Source: an uncultured Bacteroidales bacterium (GTDB lineage Bacteria; Bacteroidota; Bacteroidia; Bacteroidales; UBA3824). From it: a stretch of DNA of 64,000 nucleotides. The notes below the pieces were generated by a model. It searched no databases, was not told where the DNA came from, and saw only the letters and a list, made by a program, of their open reading frames with translations. Below are positions 1 through 64,000 of the stretch, piece after piece. The position numbers were made by a program, and so were the translations under genes. Location: contig CAMOSO010000027.1 in assembly GCA_946624925.1 (NCBI GenBank), forward strand, positions 23,115 to 87,114. The letters are read 5' to 3'. The first letter of the stretch is position 1; each line of letters begins with the position of its first letter.

Positions 1-1092
1 GTACCAGCCATCAAAGCGGTGAGTGCCGTCGCCTGTTGTGGATGGTAGTTTGGAGACATCTATCGATTCGTTAGCAAATAAATATTGGTGGCTCTCAGTA
101 CCATATTGGGTTTCAAAAACTACATAGTATGGAGTCTCGACCGACCATTGCAAATAGACAGGGTCTGATAGATTTCCAGCCTTATCTTTCGTTGTCAATG
201 TCCATACTTCACCATTTACATCATTGGTTATTGGATATACAGCACCATTCTCTTGCCAACGCGTAGTTCCTATGTAAATATACTCTAAATCACTATTGGA
301 CGTTACGCCATCTGGTCGTGTATTATCTGCGTGAAATGTTATATCTGTACGATTAGCTATCCGAACCACTGTCGGGTTTTCAAGATCGGTGCTGATGTTA
401 TTTATAGTTTTCTCTACACCGTCAAACATGTATGTGAAATACGGCGCGGATGGCTTAGTCTTGTCTATCTTGACGGTGTGTGTGGTGGAATGGATGATGT
501 TGTTGTTGGCGTCCTTTATTGAGTAAACGACAGAGAGTTCGCCTTCGCCGGGGATTGTTTCGCCGCCTGATGAGATTTCTGTCTCATCACCATCTCCTAT
601 TTTGAGATATTCTTTGCAGCCGTTAGGAGGAGTAGTTGCGCCGCCAATACGAACTGACTTTTGCCATTCTGTTGGTAAGGAAGGAGAGTAGTCAGTGACG
701 GTAAGGGTGACGTCATATAGCAAATTGTCATCCGCATCGTATAATGATAATGTATATGGCTCATCCTTAGCCAATGTGACGTCGGTGGCGGTGGTAAGAT
801 GATAATGACCATCATCCGTTTTTTGGAGGGTGATTCCTTCATGGGTGGTGATACTACCGATGTTGTCGAGAGCGTCCAACTCCGAGATTATGACATCTGC
901 GCCGAGGCCGACGGTGAGATCTAAGTGGTTATATGTCGCATTTAGCTTCACGTTGCCAGCGGGCATGGTGAATGACCACTTATTATCTCCCAATGGGGTA
1001 GCGGTAGTCGGCGTGCTGCTCTGCGCCGTGGCATCTATCGCCGCGCCAAGTATCAGCGCGAATAATATTGTCAAAAATTTAGTAGTTTTCAT
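1..1092 (-). CDS. Secreted surface protein, 5' part only (gene runs off the window start); Listeria-Bacteroides (Flg_new/InlB-B type) repeat at the visible end
   Basis: Hand translation of the minus strand: ATG at 1092, frame open to base 1 (364 codons). It has no stop in the window, so it is absent from the ORF track. The N-terminus MKTTKFLTILFALILGAAIDATAQ is a signal peptide. The last residues YYVVFETQYG...GDGTHRFDGWY fit the F-x-GW repeat also seen in the neighbouring giant protein. Confidence 0.6.
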   Translation of the reverse strand, partial: MKTTKFLTILFALILGAAIDATAQSSTPTTATPLGDNKWSFTMPAGNVKLNATYNHLDLTVGLGADVIISELDALDNIGSITTHEGITLQKTDDGHYHLTTATDVTLAKDEPYTLSLYDADDNLLYDVTLTVTDYSPSLPTEWQKSVRIGGATTPPNGCKEYLKIGDGDETEISSGGETIPGEGELSVVYSIKDANNNIIHSTTHTVKIDKTKPSAPYFTYMFDGVEKTINNISTDLENPTVVRIANRTDITFHADNTRPDGVTSNSDLEYIYIGTTRWQENGAVYPITNDVNGEVWTLTTKDKAGNLSDPVYLQWSVETPYYVVFETQYGTESHQYLFANESIDVSKLPSTTGDGTHRFDGWY

Positions 1093-1116
1093 TGTTTTTT
1101 ATGTTTTGTTGTTAAT

Positions 1117-1352
1117 TTATTTTCGTCTATATGTTGTGTTGGTATTTAGCGTTTGTCGTTCCACCACCCATTTGTCTATCGTCCTTACATCGTTTTCGGA
1201 GGAAACATTCACTCCGATTTTGATGATTTTCCTGCCGTCGTACTTGTAAGGTATCGCGTAGTTTTTTGAATTGATTTGAGCCAGAGGAAGCCCTCGCTGA
1301 TGATTGACTCAAAACTGGCTCTGCCTGTGGGATATTTGCGTGGTGTTGCCAT
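1117..1352 (-). pseudogene. Relic of an AAA-ATPase/PD-(D/E)XK (DUF1703/PDDEXK_9-like) gene: N-terminal ~25 codons joined out of frame to C-terminal ~45 codons
   Basis: The minus-strand ATG at 1352 gives MATPRKYPTGRASFESIISEGFLW, which looks like the N-terminus of that family. A second frame gives PYKYDGRKIIKIGVNVSSENDVRTIDKWVVERQ...RRK*, ending at 1117, which looks like the family C-terminus. The several hundred codons normally between them are missing. Confidence 0.4.
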
Positions 1353-1415
1353 AATGCTTGCTCTTAAAATGTTTGACAGCAAAATTAATACTTTTTCATA
1401 AATATGCAAAAAACA

Positions 1416-4400
1416 TTAATTAGTCTCCACCTTCACTTCTTTCACGACCTTGGTGCCTTTGTATTTGATTATGATTGTTGCACCTTTGGGGGCGGTGGGT
1501 TTTCCGTTGCTGTCTTTAGGAAGGGCGCGTTCGAATTCATCGGTGAGTTCCCAGTCTCCTTCGGGGAGGGTGATTGTGTGATTCTTGTCCCACAATCCCA
1601 TCAAAACCATATTGCCAGAGCCGGGAGATACCGAAACAATGTGCAACGGTTCGTCTTTATCATACAGATATTCGTATTCATCGAAATCGTACCCAGTAGC
1701 CTTTGACCATCCACTAAAGATGTGACCCGTCCAAGTAGGTGTTTTTAACATTGTTGCTTCATCATCACTGCAATTTTCAGTCCTATAATTATCATAATAG
1801 CCGTCACTGAATTGAGCATCACCATCACCACCGTTTTCTTCAATATCATTCAAGGTGTAGAAAATCTTGAAATTGTCTTTGGTCAAATAACCATAACCGG
1901 AATATCCATCACCTGCATAGGCGTAAGTTTTGTCTTCATACCTATATTGTGAAGCAAATTCTCCGCCTTCTCCAATAAGCGAAGTGCAGCCGGTGAACAT
2001 ATTGGCAGATGCAGTAACCTTGTCGGTGCTCCAATTGTCGCCAATCAAAATGCCCGTCAGGTTGCTGCAACCATTGAACATGCTTGTCATATTGGTGACA
2101 TTAGAGGTCTTGAGGTTGCGGAGGTCGAGCGCGGTGAGCTTGCTGAATCCTTTGAACCACTGGTAGCAAGAGGTTGGTTTGATTGGGTCTGCAATTATTA
2201 CTTTTTCAATCTCGCCACTCTTATCCAACCAATCAGGAGCCACAGCACCTTCGTTGAGGGTGTACGCGCCAGTTTTGGGCTTTTTTGTATCGAAATGGAA
2301 TGTCAATGTCTTGGTATCGGCATCGTAAAGGACGTACTTTCCCTTGGTGAATGTCCATTCGGCAGCATAGATTCGGTTGCCTACTTCGTTGTCGGCAATA
2401 GCTGAGGATGCATTCGTGGCAAATGTCATATTCCCTTCGCTGTCTTGTGTCGCACGATGCCAACCCTTGAATGCGTCTTTGCTTTTATCATCCCTTGCTT
2501 TGAGAGTAGGCAACGAGACCACACTGCCGCCAGCATAGTCAGTGATGGCAGTTCCGCTCTGTATGTCCAATTGGTCAACAGATACCAAAACGAGTTCATC
2601 GTCATCTTTGTCGAGGTCGTAGAAGATTTTGTAATTGCCAGTGGTGAGATAGCCGTCTTGTTCAGTGCAGTTGGCTTTGTCAACATCATTAGTATAGAAG
2701 ATAGCGGGATTATATTTGCTGACATCGACCATCGCTCCGTAATTACCGATAAGGTTATAATCGCCTTGGAACATATTGTCTGATGACGTAACATTTCCTG
2801 TTTTCCAATTGCTGCCTACTTTAATCGTGGTAAGGTTATGACAATCTGCAAACATAAAATCCATATTTTTAACTTTTTCCGTCTTGAAATTGCTAATATC
2901 CAAAACAGAAAGGCTGCTACAATCGTCAAACATATATGACATATTCGTAACATTTTCCGTATTGAAATTGGAGACGTCAATGGATGGCAAACCTGTACAT
3001 CCGTGAAACAAATAGGACATATTTGTAACATTGTCTGTAACGAAGGAGCTTACATCCAAGGGGTGTTCGCTATCCGTTCCTAAATTAGAACAGCCGGAAA
3101 ACATATAATCAATATATTTAGTGTCTGCTGTTACAATGCCCCTCCTAACTTTGACACTTTTCAAATTCTTACAATCTTGAAACAACGCGGTATATCTGGA
3201 CAAAGGAGTAGAAGACCAAGAAGATAGGTCTATCGATTCAAGACCGCTTTTTGCAAACATTGCGTCCACATCAATCCTATTATTATTCTCCACGTCGTTT
3301 ACAATATTTGGATATTTGACCTGATTGAATGTAATGTAGGAGACATCCAAGGACTTCAGGCTTGTACACCCCTGAAACATACCGCGAAAATCATGGGCAT
3401 TTTCTGTATGGAATCCACTCAAATCAATTGTACCAAGCTTAGCACAGTCCGAAAACATGTACCTCATCTCGGTAACCTTAGATGTATTGAGCATGGTCAA
3501 ATTGGTAATACTTGTCAAATTGGTACATCCATCAAACCAATAGTTACAATTTCTTACTATTACATCCTGGAATCCATCTTCAAAAACAACATATTGAATG
3601 TCTGCCCTCTTATTGTACCAAGCCGGTCTGACATCCGTTCTATTATTACCATTGTATTCAAATGTCATCATGCTTTGCGTCAATTCAAACAACTCTCCGT
3701 CCACCACGGCAGGCTTGCTGCCTTGCTTGAAGGTAAGTGTGTTGCCGTTTAGTACGGCATAGCCGTAATTCGCAACACCCGTAAGATAGCCCGGGTCGGT
3801 ATTACCACCGTCTATCTTGGCGTAGGTCTTATCAAGATCCTTAGAGTCATCAAATTTGGTACCATTGCCACCCTCCAATTTGTCATTGCGATAGAACATA
3901 TTTTCATGAGATGTCACATTGCGAGTCTTCCAACCATCGCCAACATATATTACTTCAAGAGAAGTGGAATACGAAACCTGAGTAGTGTACAGATAAAACA
4001 TCTGCTTCATATTTGTTACGTTTTCCGTATTGAAAGATGTCAAGTCGAGCATTCTCATTTTTATACAACCAGCAAACATACTTTCCATATTGGTTACATT
4101 GGAAGTGTTGAATTTTGACAAGTCAACCATTTGCAATGCCTCACAATGATTGAACATATAACTCATGTCTGTAACATTGTCGGTATGCAGATATTCCATG
4201 CCGGTGATTTCGGTCAATTTTTCACAACCAGAAAACCATTTATAGCAAGTGACAGGTCTTGCAACGTCGAAAGACGGGTCGAAGACTACTTTTTGGATCG
4301 AGGTTGCCCACATACCCAGCCAGCCTGGGGTGGTGGTGTTGTCGGTGGGAAGGTCATAAACGGATGAGGAACTTTCGGAGCTTTTGTCTCCGACCTTGAA

Positions 4401-6245
4401 AGTAAGTTCACCGTTCCAATATACAGCGTATGCGTCGCCCACCAAATGGAGATTGATGGTGATAGGATAGTCGCTGTTGGTACTGGTCAATTTATAATTT
4501 TCACCGACGGTTGCATTATTTGTAGTGAACGTATAAGATTTACCTTTCTCGTAGTCGTATGTATTATATGTAATCCCTACCGATGTCGGGAGTGCCTGGT
4601 CTGCGGATAAAGAGACTTCATCATCAGACTTGACACCAACATAAACAGTCTCAGAGCCACCTTTGGCTGGAATATATACGTCGTCAACGAATTCGATGTA
4701 GTTGTCGGTTGACGAAAGAGTGATGACATTGCCCGTAGATGTACACACATCATCTCCTGTAGTCTGCGACATATCGTAAGTAACCTTTGCACGCTTGCCT
4801 TTGCCGACAGAAGGGGATAGGTTCAAACGGTTTGCAAAATATTCGTCCTTTTCAAAGAAAGTGATGGCAGTGGAAGTTATGGAAAAGCTATTCACCCCAT
4901 CACTATAGGTGTATTTCGGACGCTTGTCCTTAGCGTATGTCAGGATTGCCGTGCCGTCGTATTCCTTGTGGTAAGAATTGGAGAAAGAGGTTTCAGTGAC
5001 GTTGATGACTGTGAAGTCCTCAAAATATTGCTTCCAGTCAGAATAACCAGAACCACAAAGCGGGACGATAAGCGTGCTTTCACCAACATACGCTTTTTCG
5101 GAAAATGCATTCGTTCCCAACGAAGGCGCAACAATGGCTTGGCATATCAGAGTAAAACCTCGATAACCAGCATCATAACTATAAAACGCTTCTTTTCCAA
5201 TTGATTTGACGCTTGCCGGCAACGTTATTTCAGTAAGTGCCGTTGTGTAGAAAGCACCTTCACCGATTGTTTCAAGGACGCTGCCTTCTGCTATTGTAAG
5301 CGTGTTAAGCAATGAACAACCACCGAAAGCCCAATATCCTATTTCTACAACAGTGCTGGGAATTGTAACTGTTTTTATATCATGGTTATTAGTGAAGACA
5401 TGGTTGCCGATTTTTGTGACGGTATATGTGATGCCGTTTTCAGTTACGGAGGAGGGAATAATAAGATTTTCGGCCTCGGTTGCAGTTACACCACTTGCGA
5501 AACCGGAAACTGCGACTGTGGCATTGTCCAAAATTTTGTATGAAAATTTCCCATTATCGAAAATTGCTGATGGATTATCAAGACTGCGATAGGAGAACAC
5601 TGCGCCGCAAAAATAAATGATGTCTGCTGCGGGAATAGTACCCGCCGAATATAATCTTCCGTCCAAAAGATATTCATCTACAATAGTTATGGTTTTGGCT
5701 TCAATGGAGCTGCACTCAATTCTGTCATACAAAGACTTATAGCCGAGGGTAAGTGAATTGGCAATGATGGTTTCGTCATCACCTGTGGTTGATGTAATCA
5801 CGTGTCCGCCGAGGATGCTGATAGTGGCGTTGTCAGAACCAATGGTAGTGGTGGTCACTTTAAGGTGACCGTTGATGGTGAGCGTACCTTCTACATTGAT
5901 ATTATTGGCAGAGAGGGTTGCTTGGTCGGACAAAGTTTCTGTCGTGCCATAAATAGTGAGGCTTGCACCCGAAGGTATGACGATGTTGCCAGAGATGGTA
6001 AGGTCTTCATCCAAAATTAAATTGACGTCGCCCGATATTTCGAGGTCACCAGTAAGGGACGTTGCGGACGATACATAAAACCAGCCGTTGGAGAGCGGGG
6101 AGGTAATAGTACCGCTTATGTCAATTACGGACGTAGCATTTTGGCTGTTGCCGTCTTCGTCAATATAAGTATAAGTCTGCGTCTGCGCCTTGGCGGCGAA
6201 TGTTATTAGCATCGCAAGGATGCTGAAGAATAGTGTTTTTTTCAT
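1416..6245 (-). CDS. Giant BspA-family leucine-rich-repeat / DUF285-repeat cell-surface protein with Listeria-Bacteroides repeats (about 1609 aa)
   Basis: The ORF track gives 1416..6293. I prefer the ATG at 6245 (MKKTLFFSILAMLITFAAKAQ signal peptide), because the upstream extension runs through a hairpin repeat. The protein has a BspA-type LRR (IPSSVTE..IGNHVF..IPSTVVEIGYWAFGGC), about 15 'NVTNMxxMFxxC' DUF285-type repeats, and FKGW/FSGW repeats near the C-terminus. Confidence 0.85.
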   Translation of the reverse strand: MKKTLFFSILAMLITFAAKAQTQTYTYIDEDGNSQNATSVIDISGTITSPLSNGWFYVSSATSLTGDLEISGDVNLILDEDLTISGNIVIPSGASLTIYGTTETLSDQATLSANNINVEGTLTINGHLKVTTTTIGSDNATISILGGHVITSTTGDDETIIANSLTLGYKSLYDRIECSSIEAKTITIVDEYLLDGRLYSAGTIPAADIIYFCGAVFSYRSLDNPSAIFDNGKFSYKILDNATVAVSGFASGVTATEAENLIIPSSVTENGITYTVTKIGNHVFTNNHDIKTVTIPSTVVEIGYWAFGGCSLLNTLTIAEGSVLETIGEGAFYTTALTEITLPASVKSIGKEAFYSYDAGYRGFTLICQAIVAPSLGTNAFSEKAYVGESTLIVPLCGSGYSDWKQYFEDFTVINVTETSFSNSYHKEYDGTAILTYAKDKRPKYTYSDGVNSFSITSTAITFFEKDEYFANRLNLSPSVGKGKRAKVTYDMSQTTGDDVCTSTGNVITLSSTDNYIEFVDDVYIPAKGGSETVYVGVKSDDEVSLSADQALPTSVGITYNTYDYEKGKSYTFTTNNATVGENYKLTSTNSDYPITINLHLVGDAYAVYWNGELTFKVGDKSSESSSSVYDLPTDNTTTPGWLGMWATSIQKVVFDPSFDVARPVTCYKWFSGCEKLTEITGMEYLHTDNVTDMSYMFNHCEALQMVDLSKFNTSNVTNMESMFAGCIKMRMLDLTSFNTENVTNMKQMFYLYTTQVSYSTSLEVIYVGDGWKTRNVTSHENMFYRNDKLEGGNGTKFDDSKDLDKTYAKIDGGNTDPGYLTGVANYGYAVLNGNTLTFKQGSKPAVVDGELFELTQSMMTFEYNGNNRTDVRPAWYNKRADIQYVVFEDGFQDVIVRNCNYWFDGCTNLTSITNLTMLNTSKVTEMRYMFSDCAKLGTIDLSGFHTENAHDFRGMFQGCTSLKSLDVSYITFNQVKYPNIVNDVENNNRIDVDAMFAKSGLESIDLSSWSSTPLSRYTALFQDCKNLKSVKVRRGIVTADTKYIDYMFSGCSNLGTDSEHPLDVSSFVTDNVTNMSYLFHGCTGLPSIDVSNFNTENVTNMSYMFDDCSSLSVLDISNFKTEKVKNMDFMFADCHNLTTIKVGSNWKTGNVTSSDNMFQGDYNLIGNYGAMVDVSKYNPAIFYTNDVDKANCTEQDGYLTTGNYKIFYDLDKDDDELVLVSVDQLDIQSGTAITDYAGGSVVSLPTLKARDDKSKDAFKGWHRATQDSEGNMTFATNASSAIADNEVGNRIYAAEWTFTKGKYVLYDADTKTLTFHFDTKKPKTGAYTLNEGAVAPDWLDKSGEIEKVIIADPIKPTSCYQWFKGFSKLTALDLRNLKTSNVTNMTSMFNGCSNLTGILIGDNWSTDKVTASANMFTGCTSLIGEGGEFASQYRYEDKTYAYAGDGYSGYGYLTKDNFKIFYTLNDIEENGGDGDAQFSDGYYDNYRTENCSDDEATMLKTPTWTGHIFSGWSKATGYDFDEYEYLYDKDEPLHIVSVSPGSGNMVLMGLWDKNHTITLPEGDWELTDEFERALPKDSNGKPTAPKGATIIIKYKGTKVVKEVKVETN

Positions 6246-6274
6246 TGTTGTGTGTGTGTTATTGTGTTTGTTTG

Positions 6275-6297
6275 GCGGACGAGCCGTCCGCACTCCA
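6275..6297 (-). repeat. Dispersed hairpin element, copy A (TGGAGT + 7-bp stem / 3-nt loop)
   Basis: The minus strand reads TGGAGTGCGGACGGCTCGTCCGC, with a perfect stem GCGGACG/CGTCCGC. It lies about 30 nt upstream of the 6245 start codon. Confidence 0.7.
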
Positions 6298-6324
6298 CGA
6301 TGTTTTATTTATTGTATTTTTATT

Positions 6325-6392
6325 ATTCCGTGCGTTTTTTTATTCCGTGCGTTTTTTCCGTGCGTTTTTATTCCGTGCGCTCACGCACACGG
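6325..6392. repeat. Four tandem copies of TTCCGTGCG(T)5-7, followed by a short imperfect inverted repeat
   Basis: CCGTGCG occurs at 6328, 6345, 6358 and 6373 (spacing 17/13/15 nt), each copy followed by a T-run. The last copy pairs imperfectly with CGCACACGG at 6384-6392. The array lies 80-150 bp upstream of the giant surface-protein gene. Confidence 0.75.
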
Positions 6393-6912
6393 CTTGGTGT
6401 TGCCGCCCCGTTGGGGCTGGGGGTGTTGATGTAGTCGGTCAGTTCGCGGACGTCGAGTTCCATCGCATTGGCGATTTGCTCGATTGACAGCGTACCAGTT
6501 TTTGCGCAAATATAATAAATATTCACATAATTAGATATATTAATAACGGCAAATGTGTAATTTTTTTTGTTAAAAATTGGAAAAATTAACAAAAATTTAA
6601 CACTAAACGGGGTTACAATTTTTTTCTTATTTCAGAAAATAATCTTACTTTTATTTTTTTTATAAAAACTAAAACCACCATGCGACAAGCACTCCGACAT
6701 ATCGCCACACTAATCGCCGCCATCGCCCTGACGCCCGTCCCCAAGCAACTCGCCTCCTTCTCCCAAACCATCGCCACCTGGCAGGGCGCACTGCCACAGA
6801 TAGACGCATGACACTTGTAGGCATTAGGATTTGATTGATTTACTAAAAAAATCTTAAAAAAAAACATCGTATCAAAAATTCTTGCTACCTTTACGATGCA
6901 GAAATATCGACA

Positions 6913-9174
6913 ATGCAACACCTACTACGACATATTACAACCATAATCTACGCCGTTTTGCTTGCAATGCTGCCATTGGCATCGAGCGCACAGGAAGACG
7001 ACGAGGTGGCAAACGCTATCCAGCGCGAAATAGACAGCCTGCTCGCCGCCACCACCATCGACTCCCCCGACAGCGTAAAGGCGATGAACTACTACCTCGT
7101 ATCAGCCAAGACAGAATACGTGGACACATCACTCAAATATTCCACAAGGTCGCTGATGTTTTGCAAGCCAGAAGACACCACGCTCCGCGCCAAAAATTAC
7201 TGCAACATCGCCTGGGCGCACCTCGCCAACAGCGATTACAACGTCGCATACAAACAATTGAACAAAGGCATCACCCTCCTGGAACAATGCAAAGACTCCA
7301 CGCTCCTGCCCACGGCATATATGATGATGGCGAGGTTGTTCGACAATCAATTCATCGCCGACAGCGCGTTGCAATACCTAAATACTGCCCTCGACATCTG
7401 CATACGCACCTGCGACACCGCCACAATGACCATTTGCTACAATACTCTGGGCGATATGTCGTTCAACAAAAAATTCTACCAATCGGCAGAAAACTATTAC
7501 CGCAAGGCTCTGCAAATCACCACAGAAAGCGGCGACATCGCCGGCATGGCGGTATCCACACAATGGATTGGCAATATTCACATATTGTACGAAGATTCGA
7601 TACAAGACGGCACCAACCTCCGCATCGCCAAAGACCTTTTCAGACAGTCGATAGCCCTGCACGACTCCGCCAATTCAGACAATCCATATTACATACAATG
7701 CAAATACGACTCGCACGGCGACCTCGCCGACGCATACATCAAACTCGCCAAATATACCGACGACCACCGATACGCCGACAGCTGCCTTGTCTATTACAAA
7801 ATAGCCGAGCAATACTTCCTCTCTCATGGCTACGACGAATCATATCTGGATCTCAGCCGAGTATATATGCAATACCTGATGTATTATCACAAATACCGCG
7901 AGGCAGAGAAATTTCTCCTTGATTTGGAGAAGCAGTATTTCGTTGACGATACCTATGAGAGCTACAAGCGCGAACACCACCTGATGCTCAAAGAAGTGTA
8001 CCTGCAACTCGGCGACTGGCAAAAGGCATTCGCAAACCTCGAAAAAGAATACGAATACGCCTCGCGCCTCACCAACGACAGCTCTATGACCGCCCTCGCA
8101 AATTCGCAGACAGCACAGGCAATGATGATAGAGCGCATCAACCAGGAGAACGCCGAGCGCGCACACGCCGAGCGGCAAAAACGGATGTACATCATCATCT
8201 TTTCGCTTGCCATTGTCCTTGTGCTAATAGCCGCGCTCACCATCGCAATACACCGCGCATTCAAAATCAAGCAGCGTTCCAACAACGAACTCCTATTAAA
8301 AAACGAACTCCTCAACCAGCAGAAAACCGAAATCGAGGCTCAGCGCGACGAAATCGAAACCCAGAAAAACATCATCACCCAGCAATGGGAGGATGTGGAG
8401 TCCGCCAACCGCAAAATCCTCGAAAGCATCAACTACGCCCAGCGCATACAGACCGCAGCCATATCGTCCCAAAAGGAAATCGACGAGCTTTTTGGCAACA
8501 ATTTCGTATTCTACCGCCCGAGAAACATCGTGAGCGGCGATTTTTACCGCGCAGTAAGGTGCGGCAGATATTCGGTGATGATTACCGCCGACTGCACCGG
8601 ACACGGCATACCGGGCGCATTCCTCTCTATGCTCGGCATATCCGCGCTCAAAGAATATATGACCACCGAAGACGACGCCCAAAACCCCGGCATCGTACTC
8701 GACAAGATGAGGAGTTTCATCAAATCCACCCTCAATGCCGAAAACGACGACAGCCCATCCGACGGCATGGAAATGACAGTATGCTGCCTCGACTTGGAGC
8801 AGATGGAGATGAAATTTGCAATCGCCAACCAGACCGCGTACATCGTCCGCAAAGGCAAACCAATCACACTCCGGGGCGACAGAATGACGATTGGCAAATC
8901 CATCATCGAATCCAAAAATTTCAAGACTCAATCGATGCCCATCCAGCACGGCGATATGCTGTATATGTTTTCAGACGGAATACAAGACCAGATGAGTTTT
9001 GTGGACGGCGAGAGAGTAAGATTTTCGTCGCAAAGGCTGCGCTCGTTGCTCATCGAGGCGAGTCCCCTACCCGTCCGCGAACAATTCGACATCATAGAGC
9101 AAGCCGTCACCGAATGGCAGGGCGACGACCTCCAAATGGACGATATGACACTCGTCGGAATAAGAATCAATTGA
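6913..9174 (+). CDS. TPR-like sensor / transmembrane / PP2C-type (SpoIIE family) serine phosphatase
   Basis: 753 aa with a signal-like N-terminus and a TPR-like helical N-terminal half. There is a TM helix (MYIIIFSLAIVLVLIAALTIAI) and a coiled coil. The C-terminal part has SpoIIE/PP2C motifs: IVSGDFYRAV, ITADCTGHGIPGAFLSMLG, FSDGIQDQ, DDMTLVGIRI. Confidence 0.85.
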   Translation: MQHLLRHITTIIYAVLLAMLPLASSAQEDDEVANAIQREIDSLLAATTIDSPDSVKAMNYYLVSAKTEYVDTSLKYSTRSLMFCKPEDTTLRAKNYCNIAWAHLANSDYNVAYKQLNKGITLLEQCKDSTLLPTAYMMMARLFDNQFIADSALQYLNTALDICIRTCDTATMTICYNTLGDMSFNKKFYQSAENYYRKALQITTESGDIAGMAVSTQWIGNIHILYEDSIQDGTNLRIAKDLFRQSIALHDSANSDNPYYIQCKYDSHGDLADAYIKLAKYTDDHRYADSCLVYYKIAEQYFLSHGYDESYLDLSRVYMQYLMYYHKYREAEKFLLDLEKQYFVDDTYESYKREHHLMLKEVYLQLGDWQKAFANLEKEYEYASRLTNDSSMTALANSQTAQAMMIERINQENAERAHAERQKRMYIIIFSLAIVLVLIAALTIAIHRAFKIKQRSNNELLLKNELLNQQKTEIEAQRDEIETQKNIITQQWEDVESANRKILESINYAQRIQTAAISSQKEIDELFGNNFVFYRPRNIVSGDFYRAVRCGRYSVMITADCTGHGIPGAFLSMLGISALKEYMTTEDDAQNPGIVLDKMRSFIKSTLNAENDDSPSDGMEMTVCCLDLEQMEMKFAIANQTAYIVRKGKPITLRGDRMTIGKSIIESKNFKTQSMPIQHGDMLYMFSDGIQDQMSFVDGERVRFSSQRLRSLLIEASPLPVREQFDIIEQAVTEWQGDDLQMDDMTLVGIRIN

Positions 9175-9187
9175 CATAATTATAACT

Positions 9188-11608
9188 ATGAAAAAAATAA
9201 TACTTACAATAATCGCAATTGCGCTCACCACGCTCACAGCCTCGCCGCAGGCACTCAAAGCGGGTTTTGAGAACCTCAACCGCCAGAAATACGACGACGC
9301 CGCCAAGGTGTTTGCCAAGGCGTTGGAAAAAAGCACCGAGACTATGGCTGCCAATTACGGTATGGGCTGCGTCATCTGCGAACCGTCATACCAAGGCTAC
9401 AACGCTTTGAAAGGTTTTAGGATGATACGCAACGCCAACGACCGTTTCAATGCCTCATCACAAAAGACCAAAACCACCTGCAAGGACGTTTACGGATTTG
9501 GGTACGACGAAATCCACGCCAAGATGCTCGCCGTGGCGCAGGGTCAATTGGACAAGGTAAAAGCCGAAAACAACACCTACGACGGCTACCAATGGTTTAT
9601 TGAAAACTTCGACGGCGCAGAGCCTCAGGTGAAGGAGGCACGCGAGTTGCAAGCTGAAATAGTTTGGCAGAGTACATCACAAGCCAACACATTCCGCGCC
9701 TACAAGGATTTTTATGACAAGTACCCCAACACCACCCACGCCGAGGAAGCCCGCGCACAATACGAATCGCAATGGAAAAAACTATGTGCCGAATTTTACT
9801 CCGAGGGCGAACTATCGCAGATGGATTTGTTTGCCAAGCAGTACCCCTCCTACCCTTTCTACACCGACGCCGACAAGGCTGCATACGCACTCGCACAGGA
9901 GGCAGACAAGCTGAAACTTGCAATGCCTTACAGCGAAGACTACGAACCGTTTTACAAGGCGTTTGTTGAAAAAGCCGCCCCATCGCAACAAGCCTTCGTG
10001 GCATTGCAACGTATGGTATCGCCATATTTGGAATGGGGACGATACAAGGAGGCGGGCGACATATTCGCGTCGTATTCGGATAGATTTCCCGACCAAAAAG
10101 CCGACATCGACCGCATCGCCGCAATGCTCCGCGCTCCCGGCAACAAATCCAAGACCACCGCACTGCCCAAGACCATCAACACCGACTACCTCGAATACGC
10201 ACCCGTAATCACCCCCGACGGCAAGACGCTCTATTTTTGTGGCAACGGTCGCCCCGACAACATCGGCAACGAAGACATTTTTGTGGCTGAATTTGCACGC
10301 GGCACATGGCAACAGGCTCAATCTTTGGACCAATTCAATACGCCATTTGGCAACGAAGCCCCCCTCGCAGTGTCGCCCGACGGCAATATGCTCCTCATCT
10401 ACAAGGACGCCAACATCTACTTCACCGAGCGCACCCGCAACGGCTGGAAGGAGTTGAAAAAGATGACTGTCCTCAACTTTGGCAATTCGTGGTCAGCCGA
10501 CGCATCCTTTGCGCCCGACGGCAGCGCGATTTTCTTCATTACAGACCGTCAGGGCAATGTCGGTCGCTACCATCCGCACGAGTCGTATTTTCACGGCAGT
10601 TACCACGGCAATAGCGACATCTACGTATCCACGCGCAACACAGACGGCTCCTGGAACTCCCCCATCAACATCGGCTCCACCATCAACACCCCCTACGCCG
10701 AGCGCAGTCCGTGGCTTGCATCGGATATGAAGACATTGTATTTCAGCAGCGACGGCCATTGCGGTATGGGCAAGTTGGACGTTTTTAAGGCTACACGCCT
10801 CAGCGACACTTCTTGGACTCAGTGGAGCGAGCCAATCAATCTCGGCAAGGAAATCAACACCGCCAACGACGATTACAATTATCTCATCGCCACCGACGGC
10901 AAGAGCGCAATGTTCACCAAGGTTTCGAGCAGCAATGTTGACATTTGTACAGTTGACCTTCCCGAAAAGATGCGCCCCGAAGCCATTGGAATTGTATTTG
11001 GCAAGGTTGATGACAACACCGGCAAGCCCCTCGCCGCCACCATCAAGTGGGAAGACCTCGAAACCGGCAAAATCCTCGGCACATTGCAATGCAACCCGCA
11101 GAAGGGCACATACTTCATCACCCCCCCCGCCGGCAAAAAATACGGCTATTTTGTGGAAATGGAAGGTTATTATCCCGTCTCCGGCAACCTCAACACCGAG
11201 GGTCTCACCTCCGGCAAGGACATTGAGCGCAATATCACGATGAACTCCATCGCCGAAATCCTCGAAGGCAAGGTTGCGATAGTTTTGGAGAATATCTTCT
11301 TCGACACCAACAAGTACCAACTCCGCGCCGAATCCTTCCCCGAGCTTGCGCGTCTTGCAGCCTTCATCCGTCAGAATCCCACCGCCGTCCTCGAAATCTC
11401 AGGACACACCGACAATTCGGGTTCTGCGGAAGCCAACCGCACCCTCTCTCAACGCCGCGCCGATTCAGTGAAAGACCACCTCATCTCCCTCGGCTGCCCC
11501 GCCGCCAACATCATCGCCAAAGGCTACGGAGCCGACAAGCCCGTCGCCGACAACACCACCGAACAAGGCAAGGCAAAAAACAGAAGAGTGGAGTTTAAGA
11601 TACAATAA
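9188..11608 (+). CDS. OmpA-family protein with TPR-like N-terminus and TolB-like (PD40) beta-propeller repeats
   Basis: 806 aa with a signal peptide. It has repeated 'EYAPVITPDGKTLYF / EAPLAVSPDGNML / SFAPDGSAIFF / ERSPWLASDMKTLYFSS' PD40-type motifs. The C-terminal OmpA domain reads NIFFDTNKYQL...ISGHTDNSGS...NRTLSQRRADSV...NRRVEFKI. Confidence 0.85.
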   Translation: MKKIILTIIAIALTTLTASPQALKAGFENLNRQKYDDAAKVFAKALEKSTETMAANYGMGCVICEPSYQGYNALKGFRMIRNANDRFNASSQKTKTTCKDVYGFGYDEIHAKMLAVAQGQLDKVKAENNTYDGYQWFIENFDGAEPQVKEARELQAEIVWQSTSQANTFRAYKDFYDKYPNTTHAEEARAQYESQWKKLCAEFYSEGELSQMDLFAKQYPSYPFYTDADKAAYALAQEADKLKLAMPYSEDYEPFYKAFVEKAAPSQQAFVALQRMVSPYLEWGRYKEAGDIFASYSDRFPDQKADIDRIAAMLRAPGNKSKTTALPKTINTDYLEYAPVITPDGKTLYFCGNGRPDNIGNEDIFVAEFARGTWQQAQSLDQFNTPFGNEAPLAVSPDGNMLLIYKDANIYFTERTRNGWKELKKMTVLNFGNSWSADASFAPDGSAIFFITDRQGNVGRYHPHESYFHGSYHGNSDIYVSTRNTDGSWNSPINIGSTINTPYAERSPWLASDMKTLYFSSDGHCGMGKLDVFKATRLSDTSWTQWSEPINLGKEINTANDDYNYLIATDGKSAMFTKVSSSNVDICTVDLPEKMRPEAIGIVFGKVDDNTGKPLAATIKWEDLETGKILGTLQCNPQKGTYFITPPAGKKYGYFVEMEGYYPVSGNLNTEGLTSGKDIERNITMNSIAEILEGKVAIVLENIFFDTNKYQLRAESFPELARLAAFIRQNPTAVLEISGHTDNSGSAEANRTLSQRRADSVKDHLISLGCPAANIIAKGYGADKPVADNTTEQGKAKNRRVEFKIQ

Positions 11609-11610
11609 AG

Positions 11611-11633
11611 TGGAGTGCGGGCGGCTCGCCCGC
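11611..11633 (+). repeat. Dispersed hairpin element, copy B (may also act as terminator of the OmpA-family gene)
   Basis: TGGAGTGCGGGCGGCTCGCCCGC begins 3 nt after the TAA stop at 11608, with a perfect 7-bp stem and a GCT loop. Confidence 0.7.
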
Positions 11634-11725
11634 TACTGACCGGAGAAAAATATTTGAAAAAATGCGTTAATCTCTTGCATACCTCAAAAAAAAATATTTC
11701 ATTTGTGTCAAAATATTGAAACAAT

Positions 11726-12700
11726 ATGAAAACAAAAGATTTTTTGTATATCAGCCCGATTACAGACTTCGGCTTCAAGAAATGCTTTCGAGACGAAATT
11801 GTGATGAAAGGTTTCCTTACCGCATTGTTTGAATATGCAGGCATCAAACTCAACATTGTGAGTCTGACATACTTGAACAATGAATCAGATGGCGACAAGG
11901 AAAAATCTCGCAGGGTGATATACGACTTGAAATGCAAACTTGACACAGGCGAAGAGTTCATAATAGAAATGCAAAACGAGAAACAATCGTTCCTCGACAA
12001 ACGTATTACATATTATGTAGCTCGTGGCATTTCCAATCAAGGCGACATCATAAAACAGAAAGGTGATACCATCACCAAGAAGGAGAAGAAAAAATGGGAT
12101 TACGACATCAAGAAAGTGGTCGGAGTATTTCTTCTCAACTTCAAAATTCCCGGAGAGGAGAGCCACAAAGTGTCACGAAATTGCATTGTAGATGTCAACA
12201 GCAAGAAAAAGGAGATTACCAACGACCTCATCGAATATTGGAAGATACAGTTGCCATATTACAGAAAAAGGTCGATGAAACCCGAAAATTGCAAAACTGA
12301 ATTGGAATATTGGTTGTATAATATAGCAAATATGGACAAGATGAGAAATTCGGTACAATTTATGGACAAGACACCTGCCCTCTCGCGCCTTGGCGAGGTG
12401 GCAAGTTATCACGTGCTCACTCGCGCCGAGCAAGAAAAATATATGAAAGAATACGACGATTATGTCGTATTGAAAGACGCAATGAATACCAAATACCAAG
12501 AAGGCGCAGACAAAGGCGAAAAACGCGGTTACCAAAAAGGAATGGCACAAGGAATGGCACAAGGAATGGCACAAGGAATGGCGCAAGGCGAAAAAAATGC
12601 CCACATTGCAACCGCCAAACAAATGAAATCTGATGGTATGCCTATTGAATTGATTGTCAAATACACAGGTCTTACCGCCGAAGAAATCGACAAACTGTAA
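11726..12700 (+). CDS. PD-(D/E)XK nuclease family putative transposase (Rpn / PDDEXK_2-like)
   Basis: 324 aa. The N-terminal ISPITDFGFKKCF...VIYDLKCKLDTGEEFIIEMQNEKQ..FLDKRITYY matches the D...E-x-Q/K nuclease core of this family. The C-terminal ...AKQMKSDGMPIELIVKYTGLTAEEIDKL tail is also typical. I noticed no terminal inverted repeats around the gene. Confidence 0.7.
   Translation: MKTKDFLYISPITDFGFKKCFRDEIVMKGFLTALFEYAGIKLNIVSLTYLNNESDGDKEKSRRVIYDLKCKLDTGEEFIIEMQNEKQSFLDKRITYYVARGISNQGDIIKQKGDTITKKEKKKWDYDIKKVVGVFLLNFKIPGEESHKVSRNCIVDVNSKKKEITNDLIEYWKIQLPYYRKRSMKPENCKTELEYWLYNIANMDKMRNSVQFMDKTPALSRLGEVASYHVLTRAEQEKYMKEYDDYVVLKDAMNTKYQEGADKGEKRGYQKGMAQGMAQGMAQGMAQGEKNAHIATAKQMKSDGMPIELIVKYTGLTAEEIDKL
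12539..12586 (+). repeat. 12-bp in-frame tandem repeat (GGAATGGCACAA x4) encoding (GMAQ)4
   Basis: There are three exact units plus one unit with a single A-to-G change, all inside the Rpn-like CDS. Confidence 0.9.
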
Positions 12701-12727
12701 CCCACCAATATTCAACGATTTTTAAAC

Positions 12728-12784
12728 AAAAATTCCGTTCATAGCGCGCCAATCAAACCTTGGCTAACTATGAACGGAATTTTT
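12728..12784. terminator. Long perfect hairpin between convergent genes (bidirectional terminator candidate)
   Basis: AAAAATTCCGTTCATAG (12728-12744) is the exact reverse complement of CTATGAACGGAATTTTT (12768-12784). The loop contains an inner GCCAA/TTGGC stem, and the arms carry A-run/T-run ends. Confidence 0.7.
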
Positions 12785-12808
12785 CGATTCTCAATTGTCA
12801 ATTATCAA

Positions 12809-14395
12809 TTATCTCGCCGACACATACTTATGCAGCGTAGCCCTTACTGCGCCGTTTCCTGCAAAGAGTTCCTTTACCATGCCTTCGATTTTTTCGCCTA
12901 AGCCGGCTTCGTAGAGGTCGATGGCGAAAATGTCTTTGCGGCTGTAAAGTTTGCGCAATGCGCTCCAATCTTGATCGGGCTTGCCAATCTCCAAAGGTGC
13001 GACGATTGCCTGCAACTCTTCGAGCATTGGGTCGGGTGAACAGTCAAACGGAGTGCCGTCGTCCTTGATGCCTTTGAGGTAACGGGCATATCCCGCCAAT
13101 ACCAAAGGAATCAGCACAAGGTTGCTCTTATCAAGACCACGGGCGATGTACTTTTTGAGTGTTTCGCCAAAGCGGATGGGGAGTTTCTGACTTGTGTCGG
13201 TGGCAATACGCTGCGGAGCGTCGGGCATAAAGGGGTTGGGCAGACGCTTGTTGAGCACTGCGCCGATAAATTCGTAGGGGTTCAGTACGCCCGGGTCAAC
13301 CACTACCGGCATTGCCTCCATATATCCGATTTCCTGGATAAATGCACGGAGGTCGTCATCTTTCATTTCGGCACTGATGAGCGTGTAGCCCAACATACAG
13401 CCGTAAATCGCCATTGCGGTGTGGAGCGGATTAAGACAGGTGGTTACCTTCATAGTCTCCACCTTGTCAACGGTTTCGCGGGTGGTGTAGAGCGCACCTC
13501 CCAAATCGAGCGGAGGACGGCCGTTGGTGTAATTATCCTCAATAACAAGATATTGCACCTCTTCGGCGTTGACGAATGGAGCGGTGAAGGTGTGCTTTTC
13601 GGTCTCGATGTAATTGTTGTCCACAAAACCGTCGGCAGCCAAGAGTTCCTTTACCTTTTCATGTGGGCGGGGGGTAATCTTGTCGATCATCGACCAGGGG
13701 AATGTGATTGTTTTCTCGTTTTTCAAATAATCCACAAAAGCCTGAGGAACAAGACCATCCTTAGCCCAACGTTCTGCGTAGGCAAACACGCCGGCTTTCA
13801 CCTTGTCGCCATTATGCGAACAGTTGTCCATCGACTGAATTGTCAAGGGGTATGCGCCTGCCTGCCAACGTTCAAACAAAAGAGCCGTTACCTTGCCCAA
13901 AGCGAACACAGGTTTGAGTCCGCGAGCAAGGTCTGCCTCGTTAAACGAGTAGCCTTTTTCGGTGATGGTGAACGAAATCATCTGCAAGGTGGGATTCTTG
14001 AATATTTCTACCAAACGGTTCCAATCGTTGAACTGCGGGTCGGCTTTCAGTGCCTCGGTAACGCTGGCAATCACCTTCTTTTCGATGCTGCCGTCGGAAC
14101 AAAGGTTCACGCAGAGCGAGAGGTTGCCGTAAGGAGCGTATGCCTTGTCTATAACCTCAAAATCGAAGGTCTCAGCCACGATTACGCCACGGTCGTACTT
14201 GCCTTTGTTGAGCGCATCGTTGAGAATGGCTGCGGGAAATGCACGGAAGATGTTTCCACCACCAAAGTGTACCCAAGTAGGCTCTTTGGCAGTTTTTTCG
14301 CGCAGTGCCTTGATGTTGAATTTAGGGAGTTGGTAGCCCTTTTGCTCCCATTCTGCGGCGTTAAATGTGCCGTTTAAAATATCTGTTAGTTTCAT
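12809..14395 (-). CDS. uxuB: Mannitol-dehydrogenase-family oxidoreductase, probably D-mannonate oxidoreductase (fructuronate reductase)
   Basis: The family call rests on overall resemblance plus the position directly downstream of uxuA. The track start at 14404 is a TTG; an ATG at 14395 (MKLTDILNG) lies 1 nt after the uxuA stop. Confidence 0.75.
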   Translation of the reverse strand: MKLTDILNGTFNAAEWEQKGYQLPKFNIKALREKTAKEPTWVHFGGGNIFRAFPAAILNDALNKGKYDRGVIVAETFDFEVIDKAYAPYGNLSLCVNLCSDGSIEKKVIASVTEALKADPQFNDWNRLVEIFKNPTLQMISFTITEKGYSFNEADLARGLKPVFALGKVTALLFERWQAGAYPLTIQSMDNCSHNGDKVKAGVFAYAERWAKDGLVPQAFVDYLKNEKTITFPWSMIDKITPRPHEKVKELLAADGFVDNNYIETEKHTFTAPFVNAEEVQYLVIEDNYTNGRPPLDLGGALYTTRETVDKVETMKVTTCLNPLHTAMAIYGCMLGYTLISAEMKDDDLRAFIQEIGYMEAMPVVVDPGVLNPYEFIGAVLNKRLPNPFMPDAPQRIATDTSQKLPIRFGETLKKYIARGLDKSNLVLIPLVLAGYARYLKGIKDDGTPFDCSPDPMLEELQAIVAPLEIGKPDQDWSALRKLYSRKDIFAIDLYEAGLGEKIEGMVKELFAGNGAVRATLHKYVSAR

Positions 14396-14396
14396 A

Positions 14397-15650
14397 TTAA
14401 TCAAAAAATCCGGGTTGTTTGTATTCGATTCCTAACTCACGATCCACTGTGGCGAGGATGCCCTGCACCTGACCCATTGCAAACATACGTCCCAAGAGGG
14501 TGTAGCCTGAGTTGTGTCCGTGGCTCGATTCGTCCATTATGCCTCCCTTTTCGTCGGTAAAGGTCATACCGTGGTCAACGCGCATCGGGAGTTGGGGATT
14601 TTCCTTTTCAAAAATGCGGCAGAGTTCGATAAGGTCGGCACGTCCGCCAAGGTGCGATGCTTCGGTAAAGTCGCCGTTGGGGAAGATGTGGCACGAACGT
14701 AGATGAACAAAATGTGTGCGTGAGGCGAACTTGCGCGCCAAGTCAACCACATTGTTGTATGCTCCGGCAGAGAGCGAACCGGCACAGAATGTCAAGCCGT
14801 TGTGCTTGTTGGGCACAGCGTCGAGAAACCACTGAATATCTTCCTCGGTGCGCACAATGCGTGGCAATCCCAGCACCTCGATAGGCGGGTCGTCGGGATG
14901 GACGCACATATTCATACTGCACTCCTCGCAAACCGGCATTATGGCTTCAAGAAAATATTTCATATTAGCCCTCAATTCTGCCTTGCCGATGCCCTTGTAG
15001 AGGTTGAGAAATTCGCGGAATTTTTGGATGGGAGCCTCGTCGTTTTCGGAGAAGTTGCCGCTAACAAAGCCCTGAGTCTTGATAACGATAGTATCCACGA
15101 GTTTGTGGTCTTTTTCGGGAGTCATAGTCTTGGCAAGTTCGTCACATTCTGCCAACACATTGCGCCCCTCGCCAAAGCCTGCCGGAAACTTGAATTTAGC
15201 CCACTCCTCGCGTGCGCCCTCGCGTTTGAGGATGTAAATATCAAAATATGCAAACTCGGCATAATTGAAATAGAGGTTGGTAGAGCCGTTGGGATTCTGA
15301 TGCAGGAGGTCGGTGCGCGCCCAGTCGAGCACAGGCATAAAGTTGTAACATATTGTGTGAATGCCCTCTGCCGAAAGGTTGCGGAGCGATTGTTTGTAAA
15401 CCTCAATCTGATGGTCGCGGTCGGGACCGCCGTATTTGATGGTCTCCACCACGGGCAGGCTCTCAACTACGCTCCATCTCATTCCGTAGGATTCGATGTA
15501 CTCACGCAGGTCACGGATTTTTTCGCGGGTCCATACCTCGCCAAGTGGCACGTCGTGAAGGGCCGTAACGATTCCCTCAACGCCGATTTGCCGGAGTTGG
15601 GCAAGAGTGATTTTGTCTTTCTTGCCAAACCATCTCCAAGTTCTTTCCAT
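14397..15650 (-). CDS. uxuA: Mannonate dehydratase
   Basis: The N-terminus MERTWRWFGKKDKITLAQLRQIGVEGIVTALHD is characteristic of UxuA. The gene lies in an operon with uxuB and eda. Confidence 0.9.
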   Translation of the reverse strand: MERTWRWFGKKDKITLAQLRQIGVEGIVTALHDVPLGEVWTREKIRDLREYIESYGMRWSVVESLPVVETIKYGGPDRDHQIEVYKQSLRNLSAEGIHTICYNFMPVLDWARTDLLHQNPNGSTNLYFNYAEFAYFDIYILKREGAREEWAKFKFPAGFGEGRNVLAECDELAKTMTPEKDHKLVDTIVIKTQGFVSGNFSENDEAPIQKFREFLNLYKGIGKAELRANMKYFLEAIMPVCEECSMNMCVHPDDPPIEVLGLPRIVRTEEDIQWFLDAVPNKHNGLTFCAGSLSAGAYNNVVDLARKFASRTHFVHLRSCHIFPNGDFTEASHLGGRADLIELCRIFEKENPQLPMRVDHGMTFTDEKGGIMDESSHGHNSGYTLLGRMFAMGQVQGILATVDRELGIEYKQPGFFD

Positions 15651-15654
15651 AATA

Positions 15655-16314
15655 TTACTTAGTTGAATTTCTGATTTCTTTTACGGTCTGCAATGCAAAC
15701 TTGATTTTTTCGGTAATGGTGGCAAAATCTTTGGTGAGTTGGCTGCCAAGACCCACGCAAGCCACGCCTGCCTTAAACCACTCTTCGAGACATTCCTTGT
15801 CGGTGGTAACGCCGCCCGAAGGCATAATGTTGGTCCACGGACACGGTGCTTTGATTGCCTTTACGAACGAAGGTCCGCCCACCTCTTTGCCGGGGAAAAT
15901 CTTGACAACCTCGCAGCCCAACTCCTCAGCCAAATTAATCTCTGAGAGTGTGCCACAGCCCGGCAACCAAGCGATTTTTCTGCGGTTGCAGACTTTCGCC
16001 ATATCGGGGTTCAAGGACGGCGAAACGATGAAATTTGCGCCCAATTGGATGTACAATGCGGCTGTTGCGGGGTCAACCACCGAGCCAACGCCCATCATCA
16101 TTTCGGGACATTCGGTGGCGCACCACTTGTTGATTTGCTCAAAAACCTCGTGTGCATAGTCGCCACGGTTGGTGAACTCAAAAACCCTTGCGCCGCCATC
16201 GTAACAGGCTTTTACAACGGTTTTTACCTTTTCTACGTCGCTGTTGTAATAGAGAGGAACAATGCCAGTAGAAAGCATCGTATTAAGAACCTCCAAACGT
16301 TTGAAACGTGCCAT
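15655..16314 (-). CDS. eda: KDPG / 4-hydroxy-2-oxoglutarate aldolase
   Basis: 219 aa with the pattern GIVPLYYN...GGARVFEFTNRG...FPG..VGGPSFVKAIKAPCPWTNIMPSGGV, typical of Eda. It is the first gene of the hexuronate operon. Confidence 0.85.
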   Translation of the reverse strand: MARFKRLEVLNTMLSTGIVPLYYNSDVEKVKTVVKACYDGGARVFEFTNRGDYAHEVFEQINKWCATECPEMMMGVGSVVDPATAALYIQLGANFIVSPSLNPDMAKVCNRRKIAWLPGCGTLSEINLAEELGCEVVKIFPGKEVGGPSFVKAIKAPCPWTNIMPSGGVTTDKECLEEWFKAGVACVGLGSQLTKDFATITEKIKFALQTVKEIRNSTK

Positions 16315-16350
16315 AATAATTGTAGTGTTTTGTTATTTAGATTACAGACG

Positions 16351-16358
16351 CAAAGGTA
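16351..16358 (-). promoter_or_regulatory. Bacteroides-type -7 box TACCTTTG upstream of eda
   Basis: The minus strand reads TAccTTTG (consensus TAnnTTTG) about 36 nt before the eda ATG. Confidence 0.45.
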
Positions 16359-16554
16359 TATAAAATAAGCGAATTGTATGTCATCTGCACGAAAAAAACT
16401 TTTATTGGGCGAGTTATGGCAACGTATAAACCCTCAAAACGTCCATTTTTGAAAAAAAATAAAAAAAAATTTTAGAGATATAAAAATTGTTTCTAATTTA
16501 GGGGGCTTTTGAATGGAGCGCAAACAAACATAAAAACGAATAATCAACTGTACA

Positions 16555-17043
16555 ATGAAACGATTAATTATTTCTGCCGCGTGCGCAGCGTTGTTGCTTG
16601 CAAGCGGCTGCAGCACTTCCAAATACATGGAAGCGCGTTCTGTGCCAATCAACGACGTAGAAATATTTGCAATGCCCAAGGTGGCTTCGTTTGAAGTGGA
16701 CCCGGTGCACAAGACGTGGACTGTTACCGTCAAGCGCAAAGATGCAATCGCCATGGGTCTCAATGTCAACAATATGCGTGCATACGCACTCGCCATCGCC
16801 TGCAAGGACGGCAACCCCGATGCAAAGCCCGTTTTCGATGCAATTATGGGTGCGACATACGTGGTAAAGAGTAGCGGCAAGCGTTACGAACTCGAAGTAA
16901 CCGGCTTCCCCGCCAAGTACAAGGAGTTTCGCGACATGACCGCCGACGACATCGAAATCCTCAAATTCACTGGTCAGGGACAGTCTGAATTTGTGCCGGT
17001 GAATGCCGATGAAGTGTCTAAGTTTCACATTTTCAAAAAGTAA
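16555..17043 (+). CDS. Hypothetical lipoprotein
   Basis: The lipobox is MKRLIISAACAALLLASGC. The gene is 162 aa and is followed 5 nt later by the next gene. Confidence 0.6.
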   Translation: MKRLIISAACAALLLASGCSTSKYMEARSVPINDVEIFAMPKVASFEVDPVHKTWTVTVKRKDAIAMGLNVNNMRAYALAIACKDGNPDAKPVFDAIMGATYVVKSSGKRYELEVTGFPAKYKEFRDMTADDIEILKFTGQGQSEFVPVNADEVSKFHIFKK

Positions 17044-17048
17044 ACGCC

Positions 17049-17708
17049 ATGAAAAAACTATTGACGACAGCGGCGGCGGCGTTGCTTGCCTTCTCCGTCA
17101 ACGCACAGATAGTGTCCACCACGTCCAATTCCTCCCATAAATCGACGCAGATTGTGTCCTCGTATCATCAACAGGAGGGCGGCGATGTGAGGTGGTTCAT
17201 CAAGGCAGGTGTCAACTATTCTGGACTTCAAACCGCCCACGACTACGACGAAATCCACGGCGACCGCTCGCTCGGTTATGCCGGTGAAGTCGGTTTCAAC
17301 AAGCAAATTGCACGCTCGCCGTTCTATTACGGCTTCGCAATTGGCGCGTGCAGCAACCTTGGCAAGGAATACACCGACACCGATTCGGACGTGAGGGATC
17401 AGTTGAAAAATTTCAGTTTCAACGACGGCGACCCGCAGCACAACATATACATTTCGCCCCTAAACTTCGGACTCTGCCTCAACCTCGGCATCAAAATTGA
17501 CGTTGGTGTAGGCGCATTCTACACGGTGGAATACCTGCCCGAATTCGACAATCACGACTGGGGATTCAACGCCAACGCCGGTCTCTGGCTCGGTCCCATC
17601 TACCTCGGCGCACAAGCCCAGCGCGGAATGGAAAACCGCACCGAAGACGAGACCAAAGCCAAAACCTACCTCAGCAACATAATGTTCAGGGTGGGAGTGG
17701 GATTTTGA
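17049..17708 (+). CDS. Small outer-membrane beta-barrel (porin-family-like) protein
   Basis: Signal peptide MKKLLTTAAAALLAFSVNAQ, an alternating beta-strand pattern, and a C-terminal ...MFRVGVGF ending. Confidence 0.6.
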   Translation: MKKLLTTAAAALLAFSVNAQIVSTTSNSSHKSTQIVSSYHQQEGGDVRWFIKAGVNYSGLQTAHDYDEIHGDRSLGYAGEVGFNKQIARSPFYYGFAIGACSNLGKEYTDTDSDVRDQLKNFSFNDGDPQHNIYISPLNFGLCLNLGIKIDVGVGAFYTVEYLPEFDNHDWGFNANAGLWLGPIYLGAQAQRGMENRTEDETKAKTYLSNIMFRVGVGF

Positions 17709-17709
17709 C

Positions 17710-17791
17710 AATGCATAATTCATAATGCATAATTCATAATTAGGCGTCCGCCGGATGGCAATTATGCATTATGAATTATGCATTATGCATT
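17710..17791. terminator. Imperfect 32-bp inverted repeat built from tandem ATGCATAATTCATA units around a GC-rich 18-nt spacer (bidirectional terminator candidate)
   Basis: The arms at 17710-17741 and 17760-17791 pair at 29 of 32 positions. The structure fills the gap between the convergent stops at 17708 and 17790. Confidence 0.65.
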
Positions 17792-20660
17792 AAAAGATAA
17801 GTTTCAACGCCATCTCTCCTGTGTGCAACGTGCTGATTTTTGAGGCGCGGAGTTCGTAGAGGAGAGAGAGTTGCAAATATTTGGTTATCAAATAATTAGC
17901 ATTGATGGTAACGACACCATTAATGCCATTATTGAGCCCTTCGAGCATTTGGTACGACGATGCGCCGGTGGTGGCGTGGTCGTCGTACTTATTTTTTATA
18001 ATGCGACTATCGAAGACAATCGACCCCTTACCGTTGCGGGTATAATTTGCGTTGAAATCAATCGAATGAATCCGCGCCGTGGTGGCATCAGTTTTATTTT
18101 TTTTATAACAATTGGACGCGCCAAGCCCCAACGTCCAACCGATAGGAAATTCATATTTAATCTCAACCAAATCTTCGGTGGCGCGGATGCGGTAACACTT
18201 TTCAATGAAATATTCGGAGGAATAATTGCTGGTTTTATAATTGCGATTAATCTTTGATGAAAAGCCGCAAGACAAATTAAATTCCGCAAAAAATCCGCTC
18301 GTTTCATTGTTGTTGTCATCTAATCCATAATAAGTTAACCGATGTTGACGTGCGCCGCTCCAATTGTTGCCAACAAAAAGAAAATCCCAAATTCTGAGTC
18401 GCGAGGTATAATTTTGACGCGAAATTTTGGAAATCAAACTGTCGCCTTTCAACAAATTTTTGCTGCCATCGCGCCGCGCATCTTGACGGCGGAAATCGAT
18501 GTTTGCGGTAATTGTAAAGCGCGCCAAAAACTCCGAAAATTTGCCATCGCCGCCCTTGGGACGCATTATAACATTACAATTCCAATCGTTTTGGATGGTG
18601 TTGATGTACTTGCCGGTGTGTACAAAATACTTTACATAATCCGCGTCAGTTTTATAATAAGAAACCTCAAATTCGTCCAAATCCTCGATGCCGTCGCCGT
18701 CATAATCATTCCAAGCATAATGACCATTGCCGGCTGTGGTGCGGATGTATTTGTAAGCCAATTGTTCCTGATTGCCATTTTCGGATTGTTGAGACGCTGA
18801 TACAATCAATTGATGGTCAAAGAGTTGACAACTTCCATTAATCTTGCCCGTAAGAGAATTTTGGTTGCTATATTCGCCACGGTCTTTGCGGAAAATCTCC
18901 AACATTTGCAACGAAAATTTGTCAGGTTTTGCAAGGGTCAATTCGCCTTTTATAAAGGTGGTGGCATTATTATAATTTCCAAAAAAATCGTCGAAATTTG
19001 TGCGGTCGGTAACTGAAAAATTCACATTACCATTTTTGATTTTTCTCACGGCGAATGCGCTAATATCCCGATAGTTAGGCGTGATGGAATCGTGTCGGCT
19101 GCGGGATTTTTGCGACAACGACGCGCCCAATGCAAGCGAATCTTTTTGGTATTCTGATTTCAATAAAAACGACAAATATTCGTGCCTGATTTCCGATTGA
19201 TTGTCGTTGTAATAATCCGCCGAAATTGTATTATGGATTTTTTTATAATTGTTGACTACCAACAACTGATGCCCAACCCCATCCATCTCGCCGTCAATTT
19301 TTGCAGTCATCAAATTATAATTAACATCTACACAACTACTTACAAACGAGATTTCGCTCGTAGAAAACAATTCTTTGCCGCCCGGATTGTAATTTTGCAA
19401 ATCCCATTTTTCTTGGAAATCGACGTTTTTTTCAGTCATCAACGGTACAAAATTTTTGGAAAAAAACCGCCAATTTGTGTGCGCGGAGAGGGTGCGCGTG
19501 GTGTCATTTTTAATAATAATTTGCTCCAAATCCGCCGTGAAAGCGGTCGCCCGGTCGGTGGTTGCGGATGGTTGCAAACGGTCGGCTGTCAACTTGGAAA
19601 ATGCAGTTTCGAGATTGAAGTTGGTGCGGCTTTTTATATTACCATCAATACCAAAAAATGCGTAATCGCTACGCCGTGGACGCGCCATCGTGGAATCCAC
19701 CGCCGCAGAATCCGCCGCCGCGCCAAGTCCATCATATTCAGACATATAGCCCGCCGAATATCTGACGCCGCGATGTTGGTATCGCCCCTCCGCAAACAGG
19801 AAATAATTGTTGTATTGCGTATCCGAATATTCAAAATCCACCACAATCGACGATTGAGAAGTGATTATGTGCTTGACATTGAAGGTGATACAGCCCGAAT
19901 TATAATCAATTACATAATCATAATCCTCGCCGCGTGTGAGCCTATTGCCATCGAGATACACAATCTCAGTACCTATCAAAACTACGACAGAAGTGGTTGA
20001 GTCATTGCCTGTTAGATAATACGGGCCTTGCGAATTTTCCTGACCAAAAAACTGCTGCCGACGAAATTTGCCCTTCGTTGCCGCAAAATCGGTGTGCGCC
20101 GCGATGGTGTCGCCATTAGAAAAGCCGTTGACGGTAAAAAAATCCAACCCCTTGATTTTCTTGGAGTAACGGACAAGAGCATTGGTATTATTTTCAGCAA
20201 CAATATCGCCCACTGACAGCCTCGTGGAGTCCTTGGACGCGGTGATGCGCACAGATGTCAATTCGTTGATTTGATTGGTGACGCCCTCGTCGTCCATCGG
20301 CATATCAGAATCGAGGATTTCGGCGTTGATGGCAATTCCACCGGAGAGTTTTGCGCCGAGTTTCAGGTCGGCAGTGGTATTGGGCGAGAGGTCGCGACGG
20401 TTGCCACTTGCAAAACTCTGCGACAAATACCCCTCGCTCATCACGCTGTCTGACAAGAAGTTGCGGCGAGGTGGCGCATTATAATCATCATCAACATCTA
20501 CAATACCGCGCACAATCCTTGCCACGTGCGACGGCTCCAACGGCTCCACTATCGCCGACGAATCGCGCAGCCTCACAGTATCGCGCAAAATGATGGTCTG
20601 CGCATTAGCCAAAGCATTGGCTATCAACATAATAACCGCAACAAGGCAAATCCGACGCAT
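17790..20660 (-). CDS. Large hypothetical outer-membrane protein (956 aa)
   Basis: Signal peptide MRRICLVAVIMLIANALANAQ. The sequence is beta-rich and ends ...EMALKLIF. It has an acidic DYDGDGIEDLDEFE calcium-site-like motif. Its start overlaps the stop of the upstream EEP gene (TAATG). Confidence 0.6.
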   Translation of the reverse strand: MRRICLVAVIMLIANALANAQTIILRDTVRLRDSSAIVEPLEPSHVARIVRGIVDVDDDYNAPPRRNFLSDSVMSEGYLSQSFASGNRRDLSPNTTADLKLGAKLSGGIAINAEILDSDMPMDDEGVTNQINELTSVRITASKDSTRLSVGDIVAENNTNALVRYSKKIKGLDFFTVNGFSNGDTIAAHTDFAATKGKFRRQQFFGQENSQGPYYLTGNDSTTSVVVLIGTEIVYLDGNRLTRGEDYDYVIDYNSGCITFNVKHIITSQSSIVVDFEYSDTQYNNYFLFAEGRYQHRGVRYSAGYMSEYDGLGAAADSAAVDSTMARPRRSDYAFFGIDGNIKSRTNFNLETAFSKLTADRLQPSATTDRATAFTADLEQIIIKNDTTRTLSAHTNWRFFSKNFVPLMTEKNVDFQEKWDLQNYNPGGKELFSTSEISFVSSCVDVNYNLMTAKIDGEMDGVGHQLLVVNNYKKIHNTISADYYNDNQSEIRHEYLSFLLKSEYQKDSLALGASLSQKSRSRHDSITPNYRDISAFAVRKIKNGNVNFSVTDRTNFDDFFGNYNNATTFIKGELTLAKPDKFSLQMLEIFRKDRGEYSNQNSLTGKINGSCQLFDHQLIVSASQQSENGNQEQLAYKYIRTTAGNGHYAWNDYDGDGIEDLDEFEVSYYKTDADYVKYFVHTGKYINTIQNDWNCNVIMRPKGGDGKFSEFLARFTITANIDFRRQDARRDGSKNLLKGDSLISKISRQNYTSRLRIWDFLFVGNNWSGARQHRLTYYGLDDNNNETSGFFAEFNLSCGFSSKINRNYKTSNYSSEYFIEKCYRIRATEDLVEIKYEFPIGWTLGLGASNCYKKNKTDATTARIHSIDFNANYTRNGKGSIVFDSRIIKNKYDDHATTGASSYQMLEGLNNGINGVVTINANYLITKYLQLSLLYELRASKISTLHTGEMALKLIF

Positions 20661-21703
20661 TAGTGGTAATATTTGCCTTTCGGTTGTACTTTTTTGTTGT
20701 CAACGTTCAATTCTATCGTACAAGTTACGATGCCGTGATCCGACTTGCATTTGTCTTGCTTGTCGTTGGTGAAAGTCTGGTCGATGAGGTGGTCGTTATA
20801 GACGCAAACCTGCCCCACACGCCCCTGATTGCGGGGATTTTCGGTTACGAGTTCCTGGCTCACCATTATGTGGTCGAGGCTTTCGTACATTCCGTTGTGA
20901 ATGTGCGTGTAATAAAAATCCTGATAACTGCGCCGCGCCTGGATGTCCTTGACGTGGTACAAAAGCACGTCCCAAACGCTCTGTTTTTTGGCGTCAGGGA
21001 GCTTGTGCTCAGGCACTTCGCCGGAGATAATGCGCGTAGTTACCGAATTGCCGGTATCATTGACATCGCCAAATACCACGACGGGGCGGGTCTTGCCTCG
21101 CATACTCTTCATCAACAACGCCCTCACCGCTGCGGATTCGGCGGCACGGAGCATCAACGAGCGTACCTGTGCGCGGGCAAGGTCGATGGGATTGCTATCG
21201 GATTCGCCGTCGTAAAATATTGGACGCTTGGATTTTAGGTGTACTACGTAGAATGTAACCAATCCAAACGGCTTGATGCGCACGTCGGCTTTCAGCACCG
21301 GGCGCGTAAACGAATCGAAGGGCAGATATATCTTTTCGTAGGCGTCCCGAGGCTTGAAGTAGATGACGGATTCGGGCGGAAAACGGTCGAATACTTCAAG
21401 GTTTTCTATCGGGTATTTTGAGAGCAACGCCACACGCGGCTGGTCGCCCACCTCGTCCGCTATCACAATCTCCGCATCGCGGTAACGCTTGCTATTGTTG
21501 ATGATGGTTTTGAGTGCCTGCTTGTGAAAACACTCCTGAAAACCAATGACATCCGCGTTCATCTGGTTGAGCATAAAATTGACCCACGCCGCCTTCCTAT
21601 TGAACTCCTCCTGCGTAAACTTAAAGCCGCCATACACCTCGCGGTTTGGCAGCATCAGGTTCATAAGGTTGAACGTGCCTACTTTAATCGTTTTGACATC
21701 CAT
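20660..21703 (-). CDS. Endonuclease/exonuclease/phosphatase (EEP) family protein
   Basis: MDVKTIKVGTFNLMNL...VIGFQE...VVFGDVND...SDHGIV are EEP-fold motifs. The track start at 21802 adds an AT-rich, promoter-like extension, so I prefer the ATG at 21703. Confidence 0.75.
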   Translation of the reverse strand: MDVKTIKVGTFNLMNLMLPNREVYGGFKFTQEEFNRKAAWVNFMLNQMNADVIGFQECFHKQALKTIINNSKRYRDAEIVIADEVGDQPRVALLSKYPIENLEVFDRFPPESVIYFKPRDAYEKIYLPFDSFTRPVLKADVRIKPFGLVTFYVVHLKSKRPIFYDGESDSNPIDLARAQVRSLMLRAAESAAVRALLMKSMRGKTRPVVVFGDVNDTGNSVTTRIISGEVPEHKLPDAKKQSVWDVLLYHVKDIQARRSYQDFYYTHIHNGMYESLDHIMVSQELVTENPRNQGRVGQVCVYNDHLIDQTFTNDKQDKCKSDHGIVTCTIELNVDNKKVQPKGKYYH

Positions 21704-21898
21704 ATTATTGAGTTTTGGTTTGTACTGGCGAAAATAGGGCAAATTTTTGTCCAAAACAATATTTTGCACGAAAAAAATCAGATTTAACGTATTTTTTTTC
21801 AATTGTAAAACTAATTAAAAAAAATGTGCGATAAAATTTAGCATATTAAAATTTTGACTTCAAAACCCTTACGCCAATCAATGTAAAGCGGGGCGGAC

Positions 21899-21912
21899 AA
21901 AAAAAAAAAAAA
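21899..21912. repeat. A14 homopolymer in the divergent intergenic region upstream of the CPS promoter
   Basis: I counted 14 consecutive A residues, ending 26 nt before the -7 box. Confidence 0.9.
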
Positions 21913-21938
21913 CGGTTGACTTTTTTAGAAATTGTATT

Positions 21939-21946
21939 TACCTTTG
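21939..21946 (+). promoter_or_regulatory. Bacteroides-type -7 box TACCTTTG: candidate CPS-locus promoter
   Basis: TAccTTTG is an exact fit to TAnnTTTG. It lies about 70 nt upstream of the upxY ATG at 22019. Confidence 0.5.
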
Positions 21947-22018
21947 CAGCGGCAAAAAGGATGATGGAGTTTTCCATCGCCAATTCTTTTGGCCGGCAAT
22001 CAAATTTTTCATCAAAGA

Positions 22019-22714
22019 ATGGCAGATTTGACCCTACAGCATAACGGCACGTCCGACAGTACGGCATCGAAGAAAAATGTCCGCGCAAATTCCGAAAGAG
22101 AGAACGACAATTTCGGGAAGTCGGTTAGGTTTACACTCTTGCCAAACGAAAAATACTGGTTTCCAATTCGCGCCACGCACCATCGCGCCCAGAAGATTTA
22201 TGACAAACTCGTAGCCATCAACAACAAAAATCTCGAACTTTATCTGCCCACAGTAAGGCACATCGAATATTCCAACGAAGATTTCAACAACCCCACACAA
22301 TATATCAAGGACAAGCCGCTTGACAGCAGTTTGCTGTTTCTCCGCAGCACGTTGAACGACTTCCGCTCCTTGCTGCAATATCAGGCTCTATTCCCTGGAA
22401 TGACGCCTTATTACAATCATTTTTCAATCAATTCATACGGCACCAACGATTTTCTCACCGTGCCCGACCGTCAGATGCAGAGTTTCCGCATCATCATCGA
22501 ATCCGGCAACGAAAACATCATCGTCCGCCAAAATGAAGTACCAACTTTGATTTCTGGCGACCACGTAGTCGTAATCGGCGGGCCTTTCGCGGGAGTCGAG
22601 GGCATCGTGATGAAATACAAGCATCAGAAGAGGGTGTTCGTGGAATTGCAAGGTATCGGGAGATATGCGACGGCGTATGTGCCGGGGGCGTGGATAAGGA
22701 GAGTGAATGGGTGA
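22019..22714 (+). CDS. UpxY-family (NusG-like) transcription antiterminator
   Basis: An NGN-like core (KYWFPIRATHHRAQKIYDKL...LELYLPTV) and a C-terminal KOW (GDHVVVIGGPFAGVEGIVMKYKHQKRVFVEL). It is the first gene of a polysaccharide locus. The track start at 21989 is a TTG; an ATG lies at 22019. Confidence 0.8.
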   Translation: MADLTLQHNGTSDSTASKKNVRANSERENDNFGKSVRFTLLPNEKYWFPIRATHHRAQKIYDKLVAINNKNLELYLPTVRHIEYSNEDFNNPTQYIKDKPLDSSLLFLRSTLNDFRSLLQYQALFPGMTPYYNHFSINSYGTNDFLTVPDRQMQSFRIIIESGNENIIVRQNEVPTLISGDHVVVIGGPFAGVEGIVMKYKHQKRVFVELQGIGRYATAYVPGAWIRRVNG

Positions 22715-22785
22715 TGCATAATTACCATCTGGCGGAAAAAAATCATTTTTTTGAGTAAAAATTTGGTGAGAAGATAATTAATTTT

Positions 22786-22793
22786 TATCTTTG
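22786..22793 (+). promoter_or_regulatory. Internal -7 box TATCTTTG in front of the two unknown genes
   Basis: TAtcTTTG lies 17 nt before the ATG at 22811, and a TTTG occurs about 20 nt further upstream (22762-22765). Confidence 0.45.
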
Positions 22794-22810
22794 GCTCAAA
22801 ATTGAATAAT

Positions 22811-23296
22811 ATGCAACAGACCGTAACCAAAATAAAGACAATACAGCCGACGAGAGACAAGTCGTACACCTTTGCAGACGTGATGACATATCTGCACGGG
22901 ATTAATATATCCCGAGAAGACAAGAAGTCTGTTGGGCGTCAGTTGATTTTTGAAGCGGAAAACGAAAATAAAGCCAAAGTCCTTAATCGCTTGGAACATT
23001 TGTCCACACTTGCATACGATTGGGATGGATATGGTGCGTTGCCTATTTCTAATGTTGTAATTGACAATCTGAAAAAAACAGTTGATTCGTCGCGAGACGA
23101 AGACTGGGATGCGTGGACGATTTCGCCTGAAACCAATGGTGCCTTGGGCTTACAATCGAAATACCGCACATCTTCAATAAGTATCGGAGCCTATGAATTT
23201 TCATATTATAGTTTTACTTCCGAGAATGAGGTTGGGGAGAACAATATTCCGTTTACAGCCAAAAGATTGTTGAACATAATGCGCAAAATAGGATGA
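22811..23296 (+). CDS. Hypothetical protein (161 aa), first gene of an overlapping pair; occupies the position where an UpxZ-type gene is expected
   Basis: ATG at 22811 (the track start at 22802 is a TTG). I recognise no family. The conserved-looking core is LSTLAYDWDGYGALPIS. The stop overlaps the next start (ATGA). Confidence 0.55.
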   Translation: MQQTVTKIKTIQPTRDKSYTFADVMTYLHGINISREDKKSVGRQLIFEAENENKAKVLNRLEHLSTLAYDWDGYGALPISNVVIDNLKKTVDSSRDEDWDAWTISPETNGALGLQSKYRTSSISIGAYEFSYYSFTSENEVGENNIPFTAKRLLNIMRKIG

Positions 23297-23790
23297 GCGA
23301 TTTGATGTTAATAGATTCAAAAGAATCCATTGCCCGATTGCTCAATCAAGAGTGGATTGTGAGTGGTGTTTTGCAACAGACGGCTTTTCAACTCAGACCT
23401 GGCGAAACTTACTTGTCTGTTAACAGACCCTCAATCGAATCATACGATTCCGATGTTGCCGAGTTTATTAAGGAACATCCCAATTTTAAAACAGAACAAG
23501 GAAACAATACTTATTGTCGTGCATTGATGAATGTTGGCGAGGTTCGAGGGATGGAATTATCCTTCAAAGGAAATAGACTTAATGTAAATGTTGAAGTGGA
23601 ACCCCGTGCATCCCATACAAAATCTCATGCAGGTATTTTTGCGCGTTTCCATGGAAAAAACATTAAAGGAGGACAAAATTTCTTGACTGATACTAACTAC
23701 GATGAACCCATCTCAGTTCCTGATATTCTGCAAAAAATGCGCTGGCAATTGTTGCACCTTTCTCATGTGGAAATGTGCGATATAAAATAA
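23293..23790 (+). CDS. Hypothetical protein (165 aa), second gene of the overlapping pair
   Basis: It has a 4-nt ATGA overlap with the upstream gene. I recognise no family. Motifs are ETYLSVNRPS, ALMNVGEVRG and NVEVEPRASHTKSHAGIF. Confidence 0.55.
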   Translation: MSDLMLIDSKESIARLLNQEWIVSGVLQQTAFQLRPGETYLSVNRPSIESYDSDVAEFIKEHPNFKTEQGNNTYCRALMNVGEVRGMELSFKGNRLNVNVEVEPRASHTKSHAGIFARFHGKNIKGGQNFLTDTNYDEPISVPDILQKMRWQLLHLSHVEMCDIK

Positions 23791-23798
23791 TAATTCAA

Positions 23799-25331
23799 AT
23801 GCCGACGGCTTCCAATACTTCGCGAATAGCGAAAAATACATTGTTGCTATATTTCCGTATGCTCCTGACGATGGGAGTGTCGCTGTACACAAGCCGCGTC
23901 ATCCTCAATGCCCTCGGAATAGAAGACTACGGAATTTATAACGTTGTCGGCGGAGTAGTGGCGATGTTCGGAATATTGAGCGGCTCGCTGTCGGCTGCAA
24001 TAAGCAGATTCATAACATTTGAACTCGGCAAGGGTGATTTAGACAAACTTAAAAGAATATTTTGCACCTCGGTAAACATCCAAGTAATTCTAATTGCGAT
24101 AATTACCATATTGATGGAAACCATCGGCATTTGGTTCCTTAACAACAAAATGGTGATTCCTGAAGAAAGGCTTGCCGCCGCAAATTGGGTGTTTCAATTT
24201 TCAGTGGTCACATTTGCGCTTAACCTTCTGAGTGTCCCTTACAATGCCGTCATCATCGCACACGAAAAAATGTCGGCGTTTGCATATATCAGCATTATTG
24301 ACTGTACATTAAAGTTAATCGTCGCATTTATAATCGCTTACAACCCTTTCGATAAACTCGTTTACTATGGGCTTTTGATAATGATTGTCGGAGCCATCAA
24401 TCGCTCGATATATGCGATTTACTGCAAAAGGCATTTCGAGGAAGCGACGTATAGAATGATTTTCGACAAGGGGTTGATGAAGGATATGTTTGGATTTGCG
24501 GGGTGGAATTTTATTGGGGCGTCGTCAAGCATTTTAAGAGATCAGGGAGGAAATCTATTGTTGAATTTATTTTTCGGAACGACGGTTAACGCAGCAAGAG
24601 GAGTTGCAATGCAAGTGTGTGGAGCTGTCCAGAGTTTTGTGAATAGTTTTATGACGGCCGTCAATCCGCAAATCACCAAATCTTACGCATCCGGTGATTG
24701 GGATTATATGATGAAATTAGTTTTTCAAAGTGCTAAATTCTCATTTTTTATAATGTTATTCATTTCGTTGCCCATAATGATAACAACGCCCTATTTGCTT
24801 GGACTCTGGCTAATACAAGTTCCTGATTATACAGTTAATTTCATTAGACTTGTTTTGGCTTTCGTAATGTTAGAAAGTATGGCAATACCTCTTATAACTG
24901 TTATGTTGGCAACTGGTAAGATTCGTAATTATCAGATAGTTGTAGGAGGCTTACAAATGATGAACTTCCCGATAACTTACCTATGCTATAAAATGGGTGC
25001 AACAGCTGAAAGTGTTTTTATTGTCGCAATAATAATATCGGTAGTATGTGAAATTTCCAGACTTGTTATGTTGAAAAAAATGGTTGATTTGCCGATGACA
25101 GATTTCTTGAAAAATGTTTATTTCAGGGTGTTATTGGTGGCGGGAGTTTCGGCTGTATTTCCGATTTTTTTGAAAGGATATTTGCAAGATAATTTCACTT
25201 CGTTTTTGATCCTATCGTCCTTGTCAGTAATATGTGTCGCATTATTTTCATATACTATTGGTTGTACAAATCACGACAAAGAATTTCTAAGGACGCAATT
25301 CCAGAAGGCAAAAAATAAAATATTTAAATGA
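23799..25331 (+). CDS. wzx: Polysaccharide flippase (Wzx / MOP superfamily)
   Basis: A multi-TM protein with the N-terminus IAKNTLLLYFRMLLTMGVSLYTSRVILNALGIEDYGIYNVVGG, typical of Bacteroides O-unit flippases. I prefer the ATG at 23799, which lies after the preceding stop. Confidence 0.8.
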   Translation: MPTASNTSRIAKNTLLLYFRMLLTMGVSLYTSRVILNALGIEDYGIYNVVGGVVAMFGILSGSLSAAISRFITFELGKGDLDKLKRIFCTSVNIQVILIAIITILMETIGIWFLNNKMVIPEERLAAANWVFQFSVVTFALNLLSVPYNAVIIAHEKMSAFAYISIIDCTLKLIVAFIIAYNPFDKLVYYGLLIMIVGAINRSIYAIYCKRHFEEATYRMIFDKGLMKDMFGFAGWNFIGASSSILRDQGGNLLLNLFFGTTVNAARGVAMQVCGAVQSFVNSFMTAVNPQITKSYASGDWDYMMKLVFQSAKFSFFIMLFISLPIMITTPYLLGLWLIQVPDYTVNFIRLVLAFVMLESMAIPLITVMLATGKIRNYQIVVGGLQMMNFPITYLCYKMGATAESVFIVAIIISVVCEISRLVMLKKMVDLPMTDFLKNVYFRVLLVAGVSAVFPIFLKGYLQDNFTSFLILSSLSVICVALFSYTIGCTNHDKEFLRTQFQKAKNKIFK

Positions 25332-26497
25332 TTAACATTTCCGACAAAACTAATTGTTGTGGTTGTACGGCATGCAAAAGTATTTGTACGCATCAAGCGA
25401 TAACAATGAAACCTGACGAGCAAGGGTTCTTGTATCCCTGCATTAATATAGACAAATGTACTAATTGCGGTCTATGTGAGAAGGTGTGCCCAATAACAAA
25501 CAATGACAAGAGGAATGCGTCGTACCAAACTATTTATGCCGCGAGAACAAAACAAGATGATGTCCTTATGCGGAGTTCTAGCGGTGGTATGTTTTATACT
25601 CTCGCCTCTTATGTGGTTGCAGAACTAAAAGGAATTGTAATAGGCGTGAAATATGACGAGAATATGGTCGTCAAACATGCTGTTGCTGACACATTGGATG
25701 GGTTAAAATGTTTTCATGGGTCCAAATATGTACAAAGTCATATCGAAGGAATATTTGAAATTACAAAAAGATATTTAGAAGACAAAAGATATGTATTATT
25801 CACTGGCACACCCTGTCAAGTACACGCATTAAAACTATTTTTAAAAAAAGAATATGAGAATTTACTGACAATGGATTTGATATGTCACAGTGTGCCAAGT
25901 CCTCTAATTTTCAAGGAATATGTTAATTTTGTAGAACAAAAAGTACACAAAAAACTCGTATCGATAGATATGAGAAATAAAAAGAAAGGATGGAGCCACG
26001 CATTTTATTATTATTATTATTTTGCTGATGGAACATCCTTGGGAGACGACAAACTTGGAGTTGCACATTGGGGCAAATTGTTTTTTTCAGGATTGATTAC
26101 TCGACCTTCTTGCAATCAATGTCGTTTCACAAATTTGCGAAGGACAGGAGACATTACGGTTGCTGATTATTGGGATGATTCCAACAAAAGACCTGACACT
26201 TATTCCAACAAAGGTACATCTCTTGTCATAATCAATACTCAGAAGGGAAGGGAAATTTATGACACAATAAAAACAAATGTTGATTTTTGGGTATTAACTG
26301 AATCAGAGGCAATGCAGCCTTGCTTGCAACATCCACATGCCGCGAATCCCAAACGAGAACTTTTTTGGACATTCTATAATAAGCACGGATTTAGTAAGTC
26401 ATATAAAAAGTTTTTTACTACACCTTGGTATTCGAAAGGATACAAATTATTCAAAAAGTGTGCAGGCGTGATAATAAGGAAATGTGGATTAAAATGA
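25328..26497 (+). CDS. FrhB/FdhB-like (coenzyme F420 hydrogenase beta-subunit family) 4Fe-4S protein, copy 1
   Basis: Two ferredoxin-type Cys clusters (CCGCTACKSIC...CTNCGLCEKVCP). The protein family commonly accompanies pyruvyl transferases. Confidence 0.75.
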   Translation: MINISDKTNCCGCTACKSICTHQAITMKPDEQGFLYPCINIDKCTNCGLCEKVCPITNNDKRNASYQTIYAARTKQDDVLMRSSSGGMFYTLASYVVAELKGIVIGVKYDENMVVKHAVADTLDGLKCFHGSKYVQSHIEGIFEITKRYLEDKRYVLFTGTPCQVHALKLFLKKEYENLLTMDLICHSVPSPLIFKEYVNFVEQKVHKKLVSIDMRNKKKGWSHAFYYYYYFADGTSLGDDKLGVAHWGKLFFSGLITRPSCNQCRFTNLRRTGDITVADYWDDSNKRPDTYSNKGTSLVIINTQKGREIYDTIKTNVDFWVLTESEAMQPCLQHPHAANPKRELFWTFYNKHGFSKSYKKFFTTPWYSKGYKLFKKCAGVIIRKCGLK

Positions 26498-26592
26498 AAA
26501 ACGGAACATTGGAAAATCACTCTGTAGCAAATTTCAAAGTGAAATTGCAGACGCCAACTATCCCGAACAAAAAAAGTTAAGGATTATCTGAT

Positions 26593-27615
26593 ATGAATGA
26601 AAAATACTACTCTCATCTTGATCAATTAAAAGGACTAGCTATTTTGTTGATGGTAATGGGACATGCTTTAGCATGGTCATACCCTGACTATACATTTTTG
26701 AGCAACAAGATTTGTACATTGACAACAGAGCAAGCAAATGCCTCTCTAATTTGGAAAATAATCTATTCGTTTCATATGCCACTTTTATTCTTTGTAAGTG
26801 GATTCTTGTTTTTTAAAGACGGGGATACGGAGCGTTATTTGGCAAAAATAAAAAAAAGAATATATAGGCTATTGATACCATATATTATTACCGGTTGTTT
26901 CGTATTATATATAAAAGGGTATTTTGGCTATTGGTTTTTGATTACACTATTTGTTCTGAATCTAATAGTAATTGTAGAGTTATATTTTCTATCTAAAATT
27001 AAAGACTCTCTATTGACAGACATTATTAGTCGCATAGTTGTGTTTGTGTTGCTCTCCGTCATAGCAAAGTTCACCAAAGATTATTTGCCAAAGCCATTAA
27101 CGCATTTGGCAAACTTGTCATCATATTATGTTGCCTTTATGTTTGGGTATATGGTTCATAAATCAAAGGTCTTAGATAATTTTATTAAGCATCCCTCAGT
27201 GTCAATGGGGTGCTTTGTACTTTATGGTTGTTTGATGGTCATATCAAACTATTTCGATATATACGGAATTGTTCGTTTGGTAATCCCTATTTGTGCAATT
27301 ATATTTCTATACAACTTTCTGAGCAAATATCAAATTAATTGGTTAGGGGAGAAGATTGGCAAAAACTCAATGGAAATATATATTTTTCATCTTTTTTTTA
27401 TAGCATCATTTCGGGAAGTTGGACAATACATATTGCAAATTAATAATTTACCGTTAAGTATAACTATTCAATTAACGTATTCTTTGTTAGTGTCTGCTGT
27501 TGCAATAATACTATCTTTGTCAGTAGCGCGTGTGATAAAAAGTAATAGGAACTTGGCTTTTTTGTTTGGATTTAAATACGATGAAATAAATGACAAATTA
27601 TGTCAAAAAGTTTAA
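26593..27615 (+). CDS. Acyltransferase-3 family membrane O-acyltransferase
   Basis: HLDQLKGLAILLMVMGHAL and roughly 10 hydrophobic segments. Confidence 0.75.
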   Translation: MNEKYYSHLDQLKGLAILLMVMGHALAWSYPDYTFLSNKICTLTTEQANASLIWKIIYSFHMPLLFFVSGFLFFKDGDTERYLAKIKKRIYRLLIPYIITGCFVLYIKGYFGYWFLITLFVLNLIVIVELYFLSKIKDSLLTDIISRIVVFVLLSVIAKFTKDYLPKPLTHLANLSSYYVAFMFGYMVHKSKVLDNFIKHPSVSMGCFVLYGCLMVISNYFDIYGIVRLVIPICAIIFLYNFLSKYQINWLGEKIGKNSMEIYIFHLFFIASFREVGQYILQINNLPLSITIQLTYSLLVSAVAIILSLSVARVIKSNRNLAFLFGFKYDEINDKLCQKV

Positions 27616-27630
27616 AAAATTATTGACAAT

Positions 27631-28704
27631 ATGCAAAGAGATAAGCACATAGGAATAATCACATTTCAAAGAGCGCATAATTATGGTGCAATTTTACAAG
27701 TATTGTCTCTTCAGGAAATATTGAAGAATTATTGCAGGTCTGTATCGGTGATAGACTATTACCCTCAATCACAGCATTATTATCACTACTCGGAATGTTA
27801 TACATATTCGCTAAAGCATCCTTTAAAATCTATTAAAAACCTTCTTTATTTGAGAAGACGTAAAAAAAGATACTATGCTTTTAATTCATTTATTGAATCT
27901 TATCTTAATCTCACCTCGAAATCATTGCAAACAATCAGTCAAGATTATGACACAATTGTTATAGGAAGCGATCAAGTATGGAATCTAAGGAACAGCTCGG
28001 GCAAATATGATTATTTCTACTGGGGACAATTCAAACAAGATAATTTGCCCAATTTAATCTCCTATGCAGCAAGTATGGGCAGTTGTGATAATGTACAATG
28101 GGCAGTTGTTGCAAATTTATTAAAGAATTTTAATGCAATAAGTGTTCGGGAAAAATATTTGAAGGACTACATCAAGTCGAATTGCAATTTTGAAGCAGAA
28201 TGGGTGTTGGATCCTACTTTGCTTCAATCAAAAGCGTTTTTTGAAAAAATAGCAAAAGAACCTTCAATAAAAAATCCATATTTGTTTTATTATCAAGCAA
28301 GAGCCAATAAGAGTGCTTATTTATATGCAAAAAAATGGGCGAAAAAAATGAATTTAAAATTCATATGCCTATCAGCACATATAATGCTATCCAACAGCCA
28401 CCAAGCCATTACTGCTGGTCCTTCTGAATTTCTTGGGTATATAAAAAAAGCAACCTATGTGCTTACATCGTCCTTTCATGGTACAGTATTTTGTTGTCAT
28501 TTTAAAAAAAATTTCTCAACATTGAAGCTGAACGATGGAGATAATGGAAGAAGTGAATCTCTTTTGGAACTTTTAGGGTTAGACTATAAACTTATTTCGC
28601 TAGATTCCGCTCCGAATACAGATATAGTTCAATGGAATGAGGTTGATATAAAACTAAATGAAGCAAGAAATGATTCCGTAACATGGTTGGTAAATCATCT
28701 TTAA
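27631..28704 (+). CDS. Polysaccharide pyruvyl transferase family protein, copy 1
   Basis: IGIITFQRAHNYGAILQVLSLQ and IGSDQVWN motifs. Confidence 0.75.
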   Translation: MQRDKHIGIITFQRAHNYGAILQVLSLQEILKNYCRSVSVIDYYPQSQHYYHYSECYTYSLKHPLKSIKNLLYLRRRKKRYYAFNSFIESYLNLTSKSLQTISQDYDTIVIGSDQVWNLRNSSGKYDYFYWGQFKQDNLPNLISYAASMGSCDNVQWAVVANLLKNFNAISVREKYLKDYIKSNCNFEAEWVLDPTLLQSKAFFEKIAKEPSIKNPYLFYYQARANKSAYLYAKKWAKKMNLKFICLSAHIMLSNSHQAITAGPSEFLGYIKKATYVLTSSFHGTVFCCHFKKNFSTLKLNDGDNGRSESLLELLGLDYKLISLDSAPNTDIVQWNEVDIKLNEARNDSVTWLVNHL

Positions 28705-28708
28705 TAAA

Positions 28709-29860
28709 ATGAAGATACTATTTGATTATATTTCTATTCAAGGAACCGTTAATGGTGGTGCTGAGTATACAAAAGTTATTTTGGCTGAATTAGTAAAACA
28801 AAAAAAAAATCGTAACATTTCAATATTTGCTCTTTTTGATTCTCAAATACCAATATTAGATTATAATAGTTTTTTATACGACAACAATTTTGACGGATAC
28901 TATGATATTACAAAGATAGAATCTATTGCTAAACTTGTCGAAAAAGAGCGTATTGATTCTTTTTTTATAGGGATACTTCAACGTGTAATCAAACACGATC
29001 TATCAAATATTAGATGTCATGTCGTTGCAGTGTTGCACGATATAGCATCTTATGAAATAAAAAAAAGTAATTTACATCTATTAAATCCTAATATTATTTC
29101 AGTTTCAATAAAAGAAGCGATAAAGCATAAGTTGAGTTGTATTTTTTCAAAATTTAAATCAATTGAATATTATTTTGAAAAAAATAGTACATATATTGCA
29201 AGTCAAAATTTTGATGTTGTAACCGTTTCTAATTTTTCAAAATCATCCATACAATACAACCTTCCATTTTTGAGGAATAAAAAAATATATGTTTTGTATT
29301 CGCCATTAAGGAAAGCTGTTATGCCGAAACCAGTACCAAGTATTGCTAGGCTCACTAACATACAAAAAAAATACTTCCTGATGTTAAGTTCTAACAGATG
29401 GTTAAAAAATACGCAAATGGCGATGGATGTTTTGGAAGAATTTTGTAAAATTCATTCTGATTATTATGTAGTTACAACTGGTAATATAGTCCAACAATTT
29501 AATTGCCACGTTTCATTACCATACGTAAGTGATGAAGAACTAGCGTATCTTTTAAAAAACGCAACTGCACTTATATATCCAACTTTATTTGAAGGGTTTG
29601 GGTATCCTCCACTGGAAGCGATGAGATTTGGGACTCCTGTTCTTTGTTCAGGGTTCACTTCTCTCCCCGAAGTCGTTGGAGAGGCTGGTATTATATTTTC
29701 TCCCTTTTTTAGAAGCGATCTGTACGCAAAACTAAATTCTTTCATAATAGAAGATAGGAAAAAGTTGGAACAACAGTCTCTCCATCAGTTTGAATTAGTG
29801 TCTGCAAGGCAAAACAAAGATTTACATACGCTAATTGATTTGATATTACAAAATAGTTAA
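28709..29860 (+). CDS. Glycosyltransferase family 4 (GT-B)
   Basis: The C-terminal motif is YPTLFEGFGYPPLEAMRFGTPVLCSGFTSLPEVVGEAG. The gene contains an A10 run at 28800-28809. Confidence 0.75.
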   Translation: MKILFDYISIQGTVNGGAEYTKVILAELVKQKKNRNISIFALFDSQIPILDYNSFLYDNNFDGYYDITKIESIAKLVEKERIDSFFIGILQRVIKHDLSNIRCHVVAVLHDIASYEIKKSNLHLLNPNIISVSIKEAIKHKLSCIFSKFKSIEYYFEKNSTYIASQNFDVVTVSNFSKSSIQYNLPFLRNKKIYVLYSPLRKAVMPKPVPSIARLTNIQKKYFLMLSSNRWLKNTQMAMDVLEEFCKIHSDYYVVTTGNIVQQFNCHVSLPYVSDEELAYLLKNATALIYPTLFEGFGYPPLEAMRFGTPVLCSGFTSLPEVVGEAGIIFSPFFRSDLYAKLNSFIIEDRKKLEQQSLHQFELVSARQNKDLHTLIDLILQNS

Positions 29861-29872
29861 TTGCATCACAAT

Positions 29873-31138
29873 ATGAGTTCTGAGACTGTTTTATTAATAA
29901 ATGCAATTGCTTATACGTTAATAGCTATTTTTTTCTTCAAAAAAAACAAACTAAGTCTAGGTTTGTTTTTTTGGGGATTTTTCTGCGTTTCCTCGTGGAT
30001 GAGTTATTTGTTTATACAACAACCTATGTATTCAATATCAATGCATGCAGGTAAACAAACATTCTTACCATGCATATATTTGTTATTGATGCTCTATATA
30101 TGTATTTATCCATTAGTAAAGATTAAAAAAATTGAAAATATTATATATCCCAATAGAAATGCGCTGAAAATCATTATTGGAGTATGTATTCTATGTCAAT
30201 TACTTTTTTTTATTCTTGATATTCCTACTATTATCAAAATTTTAACTTCTTCGACTGAATTGGAAGAATATCGTAATTTAGCATATGGGAAAAATGGTGA
30301 CGATGTAAATTCGCTTGTTGTAAAAAATTCCATCATAAATAGGATACATTTATTGTACGCCGGTATGAGACCCTTGGCAATCGGGCTTAGTGTCGTATTA
30401 CTATTTGTAAACACCAACATTAAAAACAAAAAATTGAACAATATTTTTGCTATAACAACTTTCTTGGAAAGCGTGAGGTATATTATAGTACAAGTAGGTA
30501 GAGGACAAATGGTTATTACATTCTGTGTTTACGCGATAACTCTATTCTTGATAAGAGATTATTTGAGTTCAAAGATAAAAAAAGCTATTATCTTTTATGG
30601 ATTACCAGTCTTAGGATTAGGTGTTATATTTTTTGTACTCATAACATTATCAAGGTTTGGTGACAATGCTGAGTTTTTTATGTACAAGTATATGGGAGAG
30701 CCAATGAATAATTTTAACGGTATTCTATGGGACAAGCTAAAAGACAATACGATGGGACAGTCGTATTTTTCTATTATATTTAGGTTTGTGTTAGGAGGTG
30801 AGAGATTTATTAATGTTGAAGAAAGGTATGAGTATATGGAACAAGTTACAGGAATTCCTCCTTTTATCTTTTACACATACATTGGAGGATTAATAATCGA
30901 GTTTGGCAAATATATACCAATTATTATTGTACTTATAATAAACAGACTGTCTTCAAAAATCAAAACAAAAGGTAAAATAAACTTGTTCACCGTTATACTA
31001 TATATTTTTTTATCATATTTTTATACGTATGGTGTTTTTACATTTCCAATACCATCTTTTGATATGTTTATTTTATTATATGTATTTATATTCTATTTAT
31101 TATTTGGAAGAGAAACGAAAAAAATTGTTGCTGGTTAA
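29873..31138 (+). CDS. wzy: O-unit polymerase-like (Wzy/EpsG-type) polytopic membrane protein
   Basis: About 12 hydrophobic segments and no soluble-domain motifs. The call is also supported by its position inside the CPS locus. ATG at 29873 (the track start is a TTG). Confidence 0.55.
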   Translation: MSSETVLLINAIAYTLIAIFFFKKNKLSLGLFFWGFFCVSSWMSYLFIQQPMYSISMHAGKQTFLPCIYLLLMLYICIYPLVKIKKIENIIYPNRNALKIIIGVCILCQLLFFILDIPTIIKILTSSTELEEYRNLAYGKNGDDVNSLVVKNSIINRIHLLYAGMRPLAIGLSVVLLFVNTNIKNKKLNNIFAITTFLESVRYIIVQVGRGQMVITFCVYAITLFLIRDYLSSKIKKAIIFYGLPVLGLGVIFFVLITLSRFGDNAEFFMYKYMGEPMNNFNGILWDKLKDNTMGQSYFSIIFRFVLGGERFINVEERYEYMEQVTGIPPFIFYTYIGGLIIEFGKYIPIIIVLIINRLSSKIKTKGKINLFTVILYIFLSYFYTYGVFTFPIPSFDMFILLYVFIFYLLFGRETKKIVAG

Positions 31139-31147
31139 TTGTACGTT

Positions 31148-32101
31148 ATGATAGATGTTAGTATAATAATTGTTTGTATGAACAACATGGATAATCTTTA
31201 TCCTTGTTTGAATAGTATTAAAAAATTTACATTTGGAATAAAGTACGAAACACTTGTTGTCGCCTATTTATTTTCTAAAGAAAATCTAGATAAAGCTAAA
31301 CGCGATCATCAATGGGTAACGTTTATAGAAAGTAATGAAATAAGAGGATTCTCTGAGAATAATAATCTTGCGCTTAGATTATCAAAGGGGAAATATTGTT
31401 TTGTATTGAATGACGATACATATTTTGATGAAAATACGATAGGAACTCTTGTTAAGTCATTTCCATCCGATGATAGGTGCGCTATTGTAAGTCCAATTAC
31501 ACTCAACAAAAACGGTAGTGTACAAAGGTGTGGAAAACCTAAATATAATATTGGCACATATATTCTTGGGTTAGTTGGCTTGCTGAAAAAATATGAAACA
31601 AACTCTCAGTATACAAACAAAATAGGCATTTTTAAAACGTACAACATTTCAGGTGCCGCCTTTTTAATTAGAAGAGATATTTTTGAAAAATTTGGTTGGT
31701 TTGATGAAAAGTACTTCTTTTGTCCTGAAGACATAGCGCTATCAACATTATTAAACAAAAATGGTTACGAATGTTATGTCAATTCGAATACAAAACTCAC
31801 GCATGCCTGTGGTGGCACTTGGTCAAAAACAATATTAGCAACAAAACCTGCAACAGTAAAAGGATTGCTATACTTTTATCGGGACGAATCATTTTTTGCG
31901 GCGTTGATATATAGTTTTTTAGCAACTTTTGAATATTTTTTCAAAATGTTGTATTGGTTGATAAAGAACTCTATTAAGACTGATGAACATCGAAAAGTTA
32001 TGCTCAAAGCCAATTGGCATGGTTTTATGGCATTATTCTCGTTCGAAACGCCTAAACAATTATTTACTCGTTACTATTTACAAATGAAGAATGAAAAATA
32101 A
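31148..32101 (+). CDS. Glycosyltransferase family 2
   Basis: VSIIIVCMNN...NNNLALRLSKGKYCFVLNDDT (DxD) ...AAFLIRRDIF. ATG at 31148. Confidence 0.8.
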   Translation: MIDVSIIIVCMNNMDNLYPCLNSIKKFTFGIKYETLVVAYLFSKENLDKAKRDHQWVTFIESNEIRGFSENNNLALRLSKGKYCFVLNDDTYFDENTIGTLVKSFPSDDRCAIVSPITLNKNGSVQRCGKPKYNIGTYILGLVGLLKKYETNSQYTNKIGIFKTYNISGAAFLIRRDIFEKFGWFDEKYFFCPEDIALSTLLNKNGYECYVNSNTKLTHACGGTWSKTILATKPATVKGLLYFYRDESFFAALIYSFLATFEYFFKMLYWLIKNSIKTDEHRKVMLKANWHGFMALFSFETPKQLFTRYYLQMKNEK

Positions 32102-33347
32102 CATTCTATATACCATCAATAACACCCTCTGCACTGGCTGTGGCGTTTGCGAGGACGTTTGCAACAAACAATGCATCCTTATTCAAGAACAGAATGGCTT
32201 GTTTCGTCCGGTAATAAGGGAGAATGCTTGTAGTAATTGTGGTCGATGCCTTAAAGTGTGTCCAGGAACAGGTATTAATTTCAATGAATTTGTTGACACA
32301 GAGTATCAAAATTATGACAAATATATTGGCAATTACATTAATTTATATACAGGATATGCACTTAATCACGACATCAGGTTTCGCTCTGCATCAGGTGGTA
32401 TGGCAAGTCAATTATTAATTTATTTGTTAGAAAAAAAGATTGTGGACGGGGCTGTGGTTACAGGCTTCGCCGATGACCATATCACACCAATTTCATACAT
32501 AGCACGAAACAAGGAGGACGTATTTGCGGCGCGAAGTTCCAAATATTGTCCTGTTTCGCTCAACAAGGTTGGCAATGATATTGCCGCATCTAATGGCAAG
32601 TACGTTATTGTTGGATTGCCTTGTCATATACAAGGATTCCGCAAACGTATGAAAATTGACAAGAAACTTTCAGAACGTATTATAGGATTATTCGCAATAT
32701 ATTGTTCAAGCGAAAGAACGTTTGGGGCACGAGATTTTTTATTGCAACACTATAAAATTGAAAAAAAGAATATTGATTATTTTGCTTTTCGCGATAACGG
32801 TTGTTTGGGCAATTTAACCATAATGGAACGTCCGATGGATGGCGAACGTCGGGAGATGCAAATACCATACGAACACTACTATGGAAAAATTTTGCGAAGT
32901 TTTTTCAAGCCTCATAGATGCCTGACGTGTATTGACCATTATGGAGCTCTTGCGGATGTCTGCTTTGGCGACATTCATATTCCGCCGTATAGCGATGATA
33001 AGGTTGGTATTTCATCAGTAATTGTCAGGTCTAATTTTTGGCAAAAAATACTGCAGGATGCCGTTGCAGATGGGTATTGCAAAATCGAAAAACTTGATGC
33101 AGAAACATTAAATAAATCGCAAGCGGCTATGCTGTATCCCAAAAAATCACGAGCGAAAGCGGCGATGCACATTAACACTCTATTGCACCGCAAAAATCCT
33201 ATTTATGATTCAGACCTCAAGACGATACGGTGTGGCATAAATGATTATATGCATATTTTATCGTCTATGGCTCAAATGTTTATAGGTAGACATACCAAAC
33301 TGTGGTTTATAATCGAATTTCTTTCCCATTTCAAAAAAAATGAGTAA
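32091..33347 (+). CDS. FrhB/FdhB-like 4Fe-4S protein, copy 2
   Basis: CTGCGVCEDVC...CSNCGRCLKVCPG clusters. It overlaps both neighbours (11 nt and 8 nt). Confidence 0.75.
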   Translation: MKNNILYTINNTLCTGCGVCEDVCNKQCILIQEQNGLFRPVIRENACSNCGRCLKVCPGTGINFNEFVDTEYQNYDKYIGNYINLYTGYALNHDIRFRSASGGMASQLLIYLLEKKIVDGAVVTGFADDHITPISYIARNKEDVFAARSSKYCPVSLNKVGNDIAASNGKYVIVGLPCHIQGFRKRMKIDKKLSERIIGLFAIYCSSERTFGARDFLLQHYKIEKKNIDYFAFRDNGCLGNLTIMERPMDGERREMQIPYEHYYGKILRSFFKPHRCLTCIDHYGALADVCFGDIHIPPYSDDKVGISSVIVRSNFWQKILQDAVADGYCKIEKLDAETLNKSQAAMLYPKKSRAKAAMHINTLLHRKNPIYDSDLKTIRCGINDYMHILSSMAQMFIGRHTKLWFIIEFLSHFKKNE

Positions 33348-34503
33348 AAAAATTGGTTGCGTGTTAGCATATGGCTACAATTTTGGCACAATGTTGCAGT
33401 CGTATGCAACAATCAGCGCCATACATAAGTTGGGACACGAGTGCGAAATCATTCGTTACAACAAGCATGACGGTCTTCTGAAAAAAGCTGCTATGGTGTT
33501 TCGCGCTATAAGGATTGGCGACATTTCCGACCAAGTTCGCAAATACAAACAGAACATCAATATGCTTCTTCATTCGGATTATAAACGCAATATGGCTTTG
33601 CAGATCGCTGCATTCGAGAGGTTTGGAACTAAATATCTAAGACCTTTATTCCGCGAATATGACGGTTACGATGCATTGAAAGGGGGGGGAAATAATTACA
33701 ATTTAGTGCTTGTTGGCAGCGACCAATTGTGGACTCCTATGTCATTGTATGGCAATTATTACAACCTTGTGTTTGTAAGTGACAATATCCCCAAAGTTGC
33801 ATATGCGGCAAGTTTTGGAGTTTCTGAGATTCCGTCATTTCAACGAGATGCGACAAAAACATATCTCGACCGTTTCGCCAATATAGGTGTACGCGAAATT
33901 CAAGGAAAAAAAATAGTTGATTCACTATCTGTCAACAAGGCAGTCCATGTATCGGATCCGTCAATGTTGCTTAATGCAGAAGAGTGGAATGATATAGCAT
34001 CGGCAAATATTGAAGAGCTAAGCGGATTTCATGAGCCATACATCTTTTGCCTATTGCTTGGACCAAATACAGAGGCAAGGGAAGCCGCACATAAGTTACG
34101 TGAGAAAACAGGAATGAAAATAGTTGCAGTAGTCAACCTTGACGAATATGTTCCTGGAGACGAAGAATTTTGCGACATTTCACTTCACAATATTGCACCT
34201 GACGATTTTCTTAGGTTGGTTGCAAATGCTTCGTATGTCTGCACAGACTCGTTTCATTGCAGCATATTTTCAATTCTGTTCCACAGACAATTTATGGTAT
34301 TTTATCGCTATGCAGTCACCAAAAAAGGGGGGCGGAATTCGCGCATAGACAGCCTTTTATCCAAATTCGGACTTGAAAAGCGTTTGTTTTTGGGAGACAT
34401 AATGTCAATTGATGCTCCAATTAATTATGATGAAGTGGATAGACGTGTTACTGAGTTTCGTGAAATATCATTTAAATTCCTATCCGAATCGTTGTCATTA
34501 TAA
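33340..34503 (+). CDS. Polysaccharide pyruvyl transferase family protein, copy 2
   Basis: IGCVLAYGYNFGTMLQSYA and VGSDQLWTP motifs. Confidence 0.75.
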   Translation: MSKKIGCVLAYGYNFGTMLQSYATISAIHKLGHECEIIRYNKHDGLLKKAAMVFRAIRIGDISDQVRKYKQNINMLLHSDYKRNMALQIAAFERFGTKYLRPLFREYDGYDALKGGGNNYNLVLVGSDQLWTPMSLYGNYYNLVFVSDNIPKVAYAASFGVSEIPSFQRDATKTYLDRFANIGVREIQGKKIVDSLSVNKAVHVSDPSMLLNAEEWNDIASANIEELSGFHEPYIFCLLLGPNTEAREAAHKLREKTGMKIVAVVNLDEYVPGDEEFCDISLHNIAPDDFLRLVANASYVCTDSFHCSIFSILFHRQFMVFYRYAVTKKGGRNSRIDSLLSKFGLEKRLFLGDIMSIDAPINYDEVDRRVTEFREISFKFLSESLSL

Positions 34504-34518
34504 AACATCTACCTCATT

Positions 34519-35682
34519 ATGCACATCCTCCTCTCAAATAAATTCTACTATCCTCGTGGCGGTGATTGCATCTATACAATGTCGTTGGAAAAGATGCTAA
34601 AATCGCATGGTCACAATGTTGCGATTTTTACAATGCAATATCCCGACAACGAAACGTCGGAATGGAGCAAATATTGGCCGTCTGAAATGACGAAAGCCAA
34701 AGCATTGACGCGTCCTTTTGGCGATAGTGAAACAAAGGAAAAATTTGCCGCACTTCTTGACAACTTTCATCCGGACGTAGTTCATCTCAACAACATACAC
34801 ACACAGCTATCTCCCGTTGTTGCCGAAATTGCCCACAAATGTGGCATCCGTGTTGTGTGGACTTTGCACGACAGCAAATTGGCATGCCCTTGCTATACCT
34901 GTATGCGAAATGGTAAATGGTGCGAGGAATGTTTTAGCGACAAGTTAGCTGTTGTCAAACATCGCTGTATGCCTGGCGGAATCATTGGAAGTTTGATTGG
35001 TTGGCGTGAATTGCGGATGTGGAACACTCAGCGTATTTCCAAAAATGTGGATAAGTTTATCGCTCCATCACAATTTATGAAGGATACCGTGGTTAGGAGC
35101 GGTTACAATCCTGATAAATTTAACGTTCTTTGTAATTCCATTGATCTTTCCAAAGTACAAAATCCATCGCTGGAGAAATCAGAACACTACATTTTTGTTG
35201 GCAGGCTCAGCGAAGTCAAAGGAATTAAGACTCTTTGCAAAGCAGCGGCTAAGTTGCCGTACAAACTTATTGTAGTTGGTGGTGGAGAACTTCTTGACGA
35301 ACTCAAACAAGAATATTCCAACTGCAACAATATTGAGTTTGTTGGTCAAAAACAATGGCCACAATTCCGACCATTGCTTGAAAGCGCGCGGTTTATGGTA
35401 ATATCATCGGAATGGTCAGAAAACAACCCGCTTACCATCATCGAATCTCAAAGTCTTGGCACTCCCGTCCTTGGTGCGCGTATCGGCGGCATTCCCGAAC
35501 TAATTGACGAAGGTATCAATGGAATGACATTCACATCTGGCGATGTTATCGACCTCACAGACAAGATACGCTTGATGATGTCGACAACGTTCAACTATAA
35601 ATCAATTGCCGATGCTGCGCAACAAAAGTATTCTGCCGAGACATATTATGAAAAACTGATAGAGGTTTACAAAGGTGATTGA
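34519..35682 (+). CDS. Glycosyltransferase family 4
   Basis: MHILLSNKFYYPRGGDCIY...VISSEWSENNPLTIIESQSLGTPVLGARIGGIPELI. Confidence 0.8.
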   Translation: MHILLSNKFYYPRGGDCIYTMSLEKMLKSHGHNVAIFTMQYPDNETSEWSKYWPSEMTKAKALTRPFGDSETKEKFAALLDNFHPDVVHLNNIHTQLSPVVAEIAHKCGIRVVWTLHDSKLACPCYTCMRNGKWCEECFSDKLAVVKHRCMPGGIIGSLIGWRELRMWNTQRISKNVDKFIAPSQFMKDTVVRSGYNPDKFNVLCNSIDLSKVQNPSLEKSEHYIFVGRLSEVKGIKTLCKAAAKLPYKLIVVGGGELLDELKQEYSNCNNIEFVGQKQWPQFRPLLESARFMVISSEWSENNPLTIIESQSLGTPVLGARIGGIPELIDEGINGMTFTSGDVIDLTDKIRLMMSTTFNYKSIADAAQQKYSAETYYEKLIEVYKGD

Positions 35683-35716
35683 TTGTTCTTTGTTTCTAAC
35701 TTATTGTAAATCATTG

Positions 35717-36751
35717 ATGTTTCAAACTTATCTTCTTACCTTACTATCACCTCTGTTAGGCGGCGGCAATGCTCTTGTTCACAGCAAACCGCAAGACAAC
35801 CAATTTTTCACCAAAGACTACACAACCGTATTGAAAGGACTCTGTTGTCTGATTGTTATTTATGTGCATGTGAAACCACCGTTTGACAATGCGTTGCAAG
35901 ATGCCATTGGAAGTTTCGGTTATGTGTGTGTAACGATTTTTTTCCTCATATCGGCATACGGTATGATGCTAAGCGCAGAGAGAAAGGAAGACTATCTTCA
36001 TAATTTTTGGCGCAACAGATTGGTGTCTCTTTTGATACCCGCGTTTTTAATCAATGTTGTAAGTTTTTGTCTTGACATTGTCAACAAAAATACATATACA
36101 TTCTCAGCGCTATATCATTTGAATGGTTATGTTGCTGTATTGTTACAATGGTGCTTATGGTTCTACATTGTAATGCTGTGTAAAAAGAAATGGTTTCCTG
36201 AAAATAACAGATTGACAGACATAATTCTGATTGCAGGTGTAATTGTTTCATCTTTGATACTCTATTTCTGGGTCTATTCAGGAAATAGTGCTGGTGCTGG
36301 ATGGTGTTTTGAACGCATTGGATTGATATGGGGAGTATTGCTTTATAGGTATTTCGACCAATTTGTTTTGTGGATGTCAAAATCACGCCTTGCAAAAATT
36401 GCAATCTTAACTATTGTTGGAGGCATGTTGGGAATTGGATATTTGAAGTTTAAACTCGTATATTTCTTTGGTGCATATCTACTGAAAATTATTTTAGGAG
36501 TTGCGATAATACTTCTTTTATTCACAGCAACTTCCAACAGAAAATTTGGCGATAAGATAAGCCTTTGGCTTGGAAACATATCGTATGAAGTATATCTTAG
36601 TCATGGAATCGTGATGGCAACATTGGCAACATGGCTTTTTGAAAACGTCAATAGCGGCGTATTTATACTTCTTACAGTGTTGGTTACTTTGACATTATCA
36701 ACCATTGTACACTCTATTGCCAAACCGATTGTAAAACTTTTGAGAAAATAA
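35717..36751 (+). CDS. Acyltransferase-3 family membrane protein (second copy in the locus)
   Basis: Polytopic, with VLKGLCCLIVIYVHV and ISYEVYLSHGIV motifs. The start is uncertain: a GTG at 35675 overlaps the previous gene, and an ATG lies at 35717. Confidence 0.7.
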   Translation: MFQTYLLTLLSPLLGGGNALVHSKPQDNQFFTKDYTTVLKGLCCLIVIYVHVKPPFDNALQDAIGSFGYVCVTIFFLISAYGMMLSAERKEDYLHNFWRNRLVSLLIPAFLINVVSFCLDIVNKNTYTFSALYHLNGYVAVLLQWCLWFYIVMLCKKKWFPENNRLTDIILIAGVIVSSLILYFWVYSGNSAGAGWCFERIGLIWGVLLYRYFDQFVLWMSKSRLAKIAILTIVGGMLGIGYLKFKLVYFFGAYLLKIILGVAIILLLFTATSNRKFGDKISLWLGNISYEVYLSHGIVMATLATWLFENVNSGVFILLTVLVTLTLSTIVHSIAKPIVKLLRK

Positions 36752-36766
36752 CAAATATAACATACT

Positions 36767-36826
36767 ATGTCAACCCAAAAACTCAACGGCATAGTTATAG
36801 TAACTTACCGTTGCAATGCACAGTAA
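36767..36826 (+). pseudogene. 19-codon relic of the 5' end of a radical-SAM gene (homologue of 38584..39795)
   Basis: It encodes MSTQKLNGIVIVTYRCNAQ*, compared with MSTPKLNGTVIVTYRCNARCSMC at 38584. About 47 of 57 nt are identical, and similarity stops at about 36823. Confidence 0.7.
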
Positions 36827-36838
36827 GTTACTATAACT
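36793..36838. repeat. Perfect 15-bp inverted repeat at the truncation point of the relic
   Basis: AGTTATAGTAACTTA (36793-36807) is the exact reverse complement of TAAGTTACTATAACT (36824-36838), with a 16-nt loop. The right arm begins exactly where homology to the intact gene ends. Confidence 0.85.
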
Positions 36839-36849
36839 CATCCACTGCA

Positions 36850-37368
36850 TCACGCCATATTTTCACGCAGTATCTCACACAATTGCCCGACATAGTAGAA
36901 CGGGACGTTGATAAGGCGGTAAGGGCGGCTTTCGGGTGCGGGAGTTGATACGTCTTGTACGGAATAATCGCCACTCCATACCCGTACTGCCGTTACATGG
37001 GAGTCGGCATTGTTGACGTAACTATGTAATGAACGCATGTGCGAGTTTGTGCCTGTTTTCACCTCGATGGGGATTATTTGTGAGTTGTATTGCCATACAA
37101 AATCAATTTCGGCTGTTGTACCTTACAAGTATTGCCAAATGGCTTTTACGTCATCTGTCTGTGTGAAAATATGAGCGTCTTCGGACAATTCGAGGTTTAC
37201 TTCAATGAAAACATCAAACTCTTTTCCGAACTCATGCACCAATGTACTTTTGCCCACTTGTCGTGCGCCACGTATTACAAGCGGCTTGCGAGGAGTTCTT
37301 TCGCTCCATTGCCTAAGTTGTGATATAAGTTCTCTTTCGTACATAATTACTTGTTTTTGTGTCCGCAA
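36850..37368 (-). pseudogene. Internally deleted AAA+ ATPase (COG1373 / DUF4143-type) gene with an in-frame stop
   Basis: The N-terminal part (37123..37368) carries the Walker A motif LVIRGARQVGKSTLV. The same frame continues after the TAA at 37123-37125 into ...IIPIEVKTGTNSHMRSLHSY...VRVWSGDYS...LINVPFYYVGQL, which is the family C-terminus. Only 173 codons remain, which looks well short of the full-length proteins of this family as I recall them. Confidence 0.6.
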
Positions 37369-37380
37369 AGATAATAATTA

Positions 37381-37464
37381 TTTCTAAAACATAGGCAAAA
37401 AGCATCAAAATTCTTTCTAAAACATAGGCAACATCTGCCAAAAATATTTCTAAAACATAGCCAA
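37381..37464. repeat. Three 18-bp direct repeats TTTCTAAAACATAG(G/C)CAA at exact 33-bp phasing
   Basis: Copies start at 37381, 37414 and 37447; the third has one mismatch. They lie between the ATPase pseudogene start and the promoter of the DUF4065-like gene. Confidence 0.85.
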
Positions 37465-37523
37465 CATAAAATTATGTCAACAGAAAAATCACTAAAAAAT
37501 TTTGCAGAGTATATGATAATTGT

Positions 37524-37531
37524 TATATTTG
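37524..37531 (+). promoter_or_regulatory. Bacteroides-type -7 box TATATTTG for the two-gene module
   Basis: It fits TAnnTTTG exactly and lies 22 nt before the ATG at 37554. A TTTG occurs at 37501-37504 in a -33-like position. Confidence 0.5.
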
Positions 37532-37553
37532 CCACAAAATAAAATTATCGCCT

Positions 37554-38105
37554 ATGTCTCGTAATAGATTATTCAAACAGGACGTTACTATCCAAGCAAT
37601 CCTGTACATTTTACAGGAGATGGGAGGTGTATGCGACATCCACAAGTGCCACAAGATTCTCTATTTTTCTGATAATGAACATTTGTCGCGTTGGGGAAGG
37701 TCTATTACAGGCGATTCGTACATCAAAATGGAATTCGGTCCTGTGCCGTCCTGTGTTTACGATATGTTGAAGGCAGTAAGGGGCGATAGTTTTTTTGCTC
37801 CACAGGTCAAAGACATCAGGGACAACCTATTTCATTTTGTAAATCAGAAGGATATACAACTTACATCCGCTCCTGATATGGATTATTTGTCAGAATCGGA
37901 AGTTGAAATTTTGGACAAATATATTACGAAATTCAAAAGTCTTACATTCCAGCAAGTATCAGAAATTTCGCACGGATATGCATGGAGCAACACAAAACGC
38001 TACGGCGAAATATCAGTGCGAGACAGACTTACTGAACTTGGCGACAACGATGATTATATCAATTTTGTAGAAGAACAACTAAAAGCGGAGGAGGCTTTTG
38101 TCTGA
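37554..38105 (+). CDS. Panacea / SocA-like (DUF4065) antitoxin-domain protein
   Basis: 183 aa. ILYILQEMGGVCDIHKCHKILYFSDNEHLSRWGRSITGDSYIKMEFGPVPSCVYDML fits my recollection of the DUF4065 pattern (KhLYF...G.Ph...Y....GPV...hY). This is a motif-level call only. Confidence 0.6.
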   Translation: MSRNRLFKQDVTIQAILYILQEMGGVCDIHKCHKILYFSDNEHLSRWGRSITGDSYIKMEFGPVPSCVYDMLKAVRGDSFFAPQVKDIRDNLFHFVNQKDIQLTSAPDMDYLSESEVEILDKYITKFKSLTFQQVSEISHGYAWSNTKRYGEISVRDRLTELGDNDDYINFVEEQLKAEEAFV

Positions 38106-38521
38106 TGGAACTGCCTACATCCATAATAGCCGGTTCATTAGGCAGGGGTTCTATTTTGCTTTCTGATTTTGAAGGCATCGACCACAGAAAATTTTTCGTT
38201 GTGATGGGAATCAGCAATTACAAGGTATGTGGGTTCTTTTTTATCAATTCAAATATTCATCCACTTGTTTTAAAAAAACAGGAACTCCTTGACTTGCAAT
38301 ACCCGTTGAAACATTCTGATTATCCTTTTCTTAAATATGATTCGTTTCTATGTGCTTCTACGGTCATAGAACGCAGCCTTGACGAAATATCCGAGGATAT
38401 TAATAGAGGCGGTACATCTATCATTGGACAACTGAAAGACAAACACATTGCCGATGTTTTGCAAATGGTAAGGGCATCTGTTGCCATCAGCAAAAGGCAC
38501 AAAAGGTTGTATTTCCAATAA
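38105..38521 (+). CDS. Hypothetical 138-aa protein, translationally coupled partner of the DUF4065-like gene (candidate toxin)
   Basis: The start overlaps the upstream stop (TGATG). I recognise no family. The gene is AT-rich like its partner. Confidence 0.55.
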   Translation: MELPTSIIAGSLGRGSILLSDFEGIDHRKFFVVMGISNYKVCGFFFINSNIHPLVLKKQELLDLQYPLKHSDYPFLKYDSFLCASTVIERSLDEISEDINRGGTSIIGQLKDKHIADVLQMVRASVAISKRHKRLYFQ

Positions 38522-38583
38522 TCATCATATAAAATATCCGTGTATTGGATTCCTAAACTTTCTAATACTTAGTCTATTATACC

Positions 38584-39795
38584 ATGTCAACCCCTAAACT
38601 CAACGGTACGGTAATAGTTACTTACCGTTGCAATGCGCGTTGCTCGATGTGCAACCGCTACAAGGCTCCGAGCAAGGCGGAGGAGGAAATCTCCATCGAA
38701 ACTATCAAGAAACTGCCCAAGATGTATTTCACCAACATCACCGGCGGCGAGCCTTTTATCAGGACGGATCTCAAGGAAATCGTCCGCGAACTTTATAAAC
38801 TCAGCGACCGCATCGTAATCTCCACCAACGGATTCTTCACGGACAGGATTTTGGATCTTTGCAAGGAGTTCCCGCAGATTGGAATCAGGATTTCTATCGA
38901 GGGTTTGGAAAAGACCAACAACGAGATTCGCGGTCTCAACGACGGCTATCAACGCGGATACACCACGCTCAAAAAACTCCGCGAAATGGGCATGAAGGAT
39001 GTCGGATTTGGCATGACTGTTCAAGACAAGAATGCGCCCGACCTCGTGCCTCTCTACAATATCAGCAACGAGATGGGAATGGAATTTGCAACCGCATCTC
39101 TGCACAATTCGTTCTACTTTGTGGAGGCAAAAAACATCATCCACGACCGTCCGATGGTGGCGAAGAATTTTGAAAACCTCGTCAACGAACTTCTGAAATC
39201 CAATTCGCCGAAAAAATGGTTCAGGGCGTATTTCAACCACGGTCTTATTAATTACATCTACGGACAAAAACGCTTGTTGCCGTGCGATATGAGTTTTGAT
39301 ACATTCTTCATCGACCCGTATGGAGACGTGATGCCCTGCAACGGCACCAAGGACAAGGAAGTGATGGGCAACCTCAACCGTCAGACCTGGGACGAACTTT
39401 GGAACTCGCCCGAGGCGGAAAAGGTGCGCAAAAAAGTACGTTGTTGTGACCGAAATTGTTGGATGATTGGTTCTGTATCGCCCGCAATGCACAAGTATTT
39501 CAGCAAACCGGCATGGTGGGTTTTCAAGCACAAATTGAAATCCATTTTTGGCAAGAAATATTCGATGTACGAGAATCCAATTTGTTGCGACTACCGCGAC
39601 GGCAAGGTTACCAAAGAGGATTTGGACAAACTCTCCACCTGCGACCTGAATGCCGAAATCAACAATGGTTTAAGTGCCGATTCTGTGGAGGCATTGAAAG
39701 GCAAACGCGGCGAGGATATTGTGAACGCTGATGTTGAATCGCAAGGATACGAAGGCACTGTCGCAGAAACGGATAGGAAGATTGAGATAAAGTAG
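38584..39795 (+). CDS. Radical SAM protein (possibly with a SPASM-like C-terminal Cys cluster)
   Basis: CNARCSMC (Cx3Cx2C) at residues 16-23, GGEPF, and later Cys motifs PCDMS...MPCNG...CCDRNCW. Base composition returns to that of the flanks at this gene. Confidence 0.85.
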   Translation: MSTPKLNGTVIVTYRCNARCSMCNRYKAPSKAEEEISIETIKKLPKMYFTNITGGEPFIRTDLKEIVRELYKLSDRIVISTNGFFTDRILDLCKEFPQIGIRISIEGLEKTNNEIRGLNDGYQRGYTTLKKLREMGMKDVGFGMTVQDKNAPDLVPLYNISNEMGMEFATASLHNSFYFVEAKNIIHDRPMVAKNFENLVNELLKSNSPKKWFRAYFNHGLINYIYGQKRLLPCDMSFDTFFIDPYGDVMPCNGTKDKEVMGNLNRQTWDELWNSPEAEKVRKKVRCCDRNCWMIGSVSPAMHKYFSKPAWWVFKHKLKSIFGKKYSMYENPICCDYRDGKVTKEDLDKLSTCDLNAEINNGLSADSVEALKGKRGEDIVNADVESQGYEGTVAETDRKIEIK

Positions 39796-39950
39796 CTACT
39801 ACCTCTTCCCTCGTCCTGTAATCCACAGCCACACCGCAGATATGCAGGCAATTATTGCAATCCCTACATATTGAATGGCTTCTATTATTGTTGTGAAAAA
39901 CTTTTTCATAATAGCGCAAAGATAATCATAATATTTTAAATCCAAAAATT

Positions 39951-41084
39951 TTGAAAATCGTTGTTACTGGCACTCGTGGCATACCTAATGTCATGGGCGG
40001 GGTGGAGACTCATTGTGAGGAGTTGTTTCCGAGAATTGCGGCAATGGGCGTTGATGTAACAGTAGTTAGACGCAGCAATTATGTTTCGGACGGCCTTACA
40101 GATTGGAAGGGCGTTAAGATTGTTGACATCCAAAGCCCAAAGAAAAAATCATTCGAGGCGGTCATACATACTTTTCGCGCCGTCAACTATGCCGTGAAGG
40201 CAAAGGCGGATGTTTTGCACGTCCACGCCATTGGTCCGGCATTGCTTGTGCCATACGCCAAAATGCGCGGATTGAAGGTGGTTTTTACGCATCATGGACC
40301 TGATTATGACCGCGACAAATGGGGGTTTTTGGCAAAAACTATGCTCAAACTCGGAGAAAGGTTTGGTTGTAGGTTTGCCGACAAGGTGATTGTTATCTCC
40401 AATGTAATCAAGGATTTGATTGCACGAAAATACAACCGCACATCCGACGTGCACCTTATATATAATGGTGTGCCTGAGCCGGATATTTGTAGTTTTCCTG
40501 AATATTTTGACGAACTTGGCATCAAGGGAGGCAAGTTTGTATTGGGCATGTGCCGTTTTGTGCCGGAGAAAAATCTCCATCATTTGGTATCGGCTTTTGT
40601 GAAATGGCGCAGCAATAATCCCAATTCAGACATAAAACTCGTCCTTGCTGGCGATACGGATTTTGAGGACGATTATTCACGGTCGCTCAAACAAATGGCG
40701 CGGGACAACGGCGTAGTCTTGACTGGTTTTATCAAGGGCAGAAAGTTACATTCGCTGTTGTCGCATTGCGCGTGTTATGTGTTGCCATCGAGCCATGAAG
40801 GTCTGCCGATAGCATTGTTGGAGGCGATGAGTTATGGCGCAAGAGTGATTGTGAGCGACATTCCGGCAAATTTGGAAGTCGGATTGCCCAAAGAATGTTA
40901 TTTCCCGTGCGGCGATGTTGATGCGTTGACAAGTAGGATTGGAGAAGTATTGTTGGAATGCGAACGGCTCGTCCGCGATGGCAATGATGGCAGGCGAGCC
41001 GCCTGCACTCCAAAATATGATATGTCAAAATACAATTGGGACGAAATTGCGAAGCAAGTATTAGAGGTATATAAAAGTTTATAA
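39951..41084 (+). CDS. Glycosyltransferase family 4 with a DUF1972-type N-terminus (WchF/rhamnosyltransferase-like)
   Basis: MKIVVTGTRGIPNVMGGVETHCEEL is the DUF1972 signature, and the C-terminal part has PSSHEGLPIALLEAMSYGARVIVSDI. The start appears to be a TTG at 39951, with no in-frame ATG nearby. Confidence 0.8.
   Translation: MKIVVTGTRGIPNVMGGVETHCEELFPRIAAMGVDVTVVRRSNYVSDGLTDWKGVKIVDIQSPKKKSFEAVIHTFRAVNYAVKAKADVLHVHAIGPALLVPYAKMRGLKVVFTHHGPDYDRDKWGFLAKTMLKLGERFGCRFADKVIVISNVIKDLIARKYNRTSDVHLIYNGVPEPDICSFPEYFDELGIKGGKFVLGMCRFVPEKNLHHLVSAFVKWRSNNPNSDIKLVLAGDTDFEDDYSRSLKQMARDNGVVLTGFIKGRKLHSLLSHCACYVLPSSHEGLPIALLEAMSYGARVIVSDIPANLEVGLPKECYFPCGDVDALTSRIGEVLLECERLVRDGNDGRRAACTPKYDMSKYNWDEIAKQVLEVYKSL
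40990..41012 (-). repeat. Dispersed hairpin element, copy C, embedded in the glycosyltransferase CDS
   Basis: The minus strand reads TGGAGTGCAGGCGGCTCGCCTGC. On the coding strand it encodes ...GRRAACTP... about 25 codons before the stop. Confidence 0.7.
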
Positions 41085-41107
41085 CCATCCATCCCCCCAA
41101 AAAAAAT

Positions 41108-41146
41108 CAGACCGCCCTGCCTGTATCTCTCAGGTGGGGCGGTCTG
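41108..41146. terminator. Bidirectional rho-independent terminator candidate between the CPS locus and secG
   Basis: CAGACCGCCC (41108-41117) pairs with GGGCGGTCTG (41137-41146). There is extra inner pairing (CCTG/CAGG), with an A-run before and a T-run after. Confidence 0.7.
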
Positions 41147-41171
41147 TTTGTGTCATTACGGATGCAGACGA

Positions 41172-41507
41172 TTATTCGCCGGGCTGCAACGACGGTGCGG
41201 TGGTGGTGCTGGCGGGTGCCTGGGGAACTACGTTCTGATTGATCATGATGTCCCTGACGCCCGATTCCTGGTTGCCCTGGTTTTTGGTGCCGTTGGAAAC
41301 ACTTGCCACAATGCTGAGGACAGCTACGATGATTACGAGTCCCCAAGTGTATTTTTCAAGTTTGCTTTTCTGTTCGGCTACACCGCCAAACTGGGTGCCG
41401 GCATTGAGGTTGGGTGCCAAACCGCCGCCCTTGGAGTTTTGAACGAGTACGATGAGTACCAAAAGTACTGCTGCGATTACGATAAGTGCAATTAAAACTG
41501 TGTACAT
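41172..41507 (-). CDS. secG: Preprotein translocase subunit SecG
   Basis: MYTVLIALIVIAAVLLVLIVLVQNSKGGGL is the typical SecG N-terminus, and a second TM segment is present. Confidence 0.85.
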   Translation of the reverse strand: MYTVLIALIVIAAVLLVLIVLVQNSKGGGLAPNLNAGTQFGGVAEQKSKLEKYTWGLVIIVAVLSIVASVSNGTKNQGNQESGVRDIMINQNVVPQAPASTTTAPSLQPGE

Positions 41508-41516
41508 TTTTATTAA

Positions 41517-43298
41517 TTATTGTTTGTTGTTCATTAGTTTCTTGATTTCTTCGATCTGCGCTGCAAAGTAAGCACTTTTTTCGGGATATTTCAAGTTAAG
41601 TTTTTCATAACTTGCAATCGCCTTGTCATAGTGTCCCTGCTGGATGTAGAGCTTTGCGAGCTTCTCGGAGTAGAGTTCGGGCTGCTTTACCGAATCCTGA
41701 CCCATGTCGCCTGCTGTAACTTCCTTGTTGCGGTCGAGATGGTGATCTTCTTGCAGGAACTTGTCGATGAGGTTGGGACTATCGGTCTTTGCAGGTGCCG
41801 GCTCCGTCTGCTTGTACTTGTTGAGACGGGCGAGAAGTTTGTCTGCCGCCGACATTTCAGTTGCTTCCTCCGCAGGTTTGGCAGGTTCGATGGGCTTCGC
41901 TGGCTCTTCGGCTTTCACTTCCTCTACTACGACAGCGTTTTCTACTGGCTCTATCGTTGTGGTAACGGTCTCCGTCACTGTTGTTGTAGTTACGGTAGTT
42001 GTAACAGCTTTTGCAGCGTCTTCGGCCGCTTTTGCTTTTGCAGCTTCGGCTTCGGCTTTTGCCTTTGCTGCGGCTGCTTCCGCTTCCGCCTGGGCTTTTG
42101 CAGCTGCTTCTGCCTCTGCTTTTGCCTTTGCTGCGGCGGCTTCCGCCTCCGCCTTGGCTTTTGCTGCGGCGGCTTCCGCTTCGGCTTTTGCCTTGGCTGC
42201 CGCCGCCTCTGCCTCCGCTACACGTTTTGCCTCCTCTTCGGCTGCGGCTTTGGTCTTCTTCGCCTCCTCTTCGGCGATGATGCGTTTTCTATTTGCCTCC
42301 TCGCGCTCTTTGCGAAGCATTGCTATCTTGTCGAGGATTTCGTCCTTGTTGCCGTCTTTGGGCTGTTCAGCCTTCGGAGCTTCTGCCTTCGGAGCTTCTG
42401 CCTTCGGAGCTTCAGTTTTTGGAGCTTCGGGCTTGGACTCCTCGGCTTTTGCGGGTTCTTCCGACGCCTTGATGGTCTTTTCTTCTACTGTGGTAACTAC
42501 CGTGGTGGTAGTGGTCTGCTTTGATGCAGCAGTACGGTCGTTGATTACAGTGCCACGGTCTATCTGACTCTTTGCGGCGAGTTCGGCGGCTGCAGATTTT
42601 ATCGAGCCATCTGCCGCGACGTTGGTGGCTACTGTTTCATATTGTTCCTTGTCCTTGAGGTCAAAGAAATCTTTCACGAGATTTTCGTGGTTTTGCTTGC
42701 GTTCCTCGTTGGACAATACTTTCTTGTCGTTGCCTTCCTGAGCCTTGGGCTTTATTGTGGGACGGTCCTTGGACTCTTTGGCTTCTTTGGTCTCCTGAGA
42801 CTCTTTGGGTTCTTTGATTTCCTTAACCTCTATCACAGGAGTTTTCTTCTCGGTCTGCGTCTCGATTACAGTGGTGGTGGTCTTTGTTGTTATGACACTT
42901 GCCTTGTCGGTCGATGCTGGCGCGCTGACTTCTACCTTCACTGACGGAGCTTTCTTTTCCTCCTGTTTGGGTGTATCATCCTTCTTTTCCTCGGTCTTGG
43001 GTGCAGATGGTGCCGTTGCCGCAGGTTTTGCTGCCGACTTGTTTTCGGCGGCGTCGTCTGTTGTGGCACGGAGTAAGTTGTGCAATACCGACCTGTCGGA
43101 TACATACAGCGATTCTTTGGGCAACTTTTCCTTCACAAGCTTTGGGTTGATTCTGTTGAGTGCCTTCAGATACAGAAGGTGCGCCGTCTGGAAGAAGGGA
43201 AACTGCTTGATAAGCTGTTCCATCTCCACGACGGAGCTGTCGTTGAGCTGCTCCGGCTCTACGAGGTATTTGAAGAATTGTTTTGAAGTCATAATCAA
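41517..43298 (-). CDS. Low-complexity (Ala/Glu/Lys/Pro-rich) protein with a C-terminal TPR
   Basis: 593 aa. The C-terminus is [32 protein letters not shown]. The middle consists of [11 protein letters not shown] and EAPKA repeats. Confidence 0.75.
42031..42430 (-). repeat. In-frame coding tandem repeats: about 33-bp units ([11 protein letters not shown], about 5.5 copies, roughly 42031-42222) and 15-bp units (EAPKA, about 4 copies, roughly 42368-42430)
   Basis: Read directly from the DNA and the translation. The unit boundaries are approximate. Confidence 0.75.
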
Positions 43299-43340
43299 TA
43301 CAATATTTTTAGTTCCTTATACTTTTGTTTTCCTTGTTAG

Positions 43341-43853
43341 CTACCAATTGACTACTGAGTCGTTGAAAATGTCGTCTATGAGCATCTCCACAATTTCGTC
43401 CACGAGCGCAGACTCCACTGATGAGAATGAGCTTGAGACGTCGTAATCGGCATACCGCGAATATGACTTGTCGAAGTCGTTTTCCGGTGCCGTCTGGTTG
43501 GTGAATGTCACCTTCAATGTAATCGTCAGCCTGTTGCTTGCAGCAGTTTCGCCCGCCTTGATGGCAGCGGTGGTAATCGAGTACCCCGTTATCGTGCCTT
43601 CAAAGTGGAGGTCGCCGCCGTCCTTGACGAGTGTGAGCGGTGTCTGACTCATGAAGCGGTCTTTCAGGTCTTCCGTTATCTTGGAGCTCAGGGTCGAATT
43701 GACGTATGTACTCCTGTTTTGGAAGTAGTCGATTGCCACCGTCTTTGCCGTGCCGTATGACGCACCCGTGAATGAGTATATTCCGCAGGCTGTCATCATC
43801 GTCATCATTGCCGCTATCATTGCCGCTATGAGGATTCTCCTTGTCTTCATCAT
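43341..43853 (-). CDS. LptE-like LPS-assembly lipoprotein
   Basis: Lipobox MMTMMTACG, a size of 170 aa, and a conserved position between the sigma-54 activator and the TPR/secG genes. Confidence 0.55.
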   Translation of the reverse strand: MMKTRRILIAAMIAAMMTMMTACGIYSFTGASYGTAKTVAIDYFQNRSTYVNSTLSSKITEDLKDRFMSQTPLTLVKDGGDLHFEGTITGYSITTAAIKAGETAASNRLTITLKVTFTNQTAPENDFDKSYSRYADYDVSSSFSSVESALVDEIVEMLIDDIFNDSVVNW

Positions 43854-45094
43854 GTGATGTTGTATTCTTTGAGTTTCCTATATAGCGTTCGTTCCGAAAT
43901 GCCGAGCTCCTCCGCCGCCGCCTTTCGCTTGCCGTTGTGTTTTTCGAGCGCCTTTTTTATAAGGTTGCACTCCGATTCGGTGAGCGACAGGCTGTCGTGG
44001 TGCGTGATCACGTGAGTGTCGATTACATTGTCGTGATGGAGCGTATCCATCTTTGGGTGCATCGACTGCATTATCGGCTTGTCATCTATCGTAACATACG
44101 GGCTGTAATCCTCTTGCTGGAAGTACATCGCGTTGTCGTCGTCCCCCATCTGTGCAGCATTGCCACCGATGAGGTCTTTCATTTCTTTTTTGAGTTCGGC
44201 GATGTCGTTTTTCATATCAAACAACACCTTGTATAATATCTCCCTCTCGGAGGCGAAGTCTGCATTGCCGCCTGATTGATGCGCCGGTACAATGGCAGGG
44301 TGCGTGTCTTCCTTGTAGTCGGGGAGGTACTTTACAAGTATCTCGCCAGTGATGTCGCGCTGCTGTTCTATTATAGATACCTGCTCCGTGATGTTGCGGA
44401 GCTGCCTTACGTTGCCGGGCCAGCGGTATGTGAGCAGCACTTGTTTGCCACTATCGTCGAGCCTGATGACGGGCATATTGTATTTTTCGGCGAAGTCGGC
44501 GGCAAACTTCCTGAACAAGAGCAATATGTCGTTGCCACGTTCACGGAGCGGCGGCATATTGATCTGCACAGTATTGAGCCTGTAATAGAGGTCTTCACGA
44601 AAACGGCCTTCCTTTACTGCTTTTGCCACGTTGACGTTGGTGGCTGCCACCACGCGCACATCGGTCTTCTGCACCTTGCTCGAACCTACTTTCATAAATT
44701 CCTTGCTCTCCAATATGCGCAGAAGCCTCACTTGAGTGCTTAGAGGCAGCTCGGCAACTTCGTCGAGGAATATTGTGCCCTTGTCAGCCACCTCAAAATA
44801 ACCCTTGCGCGACTCGTTGGCACCTGTGAACGAGCCTTTCTCATGCCCAAACAGCTCGCTGTCTATCGTGCCTTCGGGTATGGCACCGCAATTGACGGCT
44901 ATATAAGGGCCGTGCTTGCGTGCGCTCAGGGCATGGATTACCTGGGGTATGTTTTCCTTGCCGACACCCGACTCGCCAATGACGAGCACAGAGATGTCGG
45001 TAGGGGCTACCTGGGCGGCTATGTCGAGGGCGCGGTTGAGCGCGAGGTCGTTGCCTATGATGCCAAAACGTTGCTTGATGCCTTGAAGTTCCAT
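43850..45094 (-). CDS. Sigma-54-dependent transcriptional activator (AAA+ plus Fis-type HTH, no receiver domain)
   Basis: VLVIGESGVGKE (Walker A), ELFGHEKGSFTGA (GAFTGA-like), WPGNVRQLRN, and a C-terminal AAEELGISERTLYRKLKEY. Confidence 0.9.
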   Translation of the reverse strand: MELQGIKQRFGIIGNDLALNRALDIAAQVAPTDISVLVIGESGVGKENIPQVIHALSARKHGPYIAVNCGAIPEGTIDSELFGHEKGSFTGANESRKGYFEVADKGTIFLDEVAELPLSTQVRLLRILESKEFMKVGSSKVQKTDVRVVAATNVNVAKAVKEGRFREDLYYRLNTVQINMPPLRERGNDILLLFRKFAADFAEKYNMPVIRLDDSGKQVLLTYRWPGNVRQLRNITEQVSIIEQQRDITGEILVKYLPDYKEDTHPAIVPAHQSGGNADFASEREILYKVLFDMKNDIAELKKEMKDLIGGNAAQMGDDDNAMYFQQEDYSPYVTIDDKPIMQSMHPKMDTLHHDNVIDTHVITHHDSLSLTESECNLIKKALEKHNGKRKAAAEELGISERTLYRKLKEYNIT

Positions 45095-45138
45095 TTGCTA
45101 ATATTCAGCGGTGTGTTTATACCACTTTTTCAAAAGGG

Positions 45139-45146
45139 CAAAGGTA
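45139..45146 (-). promoter_or_regulatory. -7 box TACCTTTG upstream of the sigma-54 activator gene
   Basis: The minus strand reads TAccTTTG about 44 nt before the ATG at 45094. Confidence 0.4.
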
Positions 45147-45219
45147 ATCATTTATTTGATAAATCGGAACTTTTTTTGGGTTTTATTTGAAAAAAAATGT
45201 TTTTATCCCGTATTTTTGG

Positions 45220-45227
45220 TATATTTG
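45220..45227 (+). promoter_or_regulatory. -7 box TATATTTG upstream of the DUF1566-like gene
   Basis: It fits TAnnTTTG exactly and lies 26 nt before the ATG at 45254. Confidence 0.45.
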
Positions 45228-45253
45228 CGACACAAAACTTAATTATTATAACC

Positions 45254-45937
45254 ATGAAACCTAAATTTCTCACCCTGATTCTGCTTCTGACATCCTTATT
45301 GTGGCATACTGTAACGGCATCCGCACAGCAAGGGCACGACTATGTGGACCTTGGACTTCCGTCCGGCACGTTGTGGGCTACCTGCAATATCGGTGCTGAA
45401 AATCCATGGCAGCCCGGCGATTATTTTGCTTGGGGCGAGACCTCCACAAAGGCGCAATATGACTGGTCGTTTTATCAATATGCCGACGGCAACTACGACA
45501 AACTAATCAAATATTGCAACAAATCAACATACGGCAATGACGGCTACACCGACCGTCTCAGAGTGCTTGAAGATGCCGACGACGCCGCCAATGCTATCTG
45601 GGGTACAGAATGGCACATCCCTACTGCGGCTCAGTATAAGGAGCTTATGGACAATTGCACCAATGAGTGGACTGTCAATTACAAAGGCAAAGGCGTGGCG
45701 GGCAGGATTTTCAAGAGCAAGAAAAACGACAACGAGATTTTCCTGCCCGCCGCTGGATTCGTCGGCGACAACGGCACACCTACTCGCATCGGCAATTACG
45801 GCTTCTACTGGTCGTCGTCGCTATGTACCGACAATCCGAGCAACGCCCCCCTACTCTACTTCCATTCTGGATACACAAGCCCGCTCAGCAACAGTTTTAG
45901 ATACTACGGGCAATCAGTGAGACCGGTAAGACGCTAA
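45254..45937 (+). CDS. Secreted DUF1566 / FISUMP-like domain protein
   Basis: Signal peptide MKPKFLTLILLLTSLLWHTVTASAQ. Motifs are LPSGTLWATCNIGA, YFAWGE, WHIPTAAQYKEL, IFLPAAGF and YWSSS. Confidence 0.7.
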   Translation: MKPKFLTLILLLTSLLWHTVTASAQQGHDYVDLGLPSGTLWATCNIGAENPWQPGDYFAWGETSTKAQYDWSFYQYADGNYDKLIKYCNKSTYGNDGYTDRLRVLEDADDAANAIWGTEWHIPTAAQYKELMDNCTNEWTVNYKGKGVAGRIFKSKKNDNEIFLPAAGFVGDNGTPTRIGNYGFYWSSSLCTDNPSNAPLLYFHSGYTSPLSNSFRYYGQSVRPVRR

Positions 45938-46063
45938 CAATAAAGGTTGTTGTCAACTAAAAATATTGTCGATTGGACGATGAAAGAAGTGTAATATCCG
46001 CCATTATAATCCCCCGGCGAAAAAAAATATCACACTTTTTTTCTTTTTTGCATTATTTTTGAA

Positions 46064-46071
46064 TATCTTTG
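46064..46071 (+). promoter_or_regulatory. -7 box TATCTTTG upstream of the GLUG-repeat gene
   Basis: It fits TAnnTTTG exactly and lies 34 nt before the ATG at 46106. Confidence 0.45.
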
Positions 46072-46105
46072 GGAAGATTTTAAGTATATTTTATCATTGA
46101 AAGTC

Positions 46106-49100
46106 ATGAGACGCATACTAATTATATTATTTTTGCTGCTGTCAGGCAGGACTTTAGCCATCGACTACAACCCCGACGGCACCATTAAGCCTGTCATCGA
46201 CTGGTATGTCGATAATATCAAGGCTGAGCTGTACGAGATCACCACACCCAACGAACTTGCAGGCCTCGCCGCGCTCGTAAACGGTACAACGGGCTTCTTC
46301 TCGCCATACGATTTCACGGGCAAGACCGTGGTGCTCGCCAACGACATCGACATGGAATGTTATGTGGACGAAAACGACGCAAGCATCAATGGCTGCGTGT
46401 GGACTCCTATCGGCATCAACTATTCGGCGCGTTTTGCCGGCTCCTTCGACGGACAAGGCTACGCCATCAAAAATTTCATAGTGGCGGGTGGCAAGTCGGG
46501 AACGCTATTCGGATACAACAGCGGCACAATACGCAACCTCGTCATAGCCGGCGGCATGGTGAGCGTAGAATATTACGGCGCGGGCGTCTGCAGCCACAAT
46601 TCGGGTACAATTGACCACTGTATAAACACCGCCAATATTTTCTGCAACAACTACGGCGGCGGCATAGTTGGCAAAAATTATGACAACGGCATCATCACCA
46701 ACTGCATCAACATCGGATACGTACAAAACGGCAACTTCTGCGGCGGCATAGTGGGATCAAACGCCACTTCGGGCACCACAATCACCAATTGCATATACGA
46801 CTCGCAGACCTGTCCGCTCAAAAAAGGCTGCGGCACCATCGACAACAAAAGCATCAAGGGACTGCCAACAGCACAGATTGTGGCGGGGCTCAATTTTGAC
46901 CACAACGGATTTGTAATAGACGAAAACCTGTATCCGCGCCTTGAAATATCCTCACTCAGCGACGCACTCCGCGCCGCGCTCTCTCCCGTAAAACTGCCCG
47001 ACGGACAGACGGCGGCAAGCGTTTCCAAAAACTTTGAAATAATCAAATCACCTGGCATAGAATACTCTTCGTCAAACACCACATTCCTCGATATAGACGA
47101 CAACAAATGCGAACTCAAAGGCAGCACAAGCCTATTTGTAATCGTAAAAGGCGGCAGATGCACAAGAAACGTCATCTTCAAATCGACAATGCAGCACGCA
47201 CTCACCACCGGCACCTCCAACACACCGATTAGAATCAAAAACTACGAGGAATTAGCCCGATTTGCCAACGCGGTCAATTATCGCACCAGCTACAACGGCA
47301 TAGCCTGCATCGACGGCTTCAAAGACGTTTACTTCGCCCTCATGGACAATGTGCACATCCCCGACACCGTAAATTGGAACCCTATCGGCACGCCGAGCGC
47401 ACCTTTCAACGGCATTTTTTCGGGATTTGGACACGTAGTGGGCAACATGAATATAATGCGCCCCCTCGACAAATACTGCGGCCTCTTCGGCTACAACAAT
47501 GGCACAATCACAAACGTATGCCTCGTAGGTGGACACATATTTGGCGGCGACTACACTGGCTCAATCTGCGGCTACAACACAGGCTCTGTGGAAAAATGCA
47601 TCAACGCAGTGCCACTGCGCGGACATTACTATTGCGGCGGTATATGCGGATTCAATAGCAGCGGCTCCATCGCATACAACCTGCAAATCAACAGCGTGGA
47701 CGGCCTCGAAGACTACACCGGAGCTATATGCGGCGGCGCAATAGGCGGCTCCATCTCCAACTGCTTCTTCGACAACCAAATATGCACTTTGCAAGATGCC
47801 GTAGGCGACAACGAACTCCTGCAAATGACACACACCGAAGGTCGCCCCACAGTAAATATGATAAGCGACAAACTCAAGGGCAAAAATGGTTTTGACATCG
47901 ACTTCGTATTCGCCGACCGCCTATACCCCAGGATTATCTCATCCGACACATACAGCGAGGCCATCGTGGCATCCACCCCAATATTCATAGGCAAAGGCGA
48001 AAACGTGCGCGCTCTCATGTCGTTCATCGAACTCGACAATATCGACAGCGTAAAATACGAATGTCGCCAAAACGACGTATTGCAGATAAAAGACGACAAG
48101 GCTCTGCCGCTCAAGCAAGGCGCGGTAGTATTGGTAACCACCGACGGCAAGGTAAAGAAAGAGATAATGATACGCATCAGCAATCCGTCCCTATCGCCCT
48201 CTGGCACAGCCGACAAGCCTCTGCTCATCAGTTCATACGACGACCTATGCAAATTGAGCGAAGCCGTAAACCTCGGCGGCAACTACAAGGGCTACGCCTG
48301 CATAGATGGTTTCAAGGACGTGCATTTCAAAATTACAAACAACATCACATGCCCGTCGGACGTCGAAATGTGGCCCATCGGCACCATCCTCTCCCCTTTC
48401 AACGGCATACTCGATGGCGACGGCAAGATAATACACGGCTTCCACTGCAGCCAGCCTCTCTACGACAACATCGGCCTCATCGGCTACAACACCGGCATCG
48501 TGAAAAACGTCAAACTCTACGGAGCCAACATCCAGGGACACTACTACACCGGCGGCATCTGCGGATTCAATATGGGGCGCATAGAATCGTGCAAGACCGA
48601 ATCGTCGCGCATCAAGGCCGACAACTACTGCGGAGGCATCTGCGGATTCAACAACGGCGAAATAGCCAATTGCACCAACAACAGCGCAGTAAACTGCGAC
48701 TACTACGCCGGCGGCATCTGCGGAAGCTGCAGCGGACGCATCGATTCCTGCGTCAACGAAAAATCTGGACTTATCACCGGACTGAGCTGCGTAGGAGGCA
48801 TCTCTGGAAGCAACAACACCGAAATCAACCACTGCACCAATCACGCCACCATCACCGGGCGCGACAATACCGGCGGCATTTCGGGGCGCAACTCATTCGC
48901 CCTCATCAAACATTCCTTCAATTCCGGCACTATCAACGGCGGCGACTGTTCGGGCGGCATCGCTGGATTCAACGACGGCAACATCTACCTCTGCGTCAAC
49001 GAAAGCACCGTGGAGGCTTCATACGCAGCGGGCGGCATCGCTGGCAAAGGCGGCAAGATGGAAGGCTGCATCAACAAGGGCTCAATCAATTCCAGCGGCA

Positions 49101-49582
49101 ACAACGCCGGCGGCATCATCGGCGTGGCAAAATCGACATCTGAAATAAAAATGTGCTACAACGACGGCTCGATAAAGGCTCAGGCATTTGTAGGCGGCAT
49201 CTGCTCCGACAATGTGCAGGGGCAAATCACATCATGCATCAGCAATGGCAAGCTCTCCGCTGCATATTACGTAGGCGGCATCGTAGGATACAATTCTGGC
49301 AACACGATTTCCTGCATTTTCACCGGCACCATCGACGGCTCGTCTTATTACGGCTCGATATGCGGACGCGAAAACGACGGCACCATCGAACGATGCGTCT
49401 ATGACAAGGAAGTAAGCAGCGCAGGCGGCATCGACAACAAAGACGTTCCCCAGAAAGCCGTTGGATACACCACACAACAACTCAAGGGAAACATAATGTC
49501 GGGCATTTTAAACAAAGACGACTTTAGATTTAGAGATGGCGTATATCCCGACATCAATAGGAGCAACTTCAACAAAGACTAA
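46106..49582 (+). CDS. Giant secreted GLUG-motif repeat protein (about 1158 aa)
   Basis: Signal peptide MRRILIILFLLLSGRTLA. It has many GGICGxN / GGIAG / GGIVG repeats (GLUG motif) and three homologous modules of about 330 aa. ATG at 46106 (the track start is a TTG). Confidence 0.8.
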   Translation: MRRILIILFLLLSGRTLAIDYNPDGTIKPVIDWYVDNIKAELYEITTPNELAGLAALVNGTTGFFSPYDFTGKTVVLANDIDMECYVDENDASINGCVWTPIGINYSARFAGSFDGQGYAIKNFIVAGGKSGTLFGYNSGTIRNLVIAGGMVSVEYYGAGVCSHNSGTIDHCINTANIFCNNYGGGIVGKNYDNGIITNCINIGYVQNGNFCGGIVGSNATSGTTITNCIYDSQTCPLKKGCGTIDNKSIKGLPTAQIVAGLNFDHNGFVIDENLYPRLEISSLSDALRAALSPVKLPDGQTAASVSKNFEIIKSPGIEYSSSNTTFLDIDDNKCELKGSTSLFVIVKGGRCTRNVIFKSTMQHALTTGTSNTPIRIKNYEELARFANAVNYRTSYNGIACIDGFKDVYFALMDNVHIPDTVNWNPIGTPSAPFNGIFSGFGHVVGNMNIMRPLDKYCGLFGYNNGTITNVCLVGGHIFGGDYTGSICGYNTGSVEKCINAVPLRGHYYCGGICGFNSSGSIAYNLQINSVDGLEDYTGAICGGAIGGSISNCFFDNQICTLQDAVGDNELLQMTHTEGRPTVNMISDKLKGKNGFDIDFVFADRLYPRIISSDTYSEAIVASTPIFIGKGENVRALMSFIELDNIDSVKYECRQNDVLQIKDDKALPLKQGAVVLVTTDGKVKKEIMIRISNPSLSPSGTADKPLLISSYDDLCKLSEAVNLGGNYKGYACIDGFKDVHFKITNNITCPSDVEMWPIGTILSPFNGILDGDGKIIHGFHCSQPLYDNIGLIGYNTGIVKNVKLYGANIQGHYYTGGICGFNMGRIESCKTESSRIKADNYCGGICGFNNGEIANCTNNSAVNCDYYAGGICGSCSGRIDSCVNEKSGLITGLSCVGGISGSNNTEINHCTNHATITGRDNTGGISGRNSFALIKHSFNSGTINGGDCSGGIAGFNDGNIYLCVNESTVEASYAAGGIAGKGGKMEGCINKGSINSSGNNAGGIIGVAKSTSEIKMCYNDGSIKAQAFVGGICSDNVQGQITSCISNGKLSAAYYVGGIVGYNSGNTISCIFTGTIDGSSYYGSICGRENDGTIERCVYDKEVSSAGGIDNKDVPQKAVGYTTQQLKGNIMSGILNKDDFRFRDGVYPDINRSNFNKD

Positions 49583-49595
49583 AACCGAACAAGGC

Positions 49596-50867
49596 ATGAA
49601 GAAGATTTTTATAATAATGGCAATGCTAATTGCGATGCAAGGCCTCCGCGCCCAGACATATTCGGAATGGAGCAATCAGGAACTCGCCAAGGCAAACACC
49701 GCCCAAAACACCAACCTGTCACAACAGGAAAAGCTCGTATTCCTATATTGTAACCTCGCAAGGCTCGACGGCGCAAAATTCATGCGCACATACGCCGCCA
49801 AATACCTCACCGGCAGTTCGCCATACGTGGCATCGCTCAAACGAGATTTGCAACAATCGAAAAACCGTCCCATGCTCTATCCCGAAAAAAACCTCTGCTT
49901 CACGGCAGCACTCCATGCAGACGACATGGGCAAGCACGGCATGACCGGGCACAATTCGTCTGACGGCACGGCGTGTTTCTCCCGCATAGGCAAATATTAC
50001 AAATGCGGCAATGCCGCCGAAAATTGCAGTTATGGCTATTCTGACGCACTTGACATTGTGATGCAACTCCTGCTCGACGACGGTCTTCCAAGCGTAGGAC
50101 ACCGCGTAAACATCCTCAACGCCACATACAACGCAATGGGCACAAGCATCAAGCCTCACGAAGGATATAGATACAACTGCGTGCAAGATTTTGGAGAGAA
50201 AATATTGACACCGATGGCAAGCTCGTCGTCAAGCAACAACTCCATCAACCAACTCAACAATCGAAACAACAACCCTCCCCAAAACGACAACCGAACCAAC
50301 TCTCGCCCAAACAACAACGGCAACCAAGGCCCTACACTGCCCTCCAACAACAGTTACACATCTTCCAACGAAATCGAAAACGCCTTCAACTACCTCAATG
50401 CCATCCGCAAAAATCCTGCACGTTACAGCCAGGAAATGGGTGTGAATCTCAACGGCATAAAAGCAATGCCCGAACTCAGATGGAATCACACCCTCGCCAA
50501 AGTGGCGCAAGAGAAGGCGCAGGACATGGTGGATCGCGATTATTTTGCCCATGTAGATCCCGACGGATGCGGCATCAACATCAAGATAAACGCCGCCGGA
50601 TACACTCTCCGCAACGATTGGTACGACGATGCCAGCAAAAACTACTTTGAAAGCCTCGGAGTAGGCAGCAATATCTCTACTGGCAAGAGCATAATACACC
50701 TCCTCATCAACGACGGCGGAGCCGACAACGACGACGCCGGACACCGCCGCCACCTCCTCGGCATCGACGATTTTTGGAGCAATTGCTACGACATCGGCAT
50801 CGGCATGGCAAAAGGCGGTCAATACGGATATTATTGGTGCGTCATTATTGCAAAACACAATTTCTAA
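49596..50867 (+). CDS. Secreted protein with two CAP/SCP-like domains joined by an Asn/Ser/Pro-rich linker
   Basis: Signal peptide MKKIFIIMAMLIAMQGLRAQ. Motifs are ...HADDMGKHGMTGHNSSDG...GHRVNIL and ...AQDMVDRDYFAHVDPDG...AGHRRHLLG. The linker is SSSSSNNSINQLNNRNNNPPQNDNRTNSRPNNNGNQG. Confidence 0.65.
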   Translation: MKKIFIIMAMLIAMQGLRAQTYSEWSNQELAKANTAQNTNLSQQEKLVFLYCNLARLDGAKFMRTYAAKYLTGSSPYVASLKRDLQQSKNRPMLYPEKNLCFTAALHADDMGKHGMTGHNSSDGTACFSRIGKYYKCGNAAENCSYGYSDALDIVMQLLLDDGLPSVGHRVNILNATYNAMGTSIKPHEGYRYNCVQDFGEKILTPMASSSSSNNSINQLNNRNNNPPQNDNRTNSRPNNNGNQGPTLPSNNSYTSSNEIENAFNYLNAIRKNPARYSQEMGVNLNGIKAMPELRWNHTLAKVAQEKAQDMVDRDYFAHVDPDGCGINIKINAAGYTLRNDWYDDASKNYFESLGVGSNISTGKSIIHLLINDGGADNDDAGHRRHLLGIDDFWSNCYDIGIGMAKGGQYGYYWCVIIAKHNF

Positions 50868-50910
50868 CAATTGACCCTAAAAAAACTTTGCCCTTTTCCT
50901 AAATTATCAT

Positions 50911-50918
50911 TAACTTTG
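50911..50918 (+). promoter_or_regulatory. -7 box TAACTTTG upstream of mazG
   Basis: It fits TAnnTTTG exactly and lies 28 nt before the ATG at 50947. Confidence 0.45.
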
Positions 50919-50946
50919 CCATTCGATACTATAAAATGACAAAGAA

Positions 50947-51741
50947 ATGGAAAACAGCAAAATATCAGAATCTTTCTTCCGTCTGCTCGACACAATAAAA
51001 GTGTTGCGCAAACGATGCCCGTGGGACGCCGCTCTCACCAACGAGCAACTCCGCACCCTCACCATCGAGGAAGTATATGAACTCTCGCAGTCGATAATAG
51101 CCAACAACCCCACCGACCGCAAAAAAGAACTCGGCGACGTGCTGCTGCACATCATCATCTACGCCCTCATCGCCGAGGAGAAAGGCGAATTTAATATAAC
51201 GGACGTATTCGACGCCCTCAACGAAAAACTCGTATTCCGCCACCCGCACATCTTTGGCGACGTCAAGGCCGAGACCCCGGAAGAAGTGTCTAAACTCTGG
51301 GAACAGGTGAAACTCAAAGAAAAAGGCGGCAACAAGACCGTACTCGGCGGCATTCCGCAATCGTTGCCTTCGGTAATCAAGGCATACCGTATCCAAGACA
51401 AAGCATCGCACGCCGGATTCGATTGGCACGACAAACACGACGTATGGCCCAAGGTGTTTGAAGAAATCGACGAACTCAAAGTAGAACTCGAAAAAGGCGA
51501 CGCCGACAAGTCGGAAGACGAATTTGGCGACCTGCTGTTTGCAACCATCAACGCCGGAAGGCTCTACGGCATCAACGCCGACACCGCCTTGGAACGCTGC
51601 AACGCAAAATTCACACGCCGTTTCAACCACATAGAAGCCCGCGCCAAGGAACAAGGCCTCTCCCTAAAAGACATGACCCTCGAACAGATGGAAGATCTCT
51701 GGAACGAGGCAAAAGCCATCGAAAGACAACAAAAACAATGA
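50947..51741 (+). CDS. mazG: Nucleoside triphosphate pyrophosphohydrolase MazG
   Basis: LRKRCPWDAALTNEQLRTLTIEEVYEL...ELGDVLLHIIIY...FRHPHIFG, and a second EFGDLLF repeat. Confidence 0.9.
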   Translation: MENSKISESFFRLLDTIKVLRKRCPWDAALTNEQLRTLTIEEVYELSQSIIANNPTDRKKELGDVLLHIIIYALIAEEKGEFNITDVFDALNEKLVFRHPHIFGDVKAETPEEVSKLWEQVKLKEKGGNKTVLGGIPQSLPSVIKAYRIQDKASHAGFDWHDKHDVWPKVFEEIDELKVELEKGDADKSEDEFGDLLFATINAGRLYGINADTALERCNAKFTRRFNHIEARAKEQGLSLKDMTLEQMEDLWNEAKAIERQQKQ

Positions 51742-52982
51742 AAAAAATATCATTTTTGGCAATGCCGCTCCTTGCTGCTGCGCTTACGTGCTGCACGGCT
51801 CGCGGCGGACAGTCGGCGGCAAGCGGACAATCTGTTGCAACAACTACGGCTGCCGACAGCATTGCCGTTGCCCCTAAAAAAGACACCATAAAACCAATCA
51901 CCGTAGCAGCCGAAGACACAGCGGCTTACCTGCCATTATTGCGCGGCAAAAGGGTGGCTCTCACCGCCAACCCCACAGCCCAAGCATTTGGCAAACATCT
52001 GCTTGACGTAATGATAGAAGGCGGTGTGGACGTCCAAAAAGTATTCGCACCCGAACACGGATTCCGTGGCGCGGCAGAGCCAGGCGAAAAGGTAGATACA
52101 GAGACCGACCAAAAGACCGGCGTGAAGATAGTGTCGCTCTTTGGCAAAAACCTCAAACCAACGCCCCAGCAAATGTCGGGGCTTGATTACGTTGTGTATG
52201 ACATTCAGGATGTTGGATGCAGATTTTTCACGTACATAAGCACGTTGCACAATGTAATGGAGGCGGCGGCAGAGTCCAATGTAAAAGTGATTGTGCTCGA
52301 CCGTCCCAATCCCAACATCGACTACGTGGCGGGTCCCATCCGCGATGCCGATTGCGCATCATTCGTAAGCATGGACCCAATTCCCATTGTTTACGGCATG
52401 ACCGTGGGCGAACTCGCCAAGATGATCAACGGCGAAGGCTGGCTCAAAGGCGGTGTCAAATGCGACCTTACAGTGATTCCAGTTGCCAATTATGACCGCT
52501 CGATGCGTTACCAACTGCCCATCAAGCCCTCCCCCAACCTGCCCGACTATCTTTCGGTAAGGTTGTATCCGAGTTTGTGCTTATTTGAGGCAACTAATAT
52601 CAGCGTAGGACGCGGCACAGAAACGCCGTTTACCTTCATCGGCTATCCCGACCCGAAATACGGCGAATATGTGTTTACGCCCAAGGACATACCCGGCATG
52701 CAGACCAATCCGATGCACGAGGGCAAGAAGTGTTATGGCGTAGATTTTCACGGCATCAATCCCGACAGCACACGTTTCACGTTGAAATACTTCATCGACA
52801 TGTACCGCATATCGGGCGGCACGTGCATCACCAGTCAAAACCTCCTCGGCAAATTGTACGGCAACAAATCGCTCGTAAAGATGCTCGCCGCTGGTGCAAC
52901 GGAAGACCAAATCATCCAATCGTGGGAGCCGGGATTGTCGGATTTCGTAAAAAAACGCCAAAAATATCTGATGTACAAATAA
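51738..52982 (+). CDS. DUF1343 family protein (exo-beta-N-acetylmuramidase NamZ-like)
   Basis: Lipoprotein-like N-terminus. Motifs are LLRGKRVALTANPTA, FAPEHGFRG, DYVVYDIQDVGCRFFTYISTL and VLDRPNP. Confidence 0.8.
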   Translation: MKKISFLAMPLLAAALTCCTARGGQSAASGQSVATTTAADSIAVAPKKDTIKPITVAAEDTAAYLPLLRGKRVALTANPTAQAFGKHLLDVMIEGGVDVQKVFAPEHGFRGAAEPGEKVDTETDQKTGVKIVSLFGKNLKPTPQQMSGLDYVVYDIQDVGCRFFTYISTLHNVMEAAAESNVKVIVLDRPNPNIDYVAGPIRDADCASFVSMDPIPIVYGMTVGELAKMINGEGWLKGGVKCDLTVIPVANYDRSMRYQLPIKPSPNLPDYLSVRLYPSLCLFEATNISVGRGTETPFTFIGYPDPKYGEYVFTPKDIPGMQTNPMHEGKKCYGVDFHGINPDSTRFTLKYFIDMYRISGGTCITSQNLLGKLYGNKSLVKMLAAGATEDQIIQSWEPGLSDFVKKRQKYLMYK

Positions 52983-53138
52983 AAAGCTGCAAAAAAATTA
53001 GAAAAAAATATCCTTGCATCTTTTTTTTGTCAAAAAAAATTTTTTATCTTTAAGTCGGAATAAACCCACGACATTTCCCAAATGTTGCGGGTCGTTAACC
53101 GTTTGTAATTCAGCATATTGGCAAAAAACATATACATC

Positions 53139-54977
53139 ATGGCAGAACAACCACCATTGATCCCCACCATGTCGTCCGACATGGAATATTCGCTTGGCAA
53201 GGACGTGATAAGCACCAACCGGCTTGGAGCATCGTCCAGCACAAGCATCACGCTGTGCAATTCGCGCAACTGGCACGGCATATTGTCGATATACGACCAA
53301 GAGCACGACCGCACCAAAATACTGCTCTCCACGCTCGACGACGCGGTGCTGCTCGGCGGCAACACCTATTACATCTCGGTGCGCAAATATCCCAACGTCT
53401 ATTTCCCGATGGGATACCAATACATATCGGCAGCCAACTTCAACCCCTACCCCACCATCGAATACTCGCTTGGCAACGAAGCCATACTACGCAAGGAGAT
53501 GGTGCTCGCCTCCGATGAACCGACATTGTTTGTCAGGTACACGCTCATTTCGTCCAACAAGCCAGCCAAGATTCGCATAAGACCGATAGTGGCATTCAGG
53601 TATATCGACGAACTCCGACACCGCGACCCACGCATCTTCACGGGCAATACCGTCATCCAAAACGGCATCGCCTACCATCCCAACGACAACGAGCCTATGC
53701 TCTACATGCAGACCAGCATGCCGGGGGATTTCGTTACCGCGCCCGATTGGAATTACAACATAGAATATCCTATCGACCACAAGGCGGGCAGACCGTACCA
53801 GGAAGACCTGTTCATGCCCGGATTTTTTGAAATCGAATTGGTATCGAGCCAAGAATTTATATTCAGCGCATCTCTCATTCCTCAGCAAACAGAAGGCCTC
53901 GCCAAAAAGTTTGTGGAAGCAATATCCCAACGAAAACCAAGGCTTACATACGACGACATCGTATTGCATGCAGCACAACAGATGCTCAGAAACGACGATA
54001 TGGGCTGCCATGTGATAGAGACCATACCGCCGGTAAGGCGAAGGTCGAAGGACGTATGCGGAGCCATCGCCGGTCTCACGCTGCCAAGCGGCAATCCCAA
54101 CTTATTCCGCGATCTGGCTAACACCTACATCGAAACGATCCGCAACGGGCTTGCATACGGCATCGGCAACGTCGATTACGCGCCCGAAACTCCATTGTGG
54201 TTTGTATGGTCGGTGCAGCAATACGCCTACCAGCAAAACGACCGCTACAAGATATACCGCGAATACGGCGAAACCATCAAGAAAATCATCAACGACATCA
54301 TCAGCAGCCGTTTCAATACTATGTACCTCAACACCGAAGGCCTATTGTCGCTCCGTAACGGCGACAAACAGGTCTATTACTTAGAAATCAATGCCATGTG
54401 GTACAATGCGCTGATGTTTTACGCCGAGCTGTGCTGCAGCGCACGTTTCCTCGACGATGCGGGCAAGGCTTCAAGGCTCGCACACATTGTCAAACAATCG
54501 CTCATACGCAAATTCTACGACAAAAAGGCGGGATATTTTGCCAACAGCTTAGATTCCGATGGCAACAAGGACACCACATTCTGCGTGGGACAGCTACTCG
54601 CATTCGCCCTGCCATACGCCATCGCCGACAGCGACAAGATTGCAATCGTTTTGCCATTAATCGAGCAAAAACTGCTCACCCCGGTAGGACTCCGCAACAT
54701 CGACGCCGATTCCCCGAAGTACGCAACAGAAGGCTTCATCACACCATTCTACCTCGGATTCCTCGCCGAGATATACATCAAATTGCGAGGCGCCGACGGA
54801 TGCCAAAAGGCAAAAGAATTATACTTGTATTTTGACAACGAACTCAATATTACCATACCACCAAACTTCTACGAAAAATACACCCCATTGCCGCCATACG
54901 AAGGCATTGGAGCTCCAATGAGCGCAGTTACTATTGCTACAATCAATAGAATAAGATTGCTGCTCGCACAGTTTTAA
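53139..54977 (+). CDS. Glycogen debranching enzyme-like protein (GDE N-terminal plus amylo-alpha-1,6-glucosidase domain)
   Basis: The call rests on overall resemblance and the conserved neighbourhood with the GT4 and GH57 genes. ATG at 53139 (the track start is a TTG). Confidence 0.7.
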   Translation: MAEQPPLIPTMSSDMEYSLGKDVISTNRLGASSSTSITLCNSRNWHGILSIYDQEHDRTKILLSTLDDAVLLGGNTYYISVRKYPNVYFPMGYQYISAANFNPYPTIEYSLGNEAILRKEMVLASDEPTLFVRYTLISSNKPAKIRIRPIVAFRYIDELRHRDPRIFTGNTVIQNGIAYHPNDNEPMLYMQTSMPGDFVTAPDWNYNIEYPIDHKAGRPYQEDLFMPGFFEIELVSSQEFIFSASLIPQQTEGLAKKFVEAISQRKPRLTYDDIVLHAAQQMLRNDDMGCHVIETIPPVRRRSKDVCGAIAGLTLPSGNPNLFRDLANTYIETIRNGLAYGIGNVDYAPETPLWFVWSVQQYAYQQNDRYKIYREYGETIKKIINDIISSRFNTMYLNTEGLLSLRNGDKQVYYLEINAMWYNALMFYAELCCSARFLDDAGKASRLAHIVKQSLIRKFYDKKAGYFANSLDSDGNKDTTFCVGQLLAFALPYAIADSDKIAIVLPLIEQKLLTPVGLRNIDADSPKYATEGFITPFYLGFLAEIYIKLRGADGCQKAKELYLYFDNELNITIPPNFYEKYTPLPPYEGIGAPMSAVTIATINRIRLLLAQF

Positions 54978-54992
54978 ACACATTATTTTAAA

Positions 54993-56513
54993 ATGAAAGT
55001 GCTAATGCTCGGGTGGGAATTTCCCCCGCACATATCCGGCGGCCTCGGCACGGCGTGCCACGGCATAGTAAAGGGCCTCGGACGGATACCCGACACAAAA
55101 GTCATATTCGTGGTTCCAAAAACATTCGGCGACGAGAAGGTCAAGAACACCAAGTTTGCCGGAGCGGACAAATACTTGGAACGCCACGCCAAGATCCTCG
55201 ACCGTGAGGTCAAGATTGAGGTGCAGGGTGATTATGCGCCATCCCCTCAACCATTCGACAAGGTAAAAGACCACCTTATATATATAGAGGCGGCATCATC
55301 GCTCCACCCATACATACAGGCGGAGCAGATAGAACGAATACTCATCAACAGGGACATAGACCCGTCCCAAGTCTATTTTGACGAGAAGGGGCGAATGATG
55401 ACAGACATCGACGGCAAACCAAAGGAAATCACAATCGCCATAAGCGACCTCCAAGACGCCGAAAATGTCAACATCAACGACACCAACGAAATAAAGCCCG
55501 CAAAATTTGAATTTACAGGGCGTTACACATCAAATCTCTACACAGAGACCGACATGTATGCGCGTGTGGCTACAGAATTGTCAAAGCAATACGACTTTGA
55601 CGTAATCCATGCCCACGACTGGCTCACATACGAGGCGGGAGTTGCCATCAAGGAGCAGACCGGCAAACCGTTGGTGGTGCACGTACACGCCACCGAATTT
55701 GACCGCAGCGGCGGCAACTACGTCAACGACAGGGTGTTCCAAATTGAAAAACACGGCATGAAGGAGGCTGATGCAGTAATTACCGTAAGCAACCTCACCC
55801 GCGACACCGTGGTCAAAAAATACGACATCGACCCCGACAAGGTGCAGACCGTATATAACGCCGTGGACTTCAAGCCAATACGCCGCATCCCCAACAAAAA
55901 AGGTCCCAAAATAATCACCTTCCTCGGGCGAATCACCCGTCAGAAAGGCCCCGAATACTTCCTACGCGCCGCCTACAAGGTGTTGCAGGAATTGGACGAC
56001 GTGCGCTTCGTGATGGCTGGCAACGGCGATATGTACCACGCAATGATACGCGAGACCGCAAGGCTCGGCATCGCCGACCGTTTCCACTTCACCGACTTCC
56101 TCGACCGGGATGGCGTGCGCCGACTCTTTGCAATGACAGACGTTTTTGTAATGCCGTCGGTATCAGAGCCGTTTGGCATTGTGCCATTGGAAGCCGTAAG
56201 GAGCGGCATACCGGTCATAATATCCCGACAATCGGGCGTGTCGGAAGTGCTCGACAACGCAATCAAGGTGGATTATTGGGACGACAACGCTATGGCAAAC
56301 GCCATCTACTCACTCATAAAATACCCCACGCTCGCCAAGCACCTATCGCGCAGCGGACGCGAGGAAATCAAGCAAATCAAATGGGATTTCACCGCCACCG
56401 ACATCAGGAACATATACGAAGAACTCATCGAAATGCGCAATGCAGCCGAAGATGAAGGCGTCGGCGAAAATTTCGACAACACCAATATTTTAATCAAAAA
56501 ACAAGGAAAATGA
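54993..56513 (+). CDS. Glycosyltransferase family 4, glycogen-synthase-like
   Basis: MKVLMLGWEFPPHISGGLGTACHGI...HAHDWLT...VMPSVSEPFGIVPLEAVRSGIPVIISRQSGVSEV. Confidence 0.8.
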   Translation: MKVLMLGWEFPPHISGGLGTACHGIVKGLGRIPDTKVIFVVPKTFGDEKVKNTKFAGADKYLERHAKILDREVKIEVQGDYAPSPQPFDKVKDHLIYIEAASSLHPYIQAEQIERILINRDIDPSQVYFDEKGRMMTDIDGKPKEITIAISDLQDAENVNINDTNEIKPAKFEFTGRYTSNLYTETDMYARVATELSKQYDFDVIHAHDWLTYEAGVAIKEQTGKPLVVHVHATEFDRSGGNYVNDRVFQIEKHGMKEADAVITVSNLTRDTVVKKYDIDPDKVQTVYNAVDFKPIRRIPNKKGPKIITFLGRITRQKGPEYFLRAAYKVLQELDDVRFVMAGNGDMYHAMIRETARLGIADRFHFTDFLDRDGVRRLFAMTDVFVMPSVSEPFGIVPLEAVRSGIPVIISRQSGVSEVLDNAIKVDYWDDNAMANAIYSLIKYPTLAKHLSRSGREEIKQIKWDFTATDIRNIYEELIEMRNAAEDEGVGENFDNTNILIKKQGK

Positions 56514-57778
56514 AGACTATCTGCTTGAATTTCAACATACACCGGGCATACCGATTGAAAAAATACGACTTTTTTGACATCGGGCACAACAATTTTTACT
56601 TCGACGAACTCGCCACTCAATCGGACGCGGAGAAGAAAAATATGGACTTCGTGAATCCAATGTTCGATATGGTGGAGTCGTTGATTAAAAAATACGGCAC
56701 GGCGTTCAAACTATCCGCCACTGTATCTGGCGTGGTGCTTTCATTCCAGGAAAAATATTGCCCGGAATATTTGCAGCGTTACCGCCAATTTGCCGACACG
56801 GGCTGCGTGGAATTTGTCGGGATGCCATACAACCATTCGCTATGCGCTCTCAAAGACGAAAAGGAGTTCATACACGAGGTACAAAAACACGCCTCCGAAT
56901 TGAAACGCATTGTAGGTGTATCTCCCTCTACATTCCGCAACACCGAATTGATATACACCGACAAGATTGGCAAAATAGCCTACGACCTCGGATTTGACAC
57001 CGTGCTTGCAGAAGGCGCAGGACCGGGACTTGATTCGAGGGGCGCGGGTTTTGTGTATTTCAATCCGTTGCAACCGAGACAGCACATCATCACACGCAAT
57101 GTGAGCATCTCGCGCATACTCAACGATTCGCTCAAAGACATCAGCCACTTCACGCCGGAATACTTTGCAAACAAGCTCTACGAAACCGACGATGAAGACA
57201 ACATCTTGTACTTGGGCATCTCTTTTGAAAGCATGGACGGCTCGTCGGGCAACCGCCAGCAAGTGCCAGCCTTCATACAGAAATGCATCGAGATACTCGT
57301 CGAGTCGGGTTACTTTGAATTTTGTACAATGAGCGAGGCTGCGCACAAATACGCACCCGTGGCACCATACCACGCCACATTGCCGGTATCAGGAATGACA
57401 CGCAAGCACGACCTCTCTCCGTGGCAGGGCAACGAACTGCAAAAGGAGGCTCTCAGGAAGATTACCGCCCTCGGCGACCTCGTGAAAGCCGCCAACAGCG
57501 ACACCCTCACCGACATTTGGGAACGACTGCAATGCTCCGACTATTTCTATTTTATGTCCACCGACAATCTCGACTACAAGCACAATCCGTTCAAGACGCC
57601 TTACGATGCCTTCATATCATATATGAACATCATCGACGACCTCACCCGCCGCCTCAACAAAAAAGCGGAGAAAAACAACGCCGACAATATGACTAAGCAA
57701 CAAATTAAGGATACAATTAGTTTTTATGAAAAAGAAATTGTATCTTTGCAGCGCAAACTCAACGGAAAGGGCGAGTAG
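56510..57778 (+). CDS. Glycoside hydrolase family 57-like (alpha-amylase / polysaccharide deacetylase-fold) protein
   Basis: The N-terminus ICLNFNIHRAYRLKKY and the pattern VEFVGMPYNHSL fit GH57-type enzymes. The gene has an ATGA overlap with the upstream GT4 gene. Confidence 0.65.
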   Translation: MKTICLNFNIHRAYRLKKYDFFDIGHNNFYFDELATQSDAEKKNMDFVNPMFDMVESLIKKYGTAFKLSATVSGVVLSFQEKYCPEYLQRYRQFADTGCVEFVGMPYNHSLCALKDEKEFIHEVQKHASELKRIVGVSPSTFRNTELIYTDKIGKIAYDLGFDTVLAEGAGPGLDSRGAGFVYFNPLQPRQHIITRNVSISRILNDSLKDISHFTPEYFANKLYETDDEDNILYLGISFESMDGSSGNRQQVPAFIQKCIEILVESGYFEFCTMSEAAHKYAPVAPYHATLPVSGMTRKHDLSPWQGNELQKEALRKITALGDLVKAANSDTLTDIWERLQCSDYFYFMSTDNLDYKHNPFKTPYDAFISYMNIIDDLTRRLNKKAEKNNADNMTKQQIKDTISFYEKEIVSLQRKLNGKGE

Positions 57779-57830
57779 CAACAAGCAACTGACAATTTAT
57801 TTGAATGCAACAATAATATATTTTTAAACA

Positions 57831-59477
57831 ATGTTAGAACGTTTTTTGAAGCAGACGTCGTTCAAAAATATGGACGACTTTTGCAAAAACTACAAGGTCA
57901 TCGTGCCTGAAAATTTCAATTTCGGCTACGACGTTGTAGATGCCTGGGCATTGGAGCAGCCTGAAAAACTCGCAATGATTTGGGCAAACGACAAGGGCGA
58001 GGAGCACAAGTTCACATTCGCCGAAATGAAAAAATATTCAGACCAGACGGCGTCATACCTTATGAGCCTCGGCATCAAGAAGGGCGACCGCGTGATGCTC
58101 ATCCTCAAAAGGCATTATCAGTTTTGGTTTGCAATCACAGCAATCCACAAGATTGGCGCAATTGTAATACCCGCCACTCACCTTCTCACCAAGCACGACC
58201 TCGTATATCGCAACAACGCCGCCGGCGTGAAGGCTATCATTTGCTGCGGCGACCAGATTATACTCGACCACGTCAAACAGTCGCTGCCAGAATCCCCAAC
58301 CATCGAAAAACTCATTTCCGTAGGCCCCGAAGTGCCAGAAGGTTTTGAGGATTTCAATGCCGGAATCAAGAACGCCGCGCCTTTCGTAGCCCCCGAGAGA
58401 AACCAAAATTCGGACATTTCGCTCATCTACTTCACATCCGGCACGGCTGGCGAACCCAAGATGGTGGCTCACGACTTCACATATCCGCTCGGACACATCA
58501 CAACGGCGGCATATTGGCAAAACCTCACGCCCAATGACATCCACCTCACCGTGGCAGACACCGGCTGGGGCAAGGCTGTCTGGGGCAAATTGTACGGACA
58601 ATGGATTGTGGGCGCGTGCGTATTCGTGTATGACCACGAAAAATTCACACCCCACGACCTCCTCGATATGATGATTAAGCACAAGGTAACTACCTTCTGT
58701 GCGCCGCCCACCATCTACCGTTTCCTCATCAAGGAAGCCCTCCACAACTACGACCTCTCCAACCTCCGCCACATCACCACGGCGGGCGAGGCGTTGAACA
58801 AGTCGGTATTCAACACGATGAAGGAAATCACAGGCCTAAACATCTACGAAGGCTTCGGACAGACGGAAACCACACTTTCGCTCGCCACATTCCCGTGGAT
58901 GAATCCCAAGCCGGGCTCAATGGGCGTTCCTAATCCCGATTACGACATCGACATCATCGACGAAAACGGCAAGTCGGTGCCAGTGGGCGAACACGGCGAG
59001 ATTGTAATCCGCTTAGACAAGCACCGCCCGCTCGGATTGTTTGCCGAATACTTCCGCGACCCCGAATTGTACACGCAAGTAGTTACCGACAATGGCACAA
59101 TCTATCACACCGGCGATGTAGCCTACCGCGACGAGGACGGCTACTATTGGTTTGTGGGCAGAATCGACGACGTATTCAAGAGTAGCGGCTACCGCATCAG
59201 CCCGTTTGAAGTGGAGAATGCTTGTATGACGCACCCCGCAGTAGTAGAATGTGCTGTAACTGGCGTTCCCGACCCTGTACGCGGCTTTGCAATCAAGGCT
59301 ACAATCGTACTCGCCAAGGGTTACGAGCCGTCGGAGGAGTTGATTAAAGACATTCAGACCCACGTCAAGCACGAGACCGCGCCCTACAAATATCCGCGTG
59401 TAGTCGAGTTTGTCGCCGAACTGCCCAAGACCATCTCCGGCAAAATCCGCCGCGTGGAACTTCGTGGAAAACATTAA
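57831..59477 (+). CDS. AMP-binding acyl-CoA synthetase (medium-chain type)
   Basis: LIYFTSGTAGEPKMV (AMP-binding motif), YEGFGQTET, YHTGDVAYRDEDGYYWFVGRIDDVFKSSGYRISPFEVE and PKTISGKIRR. Confidence 0.9.
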   Translation: MLERFLKQTSFKNMDDFCKNYKVIVPENFNFGYDVVDAWALEQPEKLAMIWANDKGEEHKFTFAEMKKYSDQTASYLMSLGIKKGDRVMLILKRHYQFWFAITAIHKIGAIVIPATHLLTKHDLVYRNNAAGVKAIICCGDQIILDHVKQSLPESPTIEKLISVGPEVPEGFEDFNAGIKNAAPFVAPERNQNSDISLIYFTSGTAGEPKMVAHDFTYPLGHITTAAYWQNLTPNDIHLTVADTGWGKAVWGKLYGQWIVGACVFVYDHEKFTPHDLLDMMIKHKVTTFCAPPTIYRFLIKEALHNYDLSNLRHITTAGEALNKSVFNTMKEITGLNIYEGFGQTETTLSLATFPWMNPKPGSMGVPNPDYDIDIIDENGKSVPVGEHGEIVIRLDKHRPLGLFAEYFRDPELYTQVVTDNGTIYHTGDVAYRDEDGYYWFVGRIDDVFKSSGYRISPFEVENACMTHPAVVECAVTGVPDPVRGFAIKATIVLAKGYEPSEELIKDIQTHVKHETAPYKYPRVVEFVAELPKTISGKIRRVELRGKH

Positions 59478-59487
59478 TTTTCACATA

Positions 59488-59515
59488 CACACCGCCTACG
59501 GCGGCGTGATTTTTG
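59488..59515 (+). terminator. Rho-independent terminator candidate of the acyl-CoA synthetase gene; also the left end of a composite palindrome
   Basis: CACACCGCC-TAC-GGCGGCGTG forms a stem of 8 bp with one internal mismatch, followed by ATTTTT. Confidence 0.6.
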
Positions 59516-59521
59516 GAACGT

Positions 59522-59601
59522 AAATTAAACGAATTATAACGAATTAAAACGAATTTATAAATAATTAATTCGCTAAAATTCGTTATAATTCGTTTTAATT
59601 T
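59522..59601. repeat. 80-bp AT-rich imperfect palindrome built from three ACGAATT units per arm
   Basis: The left arm AAATTAAACGAATTATAACGAATT (59522-59545) matches the reverse complement of the right arm (59577-59601) apart from a 1-nt indel. The inner units ACGAATT/AATTCGC also pair. Confidence 0.8.
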
Positions 59602-59613
59602 TTGTTTATAAAA

Positions 59614-59630
59614 AAACGCCGTAGGCGTTT
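59614..59630 (-). repeat. Right-end hairpin AAACGCC-GTA-GGCGTTT, an inverted copy of the CGCCTACGGCG core at 59493-59503
   Basis: CGCCGTAGGCG (59617-59627) is the exact reverse complement of CGCCTACGGCG (59493-59503). Read on the minus strand, it is followed by a T-run. Confidence 0.7.
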
Positions 59631-59652
59631 GCAAAACCAAAATTATCGTTGT

Positions 59653-60885
59653 ATGGTACTGAATTACATTTGGATTTCATTCTTTGTGCTGGGATTTCTC
59701 GCCGCGCTGTACCAATGGATTGTGGGCGGCAACGGCGACATATTCCCGCAGATGGTAAATGCCACCTTCGATTCGAGCAAGACGGCTTTTGAAATATCGT
59801 TGGGCTTGACGGGCGTATTGTCGCTGTGGTCGGGCTTGATGAAAGTGGGCGAACAGGGCGGTATGACAAACGTGATGGCGCGGCTTTTTGGCCCGTTTTT
59901 CCGCCGATTGTTTCCCGAAATTCCCAAAGACCATCCAGCGATGGGCAGCATCGTGATGAATTTCAGTGCCAATATGCTCGGTCTCGACAACGCCGCCACG
60001 CCCCTCGGATTGAAGGCTATGAACCAAATGCAGGAACTCAACCCCAAAAAGGACACCGCCTCCAACGCACAGATTATGTTTTTGACGCTCAACGCGTCAG
60101 GCCTTACAATCTTGCCCGTAACGATAATGATGTACCGACTTCAACTCGGTGCGGCAGACCCGTCCGACATTTTCATCCCAATACTTTTGGCAACGAGCGC
60201 AAGCACAGTAGCCGGACTTATCGCCGTGTGTCTTTGGCAACGTATCAAACTGTTTGACAAGGTGATAATGGCTTATTTGTTGGGATTTCTCGCGTTGGAA
60301 GGGCTGTTGGTATGGCAGTTTGCGCAGATGGACCAAGAAACGATTTCGCGCATAAGTTCCGTCGCCGCCAATTTCATCATTTTTGGAGTGATAGTATCGT
60401 TCATCGTGATGGCAATGATGAAGAAGGTAAATGTCTATGAATCATTCGTAGAAGGCGCAAAGGAAGGTTTTACGACGGCTATTAAGATAATTCCGTATAT
60501 GGTGGCAATGCTTGTTGCAATCGGCGTATTCAGGGCGTCGGGCGCGTTGACATTCTTGACCGACGGACTATCGGCGATGTTTGCCGCATTGGGCTGCAAC
60601 ACCGATTTCATTCCATCCATTCCAACAGCCCTGATGAAACCCCTCAGCGGCTCGGGCGCACGTGGTATGATGATTGACTGTATGAAAAGTTGCGGCGTGG
60701 ATTCATTCGCCGGTCGCCTGAGTTGCACAATGCAAGGCGCAGCCGACACCACATTCTATATAATTGCACTCTATTTTGGCTCCGTCGGCATCAAAAATAC
60801 GCGCTACGCCATATCGGCAGGCTTAATAGCCGAATTTGCCGGAATATTGGCAAGCATCGCCGTGGCGTATGTGTTTTTTGGATAA
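59653..60885 (+). CDS. Nucleoside-recognition-domain membrane protein (SpmA/SpmB-like fusion)
   Basis: Polytopic, with an N-terminus MVLNYIWISFFVLGFLAALYQ, FPEIPKDHPAMGSIVMNFSANMLGLDNAATPLGLKAM and PLSGSGARG. ATG at 59653; the track TTG start at 59602 lies inside the palindrome. Confidence 0.75.
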   Translation: MVLNYIWISFFVLGFLAALYQWIVGGNGDIFPQMVNATFDSSKTAFEISLGLTGVLSLWSGLMKVGEQGGMTNVMARLFGPFFRRLFPEIPKDHPAMGSIVMNFSANMLGLDNAATPLGLKAMNQMQELNPKKDTASNAQIMFLTLNASGLTILPVTIMMYRLQLGAADPSDIFIPILLATSASTVAGLIAVCLWQRIKLFDKVIMAYLLGFLALEGLLVWQFAQMDQETISRISSVAANFIIFGVIVSFIVMAMMKKVNVYESFVEGAKEGFTTAIKIIPYMVAMLVAIGVFRASGALTFLTDGLSAMFAALGCNTDFIPSIPTALMKPLSGSGARGMMIDCMKSCGVDSFAGRLSCTMQGAADTTFYIIALYFGSVGIKNTRYAISAGLIAEFAGILASIAVAYVFFG

Positions 60886-61001
60886 GGAATTGTTATACGG
60901 AGAATAGATATACCAATTATCTTCAAGTTTGTATAACCAAAGAGAATCTTATTCGGTAGTATCTGCGATAGCCTCCATAGCCTGTTCTGACCAAATTATA
61001 T

Positions 61002-61283
61002 TCATACTGCAACTGACATCAAACGTTCCTCGCACATTCTTAAAAGGTCTTCGGTAGTGCCGCATCTACCTGATGCTATCTGACTCTCACCTTCTTCTAT
61101 CATTTCACGCTTGCTTTTGTATTGCGTAAAAGGCATATTGTCCAAAGAAAAACCGTCGTCGTCATCAGACTCTAACCTTTTTCCTTGGGTGAGCGACCTA
61201 CTAAGCCACAACACATCCTCCTCAGATAATGTTCCTAAAAGATAATCTCTCAGATTAATTAATAAATCCTTGCTCATAATCAA
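61002..61283 (-). CDS. Hypothetical 93-aa acidic protein
   Basis: I recognise no family. The C-terminal ...EMIEEGESQIASGRCGTTEDLL is loosely like the tails of small antitoxin-type proteins. The gene is separated from the upstream gene by two hairpin elements. Confidence 0.45.
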   Translation of the reverse strand: MIMSKDLLINLRDYLLGTLSEEDVLWLSRSLTQGKRLESDDDDGFSLDNMPFTQYKSKREMIEEGESQIASGRCGTTEDLLRMCEERLMSVAV

Positions 61284-61314
61284 TCAATTAAAGTTTTTAT
61301 TGTTAGAGAGCGGC

Positions 61315-61367
61315 TGGGGTGCGGGCGGCTCGCCCGCCAATTAAGCAGGCGAGCCGCCTGCATTCCA
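61315..61367. repeat. Dispersed hairpin element, copies D (+) and E (-) head to head
   Basis: TGGGGTGCGGGCGGCTCGCCCGC (61315-61337) and the reverse complement of GCAGGCGAGCCGCCTGCATTCCA (61345-61367), separated by 7 nt. A further CATTCCAAC half-repeat lies at 61380-61388. Confidence 0.75.
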
Positions 61368-61391
61368 ACATGCCGCCTACATTCCAACTTC

Positions 61392-62195
61392 CTAATGCAT
61401 CCCCTTAAATATCAAATACGCCACTGCTGCGACGCCGAGCAATACAAATATCAACACGCACGTGGCTATCGTCTTGATAGACGAAAGCGTCTTCTCGTTG
61501 CTCTGCGCTTGTTTGAGGACTTTGTCACTCTTGACGGCCTCCAATATCTTAGCGGAAGTCTCATTCAACGCCTTCTGCTGCTCGGTGTATTCGAGGATTT
61601 GGCGCGAGATGGTGTCGAGGCGCGAGGGGAAATCAACGCTCTCGATTTTGTCTTTGAGTTCGGCGGTCGATTGCGCGAGTTCGAGGTACGAACTCAGGAG
61701 TTTGTCGGTCTCGGCGGATTGTTTGAGATATGCATCCTTGACGGTCTCCACGTTGAGGGCGGCGGCGGCGGCGTTGCTCTTGATGAGCTGGCTCTGCGCG
61801 TCGAGTTTTTTGGTGCTTTCCTCCACGAGGCGGTCGATGTTTTCCGTCTGCGATGCCACAGCCTTGTCGTACAACGCCTTGACATTGTTGTTGGCGGTCT
61901 CCACGAGGTCGTTGTAACGGTCGAGGAGCGAGGTCTGCGAGGTGATGGTGCCGCGTACGTGCTCCACGACGAGCTGTTGGTTTTGGTCCGACTGTTTGTT
62001 GGCGGCTTCGAGAAACTCGGTGTATAGAGACGTGAGGCGGTCGAGGTTTTTGGCAAAATCCTCGTGGATACCCTTCGCCTCCGCGATCACAGCGTCCGAC
62101 GCCTTGCCCGCCTGCGAAATCATATTGCTTGCCGACTGAAGGTTCTCCAAGTCCTTCTGCAACTGTACAAGTTCGTTGTTGATAAGTTCTTTCAT
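61392..62195 (-). CDS. Coiled-coil protein with a single C-terminal transmembrane anchor (267 aa)
   Basis: Heptad-rich, Ala/Gln/Leu/Lys-rich sequence throughout. The last 30 residues, IKTIATCVLIFVLLGVAAVAYLIFKGMH, form a TM tail. The gene starts 27 nt downstream of the helicase gene. Confidence 0.65.
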   Translation of the reverse strand: MKELINNELVQLQKDLENLQSASNMISQAGKASDAVIAEAKGIHEDFAKNLDRLTSLYTEFLEAANKQSDQNQQLVVEHVRGTITSQTSLLDRYNDLVETANNNVKALYDKAVASQTENIDRLVEESTKKLDAQSQLIKSNAAAAALNVETVKDAYLKQSAETDKLLSSYLELAQSTAELKDKIESVDFPSRLDTISRQILEYTEQQKALNETSAKILEAVKSDKVLKQAQSNEKTLSSIKTIATCVLIFVLLGVAAVAYLIFKGMH

Positions 62196-62222
62196 ATCTT
62201 TGAAGTCAAAAAAAGTTTCACA

Positions 62223-64000
62223 TTAATTTTGCTGCACGTCCATCGGCACTTTTAGCACCTGACTATTGAACCACCGCAGCCAATTGTGGTGTATCTGCAA
62301 CGGCAGGATCTCCTCCGCCTCATCTTTGAGGTCGAGGTTTTCGCTCGCAATCTTGTTGGTGATGGCGTCCAAATCCTCCACAAAATCCTTGACGCTCTTT
62401 TGACGGCGGTACTCCGAGAGGCCGTCGCTGATATTGGCAAATGCGTCGTAGCGCGACTGTGCAGCGTGCGTCTTGTCGGTAAACAGGCGGCAGTAGCCAT
62501 AGATGATTTTGTTGGCGGCGGTGCGATTTTCGGGGGTTTCGAGGGAGATGGTCTCTTGGAGGTTCATCAACGAATTGATGTTGCTGCCCGCATTCTCTAT
62601 CAGCCCAAAAATCTTGTCAACGCCCGCCGTGTTGGTAGCCATCGCCTCGCCAAACACAAAACTGCATTTGTAACGCGACGTGAAATAATTCTGCAAATTG
62701 CTTACCACACTCTGTTTGGTGATTGTATCGTTTTTCTGACGGTCGAGAACCGCCTTGAAAAACTTGCTCGATTCCATAGCCGACCTCTCGTACAACGGAT
62801 AAATCTCCGAGTAGAAAAAGTCGATGAGGACGTCGGTATATTTTTCCATCACAAGGTATTTCTCCTCCTCGATGCCCGTCATATAGGCAAGCATACGCTC
62901 TTTGGTGAGGTTTCGCTGCAAGATGGGCAGGAGTTTCATACGATAGAAATCCTTGTTGTGCTTTGTCAAATTAACGGTAACAGTACCCGTGGCGCGATTG
63001 ACGAGGTAATCGTCGATGATGTCTATCTCCTTCAATCTCGACACCGCGAGCAATGTGTCCTTGCCGTTGCGCATCTTGGCGTAGAGGTTTCTAAACTCCA
63101 ATTTGCGGCGGTCTTCAAGGGTGCGCGGACGTGCGTCAGTCTCGGCGGCAATGAGTTTCTCAAAGTCGTTGTAATTGTCGGTCTTGCCGTAACAATGCAG
63201 CAAATCAAGTGCCTTGACAGATGTGCCGAGGTTTTGATTGAGCAAGTTGGCGGCATCGGCAAAAGTGTTGTTATAAAAAGGAATGACCACCTGCGTTTTC
63301 TTGCCTTCCATAATGGCGTCAAGGGCGGTTTGGATGCCGTCGTTTTCCTCGGCGGGCGATTCGTTTTCCATCGAGGCGAGGAATGTCAACGGGTCGTCGG
63401 TATTGTCATTAATAATATCAAAAATATACGACTGTATCTTTTCCGCCAACGGCTTATCGTACTGCATCTCAGGCATATTGAGGGAGCGACTACGGAAGTC
63501 GATGTAGCCGAGACTCTTGGTGCGGTTTTGCGTGTAGATGTAGAGTTGATAGGGGCGCACCATCGGTTCGGTGTCGGTCTCTATCACCACATTAAACTCG
63601 TTGAAGACAGCCTCAATGATATTCTGACGGTCGGTGCGCTCGGGGAACATCACGCCGTCCAAAATCTCGTGCATCACAGTCTTTTCCTTGGACGCGCCGG
63701 GCGCAAGGTCGAGAAGGCGCGTAAGGCTCGCCGCCGTGTCAAAATTGGTGGCGATTATATTCTGCGCCGTTGAGAGGTTGCCCATATCGTCGCGCACGGT
63801 CTCCTCGCCGAGAAAATCCTTTGGCGCGGTGTTGAGGAGGATGTCAATCTTAGGCGGCTTGCCACTATCGGCGCGACCGCTGAGGCGGCAGAATGTGTCG
63901 AGGCTCATTGGCGGCTCCATCAGGATAATGCGACCAACGTTTGGCGCACTAATGCCAATTCCCGCCGAATATGTGCCGGAAAGCACCATCGCGTCGCCTT
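62223..64000 (-). CDS. C-terminal part of a large SF2 (RecQ-like, degenerate motif VI) helicase with a roughly 540-aa uncharacterised C-terminal extension; 5' end outside the window
   Basis: The frame stays open upstream of the listed Met to base 64000 (..GDAMVLSG..). SAGIGISAPNVGRIILMEPPMSLDTFCRLSGRADSG resembles helicase motifs V and VI (RecQ: FGMGIDKPNVR...QE.GRAGRDG). I could not assign the remainder. Confidence 0.6.
   Translation of the reverse strand, partial: GDAMVLSGTYSAGIGISAPNVGRIILMEPPMSLDTFCRLSGRADSGKPPKIDILLNTAPKDFLGEETVRDDMGNLSTAQNIIATNFDTAASLTRLLDLAPGASKEKTVMHEILDGVMFPERTDRQNIIEAVFNEFNVVIETDTEPMVRPYQLYIYTQNRTKSLGYIDFRSRSLNMPEMQYDKPLAEKIQSYIFDIINDNTDDPLTFLASMENESPAEENDGIQTALDAIMEGKKTQVVIPFYNNTFADAANLLNQNLGTSVKALDLLHCYGKTDNYNDFEKLIAAETDARPRTLEDRRKLEFRNLYAKMRNGKDTLLAVSRLKEIDIIDDYLVNRATGTVTVNLTKHNKDFYRMKLLPILQRNLTKERMLAYMTGIEEEKYLVMEKYTDVLIDFFYSEIYPLYERSAMESSKFFKAVLDRQKNDTITKQSVVSNLQNYFTSRYKCSFVFGEAMATNTAGVDKIFGLIENAGSNINSLMNLQETISLETPENRTAANKIIYGYCRLFTDKTHAAQSRYDAFANISDGLSEYRRQKSVKDFVEDLDAITNKIASENLDLKDEAEEILPLQIHHNWLRWFNSQVLKVPMDVQQN

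Follow-up and report, generated by a model that had tools for sequence, protein, structure and literature searches.

We conclude that two small, overlapping genes, panA and panT, probably form a type II toxin-antitoxin cassette of the PanAT kind, the toxin being MazF-like, a reading to which we assign a probability of roughly 70%. The window, a stretch of 64,000 nucleotides from contig CAMOSO010000027.1 of an uncultured Bacteroidales bacterium, carries both genes on the forward strand. The first, panA (37554..38105), encodes a stand-alone Panacea-domain protein of 183 aa (Pfam PF13274), a putative antitoxin. The second, panT (38105..38521), encodes a basic protein of 138 aa with a pI of 8.55 which, judged by homology, is a divergent member of the PemK/MazF superfamily and a putative endoribonuclease toxin.

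The sequence-only reading had recognized a SocA/Panacea (DUF4065) protein in the first gene, and the HMMER search against Pfam gave a clear match. Residues 34–144 of the panA product aligned with SocA_Panacea (PF13274) at an E-value of 1.5e-23 and with 84.3 bits, against a cut-off of 25.7. One partner of the pair, the product of 37554..38105, carries the Panacea domain (PF13274/DUF4065), as expected of a PanAT system. The same protein was matched by PHROG 1281 (E = 6e-18). Residues 145–183, behind the domain, form a conserved acidic C-terminal tail with a net charge of −5 to −9 in 13 orthologues, and the pI of PanA (5.1) is complementary to that of PanT. PanA has no recognizable extra DNA-binding domain at its N-terminus; classic autoregulation is therefore unsupported.

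The overlap of the two open reading frames, noticed in the initial reading, can be read directly from the sequence. The TGA stop codon of panA (38103–38105) and the ATG start codon of panT (38105–38107) share one A, giving the motif TGATG (38103..38107, forward strand), and translational coupling is predicted at this site. At the junctions of 15 non-redundant related loci, panA invariably encoded 183 aa and overlapped panT by 1 or 4 nt. The T[AG]ATG form was kept in 14 of them, and the fifteenth showed ATGA (−4). A tblastn survey of 35 loci revealed both genes, in constant order and on the same strand, in 30, so that homologues of panT are indeed recurrent neighbors of DUF4065 genes. Distant PanT relatives with 31–34% identity likewise lie 3' of Panacea genes, examples being Bacteroides finegoldii (NZ_OY725926), Serratia phage vB_SspS_OS31 (p23/p24), and the locus L029.

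The pair also appears to have its own promoter, as had been proposed from a TAnnTTTG box at 37524. The predicted element (37501..37531, forward strand) consists of TTTG at the −33 position (37501–37504), a spacer of 19 nt, and TATATTTG at the −7 position (37524–37531), and it lies 23 nt upstream of the panA start codon. We take the TTTG/TATATTTG layout to be the Bacteroidetes −33/−7 promoter consensus. A TAnnTTTG box was found at an equivalent distance 5' of panA in most related loci, the flanks of which are otherwise unrelated. Judged from the substitution pattern, both genes are under strong purifying selection: dN was 0.08–0.29 for each, with dS saturated, and because of this saturation dN/dS was mostly not computable.

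We observed at least 12 different neighborhoods around the pair. Several loci place it among polysaccharide genes, and elsewhere it is flanked by der/hslR, gltX, an integrase, or HicA. These are adjacent, co-directional small genes that form a conserved pair with varying flanks, as a PanAT system should. Strict synteny in combination with many unrelated contexts is what marks autonomous cassettes of the toxin-antitoxin type, and the view of the pair as an autonomous inserted module holds. In the window, it resides in an inserted segment of a capsule (polysaccharide) locus of Prevotella type.

Some of the neighborhoods bear on the biological role. The pair might primarily be an anti-phage abortive-infection module, in which PanA, as a sensor, would set free or activate the MazF-like effector upon infection, with any addiction as a secondary effect. 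This alternative concerns the biological role, and the molecular anatomy would be no different under it. In Bacteroides, phage susceptibility is set by the capsule loci. Some copies of the pair were found in defense-type surroundings: Prevotella sp. tf2-5 (L024) has it flanked by AbiEii and AbiH, in L020 its neighbors are an AAA_14 ATPase and a ResIII helicase, and in L029 an AAA_15/AAA_21 ATPase lies nearby. Relatives also occur in phage genomes, that is, in Serratia phage OS31 and as a protein of a Caudoviricetes MAG, and the work of Ernits et al. is cited in favor of such a role. However, neither protein matched any PADLOC-DB 2.0 model at E ≤ 1, and the contexts are mostly polysaccharide or housekeeping loci, with only some defense islands among them. 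We consider a mainly anti-phage function possible but unlikely.

The polysaccharide contexts raise a different point. In one of them (L021), the pair lies directly between a KOW-motif (UpxY-like) antiterminator gene and a flippase gene, without a promoter box of its own. The recurrent co-directional position in capsule operons might be functional rather than the result of hitch-hiking, with PanT as a putative Lys-for-Arg MazF variant effector that differs in RNA specificity or target; we offer this as a speculation with low odds. A literature search for Panacea proteins or toxin-antitoxin systems in the capsule loci of Bacteroidales brought up nothing specific. If the idea were true, control of the toxin would be tied to the transcription of a given capsule locus, and the cassette could stabilize or "lock" a capsule type, or abort infection by phages that use that capsule.

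The partner of PanA had been described as a protein that fits no family, and this description stood as far as single-sequence library searches are concerned. No Pfam, NCBIfam, PADLOC, or PHROGs model matched the 138-aa protein, and phmmer against the PDB returned only weak matches to L27e. The protein belongs nonetheless to a large family: it has 296 close homologues, and clustering at 50% identity gives 606 clusters, with members in Bacteroidales of gut and rumen, Flavobacteriia, Enterobacterales, and phages. Forty-eight columns were invariant in an alignment of 41 PanT-family sequences. Together with the low dN values, these numbers put the pair well beyond chance. A Pfam scan of 42 diverse members (set A2) gave only scattered, single chance matches, and a second search with the A2 profile mostly led back to the close rumen subfamily and brought little that was new. 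We also considered that Bacteroides might carry a second, partial toxin gene in tandem, and rejected this, as the 95-aa proteins of the same cluster proved to be unrelated.

The description as unplaceable did not stand once profiles were compared. The A2 family profile, run against the PDB, found Staphylococcus aureus MazF as its best match at an E-value of 0.23, across residues 15–121 and thus nearly the whole length, and hhalign of the PanT family with S. aureus MazF reproduced this register at P = 9.5e-4. A further connection is a sister subfamily (A4), which hhalign aligned with A2 at a probability of 99.95 and an E-value of 1.7e-37. Ten of the 33 A4 members matched PF02452 (PemK_toxin), the best with an E-value of 1.3e-4 and with no competing family. 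The relatives of the 138-aa protein stayed below the Pfam gathering score (P0408, 21.2 bits vs. 23.1), and the best eight PDB matches of the A4 profile were all MazF, PemK, or EndoA. The 138-aa protein of the window gave no significant direct match to PF02452 and did not reach the gathering score; its homology to this family is supported transitively, by way of the hhalign probability of 99.95 between the subfamilies. One family member, WP_297134367.1, is labeled "type II toxin-antitoxin system PemK/MazF family toxin" by NCBI. The best reading of these sequence matches is that PanT has diverged strongly within the PemK/MazF superfamily, and represents neither a new fold nor a new kind of toxin.

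Structure predictions pointed in the same direction, in part. We obtained two AF2 models of PanT with pLDDT values of 80.5 and 94.6, respectively. With the first, Foldseek placed MazF chains in the top three positions against the PDB (E = 1.5e-4, TMt 0.66–0.72). With the second, nothing in the PDB scored below E = 0.2, whereas a search of BFVD returned an "Endoribonuclease" and a "PemK-like protein" among the top three, at a probability of 1.00 and TM values of 0.53–0.59. MazF/PemK-like proteins were thus on top in two of three fold searches, which makes the searches partly concordant. The strands and helices of the models follow the order beta1-beta2-beta3-alpha-beta4-beta5-alpha-beta6-alphaC, which matches what we take to be the MazF topology. 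The initial hunch of a MazF/PemK-type beta-barrel is supported by the A4 link, the PF02452 and PDB matches, and these two Foldseek searches.

The catalytic positions are less well preserved. In the HMMER alignment, the family-invariant Lys29 of PanT stands opposite the catalytic Arg of MazF. The hhalign register is shifted by one, so that the MazF Arg faces Arg28, a residue without family-wide conservation. The Ser of the MazF "DS" motif has its counterpart in the near-invariant Ser80 of PanT. The position of the MazF catalytic Thr falls three residues behind a conserved I-N-S motif of PanT, and this Thr has no clearly aligned conserved counterpart in the family. We assume here that the catalytic Arg is R25 in BsMazF and R29 in EcMazF, and that the Thr/Ser position corresponds to T48 and T52, respectively. 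Because the catalytic Arg is not kept as Arg and the Thr lacks a clear counterpart, RNase activity of PanT is not assured.

These deviations speak for a rival reading in which PanT would use a MazF/CcdB-type barrel for a toxicity other than RNA cleavage, such as poisoning DNA gyrase in the manner of CcdB or binding to some other target. The two folds are one in the HHpred list for cluster T5 of the PanAT survey (Kurata et al., 2022, PNAS, PMC8832971), and the model with a pLDDT of 94.6 did not superimpose significantly on any MazF chain of the PDB. On the other side, the sequence-profile matches of the PanT family were all MazF, PemK, or EndoA, with CcdB absent among them, the structural matches in BFVD are annotated as endoribonuclease or PemK-like, and the MazF "DS" motif is kept. 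Moreover, both validated PanA-associated MazF-like toxins inhibit translation (PMC8832971). A non-RNase toxin appears quite improbable to us.

The partner had also been put forward as a plausible new toxin family, a proposal that is not supported in the sense of a new fold or kind: PanT falls into a divergent PemK/MazF branch, and pairs of Panacea and MazF-like proteins have already been catalogued, as clusters T5 and T6 (Kurata et al., 2022). Two such PanA:MazF-like PanT pairs, from Pseudomonas moraviensis and Bifidobacterium ruminantium, have been validated in that study. The pair in the window resembles T5 and T6 in having a stand-alone ("noNTD") Panacea antitoxin upstream, a toxin downstream, an overlap of −1, and a toxin devoid of CDD or Pfam matches but remotely similar to MazF/EndoA/PemK. 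In the parts of the survey that cover T5, this cluster is given with an HHpred probability of 99.5% to EndoA/MazF, an antitoxin-then-toxin order with a gap of −1, and members in Prevotella, Bacteroides, Parabacteroides, Flavobacteriia, and Enterobacterales, a range similar to that of the PanT family. The representative of T5 reaches 99.5%, whereas the PanT subfamily is more remote, with a direct profile-PDB E-value of 0.23. The one T5 member tested, from Chryseobacterium bovis, was atypical in that both its toxin and its antitoxin were toxic when over-expressed in E. coli (PMC8832971). Among the Dataset S1 entries listed, WP_151936775, WP_195398944, "finegoldii", "tf2", and "Serratia phage" were absent. 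Going by taxonomy, gene order, gap, and MazF similarity, as far as the survey details them for T5, the 138-aa subfamily likely belongs to this cluster.

Other known systems are less close. The pair shares with MazEF/PemIK (Kid-Kis; PF02452) the "DS" motif, a basic toxin with an acidic-tailed antitoxin, the antitoxin-first order of overlapping genes, and, going by the models, perhaps also the SH3-like barrel topology with a C-terminal helix. It differs in that the antitoxin is a Panacea protein instead of an AbrB/SpoVT- or RHH-type MazE/PemI, and in that PanT scores below the PF02452 threshold, has Lys at the catalytic Arg position, and carries extra N-terminal and C-terminal helices (138 aa vs. 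~110 aa). SocA of the Caulobacter type VI system SocAB is the founding Panacea-domain protein, but PanA reached only 19.8 bits with the NCBIfam SocA equivalog NF047745 (cut-off 190), the MazF-like partner is unrelated to SocB, and nothing suggests a ClpXP-adaptor mechanism. ToxN, the abortive-infection endoribonuclease of the type III system ToxIN, falls into the Kid/MazF-like structural class, and was the best, non-significant PDB match of the model with a pLDDT of 94.6 (E = 0.2). The antitoxin of the pair is, in contrast, a protein, and no repeated RNA antitoxin was detected, either with Rfam or as a tandem repeat associated with the pair at other loci.

The pair could also be a conserved non-toxic operon, for instance with a regulatory or RNA-processing role in the expression of polysaccharide loci. 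Its repeated co-directional embedding in polysaccharide operons, including L021 with no box of its own, would suit such a role, as would the ~1,000 Panacea proteins without a toxin-antitoxin-like partner in the survey of Kurata et al. (PMC8832971). We nevertheless regard this as very unlikely, given that the pair is also found in many places that have nothing to do with polysaccharides, that its own promoter box is usual, that the partner falls within a toxin superfamily, and that toxin-antitoxin cassettes typically show such a patchy and mobile distribution.

In the window, the arrival of the cassette has left scars. At the left junction (36747..36838, forward strand), 19 codons from the start of a radical-SAM gene survive as a 73-nt relic, and behind it 19 nt of this relic are repeated in inverted orientation (inverted repeat I1, 95% identity). 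The relic forms a direct repeat (D1) with the right junction, 36747–36819 matching 38564–38636 over 73 nt at 79% identity. It encodes MSTQKLNGIVIVTYRCNAQ, whereas the start of the intact gene (38584..39795) encodes MSTPKLNGTVIVTYRCNAR; tblastn found 16 of 19 residues identical, which bears out the initial recognition of a relic and an intact copy. The right junction and the intact radical-SAM/SPASM gene together occupy 38564..39795 on the forward strand (Pfam Radical_SAM, E = 1.6e-17; SPASM, E = 3.3e-11). This gene belongs to the polysaccharide locus and represents context outside the cassette. The ~1.75-kb segment bracketed by the diverged duplication of the radical-SAM 5' end points to recombination rather than transposition. 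When this radical-SAM protein was sought at an empty site lacking the insertion, the records showed no context other than the present one.

The segment also contains the dead ATPase gene that had been inferred from the sequence. This decayed AAA_14/DUF4143 gene (36850..37368, reverse strand) retains 81 N-terminal and ~90 C-terminal codons in one frame with a stop codon between them: 37123..37368 corresponds to the AAA_14 N-terminus (E = 1.4e-7) and 36850..37119 to the extreme C-terminus of DUF4143 (profile positions 139–160 of 160, E = 0.002). The middle, which is most of the gene, was lost by internal deletion. L020 has an intact gene of the AAA_14/DUF4143 type upstream of its pair, placed and oriented like the remnant in the window. 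Between the remnant and the panA promoter are three tandem 33-bp repeats (37371..37469, forward strand) with the core TTTCTAAAACATAGSCAA, which has three matches against 0.04 expected. These repeats were absent from all other loci with the pair and are unique to this contig. Comparison of the non-coding parts of the insertion with other pair loci revealed no similarity at the DNA level, and Rfam and terminator scans of 36.5–38.9 kb found nothing. That the copy in the window is itself a decaying, inactive passenger, as its sharing of a segment with the dead ATPase gene and the rearrangement scars might suggest, is barely credible, since both frames are intact and of full length, every family-invariant residue is present, the start/stop overlap and the promoter box are preserved, and several independent metagenome contigs encode the identical protein.

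For the toxin-antitoxin cassette as the preferred reading, we propose the following sequence of events. The cassette would have reached the polysaccharide locus within the ~1.75-kb segment that also carries the ATPase remnant. Both genes are probably transcribed from their own TTTG/TAnnTTTG promoter, and the TGATG overlap would couple their translation, such that the toxin is made only together with the antitoxin. Free PanT would, on grounds of homology, most likely cleave RNA at specific sequences as an endoribonuclease, and so bring translation and growth to a halt. The acidic PanA would most likely neutralize PanT by direct binding, and its acidic C-terminal helix (residues ~160–183) could plausibly serve as an RNA mimic in the toxin groove, analogous to the MazE tail on MazF. 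The cassette may serve locus stabilization, selfish persistence, or abortive infection.

The pair is of a known kind and opens no new mechanistic category. It would, however, provide a widespread family of ~600 clusters at 50% identity, so far "hypothetical proteins" without a Pfam, NCBIfam, PHROG, or PADLOC model, with a putative annotation as MazF-like partners of stand-alone Panacea antitoxins. It represents a clean example of partner swapping by the Panacea domain, and as a very divergent branch of MazF, in which an invariant Lys takes the catalytic Arg position, it could inform studies on specificity. As regards genome biology, the window records the arrival of a candidate toxin-antitoxin cassette in a capsule locus by recombination, with the scars still visible. 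Several different capsule loci carry this pair, and such loci are central to phage susceptibility and gut fitness.

The sequence-only reading had assigned the 183-aa product of panA (37554–38105, forward strand) to the SocA/Panacea antitoxin domain. This was borne out by a match to Pfam PF13274 (SocA_Panacea) over residues 34–144 (E 1.5e-23), which scored 84.3 bits where the cut-off is 25.7. PanA also matched PHROG 1281; it fell far short of the SocA equivalog of NCBIfam (19.8 bits against 190). The next gene, panT (38105–38521, forward strand), begins within the stop codon of panA, as the TGA of panA and the ATG of panT have the A of TGATG in common. Its 138-aa product had been called unplaceable, and indeed nothing in Pfam, NCBIfam, PADLOC or PHROGs matched it; a direct comparison of PanT with PDB sequences returned chance-level matches only. 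Bacteroidetes promoters consist of a TTTG element and a TAnnTTTG-type box. The predicted box, TATATTTG, is present at 37524–37531, upstream of the panA ATG, and is preceded at a distance of 19 nt by TTTG (37501–37504), which yields a promoter layout of this type.

PanT has 296 close homologues, nearly all of 138–140 aa; when 41 sequences are aligned, 48 columns are invariant. Searched with a family profile, a set of 1.84 billion representative proteins yielded 606 clusters (E ≤ 1e-3). In species-level genomes, the close subfamily occurs in rumen and gut Prevotella or other Bacteroidales. We surveyed the neighbourhoods for recurrent pairing with DUF4065 (Panacea) genes. In the first 24 loci, which were fetched via PanT, the homologue lies directly 3′ of a Panacea gene 64–86% identical to panA of the window; once further loci had been added, 35 in all, tblastn detected the two genes, in unchanged order, in 30. 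At the 15 non-redundant junctions examined, the upstream Panacea gene invariably encodes 183 aa, and the two genes overlap by T[AG]ATG in 14 cases and by ATGA in one. Most copies carry a TAnnTTTG box 20–40 nt 5′ of panA. Purifying selection on both genes is strong (dN 0.08–0.29, synonymous sites saturated).

The flanks of the pair are unrelated from locus to locus. They include at least four different polysaccharide loci (the window; L001/L016; L013/L014; L021), a group to which L018, L031 and L034 with adjacent FabH/ATP-grasp or DegT genes also belong, and housekeeping contexts between der and hslR or 3′ of gltX. Elsewhere, the pair follows an integrase gene or has toxin-antitoxin or defence genes as neighbours, as beside HicA and in L020 (see below). 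In the isolate Prevotella sp. tf2-5 (NZ_FOWK01000013.1; L024:3327–8430), the order is AbiEii toxin gene, pair, DUF7724 gene and AbiH, forming a defence-type island. Kept order, unrelated flanks and purifying selection together indicate that the pair behaves as an autonomous two-gene cassette, as had been proposed, and not as polysaccharide genes. In the Bacteroidales MAG Tb.RUG.328 (L021:4739–7992), the pair sits directly between a Polysacc_synt flippase gene and the gene for a 230-aa KOW-motif protein, an antiterminator of the UpxY/NusG-like kind known from capsule loci. The TAnnTTTG box is absent 5′ of panA in this locus, so that the pair apparently shares the transcript of the capsule operon.

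Far more distant PanT relatives (31–34% identity) are likewise encoded 3′ of Panacea genes, for example in Bacteroides finegoldii, a Serratia phage and the metagenomic locus L029. The B. finegoldii pair (191 aa and 156 aa; NZ_OY725926.1, "plasmid 24"; L027:3284–4663) has an upstream gene labelled "Panacea domain-containing protein" by NCBI. It is surrounded by phage-like genes (Rha regulator, HTH proteins, a DUF3853 gene) and followed by a conserved 95-aa gene; homologues of the 95-aa protein share the protein cluster listing of the toxin, but the two sequences are unrelated. In Serratia phage vB_SspS_OS31 (MT843276.1; L028:2288–3318), the "hypothetical" genes p23 and p24, which overlap by one base, represent an unannotated pair of a Panacea (E 1.4e-22) and a MazF-like protein. 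Flanked by the Q antiterminator gene on one side and a methyltransferase/lysis cassette on the other, they occupy a position typical of morons.

To place PanT, we compared a profile of diverse family members with the PDB. The best match was S. aureus MazF, at a weak E of 0.23, aligned over residues 15–121; hhalign against the MazF sequence gave the same register with P 9.5e-4. A sister subfamily of 156–164 aa from Bacteroides, Prevotella, Tannerellaceae and Serratia is linked to this profile with an hhalign probability of 99.95 (E 1.7e-37). Pfam PemK_toxin was matched by 10 of its 33 members (best E 1.3e-4), and no second family recurs among their Pfam matches. One member, P0408, reached 21.2 bits and thus lies below the gathering score of 23.1. 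The eight best PDB matches of the sister profile are all MazF, PemK or EndoA, and NCBI names one family member "type II toxin-antitoxin system PemK/MazF family toxin". In the HMMER alignment, Lys29, the only family-invariant residue, falls on the catalytic Arg of MazF, and the near-invariant Ser80 on the Ser of the MazF "DS" motif. As hhalign places the Lys29 correspondence one residue off, Lys29 is a tentative counterpart of the catalytic Arg.

The evidence from predicted structures is mixed. A first AF2 model, based on a close alignment (pLDDT 80.5), matched no PDB entries significantly except MazF chains of B. subtilis and M. tuberculosis (E 1.5e-4 to 1.5e-3, TMt 0.66–0.72). A second model from a diverse alignment (pLDDT 94.6, pTM 0.87) has the same order of elements. 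Its top three matches in a viral structure library were "Endoribonuclease" and "PemK-like protein" (probability 1.00, E 1e-3 to 4e-3), but against the PDB nothing fell below E 0.2, the best match being the RNase ToxN. Despite this negative fold search and the lack of a match above Pfam's own PemK_toxin threshold, there is good overall support for PanT as a putative divergent member of the PemK/MazF superfamily. The earlier hunch of a MazF/PemK-like partner is thus substantiated by the profile links and by the PemK/MazF matches among relatives.

PanA is a stand-alone Panacea protein in which a DNA-binding domain is not recognisable. It is acidic (pI 5.1), PanT is basic (pI 8.55), and the conserved C-terminal segment of PanA is strongly acidic, with a net charge of −5 to −9. 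In MazEF, the acidic MazE tail fills the RNA groove of MazF. By analogy with this tail and with another PanA, whose C-terminal helices neutralise its toxin (Ernits et al., 2023), the acidic tail can reasonably be proposed as the element that would neutralise PanT.

The segment carrying the pair (approximately 36820–38563) lies between two starts of a radical-SAM gene. As described previously, the intact radical-SAM/SPASM gene (38584–39795, forward strand) is accompanied by a relic, a 73-nt copy (36747–36819, forward strand; 79% identity) of 38564–38636, which covers the ribosome-proximal region and the first 19 codons. A transposition target duplication is rejected because of this length and identity; the repeat looks like a trace of recombination between two diverged radical-SAM alleles. 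Exactly at the relic end, a reverse-complement copy of its last bases follows directly, forming a fold-back junction (36793–36838) with a 19-nt inverted repeat (36793–36811/36820–36838, 95% complementary, 8-nt loop). The dead ATPase gene reported between the radical-SAM copies is an internally deleted AAA_14/DUF4143 gene reduced to both ends on the reverse strand: the first 81 codons (37123–37368) and the last ~90 (36850–37119) share one frame, with a stop between them. In L020, an intact ATPase gene lies divergently 5′ of the pair, which also adjoins a ResIII helicase gene; this arrangement is likely ancestral. Three tandem 33-bp repeats (37371–37469) separate the start of the dead ATPase gene from the promoter box of panA. 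They have the 18-nt conserved core TTTCTAAAACATAGSCAA (3 matches versus 0.04 expected), were found in this contig only and do not accompany the pair elsewhere. A database search for an empty site, that is, the radical-SAM gene without the insertion, retrieved none.

The surroundings of the pair clearly are a polysaccharide locus. Upstream of the pair, the window encodes pyruvyl transferases, glycosyltransferases and an acyltransferase; downstream follow the radical-SAM gene and another glycosyltransferase, and then secG and lptE. The locus has two pyruvyl-transferase genes (32091–34503 and upstream; L025:1–6399). In front of one of them lies an FrhB/FdhB-like ferredoxin-domain gene, and the end of this gene overlaps the pyruvyl-transferase gene (33340 versus 33347). 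A 593-aa protein encoded between secG and lptE (41517–43298, reverse strand) contains long low-complexity Ala/Glu/Lys repeats and Thr/Val-rich stretches and has no Pfam match on record.

PanAT systems were defined by Kurata et al. (2022; PMC8832971), whose predictions comprise 1,268 pairs spread over dozens of toxin clusters. They showed for two PanT proteins, which have no CDD match but resemble EndoA/PemK/MazF in HHpred, that translation is inhibited and that the cognate PanA neutralises the toxin. In the available part of Dataset S1, the representative of toxin cluster T5 has 99.5% HHpred probability to EndoA/MazF, and T5 entries are "hypothetical protein", "noNTD" and antitoxin-then-toxin, often with a gap of −1. 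They derive from Prevotella histicola, P. nigrescens, P. copri, P. stercorea, Bacteroides, Parabacteroides, Flavobacteriia, Photorhabdus and others. A single T5 pair, that of Chryseobacterium bovis, was tested; it failed validation as a typical toxin-antitoxin pair, since not the toxin alone but its antitoxin too proved toxic in E. coli. Architecture, gap, annotation state and taxonomic spread of the PanT family are alike, a comparison with T5 by description and not by T5 sequences; on this basis, the family is very probably either T5 itself or an immediate neighbour of T5. Whether a T5 member or not, a PanAT system with a MazF-like toxin is of a kind already known, so the earlier suggestion of a new toxin family was too optimistic.

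In essence, the sequence-only reading of a PanAT-type cassette with a MazF-like partner in a capsule locus was right. We put the probability that the two genes truly form a toxin-antitoxin pair and that the toxin has a MazF fold at roughly 0.7, the function of the pair being predicted; that PanT is specifically an RNase is somewhat less probable. The new element is that an unmodelled PanT subfamily and its Prevotella capsule-locus copies are now explicitly placed. The co-directional embedding in polysaccharide operons recurs, and no other feature of the pair is as likely to conceal a finding of greater interest.
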